Position numbers and translations under genes: made by a program. Shown here piece by piece: positions 1 through 64,000 of a DNA stretch of 64,000 nt (its first letter is position 1; each line of letters opens with the position of its first letter). The DNA is from Candidatus Latescibacterota bacterium (GTDB lineage: Bacteria > Latescibacterota > UBA2968). Under the pieces are notes generated by a model. It did no database searches and had not been told where the DNA came from. It saw nothing but the letters and a program-made list of their open reading frames with translations. The DNA is taken from positions 4,992,001-5,056,000 of the forward strand of contig OZ242195.1 in NCBI GenBank assembly GCA_965205975.1, written 5' to 3'.

Positions 1-31
1 AATACTTTAATCAAAACTGTCTCAGGAGCAC

Positions 32-1672
32 ATGATGTCTTCACCCCATGCAATCGTCCATCCCGCTTTCCGACCATCCATCATGGGCAGAAATGGCGTG
101 GTCACATCGGGACACCATCTCGCTTCTCAAGCAGGTATTCAGGTTATGATGGCGGGTGGCAATGCCATTGATGCGGCTATTGCCACGGCCGCTGCGCTCG
201 GCGTGGTTGAACCGCAATCTTCAGGCGCAGGCGGCGATGGTTTTATTTTAATTTACTCGGCTAAGACGGGCACAGTATCTGCCATTAATGCCACTGGTGC
301 AGCCCCAACGGGTGCGACCCGAGAATTTTATCTCCAACGCGGTGGTATCCCGATGAAGGGTATTCTGAGCGTTTCCATTCCCGGTCTTGTTGACGGCTGG
401 CTCGTCGCTCACGAGCACTTTGGCACGCGCTCGCTCGAAGATATTTTTGCGCCGGCAATCGCCTTTTGCGAAGACGGCTTTCCGCTCAGTCACAAATTGG
501 CTAATAGCTTGCGGGGGGAGACAAAACGCTTTGCATCCGATCCATATACGCGGGCGGTTTTCACAAATGATGGTCAGCCTCTCAGTCCCGGAGATATAGT
601 TTATCAGAAGGACCTGGGTAAGACCTTGCGGAAGATCGCCGCAGAGGGCCGCGACGCCTATCGCACGGGTGAAATAGCCCGGGATCTCGTTGCATTTAGC
701 CAGTCGCGAGGTGGTGTGTTTACCGAAGCCGATTTGAAGAACCATCGCGCCCGTATTGGGGATCCCATTGCTGTGACTTACAAAGATTATACGGTGTATG
801 AAACGCCGCCCAATTCGAGCGGGCATATTTTACTTCAAGAACTCAATATTGTCGAAAATTTTGATCTTCAGGCGCTGGGTTGCAATAATGCCGAGAGTAT
901 CCACCTTATGGTCGAAGCCAAGAAACTCGCTTTTGCAGATCGGGAAAAATACGTGGCCGATCCCGATTGGGTCGATGTGCCAATTGAAGGGCTTCTCGCG
1001 AAAGATTATGCAAAAGAACGCGCTGCGTGCATCGACCTTGAACGCGCTGCTATTCATGTTCCGCCCGGTATCCCGGAATCGGTCGAGGATACTACATGTT
1101 TCTGTGTGGCTGATAGCGAGGGCAACGCGGTTTGTCAATTGCAGAGTATTCAATCTGGCTGGGGATCGAGTCTTATTGCGGGTGATACGGGTATTCTTCT
1201 CAATAACCGTATGACTTACTGGCATCTCGAAAAAGATCATCCCAATTGTCTGATGCCTGGAAAGAGAGTTCGGCATACCATGAACCCCGTTATTGTCGCG
1301 AAAGACGGCAAACCCGTTCTGATATGCGGCACCCCGGGCGCAGATACACAGGTGCAGACGAATTTGCAATTGGTGACACATATTCTGGAATTTGGTATGA
1401 CGCCTCAAGAGGCGGTTGAAGCTCCGCGCTGGCGTTCTCTGCAAAATCCCATGGAATCTACGGTTCCCCATACCTGCGAAGATGTGCTTCAACTCGAAAG
1501 CCGTTTTCCTACAATCGAGTGCGAAGCTCTGGCTCGGAAAGGTCACGACCTTCGCTACCTCTCAAATTGGGGTGGACCGGGAAATGCACAGGCCATTCTG
1601 ATCAATCCCGAGACCGGTGCCCTGATGGGCGGTTCAGATCCCAGGCGAGACGGATACGCCATTGCTTTTTAA
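32..1672 (+). CDS. ggt: gamma-glutamyltransferase family protein (Ntn hydrolase)
   Basis: GGNAIDAAIATAAALGVVEPQSSG N-terminal motif, DTT autoprocessing Thr, C-terminal GGSDPRRDG; AGGAG upstream. Confidence 0.88.
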   Translation: MMSSPHAIVHPAFRPSIMGRNGVVTSGHHLASQAGIQVMMAGGNAIDAAIATAAALGVVEPQSSGAGGDGFILIYSAKTGTVSAINATGAAPTGATREFYLQRGGIPMKGILSVSIPGLVDGWLVAHEHFGTRSLEDIFAPAIAFCEDGFPLSHKLANSLRGETKRFASDPYTRAVFTNDGQPLSPGDIVYQKDLGKTLRKIAAEGRDAYRTGEIARDLVAFSQSRGGVFTEADLKNHRARIGDPIAVTYKDYTVYETPPNSSGHILLQELNIVENFDLQALGCNNAESIHLMVEAKKLAFADREKYVADPDWVDVPIEGLLAKDYAKERAACIDLERAAIHVPPGIPESVEDTTCFCVADSEGNAVCQLQSIQSGWGSSLIAGDTGILLNNRMTYWHLEKDHPNCLMPGKRVRHTMNPVIVAKDGKPVLICGTPGADTQVQTNLQLVTHILEFGMTPQEAVEAPRWRSLQNPMESTVPHTCEDVLQLESRFPTIECEALARKGHDLRYLSNWGGPGNAQAILINPETGALMGGSDPRRDGYAIAF

Positions 1673-1684
1673 GAAGGAAAAACT

Positions 1685-2884
1685 ATGAAAATCAAAGATA
1701 TTCGCGCAGTTGCCGTCAATATTTCTCCTGCTCAAAAAACAGAACCTCGCGTCCCGAAGTTACCTACAGATGGTTTTATCAGCCCTATGGCGCGATATCC
1801 CGAATTTAAAAGATCGGGATGGAATCCAAATTGGACTCGCACGGCCTGTGTCGTGACAGGGCAAGACGGCACATGGGGGGTGGGTTTTACCAATCACAGT
1901 GGGCCAGTGCTCAGTATTATCAACGATCACTTTGCCCCTTTGCTCGAAGGGCAAAATTGCATGGCGATTGAAAAGTTGTGGGACATGATGCGCCGCGCTT
2001 CTTCGCCTTATCATACGGCGGGTTTGTCCAGCTATGCCATCAGTGCTGTGGATAATGCCCTGTGGGACTTAAAGGGAAAAATTTTGCAGCGTCCTGTTTA
2101 CGAGCTTTTGGGCGGCCCGCAAAAAGACAAAATTTTCTGTTATGCCAGCAATACAGATATATCTTATGGTACGGAGAATAGCATTGAATGGTTTCTCGAA
2201 CTGGGTTTCAAGGCGGTCAAGCTCTTTGCGCGATATGGGCCGGAGTCCGGTATTGAGGGCATAAATAAGACTGAAGAACTGGTTGCCAAAACGCGCGAGC
2301 AGATCGGCGATGATGTCGAACTCATGCTCGATGCTTGGATGTCGCTCAATGTGGAGTACACGGTTCGTCTCGTCGAAGCATTAAAACCATATCGCCTCAA
2401 GTGGCTTGAAGATTACGTGTTGCCCGAAGATATGGAAAGCTATACAAAGGTGCGTCAACGCGTCCCCGGGCAAATTCTCGCAACGGGCGAACACTGGTAC
2501 ACCATCCATCCCTTTGCCACAGCCGCGAGCCAAGGGCTCGTCGATATTTTGCAGCCCGATATTCAGTGGGCAGGTGGTGTGACAGCCTTGATGCGAATAT
2601 GCCATATTGCCGAGGCGCATGGGCTAACGGTTATCAGCCACGCGGGTATGAATTATCCCTACGGTCAGCACCTTTCTTATGCTATGCCAGCGATACAGTG
2701 GGGCGAACGATCCGAAGGGGTATCGCCTCCGGGCGTTCCGCTCGAAGAACGCGTTGCGCTGCCGGGAACTCCTGTGATTAAAGACGGTTATCTCATTCCG
2801 GGCAATGCTCCTGGCTTTGGTCTTGAAATTACTAAGGACTGGTTGGAGCAAAAGGCCAGGGCGAATAGACGAATAGACGAATAG
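1685..2884 (+). CDS. mandelate racemase/muconate lactonizing enolase superfamily protein (L-rhamnonate dehydratase-like)
   Basis: AISAVDNALWDLKGK, KAVKL, LMLDAW, WLED, TGEH, ILQPD motifs. Confidence 0.85.
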   Translation: MKIKDIRAVAVNISPAQKTEPRVPKLPTDGFISPMARYPEFKRSGWNPNWTRTACVVTGQDGTWGVGFTNHSGPVLSIINDHFAPLLEGQNCMAIEKLWDMMRRASSPYHTAGLSSYAISAVDNALWDLKGKILQRPVYELLGGPQKDKIFCYASNTDISYGTENSIEWFLELGFKAVKLFARYGPESGIEGINKTEELVAKTREQIGDDVELMLDAWMSLNVEYTVRLVEALKPYRLKWLEDYVLPEDMESYTKVRQRVPGQILATGEHWYTIHPFATAASQGLVDILQPDIQWAGGVTALMRICHIAEAHGLTVISHAGMNYPYGQHLSYAMPAIQWGERSEGVSPPGVPLEERVALPGTPVIKDGYLIPGNAPGFGLEITKDWLEQKARANRRIDE

Positions 2885-2957
2885 ACGAACCCCGCCCTAC
2901 CACCCAAAGTCTGTGCGAACTCCATTCGCTGATTCGCTGATTCGTAGATTCGTAGAT
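2861..2957 (+). repeat. dispersed ~95-bp intergenic element, copy 1: (cgaataga)n-core-(gattcgct/gattcgta)n
   Basis: 8-bp tandem arms around core gaaccccgccctaccacccaaagtc; homologous to the reverse complements of 9334-9427 and 17465-17558. Confidence 0.85.
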
Positions 2958-3014
2958 GAACTGGCCTGAGAAGCGGCCAGTTGTACCCCGTTCCGCTGAT
3001 TCGTAGGAGACGAT

Positions 3015-3560
3015 ATGGCGCAAGAGTGGAAACACTTGCTCAAGTTTCGCTGCACTCGCTGTGGAAATTGCTGTCGAGACCCCATTGTTCTGGTTACTGA
3101 CGAAGATGTGCGCCGCATTGTTGAGGGCACAAATCAAGCGGCTTGTGATGTTGTCGATTTTTATAAGCCGAGTGAGATTGAATGGGGCGAAGACCAGCCG
3201 GGCTGGATACGTTTGAAGTCTGGCCAGCGCATTATGGGATTGCGTAGAACTGAGAGCGGATGCCAATATTTGGGCGAAGACGATTTGTGTACTATCTACG
3301 ATTATCGCCCGGTGACTTGTCGAAGGTATCCATTTGATCTCGAGTTTGACGAAGAGGGCGATATCGAGTTGCTCAGCATTAGCCAATCTACCGATTGCCC
3401 GTATGAACTTGATGGGTACACGCCATTGGGTGAAATTAAGGCTATTGCAAAGTGGGAGACGTGGGAAGAAGAACCCTATTATGCCAGACTTAAAGCGTGG
3501 AACGCGCGCAAAGAGATGGGCGGGAGAAAGACATTTCTCAAATTTATTGGGTTGGGGTGA
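3015..3560 (+). CDS. YkgJ-family cysteine-cluster (Zn or Fe-S binding) protein
   Basis: FRCTRCGNCC, GCQYL, CTIYDYRPVTCRRYPF motifs; AGGAG RBS. Confidence 0.85.
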   Translation: MAQEWKHLLKFRCTRCGNCCRDPIVLVTDEDVRRIVEGTNQAACDVVDFYKPSEIEWGEDQPGWIRLKSGQRIMGLRRTESGCQYLGEDDLCTIYDYRPVTCRRYPFDLEFDEEGDIELLSISQSTDCPYELDGYTPLGEIKAIAKWETWEEEPYYARLKAWNARKEMGGRKTFLKFIGLG

Positions 3561-3633
3561 AATGGTCTGGATCAGGATGAACAGGATGATGGTTTGGTAG
3601 GATTAGCAGGATGGGTAAGGGAGAAGATAGTCT

Positions 3634-4494
3634 ATGAATCACAACATTTTTGATCGTGCTGAAGAATTTATCTATAACAATGCGCGGTTGCTCGAGCGGC
3701 AGTTGTTTGCCTATCATTTCAAAGGGGGTTCGCGGGAGCAGGTGCTCCCAGCACTTCGCGCCTATCAGAATGAAGATGGCGGATTTGGGCATGCCCTTGA
3801 ACCGGATATTCGCTGTCCAGAAAGCCAACCCGTGCCGGTGCAGCACGCGCTTGAATTTCTCGATGCGGTGGGTTTTGATGCCGAGATGGTGCAGCGCGCC
3901 TGCGATTATTTGATGGAGATTACTACGCCCGAAGGCGGCGTTCCGTGGTTGTTGCCTTCTGCACATCGCTATCCGCGAGCATCGTGGTGGAATACAGTTG
4001 AAGATCCACCGGCGTCTTTGAATCCAACGGCCGCTATTGCTGGTTTGTTACACAAGAATCGCGTTCAACATGTGTGGGCAGATCGCGCGACCGCGTACTG
4101 CTGGTCAAAGATAGCCGATTTGCAACCTGCGGAAATGCATGAAATGGGTGTGGTGCTGACTTTTCTCTATTATGTGCCGGACCGGGCGCGCGCAGAGCGC
4201 GAACTCGACCGTCTGGTCGGTGGGATGTTTTCTGCGGGTCTCGTTGCCGATGCAAATGCTACAGGCTATGTCCGCAAGCCGCTCGACTGGGCGAGTACGC
4301 CCGATCATCCGCTTCGCAAGTACTTTCGGGAAGAGGATGTTGCGGCAAACCTCGATGCAATTGTTGCGGGACAACAAGCGGATGGAGGGTGGAATATTAC
4401 CTGGCAAGCCGTGAGTCCGGGTTGCGAACTCGAATGGCGTGGCTGGATGACTTTGGGAACATTGCTCACGTTGCGGGCGAATGGGCGACTGTAA
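3634..4494 (+). CDS. conserved protein with prenyltransferase/squalene-cyclase-like (QxxDGG) repeats
   Basis: NARLLERQLF, YQNEDGGFGHALEPD, QQADGGW. Confidence 0.7.
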   Translation: MNHNIFDRAEEFIYNNARLLERQLFAYHFKGGSREQVLPALRAYQNEDGGFGHALEPDIRCPESQPVPVQHALEFLDAVGFDAEMVQRACDYLMEITTPEGGVPWLLPSAHRYPRASWWNTVEDPPASLNPTAAIAGLLHKNRVQHVWADRATAYCWSKIADLQPAEMHEMGVVLTFLYYVPDRARAERELDRLVGGMFSAGLVADANATGYVRKPLDWASTPDHPLRKYFREEDVAANLDAIVAGQQADGGWNITWQAVSPGCELEWRGWMTLGTLLTLRANGRL

Positions 4495-4511
4495 TTGTAC
4501 AGAGAGTTATC

Positions 4512-5261
4512 ATGTTGATAGCTAAGATAGAAGGGCATTACCACTTTCTCAAGGGTATTGATCCCTATTCCTGCGGTGTTATTGCCGATCCCGGCTGGGA
4601 GATTGTTCATGTGACACTGGAACAGGCGCTACCCTGGCGGCAGGGATTTGATCGGGTTGAGGCGCATTTGAGGGAGGTCGGGCGAGATAGACAGGCGTTG
4701 TGCGGCATGGAGTTGCGTTCGCCTGCGCCTTTTACTATGGCGGGGTTTATCGCTTTTAATCGGGATTATTGTCGGGTGCTCAAGGCCTGGGATCTGTATG
4801 TGGGGGATTTGAATCCAGTAGCGCGTACCAATGTGGCACCGCTGTTCGATCCGCCGGGGGAACCGGTGCTGCACGCATTTTCCTATACGGTGCCGGCATT
4901 GGCTGATACTCCCCGGACTCTTGTGATCGCCGGGGCGGGAGAATTGCGCGAGGGGGTACTTGTGGAGCAGGGTATTGTCCGCAGTGGGGATACCAGCGAA
5001 GAAGCTATGAGGGAGAAGGTTGGTTATGTGGTGGATGTAATGGTCGAGCGTTTGTTTGGTCTGGGTGGGGCCTGGGAGATGATCAATGCGGTGGATGTGT
5101 ACACGGTGCATTCTCTGGACGGGCTGGTAGAGGATATTTTGTTCAATCGCATTGGGCCAGTCCGGCGGCACGGATTCCGCTGGCACTTTACCCGTCCACC
5201 AGTGGTCGATATTGAATTTGAGATGGATATGCGGGGGGTGCGGCGGGACTTTGTGATATAA
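4512..5261 (+). CDS. CnbZ-like (2-amino-5-chloromuconate deaminase-like) protein
   Basis: GIDPYSCGVIADPG, ELRSPAPFT, NPVARTNVAP, RPPVVDIEFEMDMRG; ATG 4512 preferred over the ORF-track start that overlaps the upstream gene. Confidence 0.65.
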   Translation: MLIAKIEGHYHFLKGIDPYSCGVIADPGWEIVHVTLEQALPWRQGFDRVEAHLREVGRDRQALCGMELRSPAPFTMAGFIAFNRDYCRVLKAWDLYVGDLNPVARTNVAPLFDPPGEPVLHAFSYTVPALADTPRTLVIAGAGELREGVLVEQGIVRSGDTSEEAMREKVGYVVDVMVERLFGLGGAWEMINAVDVYTVHSLDGLVEDILFNRIGPVRRHGFRWHFTRPPVVDIEFEMDMRGVRRDFVI

Positions 5262-5309
5262 GCCCAGGGCAGGGATGGGGATGTGCTGGCTGCGAAATGA
5301 TATTTTTTC

Positions 5310-5339
5310 TTGACATATTCCACTGAGATTGCGTAAGTT
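5310..5339 (+). promoter_or_regulatory. putative sigma70 promoter of the ilvN-leu operon
   Basis: TTGACA (5310-5315), 18 bp, TAAGTT (5334-5339). Confidence 0.5.
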
Positions 5340-5385
5340 ATTCAATCTAAAATACATTATTACTTCTTTTCCCAAGTCTTCTATT

Positions 5386-5538
5386 ATGCGCTCAATTTCC
5401 ACATTGGCGATTTCCACAATGCGAGGCGGTGTACAACTGTTCATCCGTTCTTCGCGCCTTTCTATTGCAGGGCGAGTTCTGATCGTTCTGCACCTTCTCC
5501 TGCTCGTGAGCCTTTTTCTATCTATTATCATTCATTAG
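5386..5538 (+). CDS. putative branched-chain amino-acid leader peptide (attenuation)
   Basis: ends VLIVLHLLLLVSLFLSIIIH* (15 of last 20 codons I/L/V), directly upstream of ilvN-leuA-leuCD; alternative ATG at 5419. Confidence 0.6.
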   Translation: MRSISTLAISTMRGGVQLFIRSSRLSIAGRVLIVLHLLLLVSLFLSIIIH

Positions 5539-5541
5539 TTT

Positions 5542-5615
5542 CAGGCTCTTTCCCCAACTCTTGCGACAGCACCTATAAAAGGACAGAGCCTGTGATTTAC
5601 TCATAGGTCGTTGTC
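5542..5615 (+). promoter_or_regulatory. alternative RNA hairpins (attenuator-like)
   Basis: caggctctttcc (5542-5553)/ggacagagcctg (5581-5592) competes with gacagcacctat (5565-5576)/ataggtcgttgtc (5603-5615). Confidence 0.5.
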
Positions 5616-5640
5616 ACTTCATGTATTCGGGAAATGTTTA

Positions 5641-6132
5641 ATGACTCAAAAACACACGATAAGTGCCCTGGTCGAAAATCATTTTGGCGTTCTGTGCCGC
5701 GTTGCGGGCCTTTTTTCCAGCCGCGGATTCAATATCGATAGTCTGTCCGTTGGCGAGACAGAAGACCCGAGTATTTCGCGCATGACTATTGTCGTCGGTG
5801 GTGACGATAGCGTGCTCGAGCAAGTGGTCAAGCAATTGGATCGCCTTATTGATGTCATTCGCGTGATCGATATTACACAGGGCGCATTTGTCGAACGCGA
5901 ACTCATGTTGATTAAGGTCAAAGCCGATACAACAACGCGTGCAGAAATTATCCAAATTGCCGAAGTGTTTCGCTCAAATATCGTCGATGTATGTCCCAGA
6001 TCGATGACCATAGAGGTTACGGGCAAAAATGATAAGATTCAGGCTATCATTGGCATGCTCAGTTCTTTTGGCATCGAAGAAATCGCGCGCACAGGCACGG
6101 TTGCCCTGTTGCGAGATTCTGCTGCGCAATAA
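5641..6132 (+). CDS. ilvN: acetolactate synthase small (regulatory) subunit
   Basis: [37 protein letters not shown] domain; [15 protein letters not shown]. Confidence 0.95.
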
Positions 6133-6145
6133 GGAGGTGATGCAG

Positions 6146-6265
6146 ATGGATCCCGATCTCGGTGATCTTACCGAAGAACTCGCTCTCGTTTGGCAGATGG
6201 GGATAGACCGCCAGAGCGTTCCATCTGCCCATTTCCACTTTGATTCTGGCATGTTTAAGGGATAA
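6146..6265 (+). CDS. small hypothetical ORF (39 aa) with perfect RBS
   Basis: AAGGAGGTG at 6131-6139, ATG 6146 (or 6140); stop codon ends 2 nt before the leuA ATG. Confidence 0.35.
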   Translation: MDPDLGDLTEELALVWQMGIDRQSVPSAHFHFDSGMFKG

Positions 6266-6267
6266 CA

Positions 6268-7824
6268 ATGTCAAACGCAAAAAATAAAGACCGCGTCATT
6301 ATTTTTGATACTACTTTGAGAGACGCGGAACAGACGCCGGGGGCTTCGCTCGCGTTGCGCGAAAAAGTTGAAATTGCCCATCAACTCGCACGGCTCAATG
6401 TCGATGTTATCGAGGCCGGATTTCCCATATCGTCCGATCAGGACTACAATGCCGTGCGGCGTATCGCACACGAGGTCGAAGGTCCTGTTATTTGCGGTCT
6501 GTCTCGCGCAATCTTCCAGGATATTGACCGCGCAGGTGAAGCTCTGAAAGACGCGCCAAATCCGCGCATACACACGTTTATTGGGACATCGCCGCTCCAT
6601 ATTTCTATGGTGGGCAAAACGCCCGATCAAGTTCTGCAAATGGCTGTTGATGCGGTTGCACGAGCCAGATCGCATTGCGAGGATGTGGAATTTTCACCAA
6701 TGGATGCTGCGCGTACAGAGCCGCAATATCTGCTCGATGTGATCGAAGCTACTATTGAGGCGGGTGCGACAACGATCAATATTCCCGATACTGTGGGCTA
6801 TGCCGTTCCCGGTCAGTTTGGCCGTATTATTCGCAATATTTGCGAGAAAGTGCCCAATGTCGATCGGGCTATTATCAGTGTCCACTGCCACGACGATTTG
6901 GGCATGGCGACGATCAATGCTCTCGAAGCACTCAGAAATGGCGCACGTCAGGTCGAATGCACCATCAATGGATTGGGTGAACGCGCGGGCAATACTTCGC
7001 TTGAAGAAGTGGTCATGGCCGTCAAAACGCGCGGGGATTATTTCGATCTCTATACGGACATCAAAACGCGCGAAATTGTAAACACAAGCCGTCTGGTCAG
7101 CCGCCTTATGGGTATTGTCGTTCCGCCCAACAAGCCCATTGTAGGAGCCAACGCATTTGCACATAGTTCTGGTATCCATCAGGACGGGGTGCTCAAAGAC
7201 CGCGAAAATTTCGAAATTATCGATCCCAGGTCTGTGGGTTGGGAAGAATCGAGTATTGTGCTCACGGCGCGTTCTGGACGCCACGCATTGCGCCATCGCC
7301 TGGAAGAACTCGGTTATAATCTCAATCAGGATGAATTAAATATTGCTTATGAGCGCTTTGTCAAAGTTGCCGACAAGAAGAAGGAAGTTTATGACGAAGA
7401 TCTCATGGCTATTGTGGAAGATGAAATTCGAGATTTTCCCATGCGGTTCGTGTTGGACTATTTGCATACTGTGAGCGGTACTGGCACGGTTCCCTCTGCG
7501 ACGGTTCGCATTGGTATTGACGGTAAAAACCACGTTCAGGAGTCAGCCTGGGGTGATGGGCCGGTAGATGCGACGTATCGGGCGATTAAGAAAGCCACGG
7601 ACAATACGAATACAAAAGTGGAAGACTATACTATCCGCGGTGTTACCGGGGGTGCCGAAGCGATGGGGGAAGTCACGGTCAATGTGTCGTGCAATGGTCG
7701 CATAGTCAGGGGACGCGGTGTTTCAACCGATATTATTGAAGCCAGTGCCAAGGCTTTTCTCGATGCTCTCAATCGCCTGGCCATTCAGCAAGACAATCAC
7801 AAGGAGCGAGAACCAACCGTTTAA
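6268..7824 (+). CDS. leuA: 2-isopropylmalate synthase
   Basis: IFDTTLRD, IEAGFP, SVHCHDDLG, GLGERAGN, AHSSGIHQDG, C-terminal regulatory GDGPVDA. Confidence 0.96.
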   Translation: MSNAKNKDRVIIFDTTLRDAEQTPGASLALREKVEIAHQLARLNVDVIEAGFPISSDQDYNAVRRIAHEVEGPVICGLSRAIFQDIDRAGEALKDAPNPRIHTFIGTSPLHISMVGKTPDQVLQMAVDAVARARSHCEDVEFSPMDAARTEPQYLLDVIEATIEAGATTINIPDTVGYAVPGQFGRIIRNICEKVPNVDRAIISVHCHDDLGMATINALEALRNGARQVECTINGLGERAGNTSLEEVVMAVKTRGDYFDLYTDIKTREIVNTSRLVSRLMGIVVPPNKPIVGANAFAHSSGIHQDGVLKDRENFEIIDPRSVGWEESSIVLTARSGRHALRHRLEELGYNLNQDELNIAYERFVKVADKKKEVYDEDLMAIVEDEIRDFPMRFVLDYLHTVSGTGTVPSATVRIGIDGKNHVQESAWGDGPVDATYRAIKKATDNTNTKVEDYTIRGVTGGAEAMGEVTVNVSCNGRIVRGRGVSTDIIEASAKAFLDALNRLAIQQDNHKEREPTV

Positions 7825-7826
7825 TC

Positions 7827-7874
7827 CGCAGATGGGCGCAGATGGGCGCAGATGGGCGCAGATGGGCGCAGATG
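7827..7874 (+). repeat. tandem 10-bp repeat (cgcagatggg), ~4.8 copies
   Basis: read directly; related in reverse complement to 55472-55530. Confidence 0.9.
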
Positions 7875-7878
7875 AAAT

Positions 7879-7904
7879 GTAGGGGCAGTGCCTTGTGCCT
7901 GCCC
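7879..7904 (+). repeat. GTAG-type REP-like palindrome
   Basis: GTAG-GGGCAG-tgccttgtgc-CTGCCC: tetranucleotide foot plus short GC stem. Confidence 0.55.
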
Positions 7905-7931
7905 ATAGGGTTTTAAGAATAGAGGTTATAG

Positions 7932-9329
7932 ATGGGTCAAAGTTTGTTTCACAAAGTTTGGGACGCGCATGCGGTGCGAACGCTGCCATCGGGGCAGACA
8001 CAGTTGTTTATCGGCCTGCATCTCGTTCACGAGGTTACCAGTCCGCAGGCTTTTGATATGCTCAGAGAGCTAGGCCTCACCATTGCGTATCCAGATCGCA
8101 CATTTGCCACGGTTGATCACATTGTACCCACAAGCGATGTTGCCCGCCCATTTGCCGATGAGATGGCCGAGGACATGATGGTCGCCATCGAAGAAAATGC
8201 CCAACAGTTTGGCCTTTCTTTTTTTGGTTTGGACGACGAGCGTCAGGGTATTGTCCATGTTATTGGTCCTGAACTGGGTCTGACACAGCCGGGGATGACC
8301 ATTGCCTGTGGTGACAGCCACACTTCAACGCACGGAGCTTATGGCGCCATTGCATTTGGCATTGGCACATCGCAGGTGCGCGATGTGCTCGCCACACAGT
8401 GTCTGGCGATGGATCCTCTCAAAGTGCGCCGTATTGAAGTATCCGGCACGCTGGGCAATGGGGTTTACGCCAAAGATGTTATTCTCAATATCATCCGCAA
8501 TCTCGGTGTAAAAGGCGGCACGGGCTATGCTTATGAATATGCTGGATCTGCTATTGAAGCTATGGATATGGAAGCGCGCATGTCGGTGTGCAATATGTCG
8601 ATTGAAGGCGGCGCGCGCGCGGGGTACGTGAATCCCGATCAGACGACTTATGACTATCTGTGGGGACGCACTTATGCACCTTCGGGAGAAGCCTTTGATC
8701 GCGCGGTTTCCTGGTGGTGTTCTATGGCTTCCGATGCCGATGCCGATTACGACGATGTTTATCATCTCGATGGCTCTGCCCTCGAGCCTACCGTGACCTG
8801 GGGTATTACGCCAGGGCAGGCACTTTTCGTATCAGAAAAAGTGCCGGCTTTGACGGATTTGCCCGATGATGAGCGCGATGTTGCAGCCGAAGCGTATGAT
8901 TATATGGACTTAAAACCTGGTACGGCTATATCTGGTATGCCTATTGATGTGGCTTTTGTGGGGTCGTGTACCAACAGCCGTATCTCTGACCTCAGAGAAG
9001 CTGCCAGAGTCGCCGAGGGACACAAGGTGGCCAGTGGCGTCAAAGCGCTGGTTGTGCCGGGGTCCAAATCCGTTCTCAAGACAGCCGAATCTGAGGGATT
9101 ACACCACATTTTTGAAGATGCGGGCTTTGAATGGCGTGGGGCCGGGTGTTCGATGTGTTTGGCTATGAATCCCGATAAATTGCAGGGACGCGAAGTGTGC
9201 GCGTCTTCGAGTAATCGCAATTTCAAAGGGCGTCAGGGAAGCCCCACGGGACGCACCCTCTTGATGAGTCCCGCAATGGTTGCAGCCGCGGCTATCGCCG
9301 GTGAGGTTATTGACGTACGCGCGATGTAA
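7932..9329 (+). CDS. leuC: 3-isopropylmalate dehydratase large subunit
   Basis: [46 protein letters not shown]. Confidence 0.97.
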
Positions 9330-9333
9330 AAGC

Positions 9334-9427
9334 GCGAATAGACGAATAGACGAATAGACGAATAGACGAATGGCAATACACACTGATTTTGGGAGGATGG
9401 GTGGGGTTCGTTGATTCGTTGATTCGT
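9334..9427 (-). repeat. dispersed ~95-bp intergenic element, copy 2
   Basis: (cgaataga)x4 ... gattttgggaggatgggtggggttc ... (gttgattc)x2. Confidence 0.8.
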
Positions 9428-9444
9428 GTATTGAAAGGTTATTT

Positions 9445-10038
9445 ATGAATTCATCTGTGATTCAGTATGTAGAAGGACGCGCGCTTCCCGTTCGGGGAAA
9501 TGACATCGATACCGATCGCATTATTCCCGCGCGGTATCTTCGCGCTATTACGTTTGACGGCCTGGGTGAGCACGCATTTGAAGACGATCGCAAATCAAAT
9601 CCCGATCACCCATTTGATGATCCGCGCTATCAGGGCGCGTCCATACTCATCGCCAATGATAATTTTGGGTGTGGGTCTTCGAGAGAACACGCGCCCCAGG
9701 CTTTGATGCGCTGGGGGATTAGTGCTATTGTGGGTGAATCTTTTGCCGAAATTTTTCTGGGCAATTGTACGGCTATGGGCGTGCCTTGCCTGACGGCTTC
9801 AACCGCGGATATTGTCAAAATTCAAGACGCGATAGAAGCAGATCCGCAACGAGAAATGGCGGTTGATCTCAAAGAGAAAAAATTGACATTTGGCGATATA
9901 GAAGTCAATCTCCAGATTGCAGAAGGCAATCGGCTCCAACTCATTGAGGGGGCGTGGGATGCAACGGGTATGCTTCTCGAAGGCCGCGGTGCGGTGCGGG
10001 AGGTTGCCAATAAACTTCCCTATGTTACGGGCTTTTAA
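9445..10038 (+). CDS. leuD: 3-isopropylmalate dehydratase small subunit
   Basis: DIDTDRIIPARYL, NFGCGSSREHAP, SFAEIF. Confidence 0.96.
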   Translation: MNSSVIQYVEGRALPVRGNDIDTDRIIPARYLRAITFDGLGEHAFEDDRKSNPDHPFDDPRYQGASILIANDNFGCGSSREHAPQALMRWGISAIVGESFAEIFLGNCTAMGVPCLTASTADIVKIQDAIEADPQREMAVDLKEKKLTFGDIEVNLQIAEGNRLQLIEGAWDATGMLLEGRGAVREVANKLPYVTGF

Positions 10039-10048
10039 CCTTTTTTAC

Positions 10049-10071
10049 GCCCGCATCTCGCGGGCTTTTTT
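10049..10071 (+). terminator. Rho-independent terminator after leuD
   Basis: gcccgc-atctc-gcgggc followed by T6. Confidence 0.7.
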
Positions 10072-10207
10072 GCGAGCTATTATGCATTTCTACATGCGAA
10101 CAGGCAGGAGATATTATCCGGGCACTCGTTGCCCGGAGGCCATTGGTTTGGGCATTGGATCGTTTTGCATGGCCCAACTTTTTTAATCCCAAACCAGAGG
10201 AAATCAC

Positions 10208-11788
10208 ATGTCTAAACTTGTACAAATTTACGATTCGACCCTTCGAGATGGCGCGCAGGCTGAGGGTATTTCATTTTCCGCTGAAGACAAAACCATGATT
10301 GCACAACATCTCGATGCGATGGGCATTCACTATGTTGAAGGCGGTTGGCCCAATCCGACGAATCCCAAGGATCTCGAATTTTTTGATCGCGTGCGCGATC
10401 TCGAATTTCACAACACCAAAATTGTCGCTTTTGGCAGTACATGCAGGGTTGACAATCCGCCCGAAGACGATCCCACTCTCACCACTTTGCTCAGGGCAGG
10501 TACAGAGGTTATCACGCTCTTTGGGAAAAGCTGGACGCTTCACGTAACCGATGTGTTGCGGGCAACACTGGACGAGAATCTGCGAATTATCAGGGATTCT
10601 TGCGCTTGGCTCAAGGAAAACGGGCGAGAAGTTATTTACGATGCCGAACACTTTTTTGACGGTTACAAAGCCGATCCCGAATACGCGCTGGAAACTTTGT
10701 TGGCCGCTCAAGAAGGCGGGGCAGAGGTGCTCGTTTTGTGCGACACCAATGGCGGTACGATGCCATATCAGATACAGGAGATTATCAGCGGTATTCAACC
10801 CAGGCTCGATGTTCCTCTGGGTATTCACACGCACAATGATGCGGGAATGGCTGTGGCCAATAGCATTGTAGCACTCGAAATGGGTGCTACACATGTGCAG
10901 GGTACTATCAATGGTTATGGGGAACGCTGTGGCAATGCCAACCTGTGTTCGGTGATTCCAAATATTGAATTTAAGTTGGGGAAGACGGCTATTGGTGGGG
11001 CAAATCTCACAAAGCTCATGGAATTATCGCGCTTTGTGAGCGAAATAGCCAATGTATATCACGACCACCGCCAACCTTATGTGGGCGAGAGTGCTTTTGC
11101 ACACAAAGCAGGTGTTCACGTAGATGCCATGCTCAAACAACCCGTCGCGTATGAACACTGCGATGCGGAATCTGTAGGCAATCAGCGCCGTTTTCTTCTT
11201 TCAGAACAATCGGGCGGCGGGGCTGTTGCAGCAAAATTGCACCATCTGATTCCGGGCCTGGACAAGCGTCATCCAACGGTCCAAAAATTGCTGCAAAAAA
11301 TTAAGCAATTCGAACACGAGGGCTATGTTTTTGAAGCCGCTGAAGCGTCGTTTGAAATTATCGCTCGCCAGATATTGGGTAGTATTCGCAAACCGTTTAA
11401 GCTCATCAATTTCAGGACGATCAATCGCAAAAGTGATGCAGGCTCTGAAGTAGAAGCCATTGTAAAAATAGAAATTGAAGGACAGATTTACCATACGGTT
11501 GGCGAAGGCAATGGCCCGGTCAATGCCCTTGACTCGGCTTTGCGCCAAGCACTTGAAGGCGTGTATCCCACCCTCAAAGATGTGCGCCTTGAAGACTACA
11601 AAGTGCGCGTGTTATCCAGTGCCGAAGGCACAGCAGCTAAAATAAGGGTGCTGATCGAGTCCTCTGACCGCCGGCGCGTGTGGAGTACTGTGGGTGTATC
11701 CGAAAATATCATCGAAGCCAGTTGGATCGCACTGCGAGATAGTTTGATCTATAAGTTGCTACTCGACGGCATCATCGTCGTTGACTGA
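10208..11788 (+). CDS. cimA: citramalate synthase (CimA, LeuA-family)
   Basis: YDSTLRDGAQAEG, EGGWP-NPKD, FGKSW-LHV, YDAEHFFDG, AFAHKAGVH, DYKVRVL, WSTVGVSENIIEASW. Confidence 0.9.
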   Translation: MSKLVQIYDSTLRDGAQAEGISFSAEDKTMIAQHLDAMGIHYVEGGWPNPTNPKDLEFFDRVRDLEFHNTKIVAFGSTCRVDNPPEDDPTLTTLLRAGTEVITLFGKSWTLHVTDVLRATLDENLRIIRDSCAWLKENGREVIYDAEHFFDGYKADPEYALETLLAAQEGGAEVLVLCDTNGGTMPYQIQEIISGIQPRLDVPLGIHTHNDAGMAVANSIVALEMGATHVQGTINGYGERCGNANLCSVIPNIEFKLGKTAIGGANLTKLMELSRFVSEIANVYHDHRQPYVGESAFAHKAGVHVDAMLKQPVAYEHCDAESVGNQRRFLLSEQSGGGAVAAKLHHLIPGLDKRHPTVQKLLQKIKQFEHEGYVFEAAEASFEIIARQILGSIRKPFKLINFRTINRKSDAGSEVEAIVKIEIEGQIYHTVGEGNGPVNALDSALRQALEGVYPTLKDVRLEDYKVRVLSSAEGTAAKIRVLIESSDRRRVWSTVGVSENIIEASWIALRDSLIYKLLLDGIIVVD

Positions 11789-11808
11789 CCCTTTTCAAAG
11801 AGTATCGT

Positions 11809-12981
11809 ATGCAAATCAATTCTCGCCGCATTGAACGCTTGCCGCCTTATGTTTTTCACGAGGTCAATGCCCGCAAGATGTACCTGCGGCGCAAGGGTGT
11901 TGATATTATTGATCTGGGCATGGGCAATCCCGACCAGCCGACGCCGCCACATATTATTGACAAACTCACTGAGGTTGTCCGCGATCCCAAAACGCATGGA
12001 TATTCGCCATCGGCGGGCCTTCCGGCTTTGAGGCGGGCGATTTGTCGCCATTATAAACGCCGTTTTGGTGTTGATCTCGATCCGGAGACTGAAGCTATTG
12101 TCACGATTGGTTCGAAAGAGGGGTTGGCGCATATTTGTCTCGCGCTTCTCGATCCGGGCGATCTCGCCATTGTGCCAAATCCGGCGTATCCCTTGCATCT
12201 TTATGGCGTTGCGATTGCCAATGGCAATGTCTTCAGCATGCCTTTGCGACCGGAAAAAGAGTTTGTGCCAGATCTGCAAATGATCCCGCGGGAACTGTGG
12301 CCCAAACCCAAAGTGATGATTTTTAATTTTCCTCATAATCCTACGACAGCTACTGTCGATATTTCTTTTTTTGAGGAGATTGTGGCTTTTGCCCGCCGTC
12401 AAAATATCATTGTTATTCACGATATGGCCTATTCGGATATTGCGTTTGACGATACCTGTGTACCCAGTCTTTTGCAGGTTAAGGGTGCGAAAGAAGTCGG
12501 GGTTGAATTTTACACGATGTCCAAGTCTTACAATATGGCCGGTTGGCGCGTCGGGTTTTGTCTCGGAAATCCGGAGGTGATTAAAGCACTTTCCGTGATT
12601 AAAAATTACTACGATTACGGCGTTTTTACCCCCATACAGGTCGCAGCAATTTCCGCGCTTGATGGTCCGCAAGATTGCGTACAGCAATCGGCCGCTATGT
12701 ACCAGAGCCGCAGGGATACGCTGGTAGAAGGTCTCAATCGCATCGGTTGGCCCGTCAATAAGCCCAAGGCGTCGATGTTTGTTTGGGCGCCTATTCCAGA
12801 AAAGTATCGGTATCTCGGTTCTATGAATTTTGCGCTCAAGCTCATGGAGGAGGCCGAACTCGCGGTTTCTCCCGGTATTGGTTTTGGCGATATGGGCGAG
12901 GGATATGTACGCATTTCACTGGTCGAAAATGAACACCGAATCAGACAGGCTGTTCGCAATGTCAAACGCGCGCTTTTTTGA
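11809..12981 (+). CDS. alaC: class I/II PLP aminotransferase (AlaC/YfdZ-like)
   Basis: RIERLPPYVF, DLGMGNPD, TIGSKEGLAH, SKSYNMAGWRVGF, ENEHRIRQA. Confidence 0.7.
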   Translation: MQINSRRIERLPPYVFHEVNARKMYLRRKGVDIIDLGMGNPDQPTPPHIIDKLTEVVRDPKTHGYSPSAGLPALRRAICRHYKRRFGVDLDPETEAIVTIGSKEGLAHICLALLDPGDLAIVPNPAYPLHLYGVAIANGNVFSMPLRPEKEFVPDLQMIPRELWPKPKVMIFNFPHNPTTATVDISFFEEIVAFARRQNIIVIHDMAYSDIAFDDTCVPSLLQVKGAKEVGVEFYTMSKSYNMAGWRVGFCLGNPEVIKALSVIKNYYDYGVFTPIQVAAISALDGPQDCVQQSAAMYQSRRDTLVEGLNRIGWPVNKPKASMFVWAPIPEKYRYLGSMNFALKLMEEAELAVSPGIGFGDMGEGYVRISLVENEHRIRQAVRNVKRALF

Positions 12982-13055
12982 ACGTGGATTATGCGACGTT
13001 TGAGGCGAAAGTCAAAAAGCAACCACAGACTTGTCCCAGTACAAGGTAATAGATC

Positions 13056-14354
13056 ATGATTACACAAATCGAGATCGGTGGTTATCGGCTTCTCGACGAG
13101 TTTGAGGCCGATCTCACACAGCTAACAGTAGTTATAGGGGCGAATGCCGTTGGCAAGAGCACGCTAATTAGTTGCTTAGAACTGATTGCTCGGTGTAATA
13201 CGGTGCCAGTAAATGCCGCAATGGGTTGGCAAGGGGGGACAGCCTCTCTTCTTACAGTAGGGAACGAAAATCGACGGTTGACATGGAAGATCACTTTTCA
13301 TAAGTCCGCGGCGATTCCGTGGAATACTGTTCCATTGGAAAAGGGACAGTCCCTGGTGTACGAGGTCGTTCTCCAGGCCGATGCACAGAGCCAGATGTAC
13401 CCGCAATACGAGGTTCTCAGATATCGAGAACCAATGCAAGGATATGGCGACTCCTCCACATTACTGGAAGCAACTCCGGATCAACGACGCATATTTGACA
13501 GAAAACAACGTCAATTGGTACCGTTTGATGAAGCACAATCTTCCCCTGATGTTGTCCGCGAGTCCGATTCGGCGGAAACCACCTTAAAAAGCGGTCTGCA
13601 ACAACCCGCGCAACAGGATCCCGCGTTGTTGCTGTCACAAATTCGCTTCTTCAACGAGTTTCCCATCCCCTCCTGGGTACGCGTTCTATTGGCAAATATG
13701 GCGTTCTATCCTGGTTTCGATGTGACGCGGTCTTCCGCGCTCCGCACCAGGGCCGCCGATATCAGACCGGTTACAGCATTATCGACTAACGGCGACAATT
13801 TGGGTACCGTGCTGCACGAAATCCTGACCCGATATGATTACCGTTCAGCAGCAGAAGAGTTACGCGACTTTCTGCGCGTAGCCTATCCCGCATTTGAGGA
13901 AATTCATTGCGATACCACGTATGGAACGCCGCCACAAGTGCTCGTCAGGGTGCGAGAGAAGGGCATGTCCCGCTCTATGGAGTTGTGGGAGTTGTCGGAT
14001 GGTATGCTGCGATTCCTTTGCCTTGCGACTGCTCTGTTGGATCCGCACCCTCCACTCTTGGTGGCGATTGACGAACCGGAATTGGGTTTGCATCCCGGCC
14101 TGTTGCCGATTGTAGCAGAGATGATCAAGTTAGCGGCAGAGCGCACCCAGGTGCTGGTGACGACGCATAGTCCGGACTTGCTCAACTGTTTTGAGATAGG
14201 CGATATAGCCGTGATGGCGCGGGATATATATGACGCAAAGGTTGTGTGGCATCGTCCCGCGAGTCGCAATACGCTTTTGCCAATGCTCGACAACATTACC
14301 GGCGAAACCTTGGGCGACCTCCACCGCTCAGGCGAACTGGAGGCTGGCGCATGA
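13056..14354 (+). CDS. ABC-class ATPase (AAA_21/AAA_15-like)
   Basis: Walker A GANAVGKS, signature-like LSDG, Walker B IDEPELGLHP, H-loop TTHS; no TM segments. Confidence 0.88.
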   Translation: MITQIEIGGYRLLDEFEADLTQLTVVIGANAVGKSTLISCLELIARCNTVPVNAAMGWQGGTASLLTVGNENRRLTWKITFHKSAAIPWNTVPLEKGQSLVYEVVLQADAQSQMYPQYEVLRYREPMQGYGDSSTLLEATPDQRRIFDRKQRQLVPFDEAQSSPDVVRESDSAETTLKSGLQQPAQQDPALLLSQIRFFNEFPIPSWVRVLLANMAFYPGFDVTRSSALRTRAADIRPVTALSTNGDNLGTVLHEILTRYDYRSAAEELRDFLRVAYPAFEEIHCDTTYGTPPQVLVRVREKGMSRSMELWELSDGMLRFLCLATALLDPHPPLLVAIDEPELGLHPGLLPIVAEMIKLAAERTQVLVTTHSPDLLNCFEIGDIAVMARDIYDAKVVWHRPASRNTLLPMLDNITGETLGDLHRSGELEAGA

Positions 14355-15016
14355 AGGTGTGGGTTTTTGTGGAAGGAAATTCGGATGTTCAGGCATTATC
14401 GGCATTATGGAGCGGCTGGAAGCAGCAACTTAGGGAGAAAGGCTGGGGTATTCAGCTAATATCCCTTGGAAACAAGTCCAACTATTTCAGAAATATTGGC
14501 CCCCGAGTGATCAGGAAGTTGTTGCATGATACAAGCGATCTGACCGTGGGATTACCGGATCTCTACCCGAATCAAAACTATGCGAATACGGAGTACAAGC
14601 ACGATAATTTGAAAGAACTTCAAGATGTGCAAACGCGTTTGGTGAACCAGAGCTTGCAACAAAAGGTCAGAGAGGCTGATGTGGACAGCCACATGGTGCG
14701 TTTTTATGCCAGTGCGTTGAAACACGACTTGGAAGTGTTGCTCCTTGCCGCAACGGGTCAACTTCAATCCCGACTCAAGATGCGGAATAAGCCCAGCGGT
14801 TGGCGACGTCCTCCGGAAGATCAGAACCAAAACAGGCCCCCAAAGAAAGTTGTTGAGGAACTCTTTCGGAGACATCTTAAGCGGGCCTATCTTGAAAATT
14901 CGGATAGCAATGCCATTCTCAGAAACGCAGACTTGCGAGAGGTGGCGGAACAGTGCCCGGCATTCCGCGATATGATTGATTGGATTGGCGATAAGACTAA
15001 AGTACCTGGGTACTGA
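14351..15016 (+). CDS. DUF4276-like, TOPRIM-related protein
   Basis: ATGA overlap with the ATPase; N-terminal VFVEGNSD, LPDLYP, HDLEVLLLA, CPAF. Confidence 0.7.
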   Translation: MKVWVFVEGNSDVQALSALWSGWKQQLREKGWGIQLISLGNKSNYFRNIGPRVIRKLLHDTSDLTVGLPDLYPNQNYANTEYKHDNLKELQDVQTRLVNQSLQQKVREADVDSHMVRFYASALKHDLEVLLLAATGQLQSRLKMRNKPSGWRRPPEDQNQNRPPKKVVEELFRRHLKRAYLENSDSNAILRNADLREVAEQCPAFRDMIDWIGDKTKVPGY

Positions 15017-15054
15017 GAGATAGACATTCCGAATTACTAAAATTGAGGTGTTTT

Positions 15055-16251
15055 GTGGACATTAGAGAAAATACCATCTATCCTCCAAAAGGTTATAAGG
15101 CCGCGGGACTTCATTGCGGTCTCAAAGAGGGGGATGACAAAGATCTCGCGCTCATTGTTTCTGATCGAGCGGCTTCGGCAGCAGGGATGTTTACGACAAA
15201 TCGCGTGTGTGCAGCACCTGTGCATCTCAATAGGGAACATTTGCAAAATGGACGGGCGCGAGCCGTTGTGGTCAATAGCAAAAATGCCAATGCGTGTACC
15301 GGAGATCAGGGCATGGCCGATGCGCGCCAGATGGCGCAATGGGCGGGTAGTGGATTGGGTATTATACCAGAAGATATGCTGGTCAATTCGACGGGGGTCA
15401 TTGGTGTGCCTTTGCCGATGGAGTGCCTTGAAACGGGTATCCGAAATATCGTTCCGCAACTCGATGTTGGGGGATGGGACGATGCTGCAGAGGCGATTAT
15501 GACTACGGATACCGTGCCGAAGAAAGCATCTGTGCGATGTGAAATAGATGGTAGCGAGATTACCATTGCAGGGATCGCTAAGGGCGCGGGTATGATTGCG
15601 CCAAATATGGCGACTATGCTCGCTTTTGTGCTCACAGATGCAGATATTTCCCCTGAGGTGCTCCAAAACGCGCTTTGTGAAGCTGTTACACGATCTTTTA
15701 ATTGCATTACTGTCGATGGCGATATGAGTACCAATGATACGGTTCTGGCTCTGGCAAATGGCGCGGCGAGGAAGAGCGAACTTACCGGCGAAAACCTCCA
15801 GGTCTTCCAGGCTGCGCTCAATGCAGTTTGTATTAGTCTGGCCAAACAAATTGCACGCGATGGCGAGGGCGCGACCAAACTTATCACGGTTCGCGTTGAT
15901 GGCGCAGCTACCGAGGCTGATGCACGCACTGTGGGGCTGTCTGTTGCCAACTCAAATCTCGTTAAGACCGCTGTTTTTGGACGCGATCCCAACTGGGGGC
16001 GAATTTTGTGCGCAGCGGGTTATGCTGGCGTGGCGGTGGATCCCGACCACACAGCCGTTTCAATGGCCGGTATCCCTATTTACGCTAATGGCGGCGGTCT
16101 GCCTTTTGACCAAGATTGCGCCATTGCAGCTCTGGGAGCTTCCGATATAGATATTGATATCAATCTGAACATCGGCGAGGCATCGGCTACTATTTATACG
16201 TGTGATTTGACTTATGACTACGTTCGCATAAATGCCGAATACACAACATAA
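15055..16251 (+). CDS. argJ: bifunctional ornithine acetyltransferase/N-acetylglutamate synthase
   Basis: NANACTG, AIMTTDT, KGAGMIAPNMATML, VDGDMSTND, DGEGATK, DPNWGR, YVRINAEYTT; GTG start after GAGGTG. Confidence 0.96.
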   Translation: MDIRENTIYPPKGYKAAGLHCGLKEGDDKDLALIVSDRAASAAGMFTTNRVCAAPVHLNREHLQNGRARAVVVNSKNANACTGDQGMADARQMAQWAGSGLGIIPEDMLVNSTGVIGVPLPMECLETGIRNIVPQLDVGGWDDAAEAIMTTDTVPKKASVRCEIDGSEITIAGIAKGAGMIAPNMATMLAFVLTDADISPEVLQNALCEAVTRSFNCITVDGDMSTNDTVLALANGAARKSELTGENLQVFQAALNAVCISLAKQIARDGEGATKLITVRVDGAATEADARTVGLSVANSNLVKTAVFGRDPNWGRILCAAGYAGVAVDPDHTAVSMAGIPIYANGGGLPFDQDCAIAALGASDIDIDINLNIGEASATIYTCDLTYDYVRINAEYTT

Positions 16252-16258
16252 TATTCAC

Positions 16259-17464
16259 ATGCCCAAATCTCCTTTTACACAGCGCGTTCTCAATATCCAG
16301 GCTTCTGCGACGGTATCGGCTTTTGCCAGGGCAGGAGAACTGAAACGACAGGGCGTTGATCTCATTTCTCTCGTTGCAGGGGAACCCGATTTTGAGACGC
16401 CTGAACATATAAGAGATGCTGCGATTCGGGCTATTAATGCGGGCCATACGCGATATACCAATCCCGCGTCGGGCATTCCCGAACTCAAACTCGCGATATG
16501 TGACAAATTTGAGCGCGACAATGATTTGTATTATGACCCCTCACAAATTATTGTGACGTGTGGGGCAAAACAAACCATCTTTGACGCTATTATTGTTTTA
16601 ATAGAGGAGGGGGACGAAGCCATTATTCCCGCTCCTTATTGGACGAGCTATGCCGATCAGGTGCGCTTAATGGGTGGCAATCCGATCATTGTGCCGACTA
16701 CACCAGACTCGGATTTTTGCATGACGACGCGCCAACTCCAGGATGCTATTACCCCACGAACAAAACTTGTGCTCTTAAATAGTCCCTGCAATCCGACGGG
16801 AACTGTTTATACCCGCGAGAACCTGAATGCTCTGGCCGATGTGATTGCGGGTGCTAATGTCTATGTGATTGCCGATGAAATCTACGAAAAACTTCTCTAT
16901 GGAGATGCCGAGCATGTGTCTATCGCGGCTTTGTTGCCCGAGTTAGCAGATAGAACACTGACTGTTAATGGGGTATCAAAATCCTATGCAATGACCGGAT
17001 GGCGCGTGGGGTATGGCGCGGGCCCCCAGAATTTGATCGATTTGATGATCAAAGTTCAGACCCAGGAAACTACTAATACGTGTTCGATTTCCCAATACGC
17101 CGCACTCGAAGCACTTACAGGACCTCAAGGCTGCGTCGAAGTGATGCGGCGTGCTTATGTTAAACGACGCAATCAAATCGTTTCTCGTCTCAATCGGATG
17201 CCGGGCGTGTCTTGCAATATGCCCCGGGGCGCGTTTTATGTTTTTCCCGATATCTCTGAATATATTGGCAAGCCGTCATCTTGCGGGCGTATTGACAGCG
17301 ATGTTGCGCTTTGCAATTTTTTGCTCGAAGAAGCGCGTGTCGCCTGCGTTCCCGGTACGGGTTTTGGAGCACCGGGATATTTGCGATTTTCCTATGCCGC
17401 GTCACCCGAGCAAATCACCCGGGGCATGGATCGCATTGAAGCGGCGTTGACTGCACTTTTATGA
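16259..17464 (+). CDS. aspC: aspartate aminotransferase (class I PLP)
   Basis: AGEPDFETP, NSPCNPTG, DEIYEKL, NGVSKSYAMTGWRVGY. Confidence 0.82.
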   Translation: MPKSPFTQRVLNIQASATVSAFARAGELKRQGVDLISLVAGEPDFETPEHIRDAAIRAINAGHTRYTNPASGIPELKLAICDKFERDNDLYYDPSQIIVTCGAKQTIFDAIIVLIEEGDEAIIPAPYWTSYADQVRLMGGNPIIVPTTPDSDFCMTTRQLQDAITPRTKLVLLNSPCNPTGTVYTRENLNALADVIAGANVYVIADEIYEKLLYGDAEHVSIAALLPELADRTLTVNGVSKSYAMTGWRVGYGAGPQNLIDLMIKVQTQETTNTCSISQYAALEALTGPQGCVEVMRRAYVKRRNQIVSRLNRMPGVSCNMPRGAFYVFPDISEYIGKPSSCGRIDSDVALCNFLLEEARVACVPGTGFGAPGYLRFSYAASPEQITRGMDRIEAALTALL

Positions 17465-17558
17465 GAATCAGCGAATCAACGAATCAACGAATCAACGAAT
17501 CGAAGCTCGTAGTGATTTTGGGTGGTGGGGCGGAGTTCGTCTATTCGTCTATTCGTCT
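17465..17558 (-). repeat. dispersed ~95-bp intergenic element, copy 3
   Basis: (cgaatcaa)n ... gattttgggtggtggggcggagttc (gtctattc)n; reverse complement aligns with copy 1. Confidence 0.85.
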
Positions 17559-17579
17559 TCTTTGAAAGGACGATCATTC

Positions 17580-18548
17580 ATGAGCGACCGATCTTATCTC
17601 GATTTTGAACAGCCACTGGCCGAGTTGGAGGAGAAAATCGCCGCGCTTCGGGAACGGGCCAAAGCGGAAGGTCTGGATGTGACTGACGCAATTGAAGTTC
17701 TCGAGAAACGCCACGAGAAACTCGAACGCGATATTTTTCGCAATCTTACGCGATGGCAAAAATACCAGCTATCACGCCACCCTCAGCGACCTTATTCGCT
17801 GGACTATATCGACCGTATAACTTCTGATTTTATCGAATTGCACGGCGATCGCTGTAGTGGGAATGATCAGGCGATTGTCGGGGGATTGGCGTATTTTGAA
17901 GGCCAACCCATCGTTGTTATCGGACAACAAAAAGGGCGCAATACAAGCGAGAATCTCAAGCGCAATTTTGGTCTTCCACATCCGGAAGGATATCGCAAAG
18001 CCCTGAGGTTGATGCAGTTGGCTGCCAAATTTGGTCGTCCCGTGCTTTGTATGGTCGATACGCCGGGCGCGTTTCCAGGTCTGGCCTCGGAACAGCGAAG
18101 TATATCAGAAGCCATTGCTCGCAACCTGTTAGAGATGGCGCGGCTACCCGTTCCGATTGTCATTGCAATTATCGGTGAAGGCGCGAGCGGAGGGGCACTG
18201 GGCATTGGTGTAGGCGACCAAATTCTCATGCTCGAAAATGCCTGGTATTCAGTGATCAACCCCGAATCCTGTTCGCTCATTCTCTGGCGCAACCGGGACA
18301 AACGCACGGAAGCTGCAGAAGCTATGAAAATCGCGGCAGAAGATCTTCTGGACCTCGGTGTTATTGACTGCATTGTGCCAGAGCCTTATGGGGGGGCACA
18401 TCGCAACGTTGAGTTGGCAGCACAAAATCTGAAAAAAGCCGTTTCAGATGCACTTGCAGAGATTGTTAAAATACCCGTTGAAAATCTTTCAAAATTACGG
18501 GTTGAAAAATTCAATCGAATGGGGATTTGGGAAGAATCTCATAGATAG
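17580..18548 (+). CDS. accA: acetyl-CoA carboxylase carboxyltransferase alpha subunit
   Basis: YLDFEQPL, RHPQRP, ELHGDR, PEGYRKALRLM, GEGASGGAL, YSVINPE. Confidence 0.96.
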   Translation: MSDRSYLDFEQPLAELEEKIAALRERAKAEGLDVTDAIEVLEKRHEKLERDIFRNLTRWQKYQLSRHPQRPYSLDYIDRITSDFIELHGDRCSGNDQAIVGGLAYFEGQPIVVIGQQKGRNTSENLKRNFGLPHPEGYRKALRLMQLAAKFGRPVLCMVDTPGAFPGLASEQRSISEAIARNLLEMARLPVPIVIAIIGEGASGGALGIGVGDQILMLENAWYSVINPESCSLILWRNRDKRTEAAEAMKIAAEDLLDLGVIDCIVPEPYGGAHRNVELAAQNLKKAVSDALAEIVKIPVENLSKLRVEKFNRMGIWEESHR

Positions 18549-18682
18549 CGAGATATTACATCCGGCCTGAAATTCATGTCGGAAAATCTTGCAAAAACTT
18601 TTTTTATATAGCGATGTTCTTAAGTTTCAAGACCTTATTTCAATCGCGTAAAAAAAACCGACAATAAAGGTCAATTTAGTAG

Positions 18683-18711
18683 TTGACGAGCGGACTTTCA
18701 CTGTATATATT
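18683..18711 (+). promoter_or_regulatory. sigma70 promoter upstream of the ncRNA candidate
   Basis: TTGACG-17 bp-TATATT with no protein-coding gene downstream on this strand. Confidence 0.6.
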
Positions 18712-18781
18712 CTATTTGTGATTCAAATGAGTTTTTTGTTGTATCTTCATATTTTTAATATGGTTATGGATATTTCTATTT

Positions 18782-18978
18782 AGGTGGGTGGAGGTTGCTC
18801 TAATCTTTAAGCCCTGAATTGGTCCAGGAGGAATTTGGGTTGGACTTTAACGGTCAAACTATGGTATTACCGGGGGAGATAATACTATAGTACTGGCCGA
18901 CAATATGAAGAAACCACATCCCTATTTCGGTGCACTCCAATTAGTGGAGGCTGATGGAAAAGATACCTTCATCCACCT
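18782..18978 (+). ncRNA. ssrS: probable 6S RNA (rod-shaped, ~197 nt, central bubble)
   Basis: 14-bp closing stem aggtgggtggaggt/accttcatccacct; inner stems ctgaattgg/ccaattag, cggtca/tggccg, actatggtatta/taatactatagt; promoter upstream and terminator downstream. Confidence 0.6.
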
Positions 18979-18982
18979 GAAC

Positions 18983-19014
18983 AAAAAAGCGGTCCTATCT
19001 GGATCGTTTTTTTT
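18983..19014. terminator. bidirectional Rho-independent terminator
   Basis: A6-gcggtcc-tatct-ggatcgt-T run between the ncRNA and convergent comEC. Confidence 0.75.
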
Positions 19015-21385
19015 ATTTTTGTTCAGTTTTGAGCCACGGCACGATATCGATGTGTCCGCGATCTATTCTCATTGCGATTGCACCCGAATGATCGGTTCTC
19101 CAAATTTGTATCCCCATATCGCGAAAGCGTTGTACAACTTCTGGCGAAGGATGCCGGAATTTATTGTTTATTCCGCAAGATATGGCTACAACGCTGGGAT
19201 TGACACCCGCGAGAAACTCGGGTGTTGAGGATGTGCGCGAGCCGTGGTGCGCAGCTTTGAGGATGTCTGACCGCAGGCGATGATTCCAGAGCATCAGATC
19301 GCTATCTGTCTCGTGTTCTATATCTCCAGTCAATAATATCGCTGTTTCCCGATAGACGATTCGAATGACGACCGAACCATTATTCACCCCATCGGGCGCC
19401 GATCCCGAGTCGGAGACATAAGCCGATGTCGGATGTAGCACCAGGCCGCCAATACCCACCAGACTATCTCCCGCAGCCACAGCCTGATATCTGATGCCTT
19501 TTGTTTTTACGACCTCTTGAAGCCGTTTGCCCGTAAAAGAATCGACGTGCTGTCCCGCATCGAGATAATAACCTACCGATATCTGTTCCAAAACGGAAAT
19601 CAGGCCACCAATATGATCGGCATGCGGGTGAGATCCCACCACGACATCTATATGATCAATATTCTGACTTTTGAGAAATGGCAGAATCACGCGCTCTCCC
19701 ATGTCGGTGTATTGCGTGCGAATACCACCATCGACCAGAAGTGTTCGTCCATTCGGATATTTAAAAAAAATAGCATCGCCCTGACCGACATCGAGGAAAT
19801 AGATTTCAAGGGCTGACTCTGTTTGCCAGATATTTTTCCAGATTCCGATATTTGCCAGAACAAGGGCGATTATGAGACAATAAGTACCCCAAAGCCGTCT
19901 GACAGTAGGGTGAATCAGAGGAATCAGGACCAGATAAATAGCAAAGATAACCCAGGAGGGACGCGCAACTTCAAAGGCAGCCCACTCTGGCTCGGCCATG
20001 AATTTTGCACATTTGATTGTCCCGCTCAAAATTAGCCAGTTCGCGGCGTTTAATATCGTCGCCAGAGGTTCCCAACAGGCGAAGGCCAATACAGTCAGGA
20101 GTCCCAGTGCGACGCCAACGCCTATGAGTGGTACGACAATTAAATTTGCAATTAGGCCAATAACCGATACCAGCCCAAAATATGCCACAACAAAGGGTAG
20201 AGTCGTTGCCTGAGCAGCGAGAGAAACAGCCAGAGGCCCTGCGATAAAGGTATCGTACCATCCCTTTTTTTCGGGTAAGAAGTCACGCAATGGTCGATAA
20301 AAAATTAAAATGCCGCCCGTGGCTACAAACGACAGTTGAAAACCCACATCGAACAGGTCCTGTGGTCGAGCGATCAATAGTCCCAAACCCGCTATGCCCA
20401 GGATGTTTCCACCGTCTATATCGCGCTGTCCCACCATGCCCAAAAGTGCCACACATCCCATTGTCGAAGCGCGCACGACCGAGGGAGGCAATCCGGTTAT
20501 CAGCGCGTAAAGTACCAGCGCAAAGATTGTCAGCGTGGCAGTGATGCCCCGCGCAATTCCCAGTATCTTTAGCGAGAAAAATATAGCTCCAGCAATCAAA
20601 CCTACGTGAAGTCCAGATACCGCTAAGACGTGATTGACACCCGTTTGTGCGAATGCGGTTTTAACTTCTTCGGGCACCGCGTGCTTTGCGCCTAAAAGCA
20701 CCCCTTTTAAGAGGCCAGCAGGTCCCCCGGAAAGATTCTGATCAATTGCACGGCGAATGAGATTTCTAATGGGCAATACGATCTGTGCCCACCAGTCATC
20801 TTTTTCATGTTGATGTGCAATAATCTGGGTGCGCTTTTGCACCGTGCCCAAAGCATCAATACCCCTTCGTTTCAGAAATTCCCGGTAATCAAATGCGCCC
20901 GGATTTCGCGGGAGACCAGGTTGATAGAGCTGTATCTGCAATTGCATTCGATCCCCGTATGTGGGCAATGCAGTACCCGCCTTAAACCTGATTAGCGCCT
21001 TGCCGCTTACAGCGCGTGCCGTGTCTTTGAAGACGATTTGAAGTACGTTAAAGACGGTGCGATAATCGCCATCGATGCGTTCTGGGTCCGACGATACCAA
21101 TCCTTCGACTTCGGCAAGTGTGCGGTCTGCAGGTAAGAACAGGACAAAGTGATCTACAGCGCGTTCCAGGCTCTGCGCGCTTCTCAATGCACCCAGCAAA
21201 ATGAGAAGGCTCGCAAAAAGGATGCTCATCTTTCCCTTATTCCAGTTTCTCCACAGCCCCACGCCACAAAAACAGATAAGGGTAAAGGCGCAGAGTATGG
21301 TGGGTGCTGGAAATACCCCAATATACCTGTGTAAACCGATTCCCAAAGCGAAGTACAGCGCAGTCCACAATGCGGGTCGTCTCAT
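19013..21385 (-). CDS. comEC: DNA internalization competence protein ComEC/Rec2
   Basis: RNPGAFDY, HVLAVSGLHVG, GFQLSF, LDVGQGDA, SHPHADHIGG, HHGSRTS, FRHPS; AAAGGA RBS before ATG 21385. Confidence 0.93.
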   Translation of the reverse strand: MRRPALWTALYFALGIGLHRYIGVFPAPTILCAFTLICFCGVGLWRNWNKGKMSILFASLLILLGALRSAQSLERAVDHFVLFLPADRTLAEVEGLVSSDPERIDGDYRTVFNVLQIVFKDTARAVSGKALIRFKAGTALPTYGDRMQLQIQLYQPGLPRNPGAFDYREFLKRRGIDALGTVQKRTQIIAHQHEKDDWWAQIVLPIRNLIRRAIDQNLSGGPAGLLKGVLLGAKHAVPEEVKTAFAQTGVNHVLAVSGLHVGLIAGAIFFSLKILGIARGITATLTIFALVLYALITGLPPSVVRASTMGCVALLGMVGQRDIDGGNILGIAGLGLLIARPQDLFDVGFQLSFVATGGILIFYRPLRDFLPEKKGWYDTFIAGPLAVSLAAQATTLPFVVAYFGLVSVIGLIANLIVVPLIGVGVALGLLTVLAFACWEPLATILNAANWLILSGTIKCAKFMAEPEWAAFEVARPSWVIFAIYLVLIPLIHPTVRRLWGTYCLIIALVLANIGIWKNIWQTESALEIYFLDVGQGDAIFFKYPNGRTLLVDGGIRTQYTDMGERVILPFLKSQNIDHIDVVVGSHPHADHIGGLISVLEQISVGYYLDAGQHVDSFTGKRLQEVVKTKGIRYQAVAAGDSLVGIGGLVLHPTSAYVSDSGSAPDGVNNGSVVIRIVYRETAILLTGDIEHETDSDLMLWNHRLRSDILKAAHHGSRTSSTPEFLAGVNPSVVAISCGINNKFRHPSPEVVQRFRDMGIQIWRTDHSGAIAMRIDRGHIDIVPWLKTEQK

Positions 21386-21413
21386 GTTGTTTCCTTTTTT
21401 GATCCCGTATTGT

Positions 21414-21429
21414 GGCAATTTTCGTGCCA
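21414..21429 (-). promoter_or_regulatory. sigma54 (-24/-12) promoter of comEC
   Basis: minus strand reads TGGCACG-AAAA-TTGC-C, about 30 nt upstream of the start codon. Confidence 0.7.
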
Positions 21430-21508
21430 GCTCTCATGGCGTGCTCATCTCCGCTATTTGAGGAAAAAACTGTTCACATGATTAAAAAAAATGTTCCCCT
21501 TTTCGTCA

Positions 21509-21537
21509 TTGACTTTCCCCATGTGAGATGGTATATT
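21509..21537 (+). promoter_or_regulatory. sigma70 promoter of the truA operon
   Basis: TTGACT-17 bp-TATATT with extended -10 TG. Confidence 0.6.
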
Positions 21538-21605
21538 TCCAAAACTGTATGCTTTAGTGGAAGTTAGGATCGTTACTCTTTTTGCGTTTGGTGCGGGCCG
21601 TTATT

Positions 21606-22346
21606 ATGCAGATTCGCCTGACGCTCGAATACGATGGGACCGACTTTAAGGGCTGGCAAATTCAGCCTGACCAACGCACGGTCCAGGGCGAGCTTCAGGC
21701 ACGCCTTGAGCAACTTTATGGCGCACCGGTCCCTGTTACGGCGTCTGGTCGTACAGATGCAGGCGTTCACGCACTCGGGCAGGTCGTCAATTTTACGCCT
21801 ACACGCGATATTCCGCTCGATCGCTTGCAGCACGCGCTCAATGGCATGTTGCCACCCGATGTTGCGGTCAAAAGTGCCGATTATGTCGGCCCTGACTTTC
21901 ACGCGCGTTTCGATGCCCAACGCCGTCATTATTTTTATTGTATCCGGCATAACAAACAGCCTATTGGTCGGTATTATGCGTGGTATATGCGCGGCGAACT
22001 CGATCTCAATGCAATAAAACGGGCGAGCAAAATTCTCATTGGTCGGCACGACTTTACGTCTTTTTGTGTGGCGGCCAATGAAAAAGAAAATCGAGTCTGT
22101 CAGGTCTATACATGCGATTGGCAACGGCAGGGCGACGAACTCATATTTTATATTTCCGGTAATCGCTTTTTACGCGCAATGGTGCGCAGTATCGTTGGCA
22201 CCCTCGTAGAAATGGGTCGAGGGGCGCGACCTGCCGAATCTATGCATGATATTCTCGGTGCTCGCAACCGCCAAAGTGCCGGAGAATCCGCTCCTGCCCA
22301 GGGTTTGTTTCTCGAAAGGGTGATTTACGACGATGAACTCCCGTGA
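21606..22346 (+). CDS. truA: tRNA pseudouridine(38-40) synthase
   Basis: EYDGTDFKGWQ, SGRTDAGVHALGQ, FHARFDA, GRHDFTSF, FLRAMVR. Confidence 0.96.
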   Translation: MQIRLTLEYDGTDFKGWQIQPDQRTVQGELQARLEQLYGAPVPVTASGRTDAGVHALGQVVNFTPTRDIPLDRLQHALNGMLPPDVAVKSADYVGPDFHARFDAQRRHYFYCIRHNKQPIGRYYAWYMRGELDLNAIKRASKILIGRHDFTSFCVAANEKENRVCQVYTCDWQRQGDELIFYISGNRFLRAMVRSIVGTLVEMGRGARPAESMHDILGARNRQSAGESAPAQGLFLERVIYDDELP

Positions 22347-23461
22347 GGATGAGTGCCGTGAAGCACCCCCTGCTGATTTTGCTATTGGGCTTGTGCATTG
22401 GCCTGGCACTATTTCCCCTGCTCAATCGGTCTTCGTCCAACACGAGCGCGGTAAGTACAAGTATTGAGACTTCGCGCCGAAATGCCATTGTTCGAGCGGT
22501 TGAAAATGTGGCGCCAGCAGTCGTTAGCATCAATACGGTTTACGATCGGGATTATCCCCGATACCCCGATAGCTTTTTTGAACCCTTTGAACTTTCCAAC
22601 AGGCGGCGCATTCCTGGAATCGGCTCGGGGTTCGTGATACAGACCGATGGTTATATCTTGACCAGCAGCCATGTTGTCGATGGTGCACAGGAAATATTTG
22701 TAATCTTTCCCGACGGTCGTCGCTTTGATGTTCTCGATGTTTTTATCGATCGCCAATGGGATCTGGCCGTTGTGCAGATTGATGCCGATAGTCTCTATGT
22801 TCCCGAGATTGGGACATCTGAAAGCGTTATTATTGGCGAATGGGCAATCGCGCTTGGAAACCCTTTTGGCTTGCACTTTGAAGATCTCAATCCCACCGTT
22901 ACGGTTGGTGTTATTAGCGCAGTAGATCGCATTGTTCGCCCAGAGCAAAACGAACGCGCCTACAAAAGCATGATTCAAACTGACGCTTCAATTAATCCCG
23001 GCAACAGCGGCGGTCCTTTGGTGAACAGCCTCGGTCGGGTTATTGGCGTTAATTCGTTTATCTTTTCACAAGGTGGATCGCTGGGCATCGGTTTTGCAGT
23101 GCCCATTGATCGCGCAATCCAGGTGGCCTGTCAGCTCATTGACCAGGGTAGCCGCGAGTTCTGGACCGGGCTGGATATTCACAACCTCAACTCGCATATT
23201 GCTCGCACCCTTGGGGTTCGGACACTTAAAGGTGCTTTGATCACTGTCGTCGATCCCCTCAGCCCAGGTGAAAGCGCCGGGTTGCTGCTCGGTGATGTGA
23301 TTGTGATGGTCAACGACAAAAATACCAGTAGTGCTGATGACGTCTTAAATGCTTTTCGGTACGCGGCTGTTGGCGATACATTTAATCTCAAAATTTTGCG
23401 TGGTCGAGGTCACGTATTTGATACCCAACTCGTCTTAGAAGCCGACCCGCGCAACGAGTAA
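22343..23461 (+). CDS. HtrA/DegP-family trypsin-like serine protease with one PDZ domain
   Basis: GSGF, TSSHVV, DLAV, IQTDASINPGNSGGPL; N-terminal TM anchor. Confidence 0.9.
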   Translation: MRMSAVKHPLLILLLGLCIGLALFPLLNRSSSNTSAVSTSIETSRRNAIVRAVENVAPAVVSINTVYDRDYPRYPDSFFEPFELSNRRRIPGIGSGFVIQTDGYILTSSHVVDGAQEIFVIFPDGRRFDVLDVFIDRQWDLAVVQIDADSLYVPEIGTSESVIIGEWAIALGNPFGLHFEDLNPTVTVGVISAVDRIVRPEQNERAYKSMIQTDASINPGNSGGPLVNSLGRVIGVNSFIFSQGGSLGIGFAVPIDRAIQVACQLIDQGSREFWTGLDIHNLNSHIARTLGVRTLKGALITVVDPLSPGESAGLLLGDVIVMVNDKNTSSADDVLNAFRYAAVGDTFNLKILRGRGHVFDTQLVLEADPRNE

Positions 23462-23483
23462 TTCCCGATTGGAGCCTTGTCTA

Positions 23484-24209
23484 ATGAATGCCAAAGCAGC
23501 TCTGCCCAGCCTGTTTACCATTAGCAGTTTGTTTTGTGGTTTTTTATCTATGTACTACGCTGTGAATGGGCGTTTTATCGGTGCAGCACTTCTCATCGTT
23601 ATTGCGGGGTTTCTCGATGCGTGCGACGGAAAAATTGCGCGATACTTCCATACGTCCAGCAACTTTGGCGTCCAATTTGATTCCATTGTCGATGTCTGTT
23701 CTTTTGGCGTGGCCCCGGCTCTGCTCATGTTGTACTATCTCGATACTTTGCTGGTCATTCGCTGGTTGCCTTTTGTCGTTTGTTTTTTATTTTTGTTGTG
23801 TGGTGCGCTGAGGTTGGCGCGTTTCAACGCACAATTAAAGGGATTCGAGAAAGAAAATTTCTCTGGCCTCCCGATTCCAACGGCAGCGGGTACTTTGGCC
23901 GCATATATTCTTTTTACAGAACATGTGTGGCAGAGCAGTACCCACGCGCCTCATTTTGCCATCGCCCTGTGCGTTGTGCTCTCATTTCTCATGATCAGCA
24001 CAATGGAGTACAACGCGTTTTCGAGGTTATCTATTGAAACCAGACGCGGTCGCATCCGCTTGATTTTTTTACTATGTATTATTGTGCTCATGTTTTTTTA
24101 TACTTATGAAGTATTCTTTCCCGTGGCACTCGCCATTTCCCTGTCTGGCCTGTTCAGGTGGTTGTATTATGCCATCACAGACCGCGAAGTGGCAGATGTA
24201 CGGGACTAA
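23484..24209 (+). CDS. pssA: CDP-diacylglycerol--serine O-phosphatidyltransferase
   Basis: DACDGKIAR, FGVQFDSIVD-SFGVAP, LRLARFN, FSGLPIP. Confidence 0.9.
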   Translation: MNAKAALPSLFTISSLFCGFLSMYYAVNGRFIGAALLIVIAGFLDACDGKIARYFHTSSNFGVQFDSIVDVCSFGVAPALLMLYYLDTLLVIRWLPFVVCFLFLLCGALRLARFNAQLKGFEKENFSGLPIPTAAGTLAAYILFTEHVWQSSTHAPHFAIALCVVLSFLMISTMEYNAFSRLSIETRRGRIRLIFLLCIIVLMFFYTYEVFFPVALAISLSGLFRWLYYAITDREVADVRD

Positions 24210-24236
24210 AATTCACCTTTTTTGCAAAGCGTGGTT

Positions 24237-24515
24237 ATGGGGCGAAGAAGTCTGGGAATTCTCATTGTTGCGATTTTTATCGGCATTCTTGCTGGCAACG
24301 TGGTTGGTCAGGTTCTGGCTGTTATTTTTGACAGTCTTGGCCTGGAAAATAATGTAGCGCAAAAAGTACTTGTTGAATCTTATGTCTATAAGCTCAATCC
24401 CATTGAGATTAACTTGATCATTATGACTTTTACATTGGGTTTTTCGATTGATTTCAATGTGTTGAGCTTTCTCGGTATTGGGATAGCCTGGTACTACGTT
24501 AAGTATTCCTATTGA
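24237..24515 (+). CDS. small membrane protein (DUF4321-like)
   Basis: two hydrophobic segments, INLIIMTFTLGFSIDFNVLSFLG. Confidence 0.6.
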   Translation: MGRRSLGILIVAIFIGILAGNVVGQVLAVIFDSLGLENNVAQKVLVESYVYKLNPIEINLIIMTFTLGFSIDFNVLSFLGIGIAWYYVKYSY

Positions 24516-24535
24516 GTTATTTCAGGAGGTATGAC

Positions 24536-24772
24536 ATGTTCGGCATGGGACCGTGGGAAATCGTATTGATTTTGGTCGTTGTCCTGCTGGTGTTTGGTGC
24601 AAAACGCATTCCCGAAATTGCCCAGTCTCTCGGCAAGGGCATTACCGAATTTAAGCGCGGCGTAAAGGACGTTCAGACGGAAATAGAAAATAACGTCAAC
24701 ACTGCTCCGCCTCCCGAACCACAACCCACACAGACAACACAGACAACATCGGGTACAGAAACAAAATCGTAA
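24536..24772 (+). CDS. tatA: twin-arginine translocase TatA/TatE subunit
   Basis: MFGMGPWE, LVFGAKRIPEIAQSLGKGITEFK; AGGAGG RBS. Confidence 0.92.
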   Translation: MFGMGPWEIVLILVVVLLVFGAKRIPEIAQSLGKGITEFKRGVKDVQTEIENNVNTAPPPEPQPTQTTQTTSGTETKS

Positions 24773-24784
24773 TCTGGAGGCAGG

Positions 24785-26242
24785 GTGGCTGACGATTCTG
24801 TTTTTTCCGCCCAAACAGCGCGAGGGCTTGTACACGGTATTCGCAGAGGGATGCACACAGCCCGCGAAATAACGGAAGAGATTCTCGCGCACATCCAAAA
24901 TACAAATCCCGATATCAATGCCTTCATCACTATTGATGAAGAAGGTGCGCTTAAAGCAGCAGATGCTGTCGATCAAAAGGCCGCCGAGGACCAGGTCCTT
25001 GGCCCTCTCGCAGGTGTCCCGATTGCGCTGAAAGATGTGTTGTGTACCAAAGGGCTGCGCACGACCTGTGCTTCAAGAATTCTCGATAATTTTATCCCAC
25101 CTTATGACGCAACCGTTGTTTCCCGTCTGCGTCAAGCCGATGCAATCATCCTGGGCAAACTCAATATGGATGAGTTTGCCATGGGCTCTTCCAGCGAAAA
25201 TTCCCATTTTGGTGCGGTCAAAAATCCACGCGATCAAACCCGCGTGACAGGCGGGTCCAGCGGCGGTTCTGCAGCTGCTGTTGCTGCTGGTCAGGCTCTT
25301 ATGACTCTGGGGTCTGACACTGGGGGGTCTGTTCGTTTGCCCGCATCTTTCTGCGGTGTGGTGGGGCTTAAACCCACTTATGGTCGCGTTTCTCGTTATG
25401 GCTTGATCGCTTATGCCTCTTCTCTCGACCAGATTGGTCCATTTGCGCGTACTGTCGAAGATGCGGCCACTTTGCTCGGTGTCATCGCCGGGCACGATTC
25501 CCGAGATTCTACTTCTGCCCATGTACCGGTGCCCGATTACCTTTTGGCCTGTCAAAGAGGTGTTGATGGTCTCACCATTGGCCTGCCGACAGAGTTTTTC
25601 GGCGAGGGTCTGCAAGCCGATGTTCGCAATGCTGTTATGCAGGGGGTTGAAATTCTGGAAAAAAATGGCGCGTCTATTCGCGAGGTTTCGCTGCCAACTG
25701 CTGGACATCCCGCTTTTGCAATTGCCGCATATTATATTATCGCTACGGCTGAAGCGTCGTCAAATTTGTCGCGTTACGATGGGGTGAAATACGGTTTCCG
25801 CGATGAGGCGGAAAGCCTGATTGATATGTATGTTCAAACGCGCAGCAAGGGTTTTGGCGCAGAGGTCAAGCGTCGCATTATGCTGGGGACTTATGCGCTG
25901 AGTGCGGGGTATTACGATGCGTATTACCGCAAGGCGCAACAGGTGCGCACGCTTATTCGTCGGGATTTTGACCGCGCGTTTGAATCCTGCGATCTCCTCG
26001 CTTCGCCCGTATCGCCTACTCCGGCGTTTAAGCTGGGTGAAAAACTCGACGATCCGCTTCAGATGTATCTTTCCGATATTTATACTGTTTCCGTTAATCT
26101 CGCGGGTATTCCCGGTATTTCGGTGCCTTGTGGTATATCGACCGAAGGTTTGCCCATAGGCTTGCAGTTGCTCGGCAATGCCTTTGCCGAAGAAACCATT
26201 TTGAGCGCGTCTGCGGTTGTTGAAAGAGAATTGGCGTTATGA
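24785..26242 (+). CDS. gatA: Asp/Glu-tRNA amidotransferase subunit A
   Basis: [53 protein letters not shown]. Confidence 0.96.
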
Positions 26243-27690
26243 CTTACGAATCCGTCATCGGCCTGGAAGTACACGCCCAACTTGCGACTACTACCAAAAT
26301 CTTTTGTGGATGTAGTGCCGAATTTGGGGGGGATCCCAATACCCATGTTTGTCCGGTGTGTTTGGGTTTGCCTGGCGCGCTTCCCGTGTTGAATCAGAAT
26401 GTTGTTGAACTGGCGATGCGCGTTGCACTATCTGCAGGCTGCGCGATTCAACCGCGCAGTCGTTTTTTGCGGAAGAATTATTTTTATCCCGATCTGCCCA
26501 AGGGGTATCAGATCTCGCAGTTTCAATCCAATGAAGAAATGCCTCTGGCTACTGGCGGGGGTGTTGACGTGCCTACGGCTGATGATGGTAGAAAGACGAT
26601 TCGCCTTACGCGTATCCACATGGAAGAAGATGCTGGTAAGAGCATCCACCAGGAGGCCTTTGTGGCTGCGGGGGAGTCTCTCGTTGATGTCAATCGCTGT
26701 GGCGTGCCGCTTATCGAGATCGTGAGCGAGCCGGATCTTTCGACGCCGGAGGAAGTTTTTCACTATCTGACGAGTTTGCATCAATTGCTGGTGTACACGG
26801 GGGTGTCCGAAGGCGATATGGAAAAAGGACACATGCGGATTGATGTCAATGTGTCGATTCGGCCCGTTGGGGAAACACGACTTGGCACGAAGGTTGAGAT
26901 CAAAAATGTCAATTCTTTTCGCAATTGTCAGCGTGCTATTGAGTCCGAGATTCGGCGGCAGATTGATTTGGTTGAGACCGGCGGTGAGATTGAGCAGGCG
27001 ACGATGCTCTACGACCCCGATCGCAATATTTTGCGGGCTATGCGTACAAAAGAAGAATCGGACGATTATCGCTATTTTCCCGATCCGGATCTGGTTCCCC
27101 TTATCGTAGATAGTGCCTGGGTCGAGCGTGTTCAGAGCCAGATTCCAGAGTTGCCAGAGGACAAACGCGCGCGTTTCGCAGAGGTTTACGATATTTCTGG
27201 CGATCAGATTGAGGTGCTTACTGCAGGTCGAGATGTTGCGGATTATTTTGAAGCTGCGGTTGCGGCGGGTGTGGAGAGCAGGCTTGCGGCAAATTGGATA
27301 CAGGGCGATGTGATGCGCGTTCTGAATGATCGGAAGATCGCGATTGGCGATTTGTGTGTTTCAGCTGAATCTCTCGCAGAATTGATTGGTTTGGTAGATA
27401 AGGGTGATATTAGTACCAGTATCGCGAGGACGGTTTTCGACGATATGGTGGAGACAGGGGAGAGTGCATCGTCTATTGTTGAGAAAAAGGGGCTTGTGCA
27501 GATTAGCGATGCGGGTGAACTCGATGGCGTGATCGATCAGATTATAGCGGATAATCCCGAGGAGGTTGAGCGGTTCAAAGGCGGCGACCAGAAGCTTATG
27601 GGGTTTTTTATGGGCCAGCTTATGAGAGCCACAAAAGGTCAGGCCAATCCCCAAAAAGCCAGTCAGTTGTTGCGGGAGAAATTGGGATAG
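26239..27690 (+). CDS. gatB: Asp/Glu-tRNA amidotransferase subunit B
   Basis: [45 protein letters not shown]. Confidence 0.96.
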
Positions 27691-27780
27691 AGCACACGAT
27701 AGAGGGATGGTAATTCAAGCATAAATGGGAGATATATTGGCTCACGAAGTACGAGTTTTTAGAGCAATATATTAGACATC

Positions 27781-28353
27781 ATGAACCAGCAAGAATTAAA
27801 GAAAATAGTGAAATATGTACTGGAAAATATTGATTTCGTAAGACATGTTGTTGACCAGGCATATCAGATCAGAAAGTACTTAATTGATTTAACATTAGAA
27901 AACGAAATTACAGAGCGTGATTTTTATAGAATTTCAAGTATCCTCTCGCCACAGTCGAGAAGTCCAATGTGGCAAAATTATTTTATTCGCAAATACAATT
28001 GTACAAAAATTTCTCCACAGGAAAACAAAGGTGACTTTAGAAAAAATGACAAATATTATGAATACAAAGCATCTGGATATAATCGAGATAATGCTATTCA
28101 TATAGTACAAACCAGATTATGGCAGCCCTGTGATTATATCATTCAATATATATCTGATGAAGGTGCAGAGACGTTCTTACTAACGCATGAAAATATGCAA
28201 GAAGAAACAGATAAGTTAAAAGCATCGTCAGCACATGGAACACAAACAGTTTCTCAAGTTAATATCCATAACGAGTTAAGAATGACTATCAAATTGCATT
28301 CAAACAATTGGGATAGATGGATGAAAGAATACTATCGAGAAAATCCATTTTGA
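27781..28353 (+). CDS. AT-rich hypothetical protein, possible PD-(D/E)XK nuclease
   Basis: KGD...YYEYKAS resembles PD-(D/E)XK; visibly lower GC than flanks; directly upstream of mod-res. Confidence 0.5.
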   Translation: MNQQELKKIVKYVLENIDFVRHVVDQAYQIRKYLIDLTLENEITERDFYRISSILSPQSRSPMWQNYFIRKYNCTKISPQENKGDFRKNDKYYEYKASGYNRDNAIHIVQTRLWQPCDYIIQYISDEGAETFLLTHENMQEETDKLKASSAHGTQTVSQVNIHNELRMTIKLHSNNWDRWMKEYYRENPF

Positions 28354-28421
28354 CAACAAAGATTGAGTTTCGAAGCTACAAAGCCGATGATCCCAAAAAA
28401 TAAATGTTAAAGGACCACAAC

Positions 28422-30476
28422 ATGCCAAAAGACTTTAACGACAAATTGATCGAGTTGCTCAAAACCGATGTCCGTTTTATCGACGAAGAAGGCGAGTTGG
28501 TCAAGGCGGCGGTGATTGATCGAGCCTGGAAGATTGACCATGGCCTTGTAAGGCTGCTGCTTGGTGATGCGAATATCAAGGCAAAATTCTTTGACGAGAT
28601 CGAAGGCCACTGGATTTTCAATCTTAACACCTTCATTGAATACGTTTCCGATAAGAACTTTCTCGCCGATTCATACACTCGATTCCGCAACAGAATCGGC
28701 TTAAATATCGACGATAAATTTCTACAGGAGCGAGGCGAGGTGTCCCTGGTATGGCCGTATAAGGATTGCATGCTGGAAGGCGGGCAGACCAAAGAAGAGG
28801 AAAAGCGCAAAGAGATTTTCTTCAATGAAATTTTGGCACAGGACGAGATTGACCGGCTATTTGATCCGAAGGTATTGACCCAATGGAAACGCTATACGGT
28901 AGATGGCGAAGAGGACGTGATGGGGTTGAGGCGCGATGTGCGCGGTACCATCCGTGAGAACCTGATTATCAAGGGCAATAACTTGGTGGCATTGCACACG
29001 CTCAAACAGCAGTTCTATGGCAAGGTAAAGCTGATTTATATTGACCCGCCGTATAATAGAGGAGATGACTCGTTCGGCTATAACGACCACTTTACCCATT
29101 CGAGTTGGTTGACGTTTATGAAAAGTCGGTTGGAAGTTGCCAAGGAGTTGTTGAGGGATGACGGAGTTATTTTTGTTCAATGCGACGATAATGAGCAAGC
29201 ATATTTAAAGGTATTGATGGATGAAGTATTTGGGAGAGATAACTTTGTGGCAAGTTTAATTTGGCGTAAGCGAACGGGTGGGGGTAGTGACAGTAAAAAT
29301 ATTTCTATAGAACACGAATATTTAATGACTTATCTAAAAAACAGACAAATTGCTTTTCTAAATAGATTAAATTCAAATCCTAAAAATTATCCCAAAAAGG
29401 ATGCCCTTGGTCATTATACAACGAAGCCACTTCACAACGATGGATTACAAGACAGTAAAGGACTTCATTACGATATAAAATGTCCCGATGGTTCCTTTTT
29501 GAAAGGAGAAGATCATCAGTGGGTGTATAGCCAGAAAAATTTTCTTGAAAAGAAAAATCAGAATAGAATTGAGTTTAAAAAAAAGAATGGGGAATGGAAA
29601 GTGTATTACAAATTATATATGCATGAATCAAAGGGCAGTATCCCTTATTCTATATTGTATAATTTAGCATATAATAAAGATGGAACAAAAGAAATGGGAG
29701 ATATCTTTAAAAATAAAAAAGCCTTCACAAATCCTAAACCAGAACGTCTCCTTCAGCACATCATCCGTATCGGTTCCAAAGAAACCGATATCGTCCTCGA
29801 CTTCTTTGCCGGTTCTGCCACCACTGCCGCAGTCGCCCACAAGATGAACCGCCAATGGATCACTGTTGAACAGATGGATTATGTGGAAACCATACCCGTT
29901 GAGCGATTAAAGAAAGTTGTCGGAAAAAGAATAAAGGTGAAGGACAAACTACCTGAAAAGATTGAATATGACACTGGCGGTATATCTGAATCCGTCTCCT
30001 GGAAGGGCGGTGGCGATTTTGTCTATTGTGAATTGATGCAATACAACGAAGTCTATATGGATAAAATTCAAGCCGCGCAATCTTCAAAAGAGCTTGTAGA
30101 ACTATGGCGAAATATTGCTGAAAACTCATTTTTGAATTGGTATGTGAATCCTGAAATGCCGGAAGATGCGGTTGATACTTTTATCGCCATCGGCGAAGGC
30201 GAAAATGGGGTGAGCAAACAGAAGAAGTTGCTGGTGGAACTGCTGGACAAGAATCAGTTGTATGTGAATCTTTCGGAGATTGACGACGAGGAATTTGGCA
30301 TAAGCGCGGAAGACAAGGAATTAAACGAGGAGTTCTACGGACAGGATCCCGACGAGGGGTTGGAATTGCGCGACGAATTTGTCGCAGAACTCCAGCAGAC
30401 CATCGCCGATGTGGAAGCCGGTGGAAAGACTACCCCTGCCGAGAAAGTCGCCGAAAAATCGGGGCTTAATTGGTAA
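28422..30476 (+). CDS. mod: type III R-M DNA methyltransferase (Mod subunit)
   Basis: motif IV IYIDPPY precedes motif I LDFFAGSATT (beta order), NLIIKGNNL, PKPERLL; ATG 28422 after AAGGA (ORF-track start 28404). Confidence 0.88.
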   Translation: MPKDFNDKLIELLKTDVRFIDEEGELVKAAVIDRAWKIDHGLVRLLLGDANIKAKFFDEIEGHWIFNLNTFIEYVSDKNFLADSYTRFRNRIGLNIDDKFLQERGEVSLVWPYKDCMLEGGQTKEEEKRKEIFFNEILAQDEIDRLFDPKVLTQWKRYTVDGEEDVMGLRRDVRGTIRENLIIKGNNLVALHTLKQQFYGKVKLIYIDPPYNRGDDSFGYNDHFTHSSWLTFMKSRLEVAKELLRDDGVIFVQCDDNEQAYLKVLMDEVFGRDNFVASLIWRKRTGGGSDSKNISIEHEYLMTYLKNRQIAFLNRLNSNPKNYPKKDALGHYTTKPLHNDGLQDSKGLHYDIKCPDGSFLKGEDHQWVYSQKNFLEKKNQNRIEFKKKNGEWKVYYKLYMHESKGSIPYSILYNLAYNKDGTKEMGDIFKNKKAFTNPKPERLLQHIIRIGSKETDIVLDFFAGSATTAAVAHKMNRQWITVEQMDYVETIPVERLKKVVGKRIKVKDKLPEKIEYDTGGISESVSWKGGGDFVYCELMQYNEVYMDKIQAAQSSKELVELWRNIAENSFLNWYVNPEMPEDAVDTFIAIGEGENGVSKQKKLLVELLDKNQLYVNLSEIDDEEFGISAEDKELNEEFYGQDPDEGLELRDEFVAELQQTIADVEAGGKTTPAEKVAEKSGLNW

Positions 30477-30534
30477 TGCGAGAGATTGAAGTCTACCGGG
30501 TCCGGCATCGGCGAGAAGTGTACAGAGATTAGAT

Positions 30535-33123
30535 ATGATGGCGAATAATTTTTTATATGAAGAGTTAGATTCCTTTTCCAACTTCGGGGGATTAAACAAA
30601 GAAATCCCTTCCTACCTCAAAGACAATCTGAATCCCAAATTTGAACTTCGCCCTTATCAAGAAGAGGCATTTACCCGGTTCTTTCACTGTTTTGATAACG
30701 AGTTTCCCGGCAAGGAACGGCCACTGCATTTTCTGTTCAACATGGCGACAGGCAGTGGCAAAACCCTCATCATGGCGGGGCTGATTCTCTACTTGTATGA
30801 AAAGGGCTATCGAAACTTTCTCTTTTTCGTCAATTCTACCAATATCATCGAAAAGACGCGGGACAATTTCCTCAACTCTGCCAGTATCAAATACCTGTTT
30901 AACACGGAAATTCACATCGCCAACCGCTCCGTGCGGGTCACGCCAGTAGAGAACTTCGAGTCGGTTAATCCCAACGATGTCAATATCTGTTTCACCACCA
31001 TCCAAAAACTACACTCCGATCTGACCACTGAAAAAGAAAATGCCATTACTTTTGAAGACTTCCGCAAGCACAGGATTGTGTTGATTGCCGATGAAGCCCA
31101 TCACATGAACGTTACGACCAAATCTCAGCGGGAGATGTTCGAGAGTTGGGAAAATACCGTCGAGCGCATCTTCACTCAGAATGAAGATAATCTCCTGCTG
31201 GAGTTCACCGCCACGCACGATTACGAGACGCCTGCGATGGTGGAAAAATACCGCAACAAGGTGTTATATCGCTATGACTTGTTGCAGTTCCGCAACGACC
31301 GTTTTTCAAAAGATGTGGTCATTGTGCAATCCGACTTCGACCTGAACGAGCGTATCCTACAGGCTCTGATTCTCAGTCAGTACAAACAGGAAGTGGCGGC
31401 GAAATATCAGATCAACCTCAAACCCGTGATTTTATTCAAAGCACAGCGTACGATTGCACAATCGGAAGAGAACAAGGCCAACTTTCACACACTCGTTGAT
31501 GGTCTCACTGCAGACCATATCGCCCGGATTCGCAGATCAAATATTCCCCTTGTTCAGCGGGCGTTTCAATTCTTTGATGATCACAATATCAGTGACGCGC
31601 AGTTGGCAGAACGCTTGAAGCGAGTATTTCATGAAGATTACTGCATCTCGGTCAACGCGGAAAAAGAGAAGGAGAACTACCAAATACTGGTCAACACGCT
31701 CGAAGACCGAGACAATCTCATCCGCGCTATTTTTGCCGTACAAAAACTCAATGAGGGGTGGGATGTGCTGAACCTGTTCGACATTGTTCGCTGTTACGAA
31801 GTGCGGGACTCTGGAAAGAATAGAATTGGGAGAACAACCATTTCCGAAGCACAACTCATTGGTCGCGGAGCGCGTTATTTCCCTTTTGTTTTACCCGAGA
31901 ACACGGACCGCTTCTGTCGGAAATTTGACTATGACCTCGAAAATGAACTGCGTGTCTTGGAAGAGTTGCATTATCACAGTATCCATGATTCCCGCTATAT
32001 TTCCGAACTTCGTACCGCGCTGGTTGAACAGGGCATGATGGATGAGCGCGAAGTGACCCGCAAACTGAACCTCAAAGACCCGTTCAAGCAGACCGATTTC
32101 TACAAATATGGTGTGGTCTGGCTCAATGACCGTCTTCCTAAAAATTATCAGAGGGTACAATCTTTTGAAGATTTAGGCGTGACGATGCAAAACTACGTTC
32201 ATACCATCGCCGCAGGTCACGGCGGCACACAAACAGTTTTGGCAAGCGAACATCAGGGCGCAATTGTAAAAGACGAAAACCGTCGGGATATGAAGGTTAA
32301 AGACATCGGGCGGAACATTGTTCAATCTGCTATTGCACGCAATCCGTTCTTTACATTCGCGTCCCTCAGACGCTATTTCCCCAATATAGCATCTATCCGA
32401 GAATTCATTAGTTCTGAAAATTATCTTGGGGGCTTGGAGATCACCTTTGAAGGCCAGGTGTCTGCGCTGCAAGACAACCGTGCTGAACAACGCGAAGCAG
32501 TGTGTGGTCTGTTGCACCAAATTGAATCCGAAATACGCCAACAAATTACCGAATACGAAGGCTCGCGAGATTTCAGGCGCGATAGGGTGCATAAAATCTT
32601 CAAGGATAAAGTGTTAAAATTTGATGTTCAAAATCCGCAGGCTGAAGAGGACGCGCAATTCGCGCATTTCGTATCTTCCAAAGAGTGGTTTGCGTTCAAT
32701 ACGGTTTACGGCACAAGCGAAGAAAAGGCATTTGTGCGAATGCTCGACCGCCAGATGGTCACGCTAACAGAAGATTACGACGAGATATATCTGTTGCGAA
32801 ACGAGAGGCATTTCAAAATTTACAATTTTGACGATGGACAGGCATTTGAGCCAGATTTTGTTCTGTTCCTGCGCGAACAAGATGGAAACATGCTTACCTA
32901 TCAGATGTTTATTGAATCCAAAGGGAAGCATCTGAAAGAGAGTGACCGTTGGAAGGAAATCTTCTTACAGGAGATCACTTCTGAGTTTGACTGCCAAACC
33001 TTGACGTTTGAGGACGAGAAATACCGTTTGATAGGCGTGCCGTTTTACAACAACGAAGATGAAAATAAGTTTAAGGACAGCCTGTATCAGGCATTAAAAA
33101 TAAATGACCACGAGCCAATATAG
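30535..33123 (+). CDS. res: type III R-M restriction subunit (SF2 helicase + C-terminal nuclease)
   Basis: LRPYQ, MATGSGKT, DEAH, FTAT, LNEGWD, QLIGRGAR, FEPDF...IESKG. Confidence 0.88.
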   Translation: MMANNFLYEELDSFSNFGGLNKEIPSYLKDNLNPKFELRPYQEEAFTRFFHCFDNEFPGKERPLHFLFNMATGSGKTLIMAGLILYLYEKGYRNFLFFVNSTNIIEKTRDNFLNSASIKYLFNTEIHIANRSVRVTPVENFESVNPNDVNICFTTIQKLHSDLTTEKENAITFEDFRKHRIVLIADEAHHMNVTTKSQREMFESWENTVERIFTQNEDNLLLEFTATHDYETPAMVEKYRNKVLYRYDLLQFRNDRFSKDVVIVQSDFDLNERILQALILSQYKQEVAAKYQINLKPVILFKAQRTIAQSEENKANFHTLVDGLTADHIARIRRSNIPLVQRAFQFFDDHNISDAQLAERLKRVFHEDYCISVNAEKEKENYQILVNTLEDRDNLIRAIFAVQKLNEGWDVLNLFDIVRCYEVRDSGKNRIGRTTISEAQLIGRGARYFPFVLPENTDRFCRKFDYDLENELRVLEELHYHSIHDSRYISELRTALVEQGMMDEREVTRKLNLKDPFKQTDFYKYGVVWLNDRLPKNYQRVQSFEDLGVTMQNYVHTIAAGHGGTQTVLASEHQGAIVKDENRRDMKVKDIGRNIVQSAIARNPFFTFASLRRYFPNIASIREFISSENYLGGLEITFEGQVSALQDNRAEQREAVCGLLHQIESEIRQQITEYEGSRDFRRDRVHKIFKDKVLKFDVQNPQAEEDAQFAHFVSSKEWFAFNTVYGTSEEKAFVRMLDRQMVTLTEDYDEIYLLRNERHFKIYNFDDGQAFEPDFVLFLREQDGNMLTYQMFIESKGKHLKESDRWKEIFLQEITSEFDCQTLTFEDEKYRLIGVPFYNNEDENKFKDSLYQALKINDHEPI

Positions 33124-33140
33124 GAACGATGGTATAGAAT

Positions 33141-34709
33141 TTACTTCAGCGCGTTCATGTTATTCTCGGGCCTGGTATAGTCGATAAACTCGGTCGGATT
33201 TGTTCCATTGAGGTATTCCTCAATGTTGGTGTATCCGTCGTTGTCCTTGTCCTTTGAGGTGTTGGCAGCGTCATGCGGATCAAACCCATATCTCTTTTCC
33301 CATTCGTCTGGCATACCGTCCGCATCACTGTCAAGCGGGGCAGGCAGACTTTTGAGTTCGGGCCACCCACCAACATCTGTCTGTGAATCAATAATACCGC
33401 ATTTTTTTGATTCATCAGGCACGCGGTTATTCTTCTCGTATGTTCCGCCTTCATAAGTGGCATAGCCATTACGGGTTTCGTCAATAATGCGTGTATCCAC
33501 TGCATCGCGTTTGGGCAGTGAGGCACCTGCATTCTCAAGAACAGCGTGATAGGCATCTTCAGCCGTTTGCTGGTTGATAGGTATAGCGTCAAAAGGTTGG
33601 TCGAGTTTTAATTTTGGAATATGTGAACTACCGCCATGAGGCTGCACACCACCGTCCCAGTTATTGGCTGTAACTGCTGTGTTTCCATAAACAACGTTAT
33701 CGGCAACATACCATTTGCCGAAATCATTAGCTGAATTACGTGAATACGGATTGACAATTCGGTGTGTCACCTCACCCGAACGGGTTGCAGGTCCCGGCTT
33801 GTAGTAATTGGCTACCATGTTGACTACGGTAAAGTTAAACTTCTCATTGCCTGTCTGTTGTTTTTCACCACCATAGGCACTGTTATAACCCCAGTTGTAC
33901 ACCACGTTGTTTCTGAAATCGTTATATCCGCAACCAGAAGCAAAACGCGGATTCCGGCTGGTGTGGTGCGCCAGCAGGTTGTGATGATACGTGCTGCGGT
34001 TTGATCCCCATATTCCTCCGAACCCATGGGTGCCTTTAACATGGCCAGCATCGTACAAACTTTCGGATATCAGACACCATTGAATGGTTACATTTTCGCA
34101 ATGGTAAATAGACACCGTTTCATCAATACTCCAACTCGCCGACACATGATCAAGGATAATGTTCTTGTGATACCTGCCGGATATGGCATCTGAATCATCG
34201 CCGGTTTCATCTCCCAATCTTACCCTTATATACCTGATAATAACTTCGCTGGTATTAATTGAGAGCGGATATCTCCTGATGCAAATCCCATCACCTGGGG
34301 CGGTTTGTCCGGCGATGGTGATGTACGGGTTGGAGATGGTCAAACGCTTTTCAAGAGTAATCGTTCCAGAGACCTCGAACACAACGATGCGTGGTCCTTC
34401 AGTTTCGCAGGCATGGCGCAAGCTGCCTGGTCCGGAGTCGTTCAGGTTCGTTACAATGATGACTTTTCCACCCCTACCGCCGCGCGTCATTGCGCCATAA
34501 CCTTCGGCACCCGGAAATGCTGGAATAGATGGAATATCTTCTGCATATACATTCGGAATCAGTGCGAGAATACCAATACACATAAAAAGCAAATAGATGT
34601 GCAGAAGTATCGGCTGGCAAACATAGATTCGGTGATTGGTGTCAACAGGGATGTGAAATGTATCTAACGTGAGTTCCGTAGTTGAGGGATTACGTTCTAT
34701 GACAGACAT
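33141..34709 (-). CDS. secreted pectate lyase-like (PL1-type) protein with Ca-binding repeats
   Basis: PAFPGAEGYG, GGRGGKV, AGQTAPGDG, DHVSASWSIDE, RNPR, DSDADGMPDEWE; AAGGAG RBS. Confidence 0.82.
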   Translation of the reverse strand: MSVIERNPSTTELTLDTFHIPVDTNHRIYVCQPILLHIYLLFMCIGILALIPNVYAEDIPSIPAFPGAEGYGAMTRGGRGGKVIIVTNLNDSGPGSLRHACETEGPRIVVFEVSGTITLEKRLTISNPYITIAGQTAPGDGICIRRYPLSINTSEVIIRYIRVRLGDETGDDSDAISGRYHKNIILDHVSASWSIDETVSIYHCENVTIQWCLISESLYDAGHVKGTHGFGGIWGSNRSTYHHNLLAHHTSRNPRFASGCGYNDFRNNVVYNWGYNSAYGGEKQQTGNEKFNFTVVNMVANYYKPGPATRSGEVTHRIVNPYSRNSANDFGKWYVADNVVYGNTAVTANNWDGGVQPHGGSSHIPKLKLDQPFDAIPINQQTAEDAYHAVLENAGASLPKRDAVDTRIIDETRNGYATYEGGTYEKNNRVPDESKKCGIIDSQTDVGGWPELKSLPAPLDSDADGMPDEWEKRYGFDPHDAANTSKDKDNDGYTNIEEYLNGTNPTEFIDYTRPENNMNALK

Positions 34710-34781
34710 GATGCTCCTTTATGATTTTGTTTGTTGGTACAAATCCGGATTTTTATACCTTTTTACGAAGTATGATAACTC

Positions 34782-36140
34782 TTAACCGCGCAACCAGGCT
34801 CCTTCTGTGAATCTCTCGCCTAACCGACGGCTAAGTTTTGTTGCGATATCCGGATTTTCACGGGCGATATTGTTCAGTTCATTTGGATCGTTTTCCAGGT
34901 CATAAAGCTCATTGATATCGTTTTGGTTTTCGACCAGTTTGTGTGTTTTGGTGCGGATCAATCTGAAACGACCAATTTGGCTGACCGATTCTGTGCGGTG
35001 ATCATTCGTCTCGCCTCTCAAGACGGGTCCCAGTGACTTTGCGTCGATATTTTCCTGTGGTGGCAACCCGGCCCATTCGCAGATTGTCGCGTTGGTGTCG
35101 ATTAGTTCTACGGGTTCTGCCGATACCCTGCCCCCTTCAATACCAGGTCCAGCCACAATAAGCGGCACGCGCAACGAAGCCTCATAGGGTACGCTCTTGC
35201 CGTAAAGCCCGTGGTCGCCGAGCATTTCACCGTGGTCGCTGGCAAAGATAATGTAAGTGTTGTCCATCATGCCCCGCTTTTCAACCGCGTCTAATATTTC
35301 GCCAATCTGAGCGTCAATCAGTTCGATATACGCACAATATTGCCGTCGCGTCTCCAGGATCTCAGCCCCGGTCAGACCTTTTCTGCTATTTTCAACATTT
35401 CTGGGTTTACCTTTACTTGTTGCGGGAATCGGAACTGGCATTTCAGCATTGCGATATCGATCTGCATATTCGGTCGGGGGATCAAATGGGCTGTGTGGTC
35501 CCACAAAACTCACGAATAAATGCCAGGGGAAATCGTCTGGTATATCTTTGATCCACTGTACAGATCGCTGTCCGATGTACGTATCTGCAAATGCTTCGGT
35601 CGGCAGTACCGAATCGTGACATGAGGCGGGACCACTGCGCGCTGAATAATCATCGACAAATGCATTGAGTAGTCCTTTTTCTTTTAAAAAATGATTGTAG
35701 GGTCCCTGGGGAATTCTGCCCCTGCCCGCGTGGCTTTTGCCTTCAACTTCAACGGGATGCGTAAACCCCCACATATACGTAGCTGGTCTGTTGCCATCGC
35801 GTCCATTGTACCCATCGGGTTTTGCCAGATCCAGTTTGCCCACGCAGCCTACGTAGTAATTGTGATCGCGTAGCCGTTGGTAATACGTTGTGGCTGTGCG
35901 TGGCAGAAAATTGTTGTTGCCAAGTGCCCCCAGACGAACGGGTTGTAGGCCGGATGCGACCGCAATGCGAGATGGCGCGCAAACCGGGCAATTTGTCGTG
36001 CATTGTGTAAATTGAATGCCGCGCTCTGCCAGCCGGTCCAGATTGGGTGTTTTGACAAAATCAGCACCCATTGATCCCAGATAGTCCCATCGGTGTTGGT
36101 CGTCCATGATGTAAAGAATATTTGGTCGATTCTGAGACAT
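34782..36140 (-). CDS. sulfatase (formylglycine-dependent)
   Basis: RPNILYIMDDQHR, CAPSR, GPHSPFDPP, SDHGEMLGDHG, ELYDLENDPNE; AGGAGA RBS before ATG 36140. Confidence 0.9.
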   Translation of the reverse strand: MSQNRPNILYIMDDQHRWDYLGSMGADFVKTPNLDRLAERGIQFTQCTTNCPVCAPSRIAVASGLQPVRLGALGNNNFLPRTATTYYQRLRDHNYYVGCVGKLDLAKPDGYNGRDGNRPATYMWGFTHPVEVEGKSHAGRGRIPQGPYNHFLKEKGLLNAFVDDYSARSGPASCHDSVLPTEAFADTYIGQRSVQWIKDIPDDFPWHLFVSFVGPHSPFDPPTEYADRYRNAEMPVPIPATSKGKPRNVENSRKGLTGAEILETRRQYCAYIELIDAQIGEILDAVEKRGMMDNTYIIFASDHGEMLGDHGLYGKSVPYEASLRVPLIVAGPGIEGGRVSAEPVELIDTNATICEWAGLPPQENIDAKSLGPVLRGETNDHRTESVSQIGRFRLIRTKTHKLVENQNDINELYDLENDPNELNNIARENPDIATKLSRRLGERFTEGAWLRG

Positions 36141-36269
36141 AGGTTCTCCTTTGGTATTGAGAGATTGACTTAATGATTTGATTTTTAGATTGTTTTCAGA
36201 TACTATGTCCATTGGCTTTGTTATGATACAAAAATTTTATGTTTGCGTAAACAGCGTATCAACTCTTAT

Positions 36270-36947
36270 ATGACATCCCTAATCGTTTTTGTCAAAAATC
36301 CAATTCCCGGTGCGGTTAAGACCCGCTTGCAGACGCGCTATGCTCCCGATCAGATTGCAGCCCTGTACACTGCGTTTGTGCGCGATGTGCTGGCGCGGGT
36401 CGAAAGTATTGATGTTGATCGACGGGTGATCGCTTTTGATCCGCCCGATGCAGAGTCCGAGGTCCGCGCACTTTTTGGTGGTGGGAAGGCTCAATGGCAG
36501 TTCGTTCCCCAGATGCAGGATGATCTCGGTGTTCGCATGTGCGAAGCTCTTGTTCAAGAACTCGACGCTGGTGCATCAGCAGCCGTTCTTATTGGTACGG
36601 ATATCCCCTCTCTTCCAGCCCACCATATTACACAGGCATTCGATTTGCTGCGTGCCAAGGATGTTGTTTTAGGTCCGAGTACAGATGGCGGATACTATCT
36701 CGTTGGCGTTTCAAAATACACACCGGAAATTTTTGAGAATGTGGAATGGAGTACGCCCAGTGTTTTGTCGCAGACTATTGACCGCGTTCAGCGCGCGGGG
36801 AATACGCTCGGTCTCGTTCCGCCCTGGTTTGACGTGGATACGCCCGAGGAGCTCGATCTTCTTCTCGCCCATGCGCGTGCGACAAAACTCGCTACGGGCA
36901 TAGATCCCCTACCGTACACGCATGCCTGCTTGTCGAACTTGACTTGA
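36270..36947 (+). CDS. TIGR04282/DUF2064-family glycosyltransferase-like protein
   Basis: FVKNPIPGAVKTRL, DLGVRM, IGTDIP, VLGPSTDGGYYLVG, WST, DVDT. Confidence 0.82.
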   Translation: MTSLIVFVKNPIPGAVKTRLQTRYAPDQIAALYTAFVRDVLARVESIDVDRRVIAFDPPDAESEVRALFGGGKAQWQFVPQMQDDLGVRMCEALVQELDAGASAAVLIGTDIPSLPAHHITQAFDLLRAKDVVLGPSTDGGYYLVGVSKYTPEIFENVEWSTPSVLSQTIDRVQRAGNTLGLVPPWFDVDTPEELDLLLAHARATKLATGIDPLPYTHACLSNLT

Positions 36948-36967
36948 TCTTTTTGGGCGCGTATCTT
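36939..36967 (+). promoter_or_regulatory. putative sigma70 promoter of the sugar ABC operon
   Basis: TTGACT-17 bp-TATCTT. Confidence 0.45.
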
Positions 36968-36999
36968 GCGAAGTCATCATTTCGAGATAGGAGTTCTCA

Positions 37000-37968
37000 A
37001 TGGTTATTCGCTATATTCTCGCGCTTTTCTTTGCTTTTTCTTGTCTGCACCCCGCAATTGCTCAGGAGCGCTACAAATTTGCTTTTGTCACGCATGGTGG
37101 GCCGGGAAATCCTTTCTGGAATGTGGTGATTAAGGGTATGGAAGATGCGGCCAAGCGTTATGATGTCGATGTGCAATGGTTGAGTAATCCCACATTTTCA
37201 ATCGCGGATATGCCCAATTTTCTCGATGACGCTATTGCAAACAAGGTCAATGGCATTGGTATTACGTGCCCGGATCCCGAAGCCATTCGAGAGAGCGTTG
37301 AGCGCGCACACGCGGCGGGTATTCCCATTATTGTGCTCAATACGGCGGATCCCAACGCGGGGGGAGATCATGCACTGCCCACGCAATTTTACGTGGGTGC
37401 CAGCGAGTATCTCGGCGGTCAATCCAATGCAAGAGCTATTCTCGCCGAGGCGGAAAAGCGCGGTGTCTCGATTCAACGCGCGATATGTCCTATACAGGAA
37501 CTCGGGCACAGTGGTCTCGAAGCGCGATTTGCCGGATTTTCGAGTATTTTTGAGGAGAGAGGCATTGTGGTTGATGGCTTGACCATATCTAATGATGTCG
37601 AGCAGTCTGCGGGCTTGTTGCGCGACTATTTTCTCGGGCATCCCGAAACCAATGCCATCGCTACCCTGGGACCCCTGCCAGCGGATGCTTTTTATCTTTT
37701 TGTTGAGGAAGAGGGGAAAGAGGCCAGCGAAATTTTGCATGTTACCCACGATACGAGTACGTCTATATTTGATCATATTCGGAGGGGATATACGGTTCAG
37801 GCTGTCGATCAACAGCCCTATTTGCAGGGTTATCTGACAGTTTCTTTTCTTTATTTGAATAATGCTTACGGTCTCACTCTCGCACAGGATGTGCTTACAG
37901 GTCCGTTCGCCATCAATGCAACAAATGTTGATCGCATTGCCAGATTAGTGGCCGCAGGTTATAGATAG
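37000..37968 (+). CDS. sugar/inositol ABC transporter substrate-binding protein
   Basis: signal peptide, VTHG-PFWNVV, DQQPYLQGY. Confidence 0.88.
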   Translation: MVIRYILALFFAFSCLHPAIAQERYKFAFVTHGGPGNPFWNVVIKGMEDAAKRYDVDVQWLSNPTFSIADMPNFLDDAIANKVNGIGITCPDPEAIRESVERAHAAGIPIIVLNTADPNAGGDHALPTQFYVGASEYLGGQSNARAILAEAEKRGVSIQRAICPIQELGHSGLEARFAGFSSIFEERGIVVDGLTISNDVEQSAGLLRDYFLGHPETNAIATLGPLPADAFYLFVEEEGKEASEILHVTHDTSTSIFDHIRRGYTVQAVDQQPYLQGYLTVSFLYLNNAYGLTLAQDVLTGPFAINATNVDRIARLVAAGYR

Positions 37969-37976
37969 GATTTCTG

Positions 37977-39155
37977 TTGAAGCCTTATGACGCCATTCGC
38001 ACCCGCCTTGCGCGCTCTCCAGAAGCTGGCGCTGCAGCGGGTTTCTCTGTTATATTTTTGGTTTTTGCACTCGCCACGCCAGATACATTTCTCTCCCATA
38101 GCGCGATTTCATCCATTCTCAATAGTCAGGCCGTTCCAGGCATCCTCGCTATTGGTATTACGCTTTTGATGATTTCTGGAGAGTTTGACCTTTCAGTTGG
38201 TTCTATTCTGGGGGTGTCTTCTCTCGCGTTTCTCTATGCAACCGTAAATGGTGTACCTGTTTTGCTCGCGACAGCTATTGGATTAATCATCGGTTGCCTG
38301 CTCGGTCTGATCAATGGCTTGCTTCTCGTATCGACGGGTATTCCTTCCTTTATTATTACGTTGGGAACGATGCTCGCGTATCGCGCCATTCCTCTTACGG
38401 CTATTTCCGGTGGGCGCATTATTCGATATGCGGACTATTCGCGCGAGTCTCCGGTTCTCGAAGTGCCCGGCCTTGTGGTTTTTATTTTGACGCTTGCACT
38501 TTTTTTTCTTGTTCTGTGGATAGCGCGGGATATCTGGCGGGCGAGAAATCAATCCATAAAGTCCAAAGTCCTGGTTGCTGTTGCGCTTCTTTTATTTGCT
38601 TATTTCGTCTTCGAGGCACTTGTATCCCATCCTTTGATACCGGTTAAAATTGATTTTTTTTATGTACTCAACGGGCGCATTGGGACGGGTAATTATCGCA
38701 CCAGCATTCTGTGGTGGATAGGGCTTACTTCAGTTTTTGCAATCATGTTGAGTCAAACGCGTTTTGGGAACGCTGTTTTTGCCACCGGAGGCAATGCCCA
38801 GGCGGCGCGTTTGCAGGGTATTCGTATTGATCGCGTGCGCGTGACCAATTTTGTCATTTCGGGATTTCTCGCCGCGCTTGCAGGTATTATTCAGGTCGCA
38901 CGTCTTAAGAGCGTTGATCCATTGCGCGGTACGGGGTTGGAGCTTGAGGTTATCGCCGCGGTTGTTATTGGCGGGACGCTACTTACAGGGGGTTATGGCA
39001 GTCTGATTGGTTCGGCTATTGGCACTGCGCTGACGGGCATGTTGCGTACGGGGCTTGTTCTCATGCAAGTTCCCTCCAATGCTTTTAGGGGGGCTATTGG
39101 CGCTATTATGATCGCGGCTGTTGTGATTAATAATTTTGTGCGGAAAGAACGCTGA
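37977..39155 (+). CDS. sugar ABC transporter permease (RbsC-like)
   Basis: ISGEFDLSVGS, GIPSFIITLG, ATGGN-AARLQGI, LELEVIAAVVIGG. Confidence 0.9.
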   Translation: MKPYDAIRTRLARSPEAGAAAGFSVIFLVFALATPDTFLSHSAISSILNSQAVPGILAIGITLLMISGEFDLSVGSILGVSSLAFLYATVNGVPVLLATAIGLIIGCLLGLINGLLLVSTGIPSFIITLGTMLAYRAIPLTAISGGRIIRYADYSRESPVLEVPGLVVFILTLALFFLVLWIARDIWRARNQSIKSKVLVAVALLLFAYFVFEALVSHPLIPVKIDFFYVLNGRIGTGNYRTSILWWIGLTSVFAIMLSQTRFGNAVFATGGNAQAARLQGIRIDRVRVTNFVISGFLAALAGIIQVARLKSVDPLRGTGLELEVIAAVVIGGTLLTGGYGSLIGSAIGTALTGMLRTGLVLMQVPSNAFRGAIGAIMIAAVVINNFVRKER

Positions 39156-39163
39156 GGCTATGT

Positions 39164-39913
39164 TTGGTTTTACTTGAGCTAAAAAATATCGGTCGCCGCT
39201 TTGGGCATATTGTCGCGCTGAAAGGCATTGATTTCACGCTTGAGGATGGTGAAGTTCTCGCGCTTTTAGGCGATAATGGGGCGGGCAAATCTACGCTGAT
39301 TAAGGTGATTACGGGTGTTTATCCGCCCAGTGAAGGCGATATGTATTTTGAGGACGAGGTCATTCGATTTAACTCGCCACAGGATGCCCGCGATCTGGGG
39401 ATTGAAACCGTTTATCAGGATCTCGCGCTCGTGTCGAGCATGAGTATTGCGCGCAATTTTTATCTGGGGAGAGAACTCGTCAAGCAGGTCGGTCCGTTCA
39501 CGCTTTGCGACCAGGTAGCGATGGATACAGGTGCGGCTTCGGCACTGGGTGAGATAGGTATTCACATCCGCAATGCCGGTGAATCCGTTGCCCGTTTGTC
39601 CGGTGGCGAGCGACAATCGATTGCCATAGCCCGCGCCCTTCACTTTGGGTCTCGCGTGCTTATTCTCGATGAACCGACTTCTGCTCTTTCCGTTGGCGAA
39701 ACGCGCAAGGTGCTCGGCTATGTTACGGCTGCTAAAGAAAAAGGTTTAGGTGTTATTTTTATTACCCATAATATTTCCCATGTGTTTGAAGTTGCCGATC
39801 GGACAACTATTCTCAGTCACGGCGAAAAGGTCGGCGATTTCCCGATCTGTGATGTCACACAGGACGATGTCGCAGCTATGGTGATGGGACAGGGTATTCC
39901 CGAACATCTTTAG
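39164..39913 (+). CDS. sugar ABC transporter ATP-binding protein
   Basis: GDNGAGKST, LSGGERQ, ILDEPT, ITHN. Confidence 0.92.
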   Translation: MVLLELKNIGRRFGHIVALKGIDFTLEDGEVLALLGDNGAGKSTLIKVITGVYPPSEGDMYFEDEVIRFNSPQDARDLGIETVYQDLALVSSMSIARNFYLGRELVKQVGPFTLCDQVAMDTGAASALGEIGIHIRNAGESVARLSGGERQSIAIARALHFGSRVLILDEPTSALSVGETRKVLGYVTAAKEKGLGVIFITHNISHVFEVADRTTILSHGEKVGDFPICDVTQDDVAAMVMGQGIPEHL

Positions 39914-39941
39914 ACGAATAGACGACTCCCCCTAACCCCCA
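39911..39941 (+). repeat. truncated copy of the cgaataga element
   Basis: tagacgaatagacgac followed by a C-rich core remnant. Confidence 0.4.
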
Positions 39942-39985
39942 GCCTTCAACCCCTTTTTTATGACTGCTTTTAATTTTTAATTCCC

Positions 39986-41368
39986 ATGTCCAAACCACTC
40001 GAAACGACAATAGAATCCACCGGGCGCAAAGTCGATTTTTCGCTTACCCGCAAAATTCTCTGGATGACCATTCCGGTCGCTCTGGGAGGCCAGATCGAGA
40101 GCGTTGTACTGATGGTTCAACTCATTTTTATCGGGATGCTCGGTCCGGCCGCCCTTTCTGCGGTAGGTATTGCCCAGGTGTTTACGCGCGTGCTCTTTAC
40201 CGCGATGATGTCTATTTCGAGGGGCGCGCTGACGATGGTCGCACAGGCGATTGGCGCAGACTCTATGCGCGAAGCCAGTGCAGCGGCGAAGCAGGCGTTT
40301 TCTCTGCTTTTTTTATTTAGTATTGCTTTTGGCCTGGGCAGTTTGGCTCTTTCGCCTTTTTTGATTCCGATGATGACCTCTGATCCGAAGGTAGCAGCTA
40401 TGGGAACGCCATATTTGCAGGTCTTTTTTATCGGTGTTCCTTTTATGACGCTGAATCGCGCTATTGCGAGTTGCTTTCAGGGTGCTGGGGATACGCGCAC
40501 GCCTTTTTATCTGAGTTTTATCAGTAGTAGCATTCAAATTGTAATGTGTTATCTTCTCATCTTTGGTTACTGGGGATTGCCGGCATTGGGCGTTGTAGGG
40601 GCTGCTGTTGCCGGTCTTTTGGGGCGCAGTACGGCAACCTTGATAGGACTTGGGTGTCTTTATAGCGGGCGTTTTGCGCTCACGCTTTTGCCCGATACGT
40701 CCTACCGGTTTGATTGGGGAGTTGCGCGTCGCATTCTCAAAATTGGCGTGCCTTCCGGGCTTCAGGGGATTTTGCGCAATGGCTCAGGTGTGGTTTATCT
40801 CAAATTTATTGCAATGTCCTCATTATCTACAACTGCTGTTGCGGCGTATGCGATTGGGAATCAGTTGGAACACATTTTGCGGCGAACCGGGCTGTCTTTT
40901 GGTACGGTTGCAACGGCTATGGTGGGGCAGCATTTGGGGGCGAAAGAGCCCGAAGGTGCAGAGCGCCACGGTTGGACTATTCTCTTTATTTCTGTTGTGA
41001 CCAATATCGCCTTGTCGCTGCCTGCCGTGCTTTTTGCGGAGTTTTTTATGTCGATATTTACCGATGCACAAGAGGTGATTGGCACGGGTATCATTTATCT
41101 TTACGCGATGGTTATTGCCGAACCATTTTTGTGTGCTGCCAATACGAGTAGCGGTAGTCTCAGAGGTGCTGGCGATACGATGCCTCCGATGTATTATACT
41201 CTGATTGCACAGTGGCTGGTTCGCCTACCAGTCGCTTATGTTCTGGGGTTTACTCTTGGATTTGATATTTACGGGATCTGGGCCGCGCTTATTGTTTATA
41301 GTATTGTACAGGGCGCGCTTACCGTTCGCAAATTCGCTCAGGGCCATTGGAAAAAGTACCAGATTTAA
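39986..41368 (+). CDS. MATE family efflux transporter
   Basis: ~12 TM segments, GAGDTRTP, LGVVGAA, ILKIGVP, LRGAGDT. Confidence 0.9.
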   Translation: MSKPLETTIESTGRKVDFSLTRKILWMTIPVALGGQIESVVLMVQLIFIGMLGPAALSAVGIAQVFTRVLFTAMMSISRGALTMVAQAIGADSMREASAAAKQAFSLLFLFSIAFGLGSLALSPFLIPMMTSDPKVAAMGTPYLQVFFIGVPFMTLNRAIASCFQGAGDTRTPFYLSFISSSIQIVMCYLLIFGYWGLPALGVVGAAVAGLLGRSTATLIGLGCLYSGRFALTLLPDTSYRFDWGVARRILKIGVPSGLQGILRNGSGVVYLKFIAMSSLSTTAVAAYAIGNQLEHILRRTGLSFGTVATAMVGQHLGAKEPEGAERHGWTILFISVVTNIALSLPAVLFAEFFMSIFTDAQEVIGTGIIYLYAMVIAEPFLCAANTSSGSLRGAGDTMPPMYYTLIAQWLVRLPVAYVLGFTLGFDIYGIWAALIVYSIVQGALTVRKFAQGHWKKYQI

Positions 41369-41375
41369 TCGTTTA

Positions 41376-41404
41376 TAGACAATTGGTTGGTTTGGTGATA
41401 TAAT
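41376..41404 (+). promoter_or_regulatory. sigma70 promoter of the czcCBA-like operon
   Basis: TAGACA-17 bp-TATAAT with extended -10 TG; AGGAGG RBS downstream. Confidence 0.65.
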
Positions 41405-41449
41405 TAATTTTCCGGATTACTTTTGATTGTCACCACAGGAGGATGATTG

Positions 41450-42703
41450 ATGCTCAAACTATGTTATCGACACGCCTTCGTATTGTGTGGCCTGATATTG
41501 GTGTCCTGGACGACATTGGTCGCTGAGACAACGGTGCTGGGAGATGCCCGGGCCAGTGTCGCGTTAACGCGTTTTGTGCAAGCTGTTGTCGATTCCAATC
41601 CCCGTGTGCAGGCAGCACGCGCGGGTTTAGAAGCGAGCAGTGCGCTTAGAGATGCCGCGTCGCGTCCCCTCTACAATCCCGAATTGTCGCTGGATGCTGA
41701 GAATGCACAAGCCAGGATACGTACACTATCGTTTAGTCAAACGCTGGATTGGGGTGGCAAACGCAAGGCGCGTACCGCAGTGGCAGAATTAGACCGTCTC
41801 GTTGCCGAGGCGGAGTACTTGGATGCCCGATGGACGGTTGCGGTAGATTTGTTCAATGGTCTCGCGCTATATCAAACAGGCGTTGAACGCAGTCGTCTGG
41901 CCCAAACGCGGCAGCAGTTGATGGAGGAGTATGCGGCGTTGGCGAAGCGCCGGTTTGAGATCGGCGAGTTAGACCAGATGGAACTCGATCAGGCACTCCT
42001 TTCGTTGACAGAGGCGCGTATTCAAAAAGCAATGGCGGCCGCCGATTTGTCCGAGGTGCGGCAAGCGGTGTACAACCTTGTTTCGCGAACACCCGAGGCG
42101 CAGTGGCCTTCTCTTCCCGCAAAACTACCAGAGTTACCTGGGCAAAATGCTGATCCAAAGGTGCTGGTGCAGGCATTACCCGAGGTTGTAGCTGCACAGC
42201 ACCGGGTCAATATGGCTGATGCTGTGGTTGCACTGAGGCGACGCGAACGTCGTCCAGATCCAACCCTGAGCCTCACTGGAGGGTACGAAGATGGCGAAAG
42301 GCTAATCGGTTTGGGTCTGTCCATTCCGCTTCCGATCCGGAACCGCTTTGCACATGAGGTTACCGCGGCTATGGCGGAGCGTGATCAGGCCCAGAAACTT
42401 GCAGATGATACGGTACAAATGGCGCAGGCCTTTCTGGTTGGTGCGGCAGAGCGCTACGAGTTATCGCGCAGTGCCTGGGGCGAGTGGGAGCAGTTGGGGC
42501 GGAAAAGTCTGGACCGACAAAGCGAGGAACTGCGCCGACTCTGGCAGGCTGGGGATCTCAGTACAGCCGACTATTTGGCACAATTGGAGCAAACGATACA
42601 TGTGCGAGAAAGTGCCCTTGATCTGCACAGTCAGGTATGGCGTGCCTGGTTCGAATGGCTTCTCGCAGCGGGACAGGTAGATGCCTGGCTCGGTCTTAGA
42701 TGA
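41450..42703 (+). CDS. TolC/CzcC-family outer membrane efflux protein
   Basis: signal peptide, NPRVQAARA, YNPELSL, SIPLPIRNR; first gene of an OMF-MFP-RND triad. Confidence 0.85.
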   Translation: MLKLCYRHAFVLCGLILVSWTTLVAETTVLGDARASVALTRFVQAVVDSNPRVQAARAGLEASSALRDAASRPLYNPELSLDAENAQARIRTLSFSQTLDWGGKRKARTAVAELDRLVAEAEYLDARWTVAVDLFNGLALYQTGVERSRLAQTRQQLMEEYAALAKRRFEIGELDQMELDQALLSLTEARIQKAMAAADLSEVRQAVYNLVSRTPEAQWPSLPAKLPELPGQNADPKVLVQALPEVVAAQHRVNMADAVVALRRRERRPDPTLSLTGGYEDGERLIGLGLSIPLPIRNRFAHEVTAAMAERDQAQKLADDTVQMAQAFLVGAAERYELSRSAWGEWEQLGRKSLDRQSEELRRLWQAGDLSTADYLAQLEQTIHVRESALDLHSQVWRAWFEWLLAAGQVDAWLGLR

Positions 42704-43839
42704 ATTACAACACACAAAAAACCGCATTGGAGGCCCTGATGACGATGCTGAAATTTTGGGCGATGTGTCTGTGTTTGATACTGATCCAGCCGATGTATGC
42801 CGAGGAAGCTGATCATGATGCGGCAATTGAACTGAGCGCAGAAGAACAACGCGCGGCGGGTATTGTTATCGGCATGGTTGAACCTCGCGCGCTCAATGAA
42901 ACCCTGCGGATTCCGGGCGAGGTCGTGATCAACGCGTACCGATCTGTGCTCGTTACGCCGCGCATTACAGCACAGGTTGTGGCGCGTCATGCGAAACTCG
43001 GCGATGAAGTCGAAGTCGGTCACCCTCTGGTGGCGCTCTCGAGTGTTGAGATGGCCGAGGCGCAAGGAGCATTGATTGTCGCGAATCGAGAATGGCAACG
43101 CGTCAAGACCCTTGGTCGGCAGGCCGTATCGGAACAACGCTATACCGAAGCACATGTTGCACAACAACAGGCTCTCGCCAAAGTGCTCGCTTATGGCATG
43201 ACCATGGTTCAGGCAGAGGCACTTATGCAGTCGGGAGATGCCAGCAAAGCGACCGGTACCTTCGACTTGCTCGCTCCACAAGCGGGCACGGTGCTACAGG
43301 ACGATTTTATTGTCGGTGAATTGATTGAACCTGGCCGGATACTCATGAGTATCAGCGACGAATCAGTGATGTGGGTGAAAGCACATATGGTGTTGACCGC
43401 GTCATCCAAAATCGGTATTGGTGCCAATGTGCGGGTTATCCCCGATGGTATCAACTGGTTTCCGGGCAAGGTCATTCAACTTCATCACCACCTCGACGAA
43501 AAGGTCCGAACTCAAGGCTTGCGCATTGAGGTGCCCAACACGGCTCATAGCTTGCATTCGGGTCAGTTTGTCGAAGTAGAGGTTGTCACCGGAACGCGCG
43601 CACCAGTACTCGCTGTGCCGAGTGCGGCATTGATAATGGTCAAAGGCTCACCGAGTGTATTCAAGATCGAGGACGGACACGAGTTCCATGCCGAGGCTAT
43701 TGAGTTCGGTTCCACGGTGGGCGAGTGGACGGTCGTTCGCAGCGGGCTTATTGCAGGTGATGAGATTGCCATAAGCGGCGTTTTTCACCTCAAATCATTG
43801 ATGCTCAAGTCTTCGCTTGGCGCAGGTCATGTACATTAG
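42700..43839 (+). CDS. CzcB/CusB-family periplasmic adaptor (MFP)
   Basis: LLAPQAGTV, LAVPSAAL, GLIAGDEI; C-terminal GHVH. Confidence 0.88.
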   Translation: MNYNTQKTALEALMTMLKFWAMCLCLILIQPMYAEEADHDAAIELSAEEQRAAGIVIGMVEPRALNETLRIPGEVVINAYRSVLVTPRITAQVVARHAKLGDEVEVGHPLVALSSVEMAEAQGALIVANREWQRVKTLGRQAVSEQRYTEAHVAQQQALAKVLAYGMTMVQAEALMQSGDASKATGTFDLLAPQAGTVLQDDFIVGELIEPGRILMSISDESVMWVKAHMVLTASSKIGIGANVRVIPDGINWFPGKVIQLHHHLDEKVRTQGLRIEVPNTAHSLHSGQFVEVEVVTGTRAPVLAVPSAALIMVKGSPSVFKIEDGHEFHAEAIEFGSTVGEWTVVRSGLIAGDEIAISGVFHLKSLMLKSSLGAGHVH

Positions 43840-43848
43840 GAGAATTGC

Positions 43849-46800
43849 ATGTTGGAAGCACTGGTAAATACTTCTCTGCGCTATAAATTCCTGGTGTTGA
43901 TCGCCTTTGGAATCGTAGCTTTTTTGGGTTGGCGCGCGGTTGTAACCGTGCCGATCGATGCGTTTCCAGATGTGACGCCTGCCCAGGTCAATATCTATAC
44001 CGAGTCGCCCGGGCTTGCTGCTGAGGATGTGGAGCAACTCCTAACTTTTCCCATTGAGTCCGGTATGGCCGGGTTGCCGAAGGTGAAGGAGATCCGCTCC
44101 GTGAGTCTCTTCGGTTTGTCCTATGTCGCGGTCTATTTTGAAGACGATATGGATATCTACTTCGCGCGCCGTCTCGTGATGGAGAGGTTGCAGGAGGTAG
44201 GGGAGCGCATCCCAGAAGGTTATGGTACGCCAGAGATGGGTCCCAACTCGTCCGGACTCGGCCAGGTTTTCTGGTACACATTGGAACGGGCTGATGAAAA
44301 GCTCAACGCGGCGATTACCGACATGGACTTGCGGACGCTGCACGACTGGAACGTACGTTTGATCTTGCGAACTGCCCCTGGCGTTGATGATGTCATTTCA
44401 TGGGGGGGCCAGGAGCGACAATTTCAGGTTGTAATGGATCCCCTGAACCTCATCAAATACGACCTGACCTTCACCGATGTCATGGAAGTGATCGAGGCCA
44501 ATAACCGCCAGGTTGGCGGTCAATATATTAATCTCGGCTCAGAGCAGTACCTCGTGCGCGGTCTGGGTCTGGTCAGAGACGAGCGCGATATCGGCGATAT
44601 GGTCGTCAAGGTTGAAGGCGGCGCGCCGGTATATTTGCGCGATATTGCTGAAATCCGTCAGGGGGGGGCACTTCGTTTTGGCGCTGTGACACGCGATGGC
44701 AAGGAGGTTGTCCTTGGGATGGTGCTCTCGCGCATCGGTGAGAATGCCGCCAGGGTGGTTGAGGCGACGAAGGAAAAGGTCGCCATTATTGACCAGTCGC
44801 TACCAGATGGTGTCGTCCTGCGACCCGTTTATGAACGCACCGACCTCGTTGAAAAAGCAGTGGGTACGGCTACGAATGCACTGTTTCAAGGCGCGATTCT
44901 GGTGGGTGTTATTCTGTTTTTGTTTCTCGGCGAATGGCGACCAGCAGTGGTTGTGATTGTCTCTATTCCGCTCACGATGCTCATTGCATTTGTGTTCATG
45001 GATGAAGTGGGTCTCTCAGCCAATCTCATGTCACTTGCCGGCCTCGCCATTGGTATTGGCATGATTGTCGATGGTGCAGTGGTCGTCGTGGAGAATTCAT
45101 TTCGCGTCATGGCAGAACGCAGTGCAGAGACAGAGAAGGTCGATCGCACTGCTGCGGTATTGGCTGCTGCCCGCGAAGTCGTGAATCCGATGACCTTTGC
45201 TATCTTGATTATTGTGGTGGTATTTCTGCCTTTGTTTGCGCTCGAGGGACTGGAGGGCAAGCTGTTCAAGCCGATGGCGTTTAATATCACGTTTGCCATG
45301 GGTGGGAGTTTATTGCTCGCGTTGACATTGATTCCCGTGCTCGCGGCTTTGTTATTAAAACCGCAAAGAGAACGCGAAACATGGCTCATACGTGTCATTA
45401 AACCGCGCTATCTATCCTTGCTTTCCTGGTCATTGGAGAATCGAAAAGTGGTGGTTGGCTGTGCCGTGGGTTTGCTCGTTGTGAGCATGGCACTGTTCCC
45501 TTTTCTGGGAAAAGAGTTCATGCCGCAATTGCAGGAAGGGTCAATCATGTGGCGCGTAACTTCGATACCTTCGGCTTCGCTTCAGCATTCAATCGAGATT
45601 TCCAAGGATATCGAGAACGCGTTGTCGAAATTCCCGGAGGTCGAAACTACGGTGGCAATGATTGGTCGGGCAGAGAAAGGCGAGACCGCCGACGCCAATT
45701 ACATGGAGATTTATACTGCACTCAAGCCCGAGAGCGAATGGCCCGGAGACCGCGATATAAAAGAGCTTGCCGAGGCTATGCGCGAGGAGTTGGAAGTGGT
45801 GGTGCCGTCGGCTGTTATCGCTTTTACTCAGCCAATTCAGATGCGCGTAGAGGAACTGATCTCTGGGGTTCGCGCCACGCTTGCCGCCAAGATCTACGGT
45901 GAAGATTTGGCAGTGCTCGATCAGTTGAGCGAGGCGGTCAAAGATGTCATTGCCGAAGTTGAGGGTGTGGCGGATCTTTCGGTTGAGGCCAATGTCGGCA
46001 AGCCGCAGATCCGCATTCAGGTCAAGCGCGAGCAACTCGCGCGTTTTGGGTTGAATGCGGACGATGTGTTGTCCGTTGTGCGCACGGGTATCGGCAATGA
46101 GCCGGTTACGACCATGATTGACGGCGTGCGCCGCTTCGATATTACGGCGCGATTCGATGACCGATCAAAAGCATCGGTGAAGTCGATTGAGCGCATTCCA
46201 CTGAAAACAAGCGATGGCGCAATCGTTCCTCTCGCGACTGTTGCAGATGTCAGCGTTGCGGAAGGTTACTCTTTTGTGCGCCGCGAGCAATTGCAGCGTT
46301 ACGCAGTGATCCAGATGGATGTGCGAGGGCGCGATGTCGATGGCTTTGTGCGCGATGCCAATGCGGCTATCGATGCACAGATTGACTTGCCTCCGGGCTA
46401 TTGGATTGAGTGGGGTGGTGCGTTCGAGAATCAACAGCGGGCGTTGGCGCGTTTGTCGGTGATCGTGCCGTTGACGATTTTTTTTATTTTTGTGTTGCTC
46501 TATACGGCATTTAATTCGGTTAAGTACGCCGCGCTGATTATAGCCAATGTGCCGTTTGCGACAATTGGAGGGATGGTGGTCCTTTTCTTTAGTGGACAAT
46601 ACGTGTCGGTGCCTTCGGCGATTGGATTTATCGCGGTGTTTGGCGTGGCGATGTTGAACGGCATTGTGTTGGTGAGTTTTATCAATGAGTTGCGCGAAAA
46701 AGGACTCGGTGTTGCAGAGGCTGTGCGACGGGGGGCGGAGTTGCGTTTGCGTCCAGTTTTGATGACCGCGAGTACGTCCATTCTCGGATTGGTGCCCTTG

Positions 46801-46938
46801 TTATTGGCGACGGGTGTTGGTGCCGAAACACAGCGTCCACTCGCTTCGGTGGTGGTCGGCGGTTTGATCACTTCGACGTTGTTGACACTCGTGTTGCTGC
46901 CGGTGATCTACGAGTGGATTGAGACGCGACGGCAGTAA
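43849..46938 (+). CDS. CzcA/CusA-family heavy-metal RND efflux pump
   Basis: PIDAFPDVT, ANLMSLAG, EGKLFKPMA, GFIAVFGVAMLNG, RLRPVLMTA. Confidence 0.93.
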   Translation: MLEALVNTSLRYKFLVLIAFGIVAFLGWRAVVTVPIDAFPDVTPAQVNIYTESPGLAAEDVEQLLTFPIESGMAGLPKVKEIRSVSLFGLSYVAVYFEDDMDIYFARRLVMERLQEVGERIPEGYGTPEMGPNSSGLGQVFWYTLERADEKLNAAITDMDLRTLHDWNVRLILRTAPGVDDVISWGGQERQFQVVMDPLNLIKYDLTFTDVMEVIEANNRQVGGQYINLGSEQYLVRGLGLVRDERDIGDMVVKVEGGAPVYLRDIAEIRQGGALRFGAVTRDGKEVVLGMVLSRIGENAARVVEATKEKVAIIDQSLPDGVVLRPVYERTDLVEKAVGTATNALFQGAILVGVILFLFLGEWRPAVVVIVSIPLTMLIAFVFMDEVGLSANLMSLAGLAIGIGMIVDGAVVVVENSFRVMAERSAETEKVDRTAAVLAAAREVVNPMTFAILIIVVVFLPLFALEGLEGKLFKPMAFNITFAMGGSLLLALTLIPVLAALLLKPQRERETWLIRVIKPRYLSLLSWSLENRKVVVGCAVGLLVVSMALFPFLGKEFMPQLQEGSIMWRVTSIPSASLQHSIEISKDIENALSKFPEVETTVAMIGRAEKGETADANYMEIYTALKPESEWPGDRDIKELAEAMREELEVVVPSAVIAFTQPIQMRVEELISGVRATLAAKIYGEDLAVLDQLSEAVKDVIAEVEGVADLSVEANVGKPQIRIQVKREQLARFGLNADDVLSVVRTGIGNEPVTTMIDGVRRFDITARFDDRSKASVKSIERIPLKTSDGAIVPLATVADVSVAEGYSFVRREQLQRYAVIQMDVRGRDVDGFVRDANAAIDAQIDLPPGYWIEWGGAFENQQRALARLSVIVPLTIFFIFVLLYTAFNSVKYAALIIANVPFATIGGMVVLFFSGQYVSVPSAIGFIAVFGVAMLNGIVLVSFINELREKGLGVAEAVRRGAELRLRPVLMTASTSILGLVPLLLATGVGAETQRPLASVVVGGLITSTLLTLVLLPVIYEWIETRRQ

Positions 46939-46985
46939 ACGTCCGCATTTTTATTTCTTGCGGTGGGGAAGGTATTACCTTATTA

Positions 46986-47014
46986 TCCGAATAATTCGAA
47001 TAATCCGAATTATT
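46986..47014. promoter_or_regulatory. possible operator: three 9-bp direct repeats with a palindrome
   Basis: tccgaataa-ttcgaataa-tccgaatta; aataattcg/cgaattatt inverted repeat. Confidence 0.35.
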
Positions 47015-47105
47015 ATTATATGTGGTCAAAAAACTATGCTTCCCATCAGAGGGGGTGAGGGCTATTGATGCTCCAATTAATACAAGTATTGGCTTAATAC
47101 AAGCA

Positions 47106-49400
47106 GTGACCAGTTTCTTTGATTTTCTTGTGATGTCGTTCCTGTTGTTAGCGCCTATGCTAATGCTGGGGCTATTTCTTTCTGGTCTGATTCACGTATT
47201 TATCTCGCGTGAGGCCATTTTGCGGTGGTTGCGCGAAGATAGCTTGAAATCCGTGAGTACGAGTGCAGCCGTTGGCGTGCCCGTGCCGCTTTGCAGTTGC
47301 TCGGTTGTGCCAGTAGTTGCCGAGATGCGCAATAAGGGCGCGTCCCGTTCGTCCTGTATGTCTTTCTTGATTACGGCACCGGAGACAGGTGCGGACTCGA
47401 TTCTGGTCACGAATGCGTTCTTTGGATTCATCGCTGCTATTGTCAGGCCCTTCATCAGCTTTATTACCGCGGTCGTTGCCGGTATTTTTTGTATCGGTCT
47501 CATACGAGATGATAGCGACGAGGCCAGGGCGAGAGAGCACGACCATGATCACGACCATGACCACGATCATGACCATGACCACGATCATGATCACGACCAT
47601 GACCACGATCATGACCATGACCACGATCATGATCATGGGCACGAGCCTCTGGTGCCTGGAAGCGACGATTGCTACGTCAGTCCTTCACAGTTGAAGGCGT
47701 TGTTTTATTCCTGGTTGAAGGGACTAACTGAGGCGGTTAGCCAGCACAAATTCGGATCATGGGTGAAACCGGACTTTTATCGCGACATGCTTCCGGCTGA
47801 AGACAAACAAACTTCTGAGGATGATCCGTCCAAATACAAACACGATCTGGATTTTAAGGAGATCGTCAGGCATATTTTCCGCTATGGCTTTGTCGAGATA
47901 GCGGACGATATTCTGTTTGCGCTGCTCGTGGGCGTCGCACTGGGAGGCGTGCTCTATCTGGCGATTCCGAGCGACCTGATGTCCAATGAGTATGCGCGCT
48001 GGTTGTCCTACCCCGTTATGGTGCTGGTTGGTGTTCCTCTTTATATCTGCGCGTCCGCGAGTACCCCGATAGCTGCCGCGCTGGTCGCCAAAGGATTTAG
48101 TCCTGGTGCGGCACTGATTTTTCTCATGACCGGACCGGCGACCAATACGGGTACTATTGCGATTATCGTCAGTCAATTCGGGGCGCGCTTTGCGACTATC
48201 TATGTGTCAGCGGTGATCGCAGTGACCGTTGCTCTGGGCATTGTGATTGATATTGTGCTTCTCGCCATCGGCGTGACGGTTCCCCTGTATCTCGGTCCTT
48301 CGGAGTCAACGACTATTCAGCTCATACAATGGGGCAGTGCTTTTGCCCTGATTGCTCTGATCATCTGGCGGTTCCGCGCAGGTGCTTTTAAGAGCGGCTA
48401 TGAAGATTTGTTGCTCAATATCCGCCCTGTGGCCGAACCCTGTAAAGAGTTCTGGGGGCGCGTGACGCGCAACCGGTCTTTTGTGGGCATTATCACTCCT
48501 TCCACGCCGTTGGGAAAGACGTTTTACGGTCTGCTGATCGCCCTGTTTCTCGGTAGCGGTTTTACTGTGATTCCTCCCGGGCATGTGGGCTACGGTCGTC
48601 TGTTTGGCGCGGTTTACTGGCGAGACCTGCAGCCGGGGTTGCACTATCTCGCGCCCCGTCCCTTTGTGCGGGTGGATAAATGGCCGGTAAAAGAAGTGAA
48701 GTACATTACAAATGCGAATGCGTACGAATTGATTTCGGGCGATTTGAATATCCTCTCTCTTACCATCAATGCGCAGTACCGCGTAAAGGATGCCTATACG
48801 TATCATTACCAGATCCAGAACCCGAAAGAGATCATTAAAGATGCCATTAAGGATCATCTGCGCGAGTTTGTATCTGCCCGCAATCTGGATCATCTGCTCA
48901 GTGTTCACCGCGCAAAGCTGGAGCAGCATATCAGAGAATTGTTTGCGGGCGCTGTCGAGGCGTCGCGCCCGGTGTTCGAGAGCGTTGAACTAATTGATAT
49001 AAATCTGGTGAGTGTTAACCCGGCGGCAGAAACAATGAGTGCTTTTCGGGAAATCTCGAGTTCTCAGGAGGATCGAGAGCGGATCATCATCAATGCCCAG
49101 CGTTTCCTGACGTCGTTAGTTCCCCGTGCACATGGAAATGCGATTTACGAAGTGGAGCAGGCAAACGGCGAAGCGTTCAGAAAAGTGACCACTTCTGCCG
49201 CTGAAGCAGATGCGATAAAAGTCGTGGCTGCGGCAGTGAATCGCGCGCCCAATGTTCTCCAGACCATGCTGTGGCGGGAGAAGCTGGAAACCGCGCTTTC
49301 TGGCAATGCCAAGATTATCGTTCCCAACAAGCGGAGCCTCGAAAAGGTCGCGCTGTGGAAGAGTAAGCCAGCGAAGACAAACGCGAACGCCCAGCACTGA
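47106..49400 (+). CDS. SO_0444/DUF318-type metal permease with His-Asp tract, fused to a C-terminal SPFH (HflK-like) domain
   Basis: GVPVPLCSCSVVP, FLITAPETGADS, PLYICASASTP, GPATN permease motifs; then GFTVIPPG..PGLHY..ISGDLN..QYRV..AFREI..PRAHG SPFH pattern; start uncertain (GTG 47022, GTG 47106 or ATG 47133). Confidence 0.8.
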   Translation: MTSFFDFLVMSFLLLAPMLMLGLFLSGLIHVFISREAILRWLREDSLKSVSTSAAVGVPVPLCSCSVVPVVAEMRNKGASRSSCMSFLITAPETGADSILVTNAFFGFIAAIVRPFISFITAVVAGIFCIGLIRDDSDEARAREHDHDHDHDHDHDHDHDHDHDHDHDHDHDHDHDHGHEPLVPGSDDCYVSPSQLKALFYSWLKGLTEAVSQHKFGSWVKPDFYRDMLPAEDKQTSEDDPSKYKHDLDFKEIVRHIFRYGFVEIADDILFALLVGVALGGVLYLAIPSDLMSNEYARWLSYPVMVLVGVPLYICASASTPIAAALVAKGFSPGAALIFLMTGPATNTGTIAIIVSQFGARFATIYVSAVIAVTVALGIVIDIVLLAIGVTVPLYLGPSESTTIQLIQWGSAFALIALIIWRFRAGAFKSGYEDLLLNIRPVAEPCKEFWGRVTRNRSFVGIITPSTPLGKTFYGLLIALFLGSGFTVIPPGHVGYGRLFGAVYWRDLQPGLHYLAPRPFVRVDKWPVKEVKYITNANAYELISGDLNILSLTINAQYRVKDAYTYHYQIQNPKEIIKDAIKDHLREFVSARNLDHLLSVHRAKLEQHIRELFAGAVEASRPVFESVELIDINLVSVNPAAETMSAFREISSSQEDRERIIINAQRFLTSLVPRAHGNAIYEVEQANGEAFRKVTTSAAEADAIKVVAAAVNRAPNVLQTMLWREKLETALSGNAKIIVPNKRSLEKVALWKSKPAKTNANAQH
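47538..47636 (+). repeat. (His-Asp)16-His coding repeat with an exact 42-nt tandem duplication
   Basis: 33 codons alternating CAY/GAY; 47544-47585 identical to 47586-47627. Confidence 0.92.
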
Positions 49401-49415
49401 TAGGGAGAAAAGATT

Positions 49416-50303
49416 ATGACTTTCAAAAGAATTGTCACAGCCATTGTCGTAGTTTTTGTTGGTGTAATTGCGTATAGCTGTTTTTACACCATACATGAGA
49501 CCCAACAAGGCGTGTTGACCAACTTTGGCAAAATCTCGCCGCCCATCAAGGGACCCGGGCTGCATGTCAAATGGCCGTGGCCAATAACGAAGGTGTACAA
49601 GGTTGATCGGCGCATTCAGACCCTCAATGGCCTTACCCATGAGTTGATTACGGAAGACCAGAAGAATGTCCTGGTTGACGGTTATACGATGTGGCGTATC
49701 GATGATCCCATCAAGTATGTCGAAGCCATTCGAACCGATGTAAATGCCGTTGAGCGTTTGCAGGAACTCTATTTTGCGAGTAGCGGTATTGTCATCAGCA
49801 ATAGGGCACGCGATGCGTTTATCAGTCTGGGGCTGGAACACGAAGATCTGCATGAGGCGTGCCGCGAGATGCACAACAGGATCGCGCCAATCGCCAAAGC
49901 CAACTATGGGATTGAGGTGATACGGGTCGGTATTGTCGAATACACCTTGCCGGTGGAGAACCGCCCAAGCGTGATCCAGCGAATGATTTCCGAGCGTGCG
50001 CGCATTGCCACCCGCTATCGCAGCGAGGGTGAGGAGAAGGCGATAACCATCGAGGCTCTTGCCATCAACGAGCACGAAAAAATTATGGCCGACGCCCATG
50101 CAGAAGCAACGACGATTCTCGGCAATGCCGAGGCCCAGGCAATGGCAGTGCTGGGCAAAGCCTATCGGGAAGATCCGGAGTTCTACAAGTTCATCCGCGC
50201 ACTCGACAGCTACGATCTGATTATTGACAAAAACACGACGCTCATGCTGCCCGCAGATAGTGAATTATTCAAATATCTGGACAGCAAATCTATACCCAGG
50301 TAA
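49416..50303 (+). CDS. hflC: HflC-like SPFH protein
   Basis: single TM, PGLHVKWP, ITEDQKNVLVD, WRIDDP, RMISER, RSEGEE, DPEFYKFIRALDSY, SELFKYL. Confidence 0.85.
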   Translation: MTFKRIVTAIVVVFVGVIAYSCFYTIHETQQGVLTNFGKISPPIKGPGLHVKWPWPITKVYKVDRRIQTLNGLTHELITEDQKNVLVDGYTMWRIDDPIKYVEAIRTDVNAVERLQELYFASSGIVISNRARDAFISLGLEHEDLHEACREMHNRIAPIAKANYGIEVIRVGIVEYTLPVENRPSVIQRMISERARIATRYRSEGEEKAITIEALAINEHEKIMADAHAEATTILGNAEAQAMAVLGKAYREDPEFYKFIRALDSYDLIIDKNTTLMLPADSELFKYLDSKSIPR

Positions 50304-50312
50304 GATGGGGCT

Positions 50313-51635
50313 ATGACGATGAACGAACAACAACCATTACCGCGCAGTACGCGCATGATCTACGCCGCGTTTGATTTCGTTGGGCAGTATCCCAAAAGGC
50401 GAATTCTCACAGTGCTCGCCGCGATTGTCGTCGCTGTGGTGTTGGGCAGCGGGTTTTATATTGTAGAGAAAGAGGAAGAGGCTGTGGTTCTGCGTTTCGG
50501 GAAGGTAGTGGTGACGGATATCGGTCCCGGGATACGCTACTGCATCCCCATTATCGATGAAGTTCAGATTCGCAAGGTCAAACGGATCGTCCAGCATCAG
50601 ATAGCCAGTAAGAGCGGCGGCACAGCCAATTTTACAATATTGTCTGGGGACACGAACCTGTTTGAGGTGGATATCGCCCTTCAATACCGGATAGATAATT
50701 TGCGGAATTTTCTATACGCATCTACCGACCCTCTTCAGGTGGTCTCCATGCTCTTGCGGGAAGAGTTGATCAATATCATGGGACAAAATTTTATTGATCT
50801 AATCCTGACTTCCAACCGCAATATTATTCAACACCACCTGTTGCACGAGATTGCCGACCTTCTCGAAGAATATGACGTTGGCATAGAGGTCGTTTCTCTC
50901 AACATCGTTGATATAAGCCCGATTGCAGAAACGATTGCTGCATTCCGGGATGTCAACGATGCGATTGCCGAGCGTGCGCAAGCAGAGAGCAATGCCAACC
51001 GCACGCGGGAGAAGATGATCGCGCACAGCAGGGGACAGGCGGAGGCCGTGGTGATGGACGCCCACGCCAGGGCACGGGAACGCATTGTGCAGGCTCAAAG
51101 CAGTGCCGACGCATTCCGCGCTCTGCTCGTCGAGTACAAAAGTCAACGAACGCAAGTGGCTATCACGCGGTATTGGCAGCGCATGCGCACGATTTTCTCG
51201 GAAGCGAGTCTGTCGGCGGTCAATCCCCGCAATGAGGCGACAATCGATATCAATATGATAGAAGGTCTCGCGGCGCACACACCCGTGGACATGTTGCTGG
51301 ACGCGCCTTCCGGTGATGCTGTCGAGAGGCCCTCTTTTTCAACGGCGCGACAGAGGGATACACATAATTTTGAAAATGTCGAAGAGGACAAACACTTGCT
51401 GGACGGGCAATTCCACAAAAGGCGCGTGGAACGCCATCACCAGAGAGTCGCCAATATGAGATCGCTGATATTCGACATGCCCAGTGTATTTTCTCATGAG
51501 CACACGTCAACCCATCCCCTGACCACCGTGCGACAGGCAGACCAGCAGGCGGTGATTGAGACGAAAGCTGCAGAAAGCGTGCAGGATAGCAGCAAAACCG
51601 TGGATAAGGAGAAAAAAAGTGAGTCTGCTCAATAA
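50313..51635 (+). CDS. hflK: HflK-like SPFH protein with an extended C-terminal tail
   Basis: SGFYIV..VVLRFGK, LSGDTN, QYRI, AAFRDVNDA, SRGQA; about 120-aa low-complexity tail with scattered His. Confidence 0.75.
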   Translation: MTMNEQQPLPRSTRMIYAAFDFVGQYPKRRILTVLAAIVVAVVLGSGFYIVEKEEEAVVLRFGKVVVTDIGPGIRYCIPIIDEVQIRKVKRIVQHQIASKSGGTANFTILSGDTNLFEVDIALQYRIDNLRNFLYASTDPLQVVSMLLREELINIMGQNFIDLILTSNRNIIQHHLLHEIADLLEEYDVGIEVVSLNIVDISPIAETIAAFRDVNDAIAERAQAESNANRTREKMIAHSRGQAEAVVMDAHARARERIVQAQSSADAFRALLVEYKSQRTQVAITRYWQRMRTIFSEASLSAVNPRNEATIDINMIEGLAAHTPVDMLLDAPSGDAVERPSFSTARQRDTHNFENVEEDKHLLDGQFHKRRVERHHQRVANMRSLIFDMPSVFSHEHTSTHPLTTVRQADQQAVIETKAAESVQDSSKTVDKEKKSESAQ

Positions 51636-52860
51636 GCCCATATCGACGGGCATAGCTTCCTGTCTCATCCTGCTGGTGCTCACCCTGCCCTCTGCGGCGG
51701 CTCCGGGAATTACTGATAGTACGATCGTGTTCGGGCAAACCGCCTGTTTCTCGGGACCGAACAAAAATTTGGGTTTGTGGTATCGAGCCGGCATTTTGAC
51801 CGCTTTTCAGGAACAGAACGATCGAGGCGGGGTGTATGGCAGGTTGTTGAGGCTCATTTCTGTAGATGACGCGTACGAGCCTGATCTGGCAGCCGCGAAT
51901 GCAGAGATGTTCGCTTCCCAAAACAATGTGTTCGCCGTCATCGGCGGCGTGGGAACGCCGACTGCCAAGCGCATTGTACCCGTGCTGCGAACGGCTCAGA
52001 TTCCCTTTGTGGGACCGTTTACAGGAGCCGATTTTCTGCGCGATGCTAAAAAGTATCCAAATATCATCAATCTGAGGGCTGGCTACTTTGACGAGATCTA
52101 TGAACTGGTCCATCACATGATTGACGATCTCGGCAAAAGTCGTTTTGGCATTATATATCAGGATGATGCGTTTGGGCGTTCCGTCTTGAGAAACTACAAG
52201 GCGATTCTCGATAGTCGCGAACTTCCCTTACTGGCGAAGACCTCCTACTCGCGGAACACACATGCCGTCCATGCGAGCCTGTTCGCATTGGATAAAGCCG
52301 ATCTGGACGCTATCCTGATAGTGGGAGCCTATGCCGCCAATTCGGAAATTATCAATCTGGCCAATTCTCTGGGACATAAATACATAATAGCCAATCTGTC
52401 CTTTGTTTTATCTCGCGAACTGAAGAAGAGGATCAATACGCTGAGTGATAAAATTCTGGTGACCGAGGTGATGCCCGACGCGCAAGACCTGAGTAGTCAT
52501 GTCGTGCGACAGTTTCAACAAGCTATAAAATCTTTACCGGAAGACCACGCGCACGAATTCAATGAAGTATGTCTGGAGGGGTATATATTGGGTCGATATC
52601 TCATCGCTGTGTTGGAGCGTATGGGCGGTGAGTTGACGGGCGTGCTGCCAACGTCATTGCCACAGGAATACAAAACAGAAGTGTTGGAGCGTATGGGCAA
52701 TGAGTTGACGCGAGATCGGTTCTTAAAAGATGGCATGTCGCCAGCTAAGCCTGTCGTGATTGGCGATTGGGTCATTCATTTCAAATCCGGTGAGAACAGG
52801 GGTTCGAGCTACATCAGGTTGACCCATCTGGGTGGCGGTCATTCTGCAAAGGGAGAATAA
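51619..52860 (+). CDS. type I periplasmic ligand-binding protein (branched-chain amino-acid SBP-like)
   Basis: signal peptide, DDAYEP, GGVGTPT, GPFTGA, YQDDAFG; GTG start after AAGGAG overlapping the hflK end. Confidence 0.8.
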   Translation: MSLLNKPISTGIASCLILLVLTLPSAAAPGITDSTIVFGQTACFSGPNKNLGLWYRAGILTAFQEQNDRGGVYGRLLRLISVDDAYEPDLAAANAEMFASQNNVFAVIGGVGTPTAKRIVPVLRTAQIPFVGPFTGADFLRDAKKYPNIINLRAGYFDEIYELVHHMIDDLGKSRFGIIYQDDAFGRSVLRNYKAILDSRELPLLAKTSYSRNTHAVHASLFALDKADLDAILIVGAYAANSEIINLANSLGHKYIIANLSFVLSRELKKRINTLSDKILVTEVMPDAQDLSSHVVRQFQQAIKSLPEDHAHEFNEVCLEGYILGRYLIAVLERMGGELTGVLPTSLPQEYKTEVLERMGNELTRDRFLKDGMSPAKPVVIGDWVIHFKSGENRGSSYIRLTHLGGGHSAKGE

Positions 52861-52863
52861 TCC

Positions 52864-53355
52864 TTGAAGAATATAGACGAATTTTCTGTCGAAGAGATCG
52901 GCGAAGAGTGGTTGCGCGAGCTTTATAAGGTTGTTGCTCTGCGGCGCGGTACCATGTTCAGAATGATTACCGAGACAGCGCGCCTGTTGTTATTTGGCAA
53001 TGCGGGCGGTGCCGCGTTGATTATCGGTTTTATGAGTGCATCCACAGGTAGTGGTGAAGATCCCGCTTATCACTGGGCTTCCTTGCTGACACTGCTCATG
53101 TTTGCGGTGGGAACGCTTGGATCAGCTATGGCAATGATCATGGTCGCCGTGGTCTCGGTAAAAGAAGCTCACGGTGCGGAGAATGCATTGAAACGGTTTG
53201 TCGATGGCGAGATCGACCGAACACAGGTGATGTTTACGGTCGAAGAACAGACTTTTCGCCTGGCCAATTACGCCACGGCGTCCGGTGTGGTCAGTTCTGT
53301 GGGATTTCTACTTGGTGGATTGAGCAGTATTATTCTGTTGGTCCTGTTCTTCTAA
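52864..53355 (+). CDS. hypothetical membrane protein (3 TM)
   Basis: LLLFGNAGGAALIIG and two further hydrophobic segments; GGGAG RBS, TTG start 3 nt after the upstream stop. Confidence 0.65.
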   Translation: MKNIDEFSVEEIGEEWLRELYKVVALRRGTMFRMITETARLLLFGNAGGAALIIGFMSASTGSGEDPAYHWASLLTLLMFAVGTLGSAMAMIMVAVVSVKEAHGAENALKRFVDGEIDRTQVMFTVEEQTFRLANYATASGVVSSVGFLLGGLSSIILLVLFF

Positions 53356-53480
53356 TAATAGTCTCGATGGTAGGCGTACTGAAAGTGCCTGTATCTGTTT
53401 CTTTTTTCCATCCATTCCAATTCTTCACACCCATCCTAACCCAGATTACCATTATGAGCCAGGTTCCGATTTAAACCACT

Positions 53481-54356
53481 ATGGATTTAAATTTTTTGCT
53501 CCTTTTGTTGGGATACTCCCTCGCTATCCTTGCCGCGTCTTTGTTCGGTGGATATCTGCCGACAATCGTTACGATGACGCATACGCGCATCCAGATGGTG
53601 ATGAGTTTTGTCGCGGGTTTCATACTTGGCGTCGCGCTGTATCATCTCCTGCCGCACGGTCTGGTATTGATTCCCGGGCCGGATGCTGTCGAAAAGGCTG
53701 TGGGATTGATGATGTTTGGCATCATTCTGATGGTATTGTTGTTGCGTATCTTCCATTTTCATCAACACGAATTTGGCGACGAAGCAGGTGATTTTCACCA
53801 CGATCATGACCACGATCATGTCCACGAGCATGAGCATGCCAGTCCCGAGAGCAGGTTGATCGGTGTTTGTCTGGGGTTGGGGTTGCATACGATGACCGAG
53901 GGTATTGCTCTGGGTACCAGCATCCGGGTTGGTGAAATACATGGGGGCGAAGCCGGTTTAGCGGGTCTCGGGGTGTTTCTTGCGATTCTTTTGCATAAGC
54001 CACTCGACGCGTTTTCCATTATCGGTTTGTTGCAGGCCGCTGGTCATAGTCTCCGCACTCGTATAGCAGTCAATATCGGATTCGCCATGCTCTGTCCGGT
54101 AGTGGCTTTGTTGACTTTTTGGGGGATTGGGTTTTTGGGACACTGGGAGGAAGAGGTGGTCGGTTATGTGCTGGTTCTGGCAGCCGGCGCGTTTCTGTGT
54201 ATTTCGCTGAGCGATCTGTTGCCGGAAATCCATTTCCACAGTCACGATCGCGTCAAGCTCACTGTGTGCTTCCTCATGGGGATTGCGCTTGCGTATGGGC
54301 TGTATTTTATTGAGTCCGGAGCGGTGCACGGGTTAGAGATGCACGAAATGCATTGA
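53481..54356 (+). CDS. ZIP (ZupT)-family metal transporter with His-rich loop
   Basis: HLLPH, HFHQHE..HHDHDHDHVHEHEH, LHTMTEGIALG, LHKPLD, SDLLPEI. Confidence 0.88.
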   Translation: MDLNFLLLLLGYSLAILAASLFGGYLPTIVTMTHTRIQMVMSFVAGFILGVALYHLLPHGLVLIPGPDAVEKAVGLMMFGIILMVLLLRIFHFHQHEFGDEAGDFHHDHDHDHVHEHEHASPESRLIGVCLGLGLHTMTEGIALGTSIRVGEIHGGEAGLAGLGVFLAILLHKPLDAFSIIGLLQAAGHSLRTRIAVNIGFAMLCPVVALLTFWGIGFLGHWEEEVVGYVLVLAAGAFLCISLSDLLPEIHFHSHDRVKLTVCFLMGIALAYGLYFIESGAVHGLEMHEMH

Positions 54357-54385
54357 TGCAATAAATTAAGAGACGTTTGTATAAG

Positions 54386-54420
54386 AAAAGGCGGTCTATC
54401 AGGCGATGGATCGCCTTTTT
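54386..54420 (+). terminator. Rho-independent terminator closing the metal cluster
   Basis: aaaaggcggtctatc-aggc-gatggatcgccttttt. Confidence 0.65.
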
Positions 54421-54442
54421 GCCAATCCATAAAGGAGACGTT

Positions 54443-55450
54443 ATGGGATCGATAAAGGCAGCAGTAGTGGGGCTTGGGTTGGGCCAGCATTTTGTTCGTG
54501 GGCTGGCTGGGCATCCGGATGTGGATAGGATTGTCCTGGTAGATCTGGACGCCGATCGAGCCGAAATGGTTCAAAGGGAGCACGACAAGGTGGATGCCGT
54601 CTATGAGATGATTGAGGTTATGCTCGAAAAGGAGCGTCCCGACGCGGTGTGTGTCGTGACCCCCGATCATCTCCATCGGCCACATTCAACGGTTTGCTTC
54701 GAGGCTGGCGCCCATGTGTTGCAGACAAAACCGCTTGCGACGAATCTCGAGGATGCGCGTGCAATTTTGGCGGCGGCGAAGGCGGCGGGAAAGAAAGTGA
54801 TGGTAGCGCACGAGCGCAGGTTCCGGCCACGCGTCAAGCGAATCAAAGCGATTCTCGATGCTGGCGAGGTGGGCGATCTGATCCACCTCCGTATCGATGC
54901 GATCCAGGACAAACGCGGGCAGTTTGCACGTTCGCCGTGGTATGCGTCGGTAGAGGCGGGTCGGAGTGCTTTGAACGGTTCGGGCATTCACGAAGTGGAT
55001 CTTGCGCGACATTACGCAGGCCTACCTGTCGAGTCTGTGTGTGCGTTCGCCAATCGGCTCGGCAATCTGGCGTTCCCGAGAGATAAGACAACCTCCGCCC
55101 TGTTCCAGTTTGCAGGTGGCGTCGTGGGTCAGGTCACGGTGACCTACGAGGCGCGCTGGCCGCGTTCGAATTCTCTCGATGATACGTTCCGAGTGGTTGC
55201 TTCTGAAGGCATGATTGTAGGACCACATGTCTATCGCGAAGGGGCAGAGGACTGGGAAGATCTAAGCGGTTTGGACAACAGTACAGCGTCGGGGATCACG
55301 GGGGCCGTTCATGCGTTTGTCGATTCGGTCGTGAACGATGTACCGATCGCGGTGACCGGTGAAGATGCCTTCGACTCGCTCGCGGCGGCATGCGCGGCCG
55401 ATACATCGGCCGAACGGGGCGAGATGGTGCGCCCAGAAACGCTGGGTTGA
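54443..55450 (+). CDS. Gfo/Idh/MocA family NAD(P)-dependent oxidoreductase
   Basis: AVVGLGLG, VVTPDHLH, TKPLA, GIHEVD; AAGGAG RBS. Confidence 0.88.
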   Translation: MGSIKAAVVGLGLGQHFVRGLAGHPDVDRIVLVDLDADRAEMVQREHDKVDAVYEMIEVMLEKERPDAVCVVTPDHLHRPHSTVCFEAGAHVLQTKPLATNLEDARAILAAAKAAGKKVMVAHERRFRPRVKRIKAILDAGEVGDLIHLRIDAIQDKRGQFARSPWYASVEAGRSALNGSGIHEVDLARHYAGLPVESVCAFANRLGNLAFPRDKTTSALFQFAGGVVGQVTVTYEARWPRSNSLDDTFRVVASEGMIVGPHVYREGAEDWEDLSGLDNSTASGITGAVHAFVDSVVNDVPIAVTGEDAFDSLAAACAADTSAERGEMVRPETLG

Positions 55451-55457
55451 CGTTTAC

Positions 55458-55560
55458 TTATGCCCGCCACAATCTGCCTTTATCTGCCTTTATCTGCCTT
55501 TATCTGCCTTTATCTGCGTCCATCTGCGGATAATGTTCTTTTTATGCCCGCCACAATCTG
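55458..55560. repeat. 10-bp tandem array (atctgccttt)n flanked by 19-bp direct repeats
   Basis: ttatgcccgccacaatctg at 55458-55476 and 55542-55560; array 55472-55530 ends atctgcgtccatctgcgga. Confidence 0.85.
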
Positions 55561-56795
55561 GGTACTCTGACGGGTGTTTCAGTTACCGGCCAGTATTCGG
55601 GGGGTGCATCTTCCCAATGGGGTACGGTGCGTGCATCTCGATCAAAGATGATTTGTCCATTGCGAATTGTGAGCCGACAGATCAGGCGTTGATCTGTATC
55701 TATCCGCGTATAGCCGCAGTCTTGAAATGAGAAGTTTCCCTTTTCGAGGGCGAGGACTGCAATATCCGCTTCTGCTCCTACCGATAGTGTGCCCAATTCT
55801 GGGCGTCCGATTGCACGCGCTGGCGTCGCGGTTGATCTGTAAATGACGTCTTCGAGGGTCATGCCCATTGCCAGACATTTTGACATGGTGTCTTGCATGC
55901 TGAATACGGTACCGGCAATATTACCCATGTGCAGGTCTGTGCTGATGGAGTCGGGAGCAAATCCATTGGCAATGGCTCGCGCGCCGTTTCGATACCAGAA
56001 ACTCGCGGCGCCGTGTCCCAGGTCAAACCAGATTCCGCGTTGTCTGGCTTCAAACATATACGGCTGGACGTTTCCGTTGTCATCTACTACGGGGAATTGC
56101 CTCGCATAGACATGGGTGTGAATATCACCTGGACGGAGTTTTTCGAGGATTAATGCGGGGTAGGATCGTTCGGGCGGACGCGGCCAAAAATCAACCATGA
56201 CGGGCATGCCACATCCATCGCCCGCTTCTACTGCTTTTTCCACCGATTCCCAGGGGGGGTGCATGTCGTCAAATGGCGCACTTGTCCAGTAATGTGCTGT
56301 TTTGATGCCGACGACTACTTCGCTGTGTTCGCGGGCGGCTTTTGCCGCGCCATCTACGTCAAAGGTCCGGATATCCTGCTCGGGCGCGCCCATACCGGGT
56401 GCAGAAATATTTACATAAGCCAGTACTCGCGTTTTTGCCTGTTCCATGACGGTGCGGCGAAAATGCGCGATTTCCTCGCATCCCGCGGTGCCCGTATCCA
56501 CGCATGTCGTTACGCCAGAATGTGGAAAATGTGCGTCTGGATTCAGGCTTGCACTGAAGAGGCCCTCTCCTAATGCTCGGGTGAAGTAGGCGTGGATGTG
56601 AATATCGATCAGTCCGGGCGTTACTATCAGATCTGACACATCTACCACATGGTCTGCTTCTTCTGCGGCAATATCCGATTCTATCTTTGCAATTTTTCCA
56701 TTTGCAATTCCCACATCGCATAATCTATTTACCTTATTGGCAGGATCAAGCACTCGCCCGCCTTTCAACAGCAGGTCGAATTTACCATCGGCCAT
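55542..56795 (-). CDS. amidohydrolase/deacetylase-family metallohydrolase (dihydroorotase-like)
   Basis: PGLIDIHIH, GVTTCVDTG, LRPGDIHTH, FDLGHG, ISTDLH; GGAGG RBS. Confidence 0.85.
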   Translation of the reverse strand: MADGKFDLLLKGGRVLDPANKVNRLCDVGIANGKIAKIESDIAAEEADHVVDVSDLIVTPGLIDIHIHAYFTRALGEGLFSASLNPDAHFPHSGVTTCVDTGTAGCEEIAHFRRTVMEQAKTRVLAYVNISAPGMGAPEQDIRTFDVDGAAKAAREHSEVVVGIKTAHYWTSAPFDDMHPPWESVEKAVEAGDGCGMPVMVDFWPRPPERSYPALILEKLRPGDIHTHVYARQFPVVDDNGNVQPYMFEARQRGIWFDLGHGAASFWYRNGARAIANGFAPDSISTDLHMGNIAGTVFSMQDTMSKCLAMGMTLEDVIYRSTATPARAIGRPELGTLSVGAEADIAVLALEKGNFSFQDCGYTRIDTDQRLICRLTIRNGQIIFDRDARTVPHWEDAPPEYWPVTETPVRVPRLWRA

Positions 56796-56916
56796 GACTT
56801 ACCTCCAATCGCGTTTTTTGGAAATTCATCCTCTTGAGTATTATGTATCATAATCGTATATTTAACAAGAGTCGTGTCAACTGACCAATATATGAAAATT
56901 TCTGGGAATTACGCCA

Positions 56917-57738
56917 TTGCTTGCCTATGCCAAAAGATGTGCATGCGTTTTTTCGATTTTTTTGTGCATTTTCTTTTTTGCGACGTGCAACCAGACGTCG
57001 CCTCTTCCGGGTGAGGATTCACCCGCTTCTGAATCCGCGCTTCCGTCCATCTATACCTATACTGTTGTCAATACCTATTTACACGATCCCAATGCGTTTA
57101 CGCAGGGGTTGGTTTTTGAAGATGGTTTTTTTTATGAGGGTACCGGACAATACGGTGCTTCAACGATTCGCAAGATTATGCCTGCTACAGGCGCGATTTT
57201 GACGCAGAAAAGCATTGCATCCAATTTTTTTGGCGAGGGTGTCGCGATTTTTGGCGACCGCCTGTATCAACTTACGTGGAAATCGGGTATATGTTTTGTG
57301 TACGATAAGAATACGTTTGAGTTACGGGTCCAATTTACCTATCCCACGGAGGGTTGGGGGCTTACTCACGATGGCGAAAAGCTGATTATGAGCGATGGTA
57401 CGAATATTATTTATTTTCGGGATCCCAATACATTTAGGGAAATTGGGCGTATCGAAGTGACCGATAGCACGGGTCCCGTTCATTCTCTCAATGAGCTTGA
57501 ATATATTGAGGGACAAATTTTTGCCAATGTATGGCAAACCGATCGCATTGCCCGCATCGATCCCAATAGCGGTAAGATTACGGGCTGGGTCAATCTCGCG
57601 GGTATTCTCTCTCAAACCGATCGCTTGAATCACCGCGTTGGCGTGCTAAATGGCATTGCTTATGATGCTGCGGCTGATCGCATTTTTGTCACGGGTAAGT
57701 GGTGGCCCAAGTTGTTTGAAATTAAACTCGTGCAGTAA
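56917..57738 (+). CDS. glutaminyl-peptide cyclotransferase (bacterial type), probable lipoprotein
   Basis: HDPNAFTQGL, EGTGQYG, FGEG, QLTW, EGWGLT, LNELE, VLNGIAYD, TGKWWP. Confidence 0.9.
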   Translation: MLAYAKRCACVFSIFLCIFFFATCNQTSPLPGEDSPASESALPSIYTYTVVNTYLHDPNAFTQGLVFEDGFFYEGTGQYGASTIRKIMPATGAILTQKSIASNFFGEGVAIFGDRLYQLTWKSGICFVYDKNTFELRVQFTYPTEGWGLTHDGEKLIMSDGTNIIYFRDPNTFREIGRIEVTDSTGPVHSLNELEYIEGQIFANVWQTDRIARIDPNSGKITGWVNLAGILSQTDRLNHRVGVLNGIAYDAAADRIFVTGKWWPKLFEIKLVQ

Positions 57739-57837
57739 TAGTAAAAGAAAGGGAGAAGGGATGATGTAATCCGTTTGAAGTGTGTGATTGGGATATAGTT
57801 TAAAATAATTCTAAAATCCAATGAGAGGAAAAAACTA

Positions 57838-59820
57838 ATGCGGAAACGGCGATTCTACACCTGTGTAGCACAGGCTTTGATCTTTGCAAGCCTATCCATT
57901 GTTCTTTTGATTCAACCCCTTCAGAGCGCGTTACAATCAGGCTTCAATCCGGATTTTGATGGAAGCGGTGTTGTCGATTTTCCCGACTTTTTGCAATTTG
58001 CAGATAAGTTCGGGTTCAGTCGTGGCGATTCGGGGTACGAATCCAGGTACGATCTGAATGGCGATGGCGAGATTGCTTTTGACGATTTTTTGTTATTTGT
58101 CGGGGCATTTGGTAAAACAGTGTCTATGGAAAGTGAAGATGTTTTGCGTCCAACAGGGGAATTAAAACCCTGGCCTCTTTCATCCATTGTTTCGACTGGC
58201 GAGGTTCGTAATATGCCCATCGGTACGCCTGTATTTATGCGGACCGAATTTGCCAATGGACAGCTTGCAGATCTCGAAATGACGTTCATTCAGGTGGTTG
58301 ACGATTTTTTGCCGCCAATGCCCGTTTATATGGTTGAAGCTTCCGATCCCGTTTTGATACAGCTCGGGGGAATCGCTAAGGGTATGAGTGGTTCTCCCAT
58401 TTTCAATGAGCAAGGCACCTGGGGTGCTATTGCTTATGGTTTTAATTCACAGGATAGCCCGCCGTATTATTTTTTTGCGACACCGATAGAATGGGTGATT
58501 GGCGATAAGGGCGCGATTCCATTGACTAAGCGCACAGCTACCTGGCGAGGTAGTGGTATCTCTCCCCTGGTTATCCCCTTGCTGGGCACGGGACTTAATC
58601 GCATGCCCCAGCCAGATGATTCTTCCCGCCTGAGTGAGGTGATGTCAACTGGAAAAACACAGCAACATCAGATCAGTTTTGAGGCGGGTAGGCCACTGAC
58701 AGTTGGTTTGATGCTGGGCGAGGTTACGGCCGCTGGGCTGGGAACCATATCTTATGTCGATGGCAATCGAATATATGGTTTTGGGCATCCGATGTTCGGT
58801 GTGGGTGCGGTAGAACTGCCTATCATAGAAGCCGTGGTGCTCGGTCCAATATCCAATCTCTCTGCACCGTTTAAGTTTGCAACGCTGAATCCAACTGTGC
58901 GGGGGACGCTGACTGAGGACCGTTTGCCCGCGGTTCGCGGTGTGCTTGGCGAGGAGCCAGAATTGATACCTATCAAGAGTATATATACGTTTTCTTCAGG
59001 GCATGTGCTTGAGCTTACGCACAGGGTGGCGGTTGGTCTTGAACCCTTCGAGACCGCCGATCTCGTTGCGCAGGCTTTGTTCTCGCCTTTGGTTAATCGG
59101 GTTGAAGACGAGCCGAATCACAGTGTGCGTGTCAGGACGGATATTTCTTTTGTGGAGACAGATTCAATACTGGTTCGCTCTCGGCTCTATGTAGAGCCAG
59201 AAGGACGGCTTTGGTATTTGGCTGACAATGCCTCTGCTGACCTGAGAAGGATACTCTCGCAACTCATGACAAGGAATGATTACGCCGTGCAGATGCGCGA
59301 AGCAGAGATTCATGTTGATATATTCCCCGAATCTCGTTTTGCAAAGATAGTAGGCGTTGCTGCGGATACGGTTGCCAGTGCCGGGAGTACGTTGTCTGTT
59401 GCGACTTCGCTGCGCGTGGGACGTCGTGAGGACCGGAATATCGAGATGGCATTTAGCCTGCCCGATACGCTTCCCGCGGGTGTTTATGAACTCGAAGTGG
59501 GTTCTGTAGCGACATTAGGGCCAGATGCCGCTGGAGAAGGTGGCGGTCCTTTTGGGTTTTTTGATCCTTTTGGGCGTGATGAAACGCTTGAAGATTTTTT
59601 TGTTCGCGTGAATGGAATAGATGAAAATGTTATTTTAAAGGCGCGTTTGACATTTGTTATGCCATTTGAGGAAAGTGCATCGCCTGACAGTTTGCCAGAC
59701 CCCCCGCCGCGTGGTCCTCGTGGTATTGAGAACACGACTGCACCTGTTTCTATGGAGAAAGGTGTCGATTTATTTTTAGAAGGTTTTGAAACGCTTCAGA
59801 TACACGTGATGGGGAATTAA
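57838..59820 (+). CDS. secreted SpoIVB/peptidase S55-like protein with N-terminal dockerin/EF-hand-like module
   Basis: DFDGSGVVDFPDF..DLNGDGEIAFDDF; GIAKGMSGSPI; GTISY..GFGHP. Confidence 0.75.
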   Translation: MRKRRFYTCVAQALIFASLSIVLLIQPLQSALQSGFNPDFDGSGVVDFPDFLQFADKFGFSRGDSGYESRYDLNGDGEIAFDDFLLFVGAFGKTVSMESEDVLRPTGELKPWPLSSIVSTGEVRNMPIGTPVFMRTEFANGQLADLEMTFIQVVDDFLPPMPVYMVEASDPVLIQLGGIAKGMSGSPIFNEQGTWGAIAYGFNSQDSPPYYFFATPIEWVIGDKGAIPLTKRTATWRGSGISPLVIPLLGTGLNRMPQPDDSSRLSEVMSTGKTQQHQISFEAGRPLTVGLMLGEVTAAGLGTISYVDGNRIYGFGHPMFGVGAVELPIIEAVVLGPISNLSAPFKFATLNPTVRGTLTEDRLPAVRGVLGEEPELIPIKSIYTFSSGHVLELTHRVAVGLEPFETADLVAQALFSPLVNRVEDEPNHSVRVRTDISFVETDSILVRSRLYVEPEGRLWYLADNASADLRRILSQLMTRNDYAVQMREAEIHVDIFPESRFAKIVGVAADTVASAGSTLSVATSLRVGRREDRNIEMAFSLPDTLPAGVYELEVGSVATLGPDAAGEGGGPFGFFDPFGRDETLEDFFVRVNGIDENVILKARLTFVMPFEESASPDSLPDPPPRGPRGIENTTAPVSMEKGVDLFLEGFETLQIHVMGN

Positions 59821-59839
59821 TAATACTCGGGAGTTACTC

Positions 59840-60589
59840 ATGAAATGGACAGACGAACAACTCGCACAATACGATGAACAGGGTTATCTCTTTATGCCCG
59901 GTTTGCTCTCACCCGATGAGGTTGACTCACTCAATGGCGATGTCCCGCTTTTGCTCAGTGGGGAGGAGAACGACGGATTGCATCGGGAACGCGAACGCGG
60001 CGGTGCTGTGCGTCAGGTTTATCTCGCCCATCGGAGTATTGACGCTTTTCAAGAGCTTATCAGTCATCCGAAAATCCTGCATCCCGTTCGGCAGGTTCTC
60101 AAAGACGATGTGTATGTCTGGCACTCGAAACTCAATGTCAAGGATGCGTTTGAAGGCACGGTCTGGCTGTGGCATCAGGACTATGGGTACTGGATGTGGG
60201 ATGGGGTTGGTCCGCGTCTGGTATCCGCTATGGTTTTTCTGGATCGAGCCACGCTCAACAACGGTTGTTTGATGGTGGTGTCGGGGTCTCATAAATGGGG
60301 GCGGCAGGAGCACTATGCGGACACGACTACGACGAGCTATAAGCAGTGGTGTATTGATACAGATACTCTGAAAGAAAAAATCTGCGAAGAAGATATTGAG
60401 CATATTACGGGAAAGCCGGGCGATGTGCTGTTTTTTGATTGCAATATCGTGCATGGCTCTGGTCACAATATGTCGCCATTGCCACGCAAGACATTTATCA
60501 TCGCTTACAATGCCATATCCAACAAGCCCCGTGCGGTAGAAAATCCCAGGCCCGACTGGGTGGTGGCCCGCACGTTTGATATTGTTTGA
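59840..60589 (+). CDS. phytanoyl-CoA dioxygenase family Fe(II)/2OG enzyme (ectoine hydroxylase-like)
   Basis: HSKLN, WHQD, NGCL..GSH, HGS-HN. Confidence 0.85.
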   Translation: MKWTDEQLAQYDEQGYLFMPGLLSPDEVDSLNGDVPLLLSGEENDGLHRERERGGAVRQVYLAHRSIDAFQELISHPKILHPVRQVLKDDVYVWHSKLNVKDAFEGTVWLWHQDYGYWMWDGVGPRLVSAMVFLDRATLNNGCLMVVSGSHKWGRQEHYADTTTTSYKQWCIDTDTLKEKICEEDIEHITGKPGDVLFFDCNIVHGSGHNMSPLPRKTFIIAYNAISNKPRAVENPRPDWVVARTFDIV

Positions 60590-60590
60590 C

Positions 60591-60619
60591 TTGACATTCA
60601 AAAGGAAGTAATCTATTCT
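60591..60619 (+). promoter_or_regulatory. sigma70 promoter of the amidohydrolase-Rieske genes
   Basis: TTGACA-17 bp-TATTCT; AGGAGG RBS downstream. Confidence 0.55.
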
Positions 60620-60644
60620 CCTGACTATCACATAGGAGGCTGCG

Positions 60645-61757
60645 ATGTCTGCTACAGAAACTGTCCCGCGTACAAATGGCAGAGCTAATGCTCTTACAAA
60701 ATTCAAAATTGTAGATTGCGATGTACATCATTCTCCGGGCAAAGGCGATGCGCTATATCCCTATATGCCGCGCCATTTTGTCGAGTATATCAAAGATTTT
60801 GGTACGATGATGCCGAGACTCGGATATACAAATATGCCGGGAGGCGGTGCGCGAAAAGATCTGTGGGAAGATCCAAAGCAAAATCCCTCCCATCAGCCGC
60901 AAGTTTGTATTGAGAAACATCTCAATGTGTATGATATAGATTACGCGGTTCTCACGGGAGGACCTTATGCAGCAGCCGTTCACAACAATCCGGATTACGC
61001 ATCGGCTTATTGCAGTGCGTTTAACGATTGGACAAAAGACCACTGGATCAGTGCCGATCCGCGGTTTCGGGCTTCAATCCATATTTGTCCTGTAGATCCG
61101 CAACTCGCGGTCAAGGAAATTGATCGCCTGGGGCCCGATCCGGATTTTGTGCAGGTTATGATGCCTGCGGGCGCCCGTATGCCTTTTGGCAACCGCCACT
61201 ACCATCCTATTTACGAAGCCTGTGAAAGACACGGATTGCCCGTTTCAGTTCACTTCGGGGGTGAAGGCGCTGGTCTTGCTGCACCGCCCACTGCTGCGGG
61301 ATATCCCACCTATTATCTCGAGATGCGGATGGCGCGGCCCCAAATTGCACAGGCTCATGTCACCAGTCTCGTTGTAGAGGGCGTGTTTGAGAAATTCCAG
61401 AATTTCCACTTTATATTTGTCGAGATGGATACTTTCTGGTTGCCGGGTCTTATGTGGCATCTCGATCTCGATTGGCGTGCGCTGCGCGACTACACGCCGT
61501 GGGTTAAACGCCTGCCCAGCGAGTATATCCGCGAGCATATCCGCCTGGGTACACAACCCATGCCCGATATACCCGGTGGGAAAGAAGATTTGGAGACGTA
61601 TTTGCGCTGGATGCACGCCGAAGATACCCTCGTTTTTGCCAGTGATTATCCACATTGGGACTGGGATGAACCCGGTCACGTCCTTCGCAATATTGATCGC
61701 GATCTAAAAAAGCGCATTATGGGCGAGAATGCCGGCGAAATATTTGGGCTTTTCTGA
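60645..61757 (+). CDS. amidohydrolase_2-fold metalloenzyme (possible dinuclear oxygenase subunit)
   Basis: IVDCDVH, FNDW, YHPIYEAC..VH, EGVFEKF, ASDYPHWD. Confidence 0.82.
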   Translation: MSATETVPRTNGRANALTKFKIVDCDVHHSPGKGDALYPYMPRHFVEYIKDFGTMMPRLGYTNMPGGGARKDLWEDPKQNPSHQPQVCIEKHLNVYDIDYAVLTGGPYAAAVHNNPDYASAYCSAFNDWTKDHWISADPRFRASIHICPVDPQLAVKEIDRLGPDPDFVQVMMPAGARMPFGNRHYHPIYEACERHGLPVSVHFGGEGAGLAAPPTAAGYPTYYLEMRMARPQIAQAHVTSLVVEGVFEKFQNFHFIFVEMDTFWLPGLMWHLDLDWRALRDYTPWVKRLPSEYIREHIRLGTQPMPDIPGGKEDLETYLRWMHAEDTLVFASDYPHWDWDEPGHVLRNIDRDLKKRIMGENAGEIFGLF

Positions 61758-62131
61758 TGTCGAAACACAGGGTAGCGAAAATAGCGGATCTGCCTCCCGG
61801 CGCGCGCAAAATTGTGACGGTTAATAACCGGGAGATCGGTATTCTCAATGTGGATGGTAACCTCTATGCCCTGCGCAATGTCTGTCCCCACCGCCTGGGT
61901 CCGCTCTGCAAAGGCCGCGTGCGTCCACTCGTTGTGTGGGAAGGTGGAGAGGTGGGCGGTGGACGCTTTACCGATATCGGGCATGAACGCGAAAACGAAA
62001 TTATCAAGTGCCCCTGGCACAACTGGGAGTTTGAGTTGAAGACCGGTAAGTCCATTACGGATGATGATTTGCGCGTGCGTACCTATCGCGTGGAAGCAGA
62101 AGGAGATGATGTTGTGCTTTATCTGAGGTGA
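61757..62131 (+). CDS. Rieske [2Fe-2S] ferredoxin
   Basis: CPH...CPWH motifs; 1-nt overlap with the upstream stop. Confidence 0.9.
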   Translation: MSKHRVAKIADLPPGARKIVTVNNREIGILNVDGNLYALRNVCPHRLGPLCKGRVRPLVVWEGGEVGGGRFTDIGHERENEIIKCPWHNWEFELKTGKSITDDDLRVRTYRVEAEGDDVVLYLR

Positions 62132-62176
62132 GTGGACTGACTACTGGCTACTGACAACTTTTTCAAGAGATACTTT

Positions 62177-62947
62177 ATGCAACTTACTTTTAGCACGACT
62201 GTTTGTCCCGATTTACTTTTGCCCGATGCGCTGAACGTTGCTACAGAAGCGGGCTTTAATCGCATTGAACTTTTTCGCACGTTTACCGAGAGTTCGCCGG
62301 TTCACGCGGATACGTCGGTGCGTATGGTGCGCGAGCGTCTGGACAATGCGGGCGTTACGCTCACGGGCCTCAATATTCGCAATATCACGGGACGCAATTC
62401 CAGCACGGACGAACGCGATCTGAGATACAATATGCGCCAGGTCGAATGGGATATCCATCTTTCTCGCGCTCTGCGGCTGCAGTGTGCCAATCTCAAAGGC
62501 GGTGATCGCACAGACGAAGCGCGGGAGGATTTTATTACGGGTATTAATCATGTGCTCGATCGCATCTCCGATTTTACTCTCAATATAGGCAATCACAAGG
62601 GGAATTTGTTCGAGAATATCGAAGATTATCAGGGCATTTTGCCCGAGTTGCCCGATCGCGCCAGGGTGCTGATGGATACGGGTCATCTCCTTTCAGCAGG
62701 CGTTGAAGTAAGGGCTTTTGCAGAAGCTTTTGCTGACCGCATTGGCCTTGTTCACCTGAGAGATCAGAAGGGTGAAACACCCGTGCCTTTTGGCGAGGGC
62801 GATTTGCCTTTTGTAGATGTTATCGGTATTCTCAAAGGCGCGGGTTATGATGGCGAACTCGTCATTGAACTGGAAAAAGTCACCTGGGGTGAACCGGTCC
62901 AGGCCTGCGCTGCTGCGCGTGAATATGTCGAAAAAATTCTTTCCTGA
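62177..62947 (+). CDS. sugar phosphate isomerase/epimerase (xylose-isomerase-like TIM barrel)
   Basis: GFNRIEL, MDTGH, VHLRD, PFGEG, GYDGELVIELE. Confidence 0.75.
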   Translation: MQLTFSTTVCPDLLLPDALNVATEAGFNRIELFRTFTESSPVHADTSVRMVRERLDNAGVTLTGLNIRNITGRNSSTDERDLRYNMRQVEWDIHLSRALRLQCANLKGGDRTDEAREDFITGINHVLDRISDFTLNIGNHKGNLFENIEDYQGILPELPDRARVLMDTGHLLSAGVEVRAFAEAFADRIGLVHLRDQKGETPVPFGEGDLPFVDVIGILKGAGYDGELVIELEKVTWGEPVQACAAAREYVEKILS

Positions 62948-62955
62948 ATGAGCCT

Positions 62956-63357
62956 ATGTCCCATGCACTGAGCAAACATCTGCTCGTTGATCTGTACGGT
63001 TGCCCCGCCGATCTGCTCAATGATGTCACTGCGCTTGAAACGGTTATGATCAAAGCTGCCCAACGCGCAGGTGCCACGGTTATCAATAGCATGTTTCATC
63101 ACTTTTCGCCTTTTGGTGTATCGGGTGTTGTGGTCATTCAGGAGAGCCACCTGACTATTCACACCTGGCCAGAGCAAGGTTTTGCAGCGGTTGACCTTTT
63201 TACCTGTGGCACGCAGACCAAACCGCGGCGCGCTTTGATCCACTTAAAACGCGCACTTCAATCTACACGGGTCGAAGTGAGACAATTCAGGCGTGGGCAA
63301 GGTGATTCATTGGCTGCAAAGACCGACCGCAACTTTGGGGAAGATAGTGACCCGTAA
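62956..63357 (+). CDS. speD: S-adenosylmethionine decarboxylase proenzyme
   Basis: KHLLVDLYGC, FHHFSPFGVSGVVVIQESHLTIHTWPE, AVDLFTCG. Confidence 0.9.
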   Translation: MSHALSKHLLVDLYGCPADLLNDVTALETVMIKAAQRAGATVINSMFHHFSPFGVSGVVVIQESHLTIHTWPEQGFAAVDLFTCGTQTKPRRALIHLKRALQSTRVEVRQFRRGQGDSLAAKTDRNFGEDSDP

Positions 63358-63375
63358 CTTTGTGAGATAAAAAGT

Positions 63376-63434
63376 AAACGCCCGTCATTTGGTGTACAAC
63401 TGTGGTAGCAGTTGATCCCCCGACGGGCGTTTTT
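63376..63434. other. nested hairpin, terminator-like or structured RNA
   Basis: aaacgcccgtc/gacgggcgttt outer stem with inner caactg-tggtag-cagttg. Confidence 0.5.
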
Positions 63435-63487
63435 GCATAATTTGACACTTCTATTTTAAGTTCTACTTTATTTTTTTGGAGGCCCTC

Positions 63488-63739
63488 ATGACAGTAAGCC
63501 AGGCCACTGAAATTCGATCCACGCTCATCGAGATGTTTGAGGCTATTGATAAAAAAGAAAATATCGCCGAGCATTTGCTCAAACTCGACGATATTCAGCG
63601 CAGCCTCGATCGGGATACGCCAGCACAACTCAGACATTTTCTCGAGCGCCGTAGTTATACCAAAGCGCTTGAGTATCTCGATACGGGCACGTTTATTGAC
63701 GATCCCAACCGCCCCGACTGCGAGGACCATCCCCATTAA
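63488..63739 (+). CDS. hypothetical protein (83 aa)
   Basis: GGAGG RBS; PAQLRHFLERRSYTKALEYL helical segment. Confidence 0.65.
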   Translation: MTVSQATEIRSTLIEMFEAIDKKENIAEHLLKLDDIQRSLDRDTPAQLRHFLERRSYTKALEYLDTGTFIDDPNRPDCEDHPH

Positions 63740-63756
63740 TTTTCAGGAGTTCAGCT

Positions 63757-64000
63757 ATGTCTGTCGAAACCCGTACCGATATCAAGGGCATTTCTCGTTT
63801 TATTTTTACCGAAGGTACCGATGCTGACCGTCTGCACTTGCATGTTTCAGAAGTTGGTCCAGGTCAACGCGCCCACCCGCCACACCGACACGATGGGTGG
63901 GAGATTTTCTACGTTATCAAAGGCAATGGCGAAGTTCTTTACGGAGATCAAGCACATCCGGTCAATACGGGTGAAGCCATGCACCTGGAATGCAGTATTT
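63757..64000 (+). CDS. cupin-domain protein (runs off the window end)
   Basis: AGGAG RBS; translation MSVETRTDIK...GPGQRAHPPHRHDGWEIFYVIKGNG shows cupin HxH..E motif. Confidence 0.8.
   Translation, partial: MSVETRTDIKGISRFIFTEGTDADRLHLHVSEVGPGQRAHPPHRHDGWEIFYVIKGNGEVLYGDQAHPVNTGEAMHLECSI

Follow-up and report, generated by a model that had tools for sequence, protein, structure and literature searches.

We found that the gene at 47022-49400 joins a metal permease in a single frame to an HflK-type SPFH domain (K1), that it is followed by an hflC-like gene (C) and a second, unfused hflK-like gene (K2), and that elsewhere CDF and P1B-ATPase transporters are fused to K1 in such K-C-K triads as well. 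ArsP/SO_0444, CDF and P1B-ATPase are three unrelated transporters fused at the same K1 position. Because the layout recurs with three unrelated metal-transporter families, a private cage around the transporter, rather than around FtsH, is likely, and we consider it somewhat more probable than otherwise that K1, C and K2 form a periplasmic SPFH cage dedicated to a metal transporter instead of FtsH.

Organisation of the locus

A sequence-only reading of the window (the whole 64,000-nt stretch of DNA that was analysed) had described nine genes on the + strand, and all nine ORFs were confirmed where it had placed them. Together with the transcription signals, they are:

41376..41404, + strand: sigma-70-like promoter match (11/12, extended -10) ahead of czcC
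41447-42703, + strand: czcC-like gene (ORF)
42700-43839, + strand: czcB-like gene (ORF)
43849-46938, + strand: czcA (TIGR00914)
47022-49400, + strand: permease::SPFH fusion (K1), 792 aa, single frame
49416-50303, + strand: hflC-like gene (C; TIGR01932)
50313-51635, + strand: unfused hflK-like gene (K2; TIGR01933 match under the cut-off)
51619-52860, + strand: LIV-type binding protein (PBP; PF13458), overlapping K2
52864-53355, + strand: 3-TM protein, 163 aa, no Pfam/NCBIfam family
53481-54356, + strand: His-rich ZIP gene (PF02535)
54386..54422, + strand: intrinsic-terminator-like hairpin and U-run, 3' of ZIP

From the permease to the 3-TM gene, spacing is as tight as had been claimed (15 nt, 9 nt, an overlap and 3 nt), and a gap of 125 nt separates the 3-TM gene from ZIP. 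The true start of the fusion is probably downstream of 47022, at ATT 47064 or GTG 47106; the longest PBP ORF begins at 51556 and its start is likely at 51619. The terminator described after ZIP was borne out by a hairpin of -23.9 kcal/mol (z -4.0) that was equalled by 0 of 200 shuffles, and it is missing from the consensus-scan list. The promoter-like match before czcC is similar in relatives of the same genus; since promoter-type matches overall are close to expectation (17 vs 15.9 expected), it is position and conservation that support this promoter. Inspection by eye of the region ahead of the fusion revealed no conserved regulator box, no ZntR-type regulator was found beside the permease, and composition gave no island signal, a GC content similar to the host's being neutral on this point. 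The window holds no match to ftsH or hflX, as had been noted, and the accompanying claim that it lacks a metal regulator stands for Fur, ArsR and MerR, the regulator families covered by the search. In four runs, 27-30 of 30 bins of the operon are covered by metatranscriptome contigs from relatives, one of which stretches from the fusion to ZIP. Depth in the run with this spanning contig is flat across the terminator and there is no silent control, so that these contigs do not show transcription.

The permease part of the fusion (residues ~30-450) belongs to the SO_0444/ArsP family (ArsP_1/DUF318): the NF033936 SO_0444 profile passes its cut-off on residues 40-448 (324.9 vs 300), Cys-x-Cys motifs are conserved in both halves, and there is a His-rich loop (His-Asp, ~172-207). 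The K1 part consists of a TM helix (~500-515), an SPFH domain (Band_7, 516-693) and then a coiled coil. Among 569 matches, both Pfam domains are present in 117 of the best 120 homologues, indicating that the fusion is not an assembly artefact; they are also present in 118 of the best 150 50%-clusters, at identities of 23-67% (median 28). Full-length fusions occur in 9 of 151 genomes from the phylum to which a Rhodopirellula MAG belongs and in 6 of 51 from that of a Nitrospinaceae MAG, and no permease::SPFH fusion was found on plasmids among 72,556 records searched. The predicted structure is of low confidence (pLDDT 55.8), and its permease part resembles ArsB (Z 9.8, rmsd 5.1, 265 aligned) and also VcINDY, YdaH (Z 9.1) and TRAP SiaQM (Z 8.0), with Z values of 8.0-9.8 falling in a range common for helical bundles. 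In the records examined, such proteins are called either 'FtsH protease activity modulator' or simply 'Cu/Zn efflux transporter', which we regard as mis-annotation of the triad and fusion proteins. Searches of the openly accessible literature for the fusion or for a cage-transporter role turned up no description of a transporter::HflK fusion.

Conservation of the unit and its separation from housekeeping HflKC

At loci with a full fusion and at least 4.2 kb downstream, C, K2, PBP and 3-TM are all present (39/39), as they are at 22/22 after 90% de-duplication, compared to 0/21 permease-only loci. The SPFH, PBP and 3-TM genes are lost together as a block. Permease-only relatives are common, and operon-type hflC occurs in 7 of 21 genomes of the same genus and, across the phylum, in 25 of 168; the SPFH block is accessory, in that the permease persists without it. 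PBP and 3-TM are missing from 9/9 Planctomycetota permease::K triads. The PBP is a secreted class I LIV-type protein (best PDB match 4kv7, E 1e-40) and is not a metal binder of the ZnuA type. The 3-TM protein is conserved, with three hydrophobic stretches, and had no Pfam, NCBIfam or DctQ match. ZIP (PF02535, 82 bits) is present at 23/39 full-fusion loci and 11/21 permease-only loci, and upstream in 8/9 Planctomycetota loci; its partnership with the permease is frequent and old. K-C-K triads are flanked by ZIP or ZnuA genes, a ZnuA gene being immediately upstream in 10/97 loci and held by 13. A genome-contig scan, most of which went to a His-repeat pattern, returned nine mostly distant loci.

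The C subunit passes the TIGR01932 HflC cut-off (179.8 vs 134.4) and the two K subunits score 149 and 128, below the TIGR01933 HflK cut-off of 159.4; the SPFH domain follows one N-terminal TM helix, as in canonical HflK/HflC. The genome carries its own two-gene hflKC. When we compared 18 two-gene canonical and 36 triad rows in an HflC tree (LG+C20), the operon C grouped with triad HflCs outside the canonical clade of E. coli and the genome's housekeeping copy (support 97/98), and another HflC tree gave the same split (94/96). The separate hflKC copy and the HflC split support what the sequence-only reading had proposed, a putative dedicated three-SPFH set distinct from housekeeping hflKC. The linkage of this set to metal transporters is kept across phyla, so that neither of the sequence-level outcomes that would speak against the proposal (canonical clustering as the only copy, or an unconserved linkage) was found. 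The operon HflC has a long branch (1.75) and an unstarred placement (90/80); it may or may not be sister to the Planctomycetota permease triads, and the permease fusion may have had one or two origins.

The genome's single ftsH lies away from the housekeeping hflKC, so that a missing ftsH at the locus is uninformative alone. The HflK residue at position 185, which touches FtsH in E. coli (PMC13220708), is basic in 18/22 canonical HflKs as compared to 3/16 K1 and 3/16 K2, and position 189 is acidic in 20/22 canonical HflKs and basic in 14/16 K1 and 16/16 K2. The FtsH-contact positions R141/E142 are variable even among canonical HflKs, and R185 is often retained in ATPase-linked K subunits; loss of FtsH binding is thus not established. 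K2 ends in a C-terminal tail of ~130 residues with a conserved His/acidic motif, in which H351, D359, H368, E373, R374, H393 and H395 are invariant in 22 rows and H376 is nearly so; among K subunits, only K2 of this clade has a long His-bearing tail. A complex prediction of C + K2 + K1-SPFH gave a median of 0.34, and a control with K2 replaced gave 0.53, which speaks neither for nor against assembly.

The K-C-K triads with other transporters fused at the same position are new. CDF::K1 is found in a triad on an Aquibium plasmid and at loci L163-165, and among CDF::K1 homologues Cation_efflux and Band_7 are both present in all of the best 120 of 1732. P-type ATPase::K1 is found in triads at L108, L110, L112 and L160-162. 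Among Verrucomicrobia loci, which like the Planctomycetota loci were chosen from match lists, not blind, and include kin that are not independent, 18/20 hand-picked loci are triads, and in all 18 a P-type ATPase is either fused or encoded immediately after; the two-gene loci (2/20) have none. The CPC motif is present in 19/23 ATPases.

A proposed cage and competing readings

In the dedicated cage, K and C would alternate around a ring like the 24-subunit one of E. coli HflK/C, and K1 would tether several permeases in an enclosed membrane patch via a basic, presumably cytoplasmic linker (residues ~450-500). Unfused K2 would act as a spacer in the remaining K positions, since there would be no room for a 9-TM transporter at each K position, and such a role would account for the retention of two K genes in every triad. 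In this clade, the K2 His tail might hold metal under the dome, and the cage as a whole would bring copies of the transporter (and perhaps ZIP) together, stabilise and shield them, and act as a metal buffer on their periplasmic side. The function is likely divalent-metal, probably zinc, homeostasis. Based on the ZIP and ZnuA neighbours and a zinc-shortage-induced analogue in P. aeruginosa, the direction of transport may lean toward low-zinc use, although the phenotype known for SO_0444 itself is one of efflux. The LIV-type PBP is of the organic-ligand type, and a pure metal model does not explain it. More tentatively, and with rather more doubt than confidence, widespread, so far unrecognised three-subunit SPFH cages of bacteria may be a modular 'periplasmic antechamber' into which transporters of at least three unrelated folds (ArsP/SO_0444, CDF, P1B-ATPase) are plugged via K1. 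K2 would determine how many transporters a ring holds, and the K2 His tail and PBP of this clade would concentrate metal or metal chelates under the dome. If so, HflK/C-type cages would here have their first bacterial role that involves no protease. Little is settled about the work of SPFH cages beyond FtsH, and clients are difficult to identify; in these loci the gene fusion itself specifies the client, in three independent cases, and this makes the idea that an SPFH cage organises a transporter microdomain directly testable.

The triad could instead be a specialised FtsH adaptor that still houses the genome's FtsH, the fusion bringing the metal transporter to the protease so that its turnover or quality control depends on metal. 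Each of the three subunits is homologous to HflK/HflC, FtsH is available in trans (the canonical hflKC is also unlinked to ftsH), K1 retains K/R at 141 and R193, and the discussion of PA2437-39 of P. aeruginosa, in the text available, mentions that HflK/C partner with FtsH, a zinc protease (PMC11761036). We find this unlikely, however, as a canonical pair is already in the genome, triad HflCs fall outside the canonical group and positions 185/189 differ; moreover, tethered transporters would be expected to fill the membrane space of the FtsH hexamer, and a substrate fused to its modulator would drag the cage subunit down too. The sequence-only reading had suggested a cage that buffers exported metal and passes it on to CzcCBA, the neighbouring pump, to be expelled. 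Here czcA matches TIGR00914 (1078 bits vs cut-off 701), the czcB-like protein passes TIGR01730 (107.7 > 94.9) and is below the CzcB-specific TIGR00999 cut-off, and the czcC-like protein has an OEP match, so that pump, adaptor and outer-membrane channel form one operon, co-oriented behind one promoter-like site. Some czcA (at least 40%) is near 16/39 full-fusion loci, and SO_0444 is required under Zn/Cu stress, an efflux phenotype shown for SO_0444 only (PMC3219624). A close czcA, however, is near only 7/39, which makes the hand-off weak; its position and strand vary, czcCBA is intact in two relatives that have lost the whole SPFH block (L043, L044) and eroded down to czcC alone in three others (L045, L046, L048), and the 3.5-5 kb around triads of Planctomycetota (9) and Nitrospinota (4) contain no czc match. 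The CzcCBA-like HME-RND pump is a co-oriented neighbour outside the conserved unit, and we consider the hand-off, which did not survive this comparison well, very unlikely.

Much the same low probability applies to a TRAP-like importer in a cage, in which an elevator-fold permease, the LIV-type PBP and the 3-TM protein import an organic ligand or metal chelate and the dome keeps the PBP near the transporter. The resemblance of the permease model to ArsB, VcINDY, YdaH and SiaQM and the strict co-loss of PBP and 3-TM with the SPFH genes would fit, but the PBP is class I LIV-type and not DctP/TAXI, the 3-TM protein has no DctQ match, both proteins are missing from the Planctomycetota triads, and the Z values are common ones from a low-confidence model. 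It is extremely unlikely that the genes have no special function, as stress or membrane-scaffold paralogs riding with metal genes on mobile islands with the fusion a tolerated operon read-through: presence is patchy and loss repeated, but transporters of three unrelated folds share one fusion position in several phyla, and the fusion is retained down to ~25% identity. An anti-phage role was rejected, as four proteins had no meaningful PADLOC match and the Pycsar-like neighbour in an atlas (0.80) is no closer than expected by chance.

Comparison with known systems

The E. coli FtsH-HflK/HflC cage (PDB 7vhp, 9cz1) shares the SPFH fold, the single TM anchor and the K and C types with the proteins described here; in contrast, there are three subunits here, one of them transporter-fused, HflC is outside the canonical group, both K subunits are under the TIGR01933 cut-off and the FtsH-contact helix is altered. 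Shewanella SO_0444 has the same NF033936 family, Cys-x-Cys motifs and His-rich loop, whereas the permease here has a C-terminal SPFH fusion and no ZntR-type regulator beside it. Plasmid hflK-hflC-nhaA clusters (Vibrio, Paracoccus) also place an extra hflKC beside a transporter, but have two genes and no fusion, and are nested in the canonical group. The human stomatin dome encloses AQP1 and UT-B (PMC12407830, available text) and so resembles the cage predicted here as an SPFH oligomer around transporters, not a protease; stomatin is a cytosolic, eukaryotic homo-oligomer with non-covalent clients, whereas the cage here would be periplasmic, with three subunit types and a covalent client.

The closest precedent comes from P. 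aeruginosa, where PA2437-PA2439, with hmtA PA2435, are reported in the available text to be induced 9-14-fold by zinc shortage, with a weak Zur site (PMC4542158, PMC11761036). They are probably PaFlo5-7 of PA14, a triad that the available text describes as patchy and likely transferred, and whose deletion gave slight phenotypes only, under conditions described without metal stress (PMC13086221). There, as here, three HflK/HflC-type genes share a cluster with a metal transporter and are separate from hflKC, a likeness of layout. The transporter is a separate P1B-ATPase, in contrast to the ArsP/SO_0444 permease fused to K1, and the His-tailed K2, PBP, 3-TM and ZIP found here are not part of the PA2437-39/hmtA cluster as the available text presents it. 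The earlier claim that no characterised system has this architecture therefore holds for function, the available text assigning no SPFH role in that cluster, but not for layout, since an operon of three SPFH genes next to a metal ATPase has been published (PMC4542158, PMC11761036, PMC13086221). For these orphan zinc-induced genes of P. aeruginosa, the dedicated cage offers a specific hypothesis.

The nine-gene locus and its SPFH block

In the window, we found all nine co-oriented genes described in the sequence-only reading, with the spacer lengths it gave; ftsH and hflX have no match there, and neither do the three regulator types searched (Fur, ArsR and MerR). Where it placed a terminator behind the last gene there is a strong hairpin with a U-run (z –4.0), although this is absent from the consensus scan's list. 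Family scans identify CzcC-, CzcB- and CzcA-like proteins, a 792-aa fusion protein (window 47022–49400), an HflC-like protein (C) above the HflC family cut-off, an unfused HflK-like protein (K2) below the HflK family cut-off, a LIV-type binding protein (PBP), a 163-aa three-TM protein (3-TM) without any family, and a ZIP transporter. The fusion protein carries NF033936 (SO_0444 family) on residues 40–448 (324.9 bits against a cut-off of 300) and Band_7 on residues 516–693; its HflK-like SPFH subunit is K1, and K1-C-K2 is referred to as a triad.

Hydropathy and a low-confidence structural model (pLDDT 55.8) divide the fusion into a two-repeat permease with a His-Asp loop (homologues have 5–33 His), a basic linker and, ahead of the SPFH domain, a single TM helix. 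By the positive-inside rule, this layout fits an HflK-like, periplasmic SPFH domain. The SPFH part of the model matches HflK/C structures at Z 11.3–11.6. K2 has a tail of 120–180 residues in which H351, D359, H368, E373, R374, H393 and H395 are invariant in 22 rows; K tails in other triads and in canonical pairs (two-gene hflK-hflC of the FtsH-modulator type) are short or His-poor. The 3-TM protein matches unnamed clusters only. For the fusion gene, the in-frame start options are ATT 47064 or GTG 47106, and in window 47040–47110 a Shine-Dalgarno-like GGGGTGAGG lies upstream of a TTG/ATG that starts a 10-codon ORF in the +1 frame (47065–47097); the arrangement is the same in six same-genus relatives and may reflect either initiation at a rare ATT codon or translational coupling. 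Within the PBP, an insertion (window 52608–52681) contains a short stretch in duplicate (VLERMG...LT twice) and is absent from most homologues.

Elsewhere in the genome (G000), a second, ordinary hflK-hflC pair lies at C1:3.718–3.720 Mb, with 28–32% identity to the window's proteins; thus, the window carries an additional set and not the sole copy. The genome's one ftsH adjoins neither set, so its absence from the window says nothing. The genome also holds two hflX genes, two PBP paralogues and another CusA/CzcA-like pump, accompanied by an adaptor and located 7 kb ahead of the window (L002, G000:C1:4980366–4984606; 33% to the window's CzcA).

Homologues of the fusion number 569 matches; both Pfam domains are present in 117 of the 120 listed (61–92% identity), and source names among those listed are Gemmatimonadota, Opitutae, Latescibacteria and Gammaproteobacteria. 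Proteins 95–97% identical to the window's HflC bear the source label Gemmatimonadota MAG, and contigs of relatives come from runs labelled sponge metagenome. Among 76 loci from relatives and metagenomes, 47 encode the full fusion, 22 the permease only, and 7 are cut by a contig end. Of the full-fusion loci, the 39 that extend 4.2 kb or more downstream (8 shorter ones excluded) all have C, K2, PBP and 3-TM (22/22 after 90% de-duplication); of the permease-only loci, none of the 21 that extend 1.5 kb or more downstream (1 excluded) has any of the four. ZIP is present in 23/39 and 11/21, respectively. In same-genus relatives without these genes, the permease stops near residue 470 with ZIP abutting, and czcCBA is intact (L043, L044), reduced to czcC (L045, L046, L048) or gone (L047). 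The SPFH domain is thus gained or lost together with C, K2, PBP and 3-TM as a single block, and czcCBA varies independently of it. The block is accessory, not core: operon-type hflC occurs in 25/168 genomes of the phylum and 7/21 of the genus. In L042 (G039) the block is partly eroded, the fusion being cut at about residue 663 and C, K2, PBP and 3-TM gone; G025 and G028 have stops inside the match.

Triads with other metal transporters

A profile search found both domains in 118 of the best 150 clusters (median 28% identity to the window's fusion), a divergence that shows the permease::SPFH fusion to be old. In the phylum to which a Rhodopirellula MAG belongs, 9/151 genomes have the full-length fusion, and in that of a Nitrospinaceae MAG 6/51 do. 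All nine Planctomycetota loci are permease::K1-C-K2; eight of them are immediately preceded by a His-rich ZIP-like gene (PF02535 in 4/4 tested), and none has PBP or 3-TM. In L151 and L153 an STT3/AglB-type oligosaccharyltransferase gene immediately follows K2. In the four Nitrospinota loci retrieved, a ZnuA gene precedes the five-gene core; K2 is split into two pieces in L167, another case of partial erosion. Overall, a ZnuA-like gene is found at 13/97 loci, in 10 directly upstream and co-oriented. The linkage of SPFH genes to metal transporters is conserved elsewhere, more broadly than the sequence-only reading saw.

The best plasmid match to the window's HflC lies in Aquibium oceanicum, in hflK-hflC-hflK-PPIase-heavy-metal ATPase. 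The first HflK there has a CDF transporter fused to it (CDF::SPFH). Among 1732 homologues of this fusion, the best 120 have both domains without exception, and Planctomycetota yield three further CDF::K1 triads. Of 20 Verrucomicrobia loci chosen from an HflK search for paired or long matches, 18 are triads. Every one of these includes a P-type ATPase, which immediately follows K2 in 15 cases and is fused ahead of K1 in 3; the two two-gene loci have none. Three further ATPase::K1 fusions occur in Planctomycetota, and the CPC motif, described as a mark of heavy-metal pumps (PMC8456098), is present in 19/23 ATPases. Thus, members of three unrelated metal-transporter families are found fused to K1 at one and the same position; these loci were picked rather than blindly sampled, and kin loci are not independent.

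The CDF::HflK family (L103, NZ_CP018172.1 16552–25241; L163–L165) is annotated just as HflK, and two of its loci also include a large PPIase and a heavy-metal ATPase; in L163 and L164 an M28 peptidase-PDZ gene lies behind K2. P1B-ATPase::HflK fusions of ~1000 aa are found at L108, L110, L112 and L160–L162, and those of L110, L112 and L160 follow a large two-component-regulator-propeller-type protein (weak Pfam match). In Verrucomicrobia triads L109, L111, L114, L116–L119, L121 and L123–L125, K1 has a 7-TM domain of no family, and ABC-2-type permease and ABC ATPase genes flank the set.

A proposed cage for transporters and its alternatives

The most likely reading, at somewhat better than even odds, is that K1, C and K2 assemble into a cage reserved for the transporter. 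The E. coli HflK/C cage has 24 SPFH domains and encloses as many as four FtsH hexamers (PMC12048511). A space of that size would not hold twelve fused 9-TM permeases but could take some of them, so the unfused K2 would make sense as a spacer. Within such a cage the transporter would be clustered and shielded, and the K2 His tail would help to buffer metal. A triad acting as an FtsH adaptor for transporter turnover is unlikely. FtsH binding runs through HflK, and R141A/E142A/R185A reduces pull-down (PMC13220708); position 185 is basic in 18/22 canonical HflK, 3/16 K1 and 3/16 K2, position 189 is acidic in 20/22 canonical but basic in 14/16 K1 and 16/16 K2, and positions 141/142 vary in all groups, a residue pattern that leans against FtsH binding by K1 and K2. 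In an unrooted HflC tree (LG+C20, 54 of 77 rows after dropping 23 near-redundant ones), in which the window's clade sits on a long branch, 18 canonical proteins, including those of E. coli and the genome's housekeeping copy, split from 36 triad proteins (97/98; 94/96 under a simpler model with 43 of 59 rows); the window's HflC thus does not group with canonical FtsH modulators. FastTree (103 K and 59 C rows) also leaves K1 and K2 out of the canonical K group, though support is weak (0.71). In Vibrio and Paracoccus, plasmids carry an additional hflK-hflC next to nhaA (L105, L106), which nests with some Verrucomicrobia canonical pairs.

A cage that hands metal to CzcCBA, as the sequence-only reading proposed, we regard as improbable: czcA lies near 16/39 full-fusion loci at a threshold of at least 40% identity but near just 7/39 at at least 70%, so that, with czcCBA gained and lost independently, the link is incidental. 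That reading is partly supported: its extra SPFH set is real and conserved, and a role for the RND pump is not borne out. TRAP-like import is equally doubtful; the low-confidence permease model matches ArsB, VcINDY, YdaH and TRAP SiaQM at Z 8–9.8, a range common for helical bundles, and the PBP is nearest to LIV-type proteins. Passive hitch-hiking of the block with the transporter genes is the least credible, given the recurrent fusions to K1. For the transporter in the favoured cage, direction could be either way. The SO_0444 phenotype is efflux (PMC3219624) and czc genes are often near; ZIP and ZnuA neighbours and, by analogy, the induction of P. aeruginosa PA2437-39/hmtA by zinc shortage (PMC4542158, PMC11761036) point instead to low-zinc use. 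A cage confirmed as a transporter antechamber that works without a protease would give the finding greater weight.

Relation to known systems

Overall, the locus represents a real and conserved system that extends beyond what was first described. Searches of the open-access literature showed no report of a transporter::HflK fusion. For P. aeruginosa, a three-SPFH operon of patchy distribution is reported to be dispensable in the conditions that were tried, with no function given (PMC13086221); the main text of that paper leaves its metal-ATPase neighbour unmentioned (0 occurrences of 'ATPase' or 'hmtA'), and a term search of a 2009 SPFH survey (PMC2636767) returned no 'metal', 'transporter' or 'ATPase'. 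Stomatin encloses AQP1 and UT-B (PMC12407830), and its dome is a eukaryotic precedent for an SPFH oligomer around transporters.
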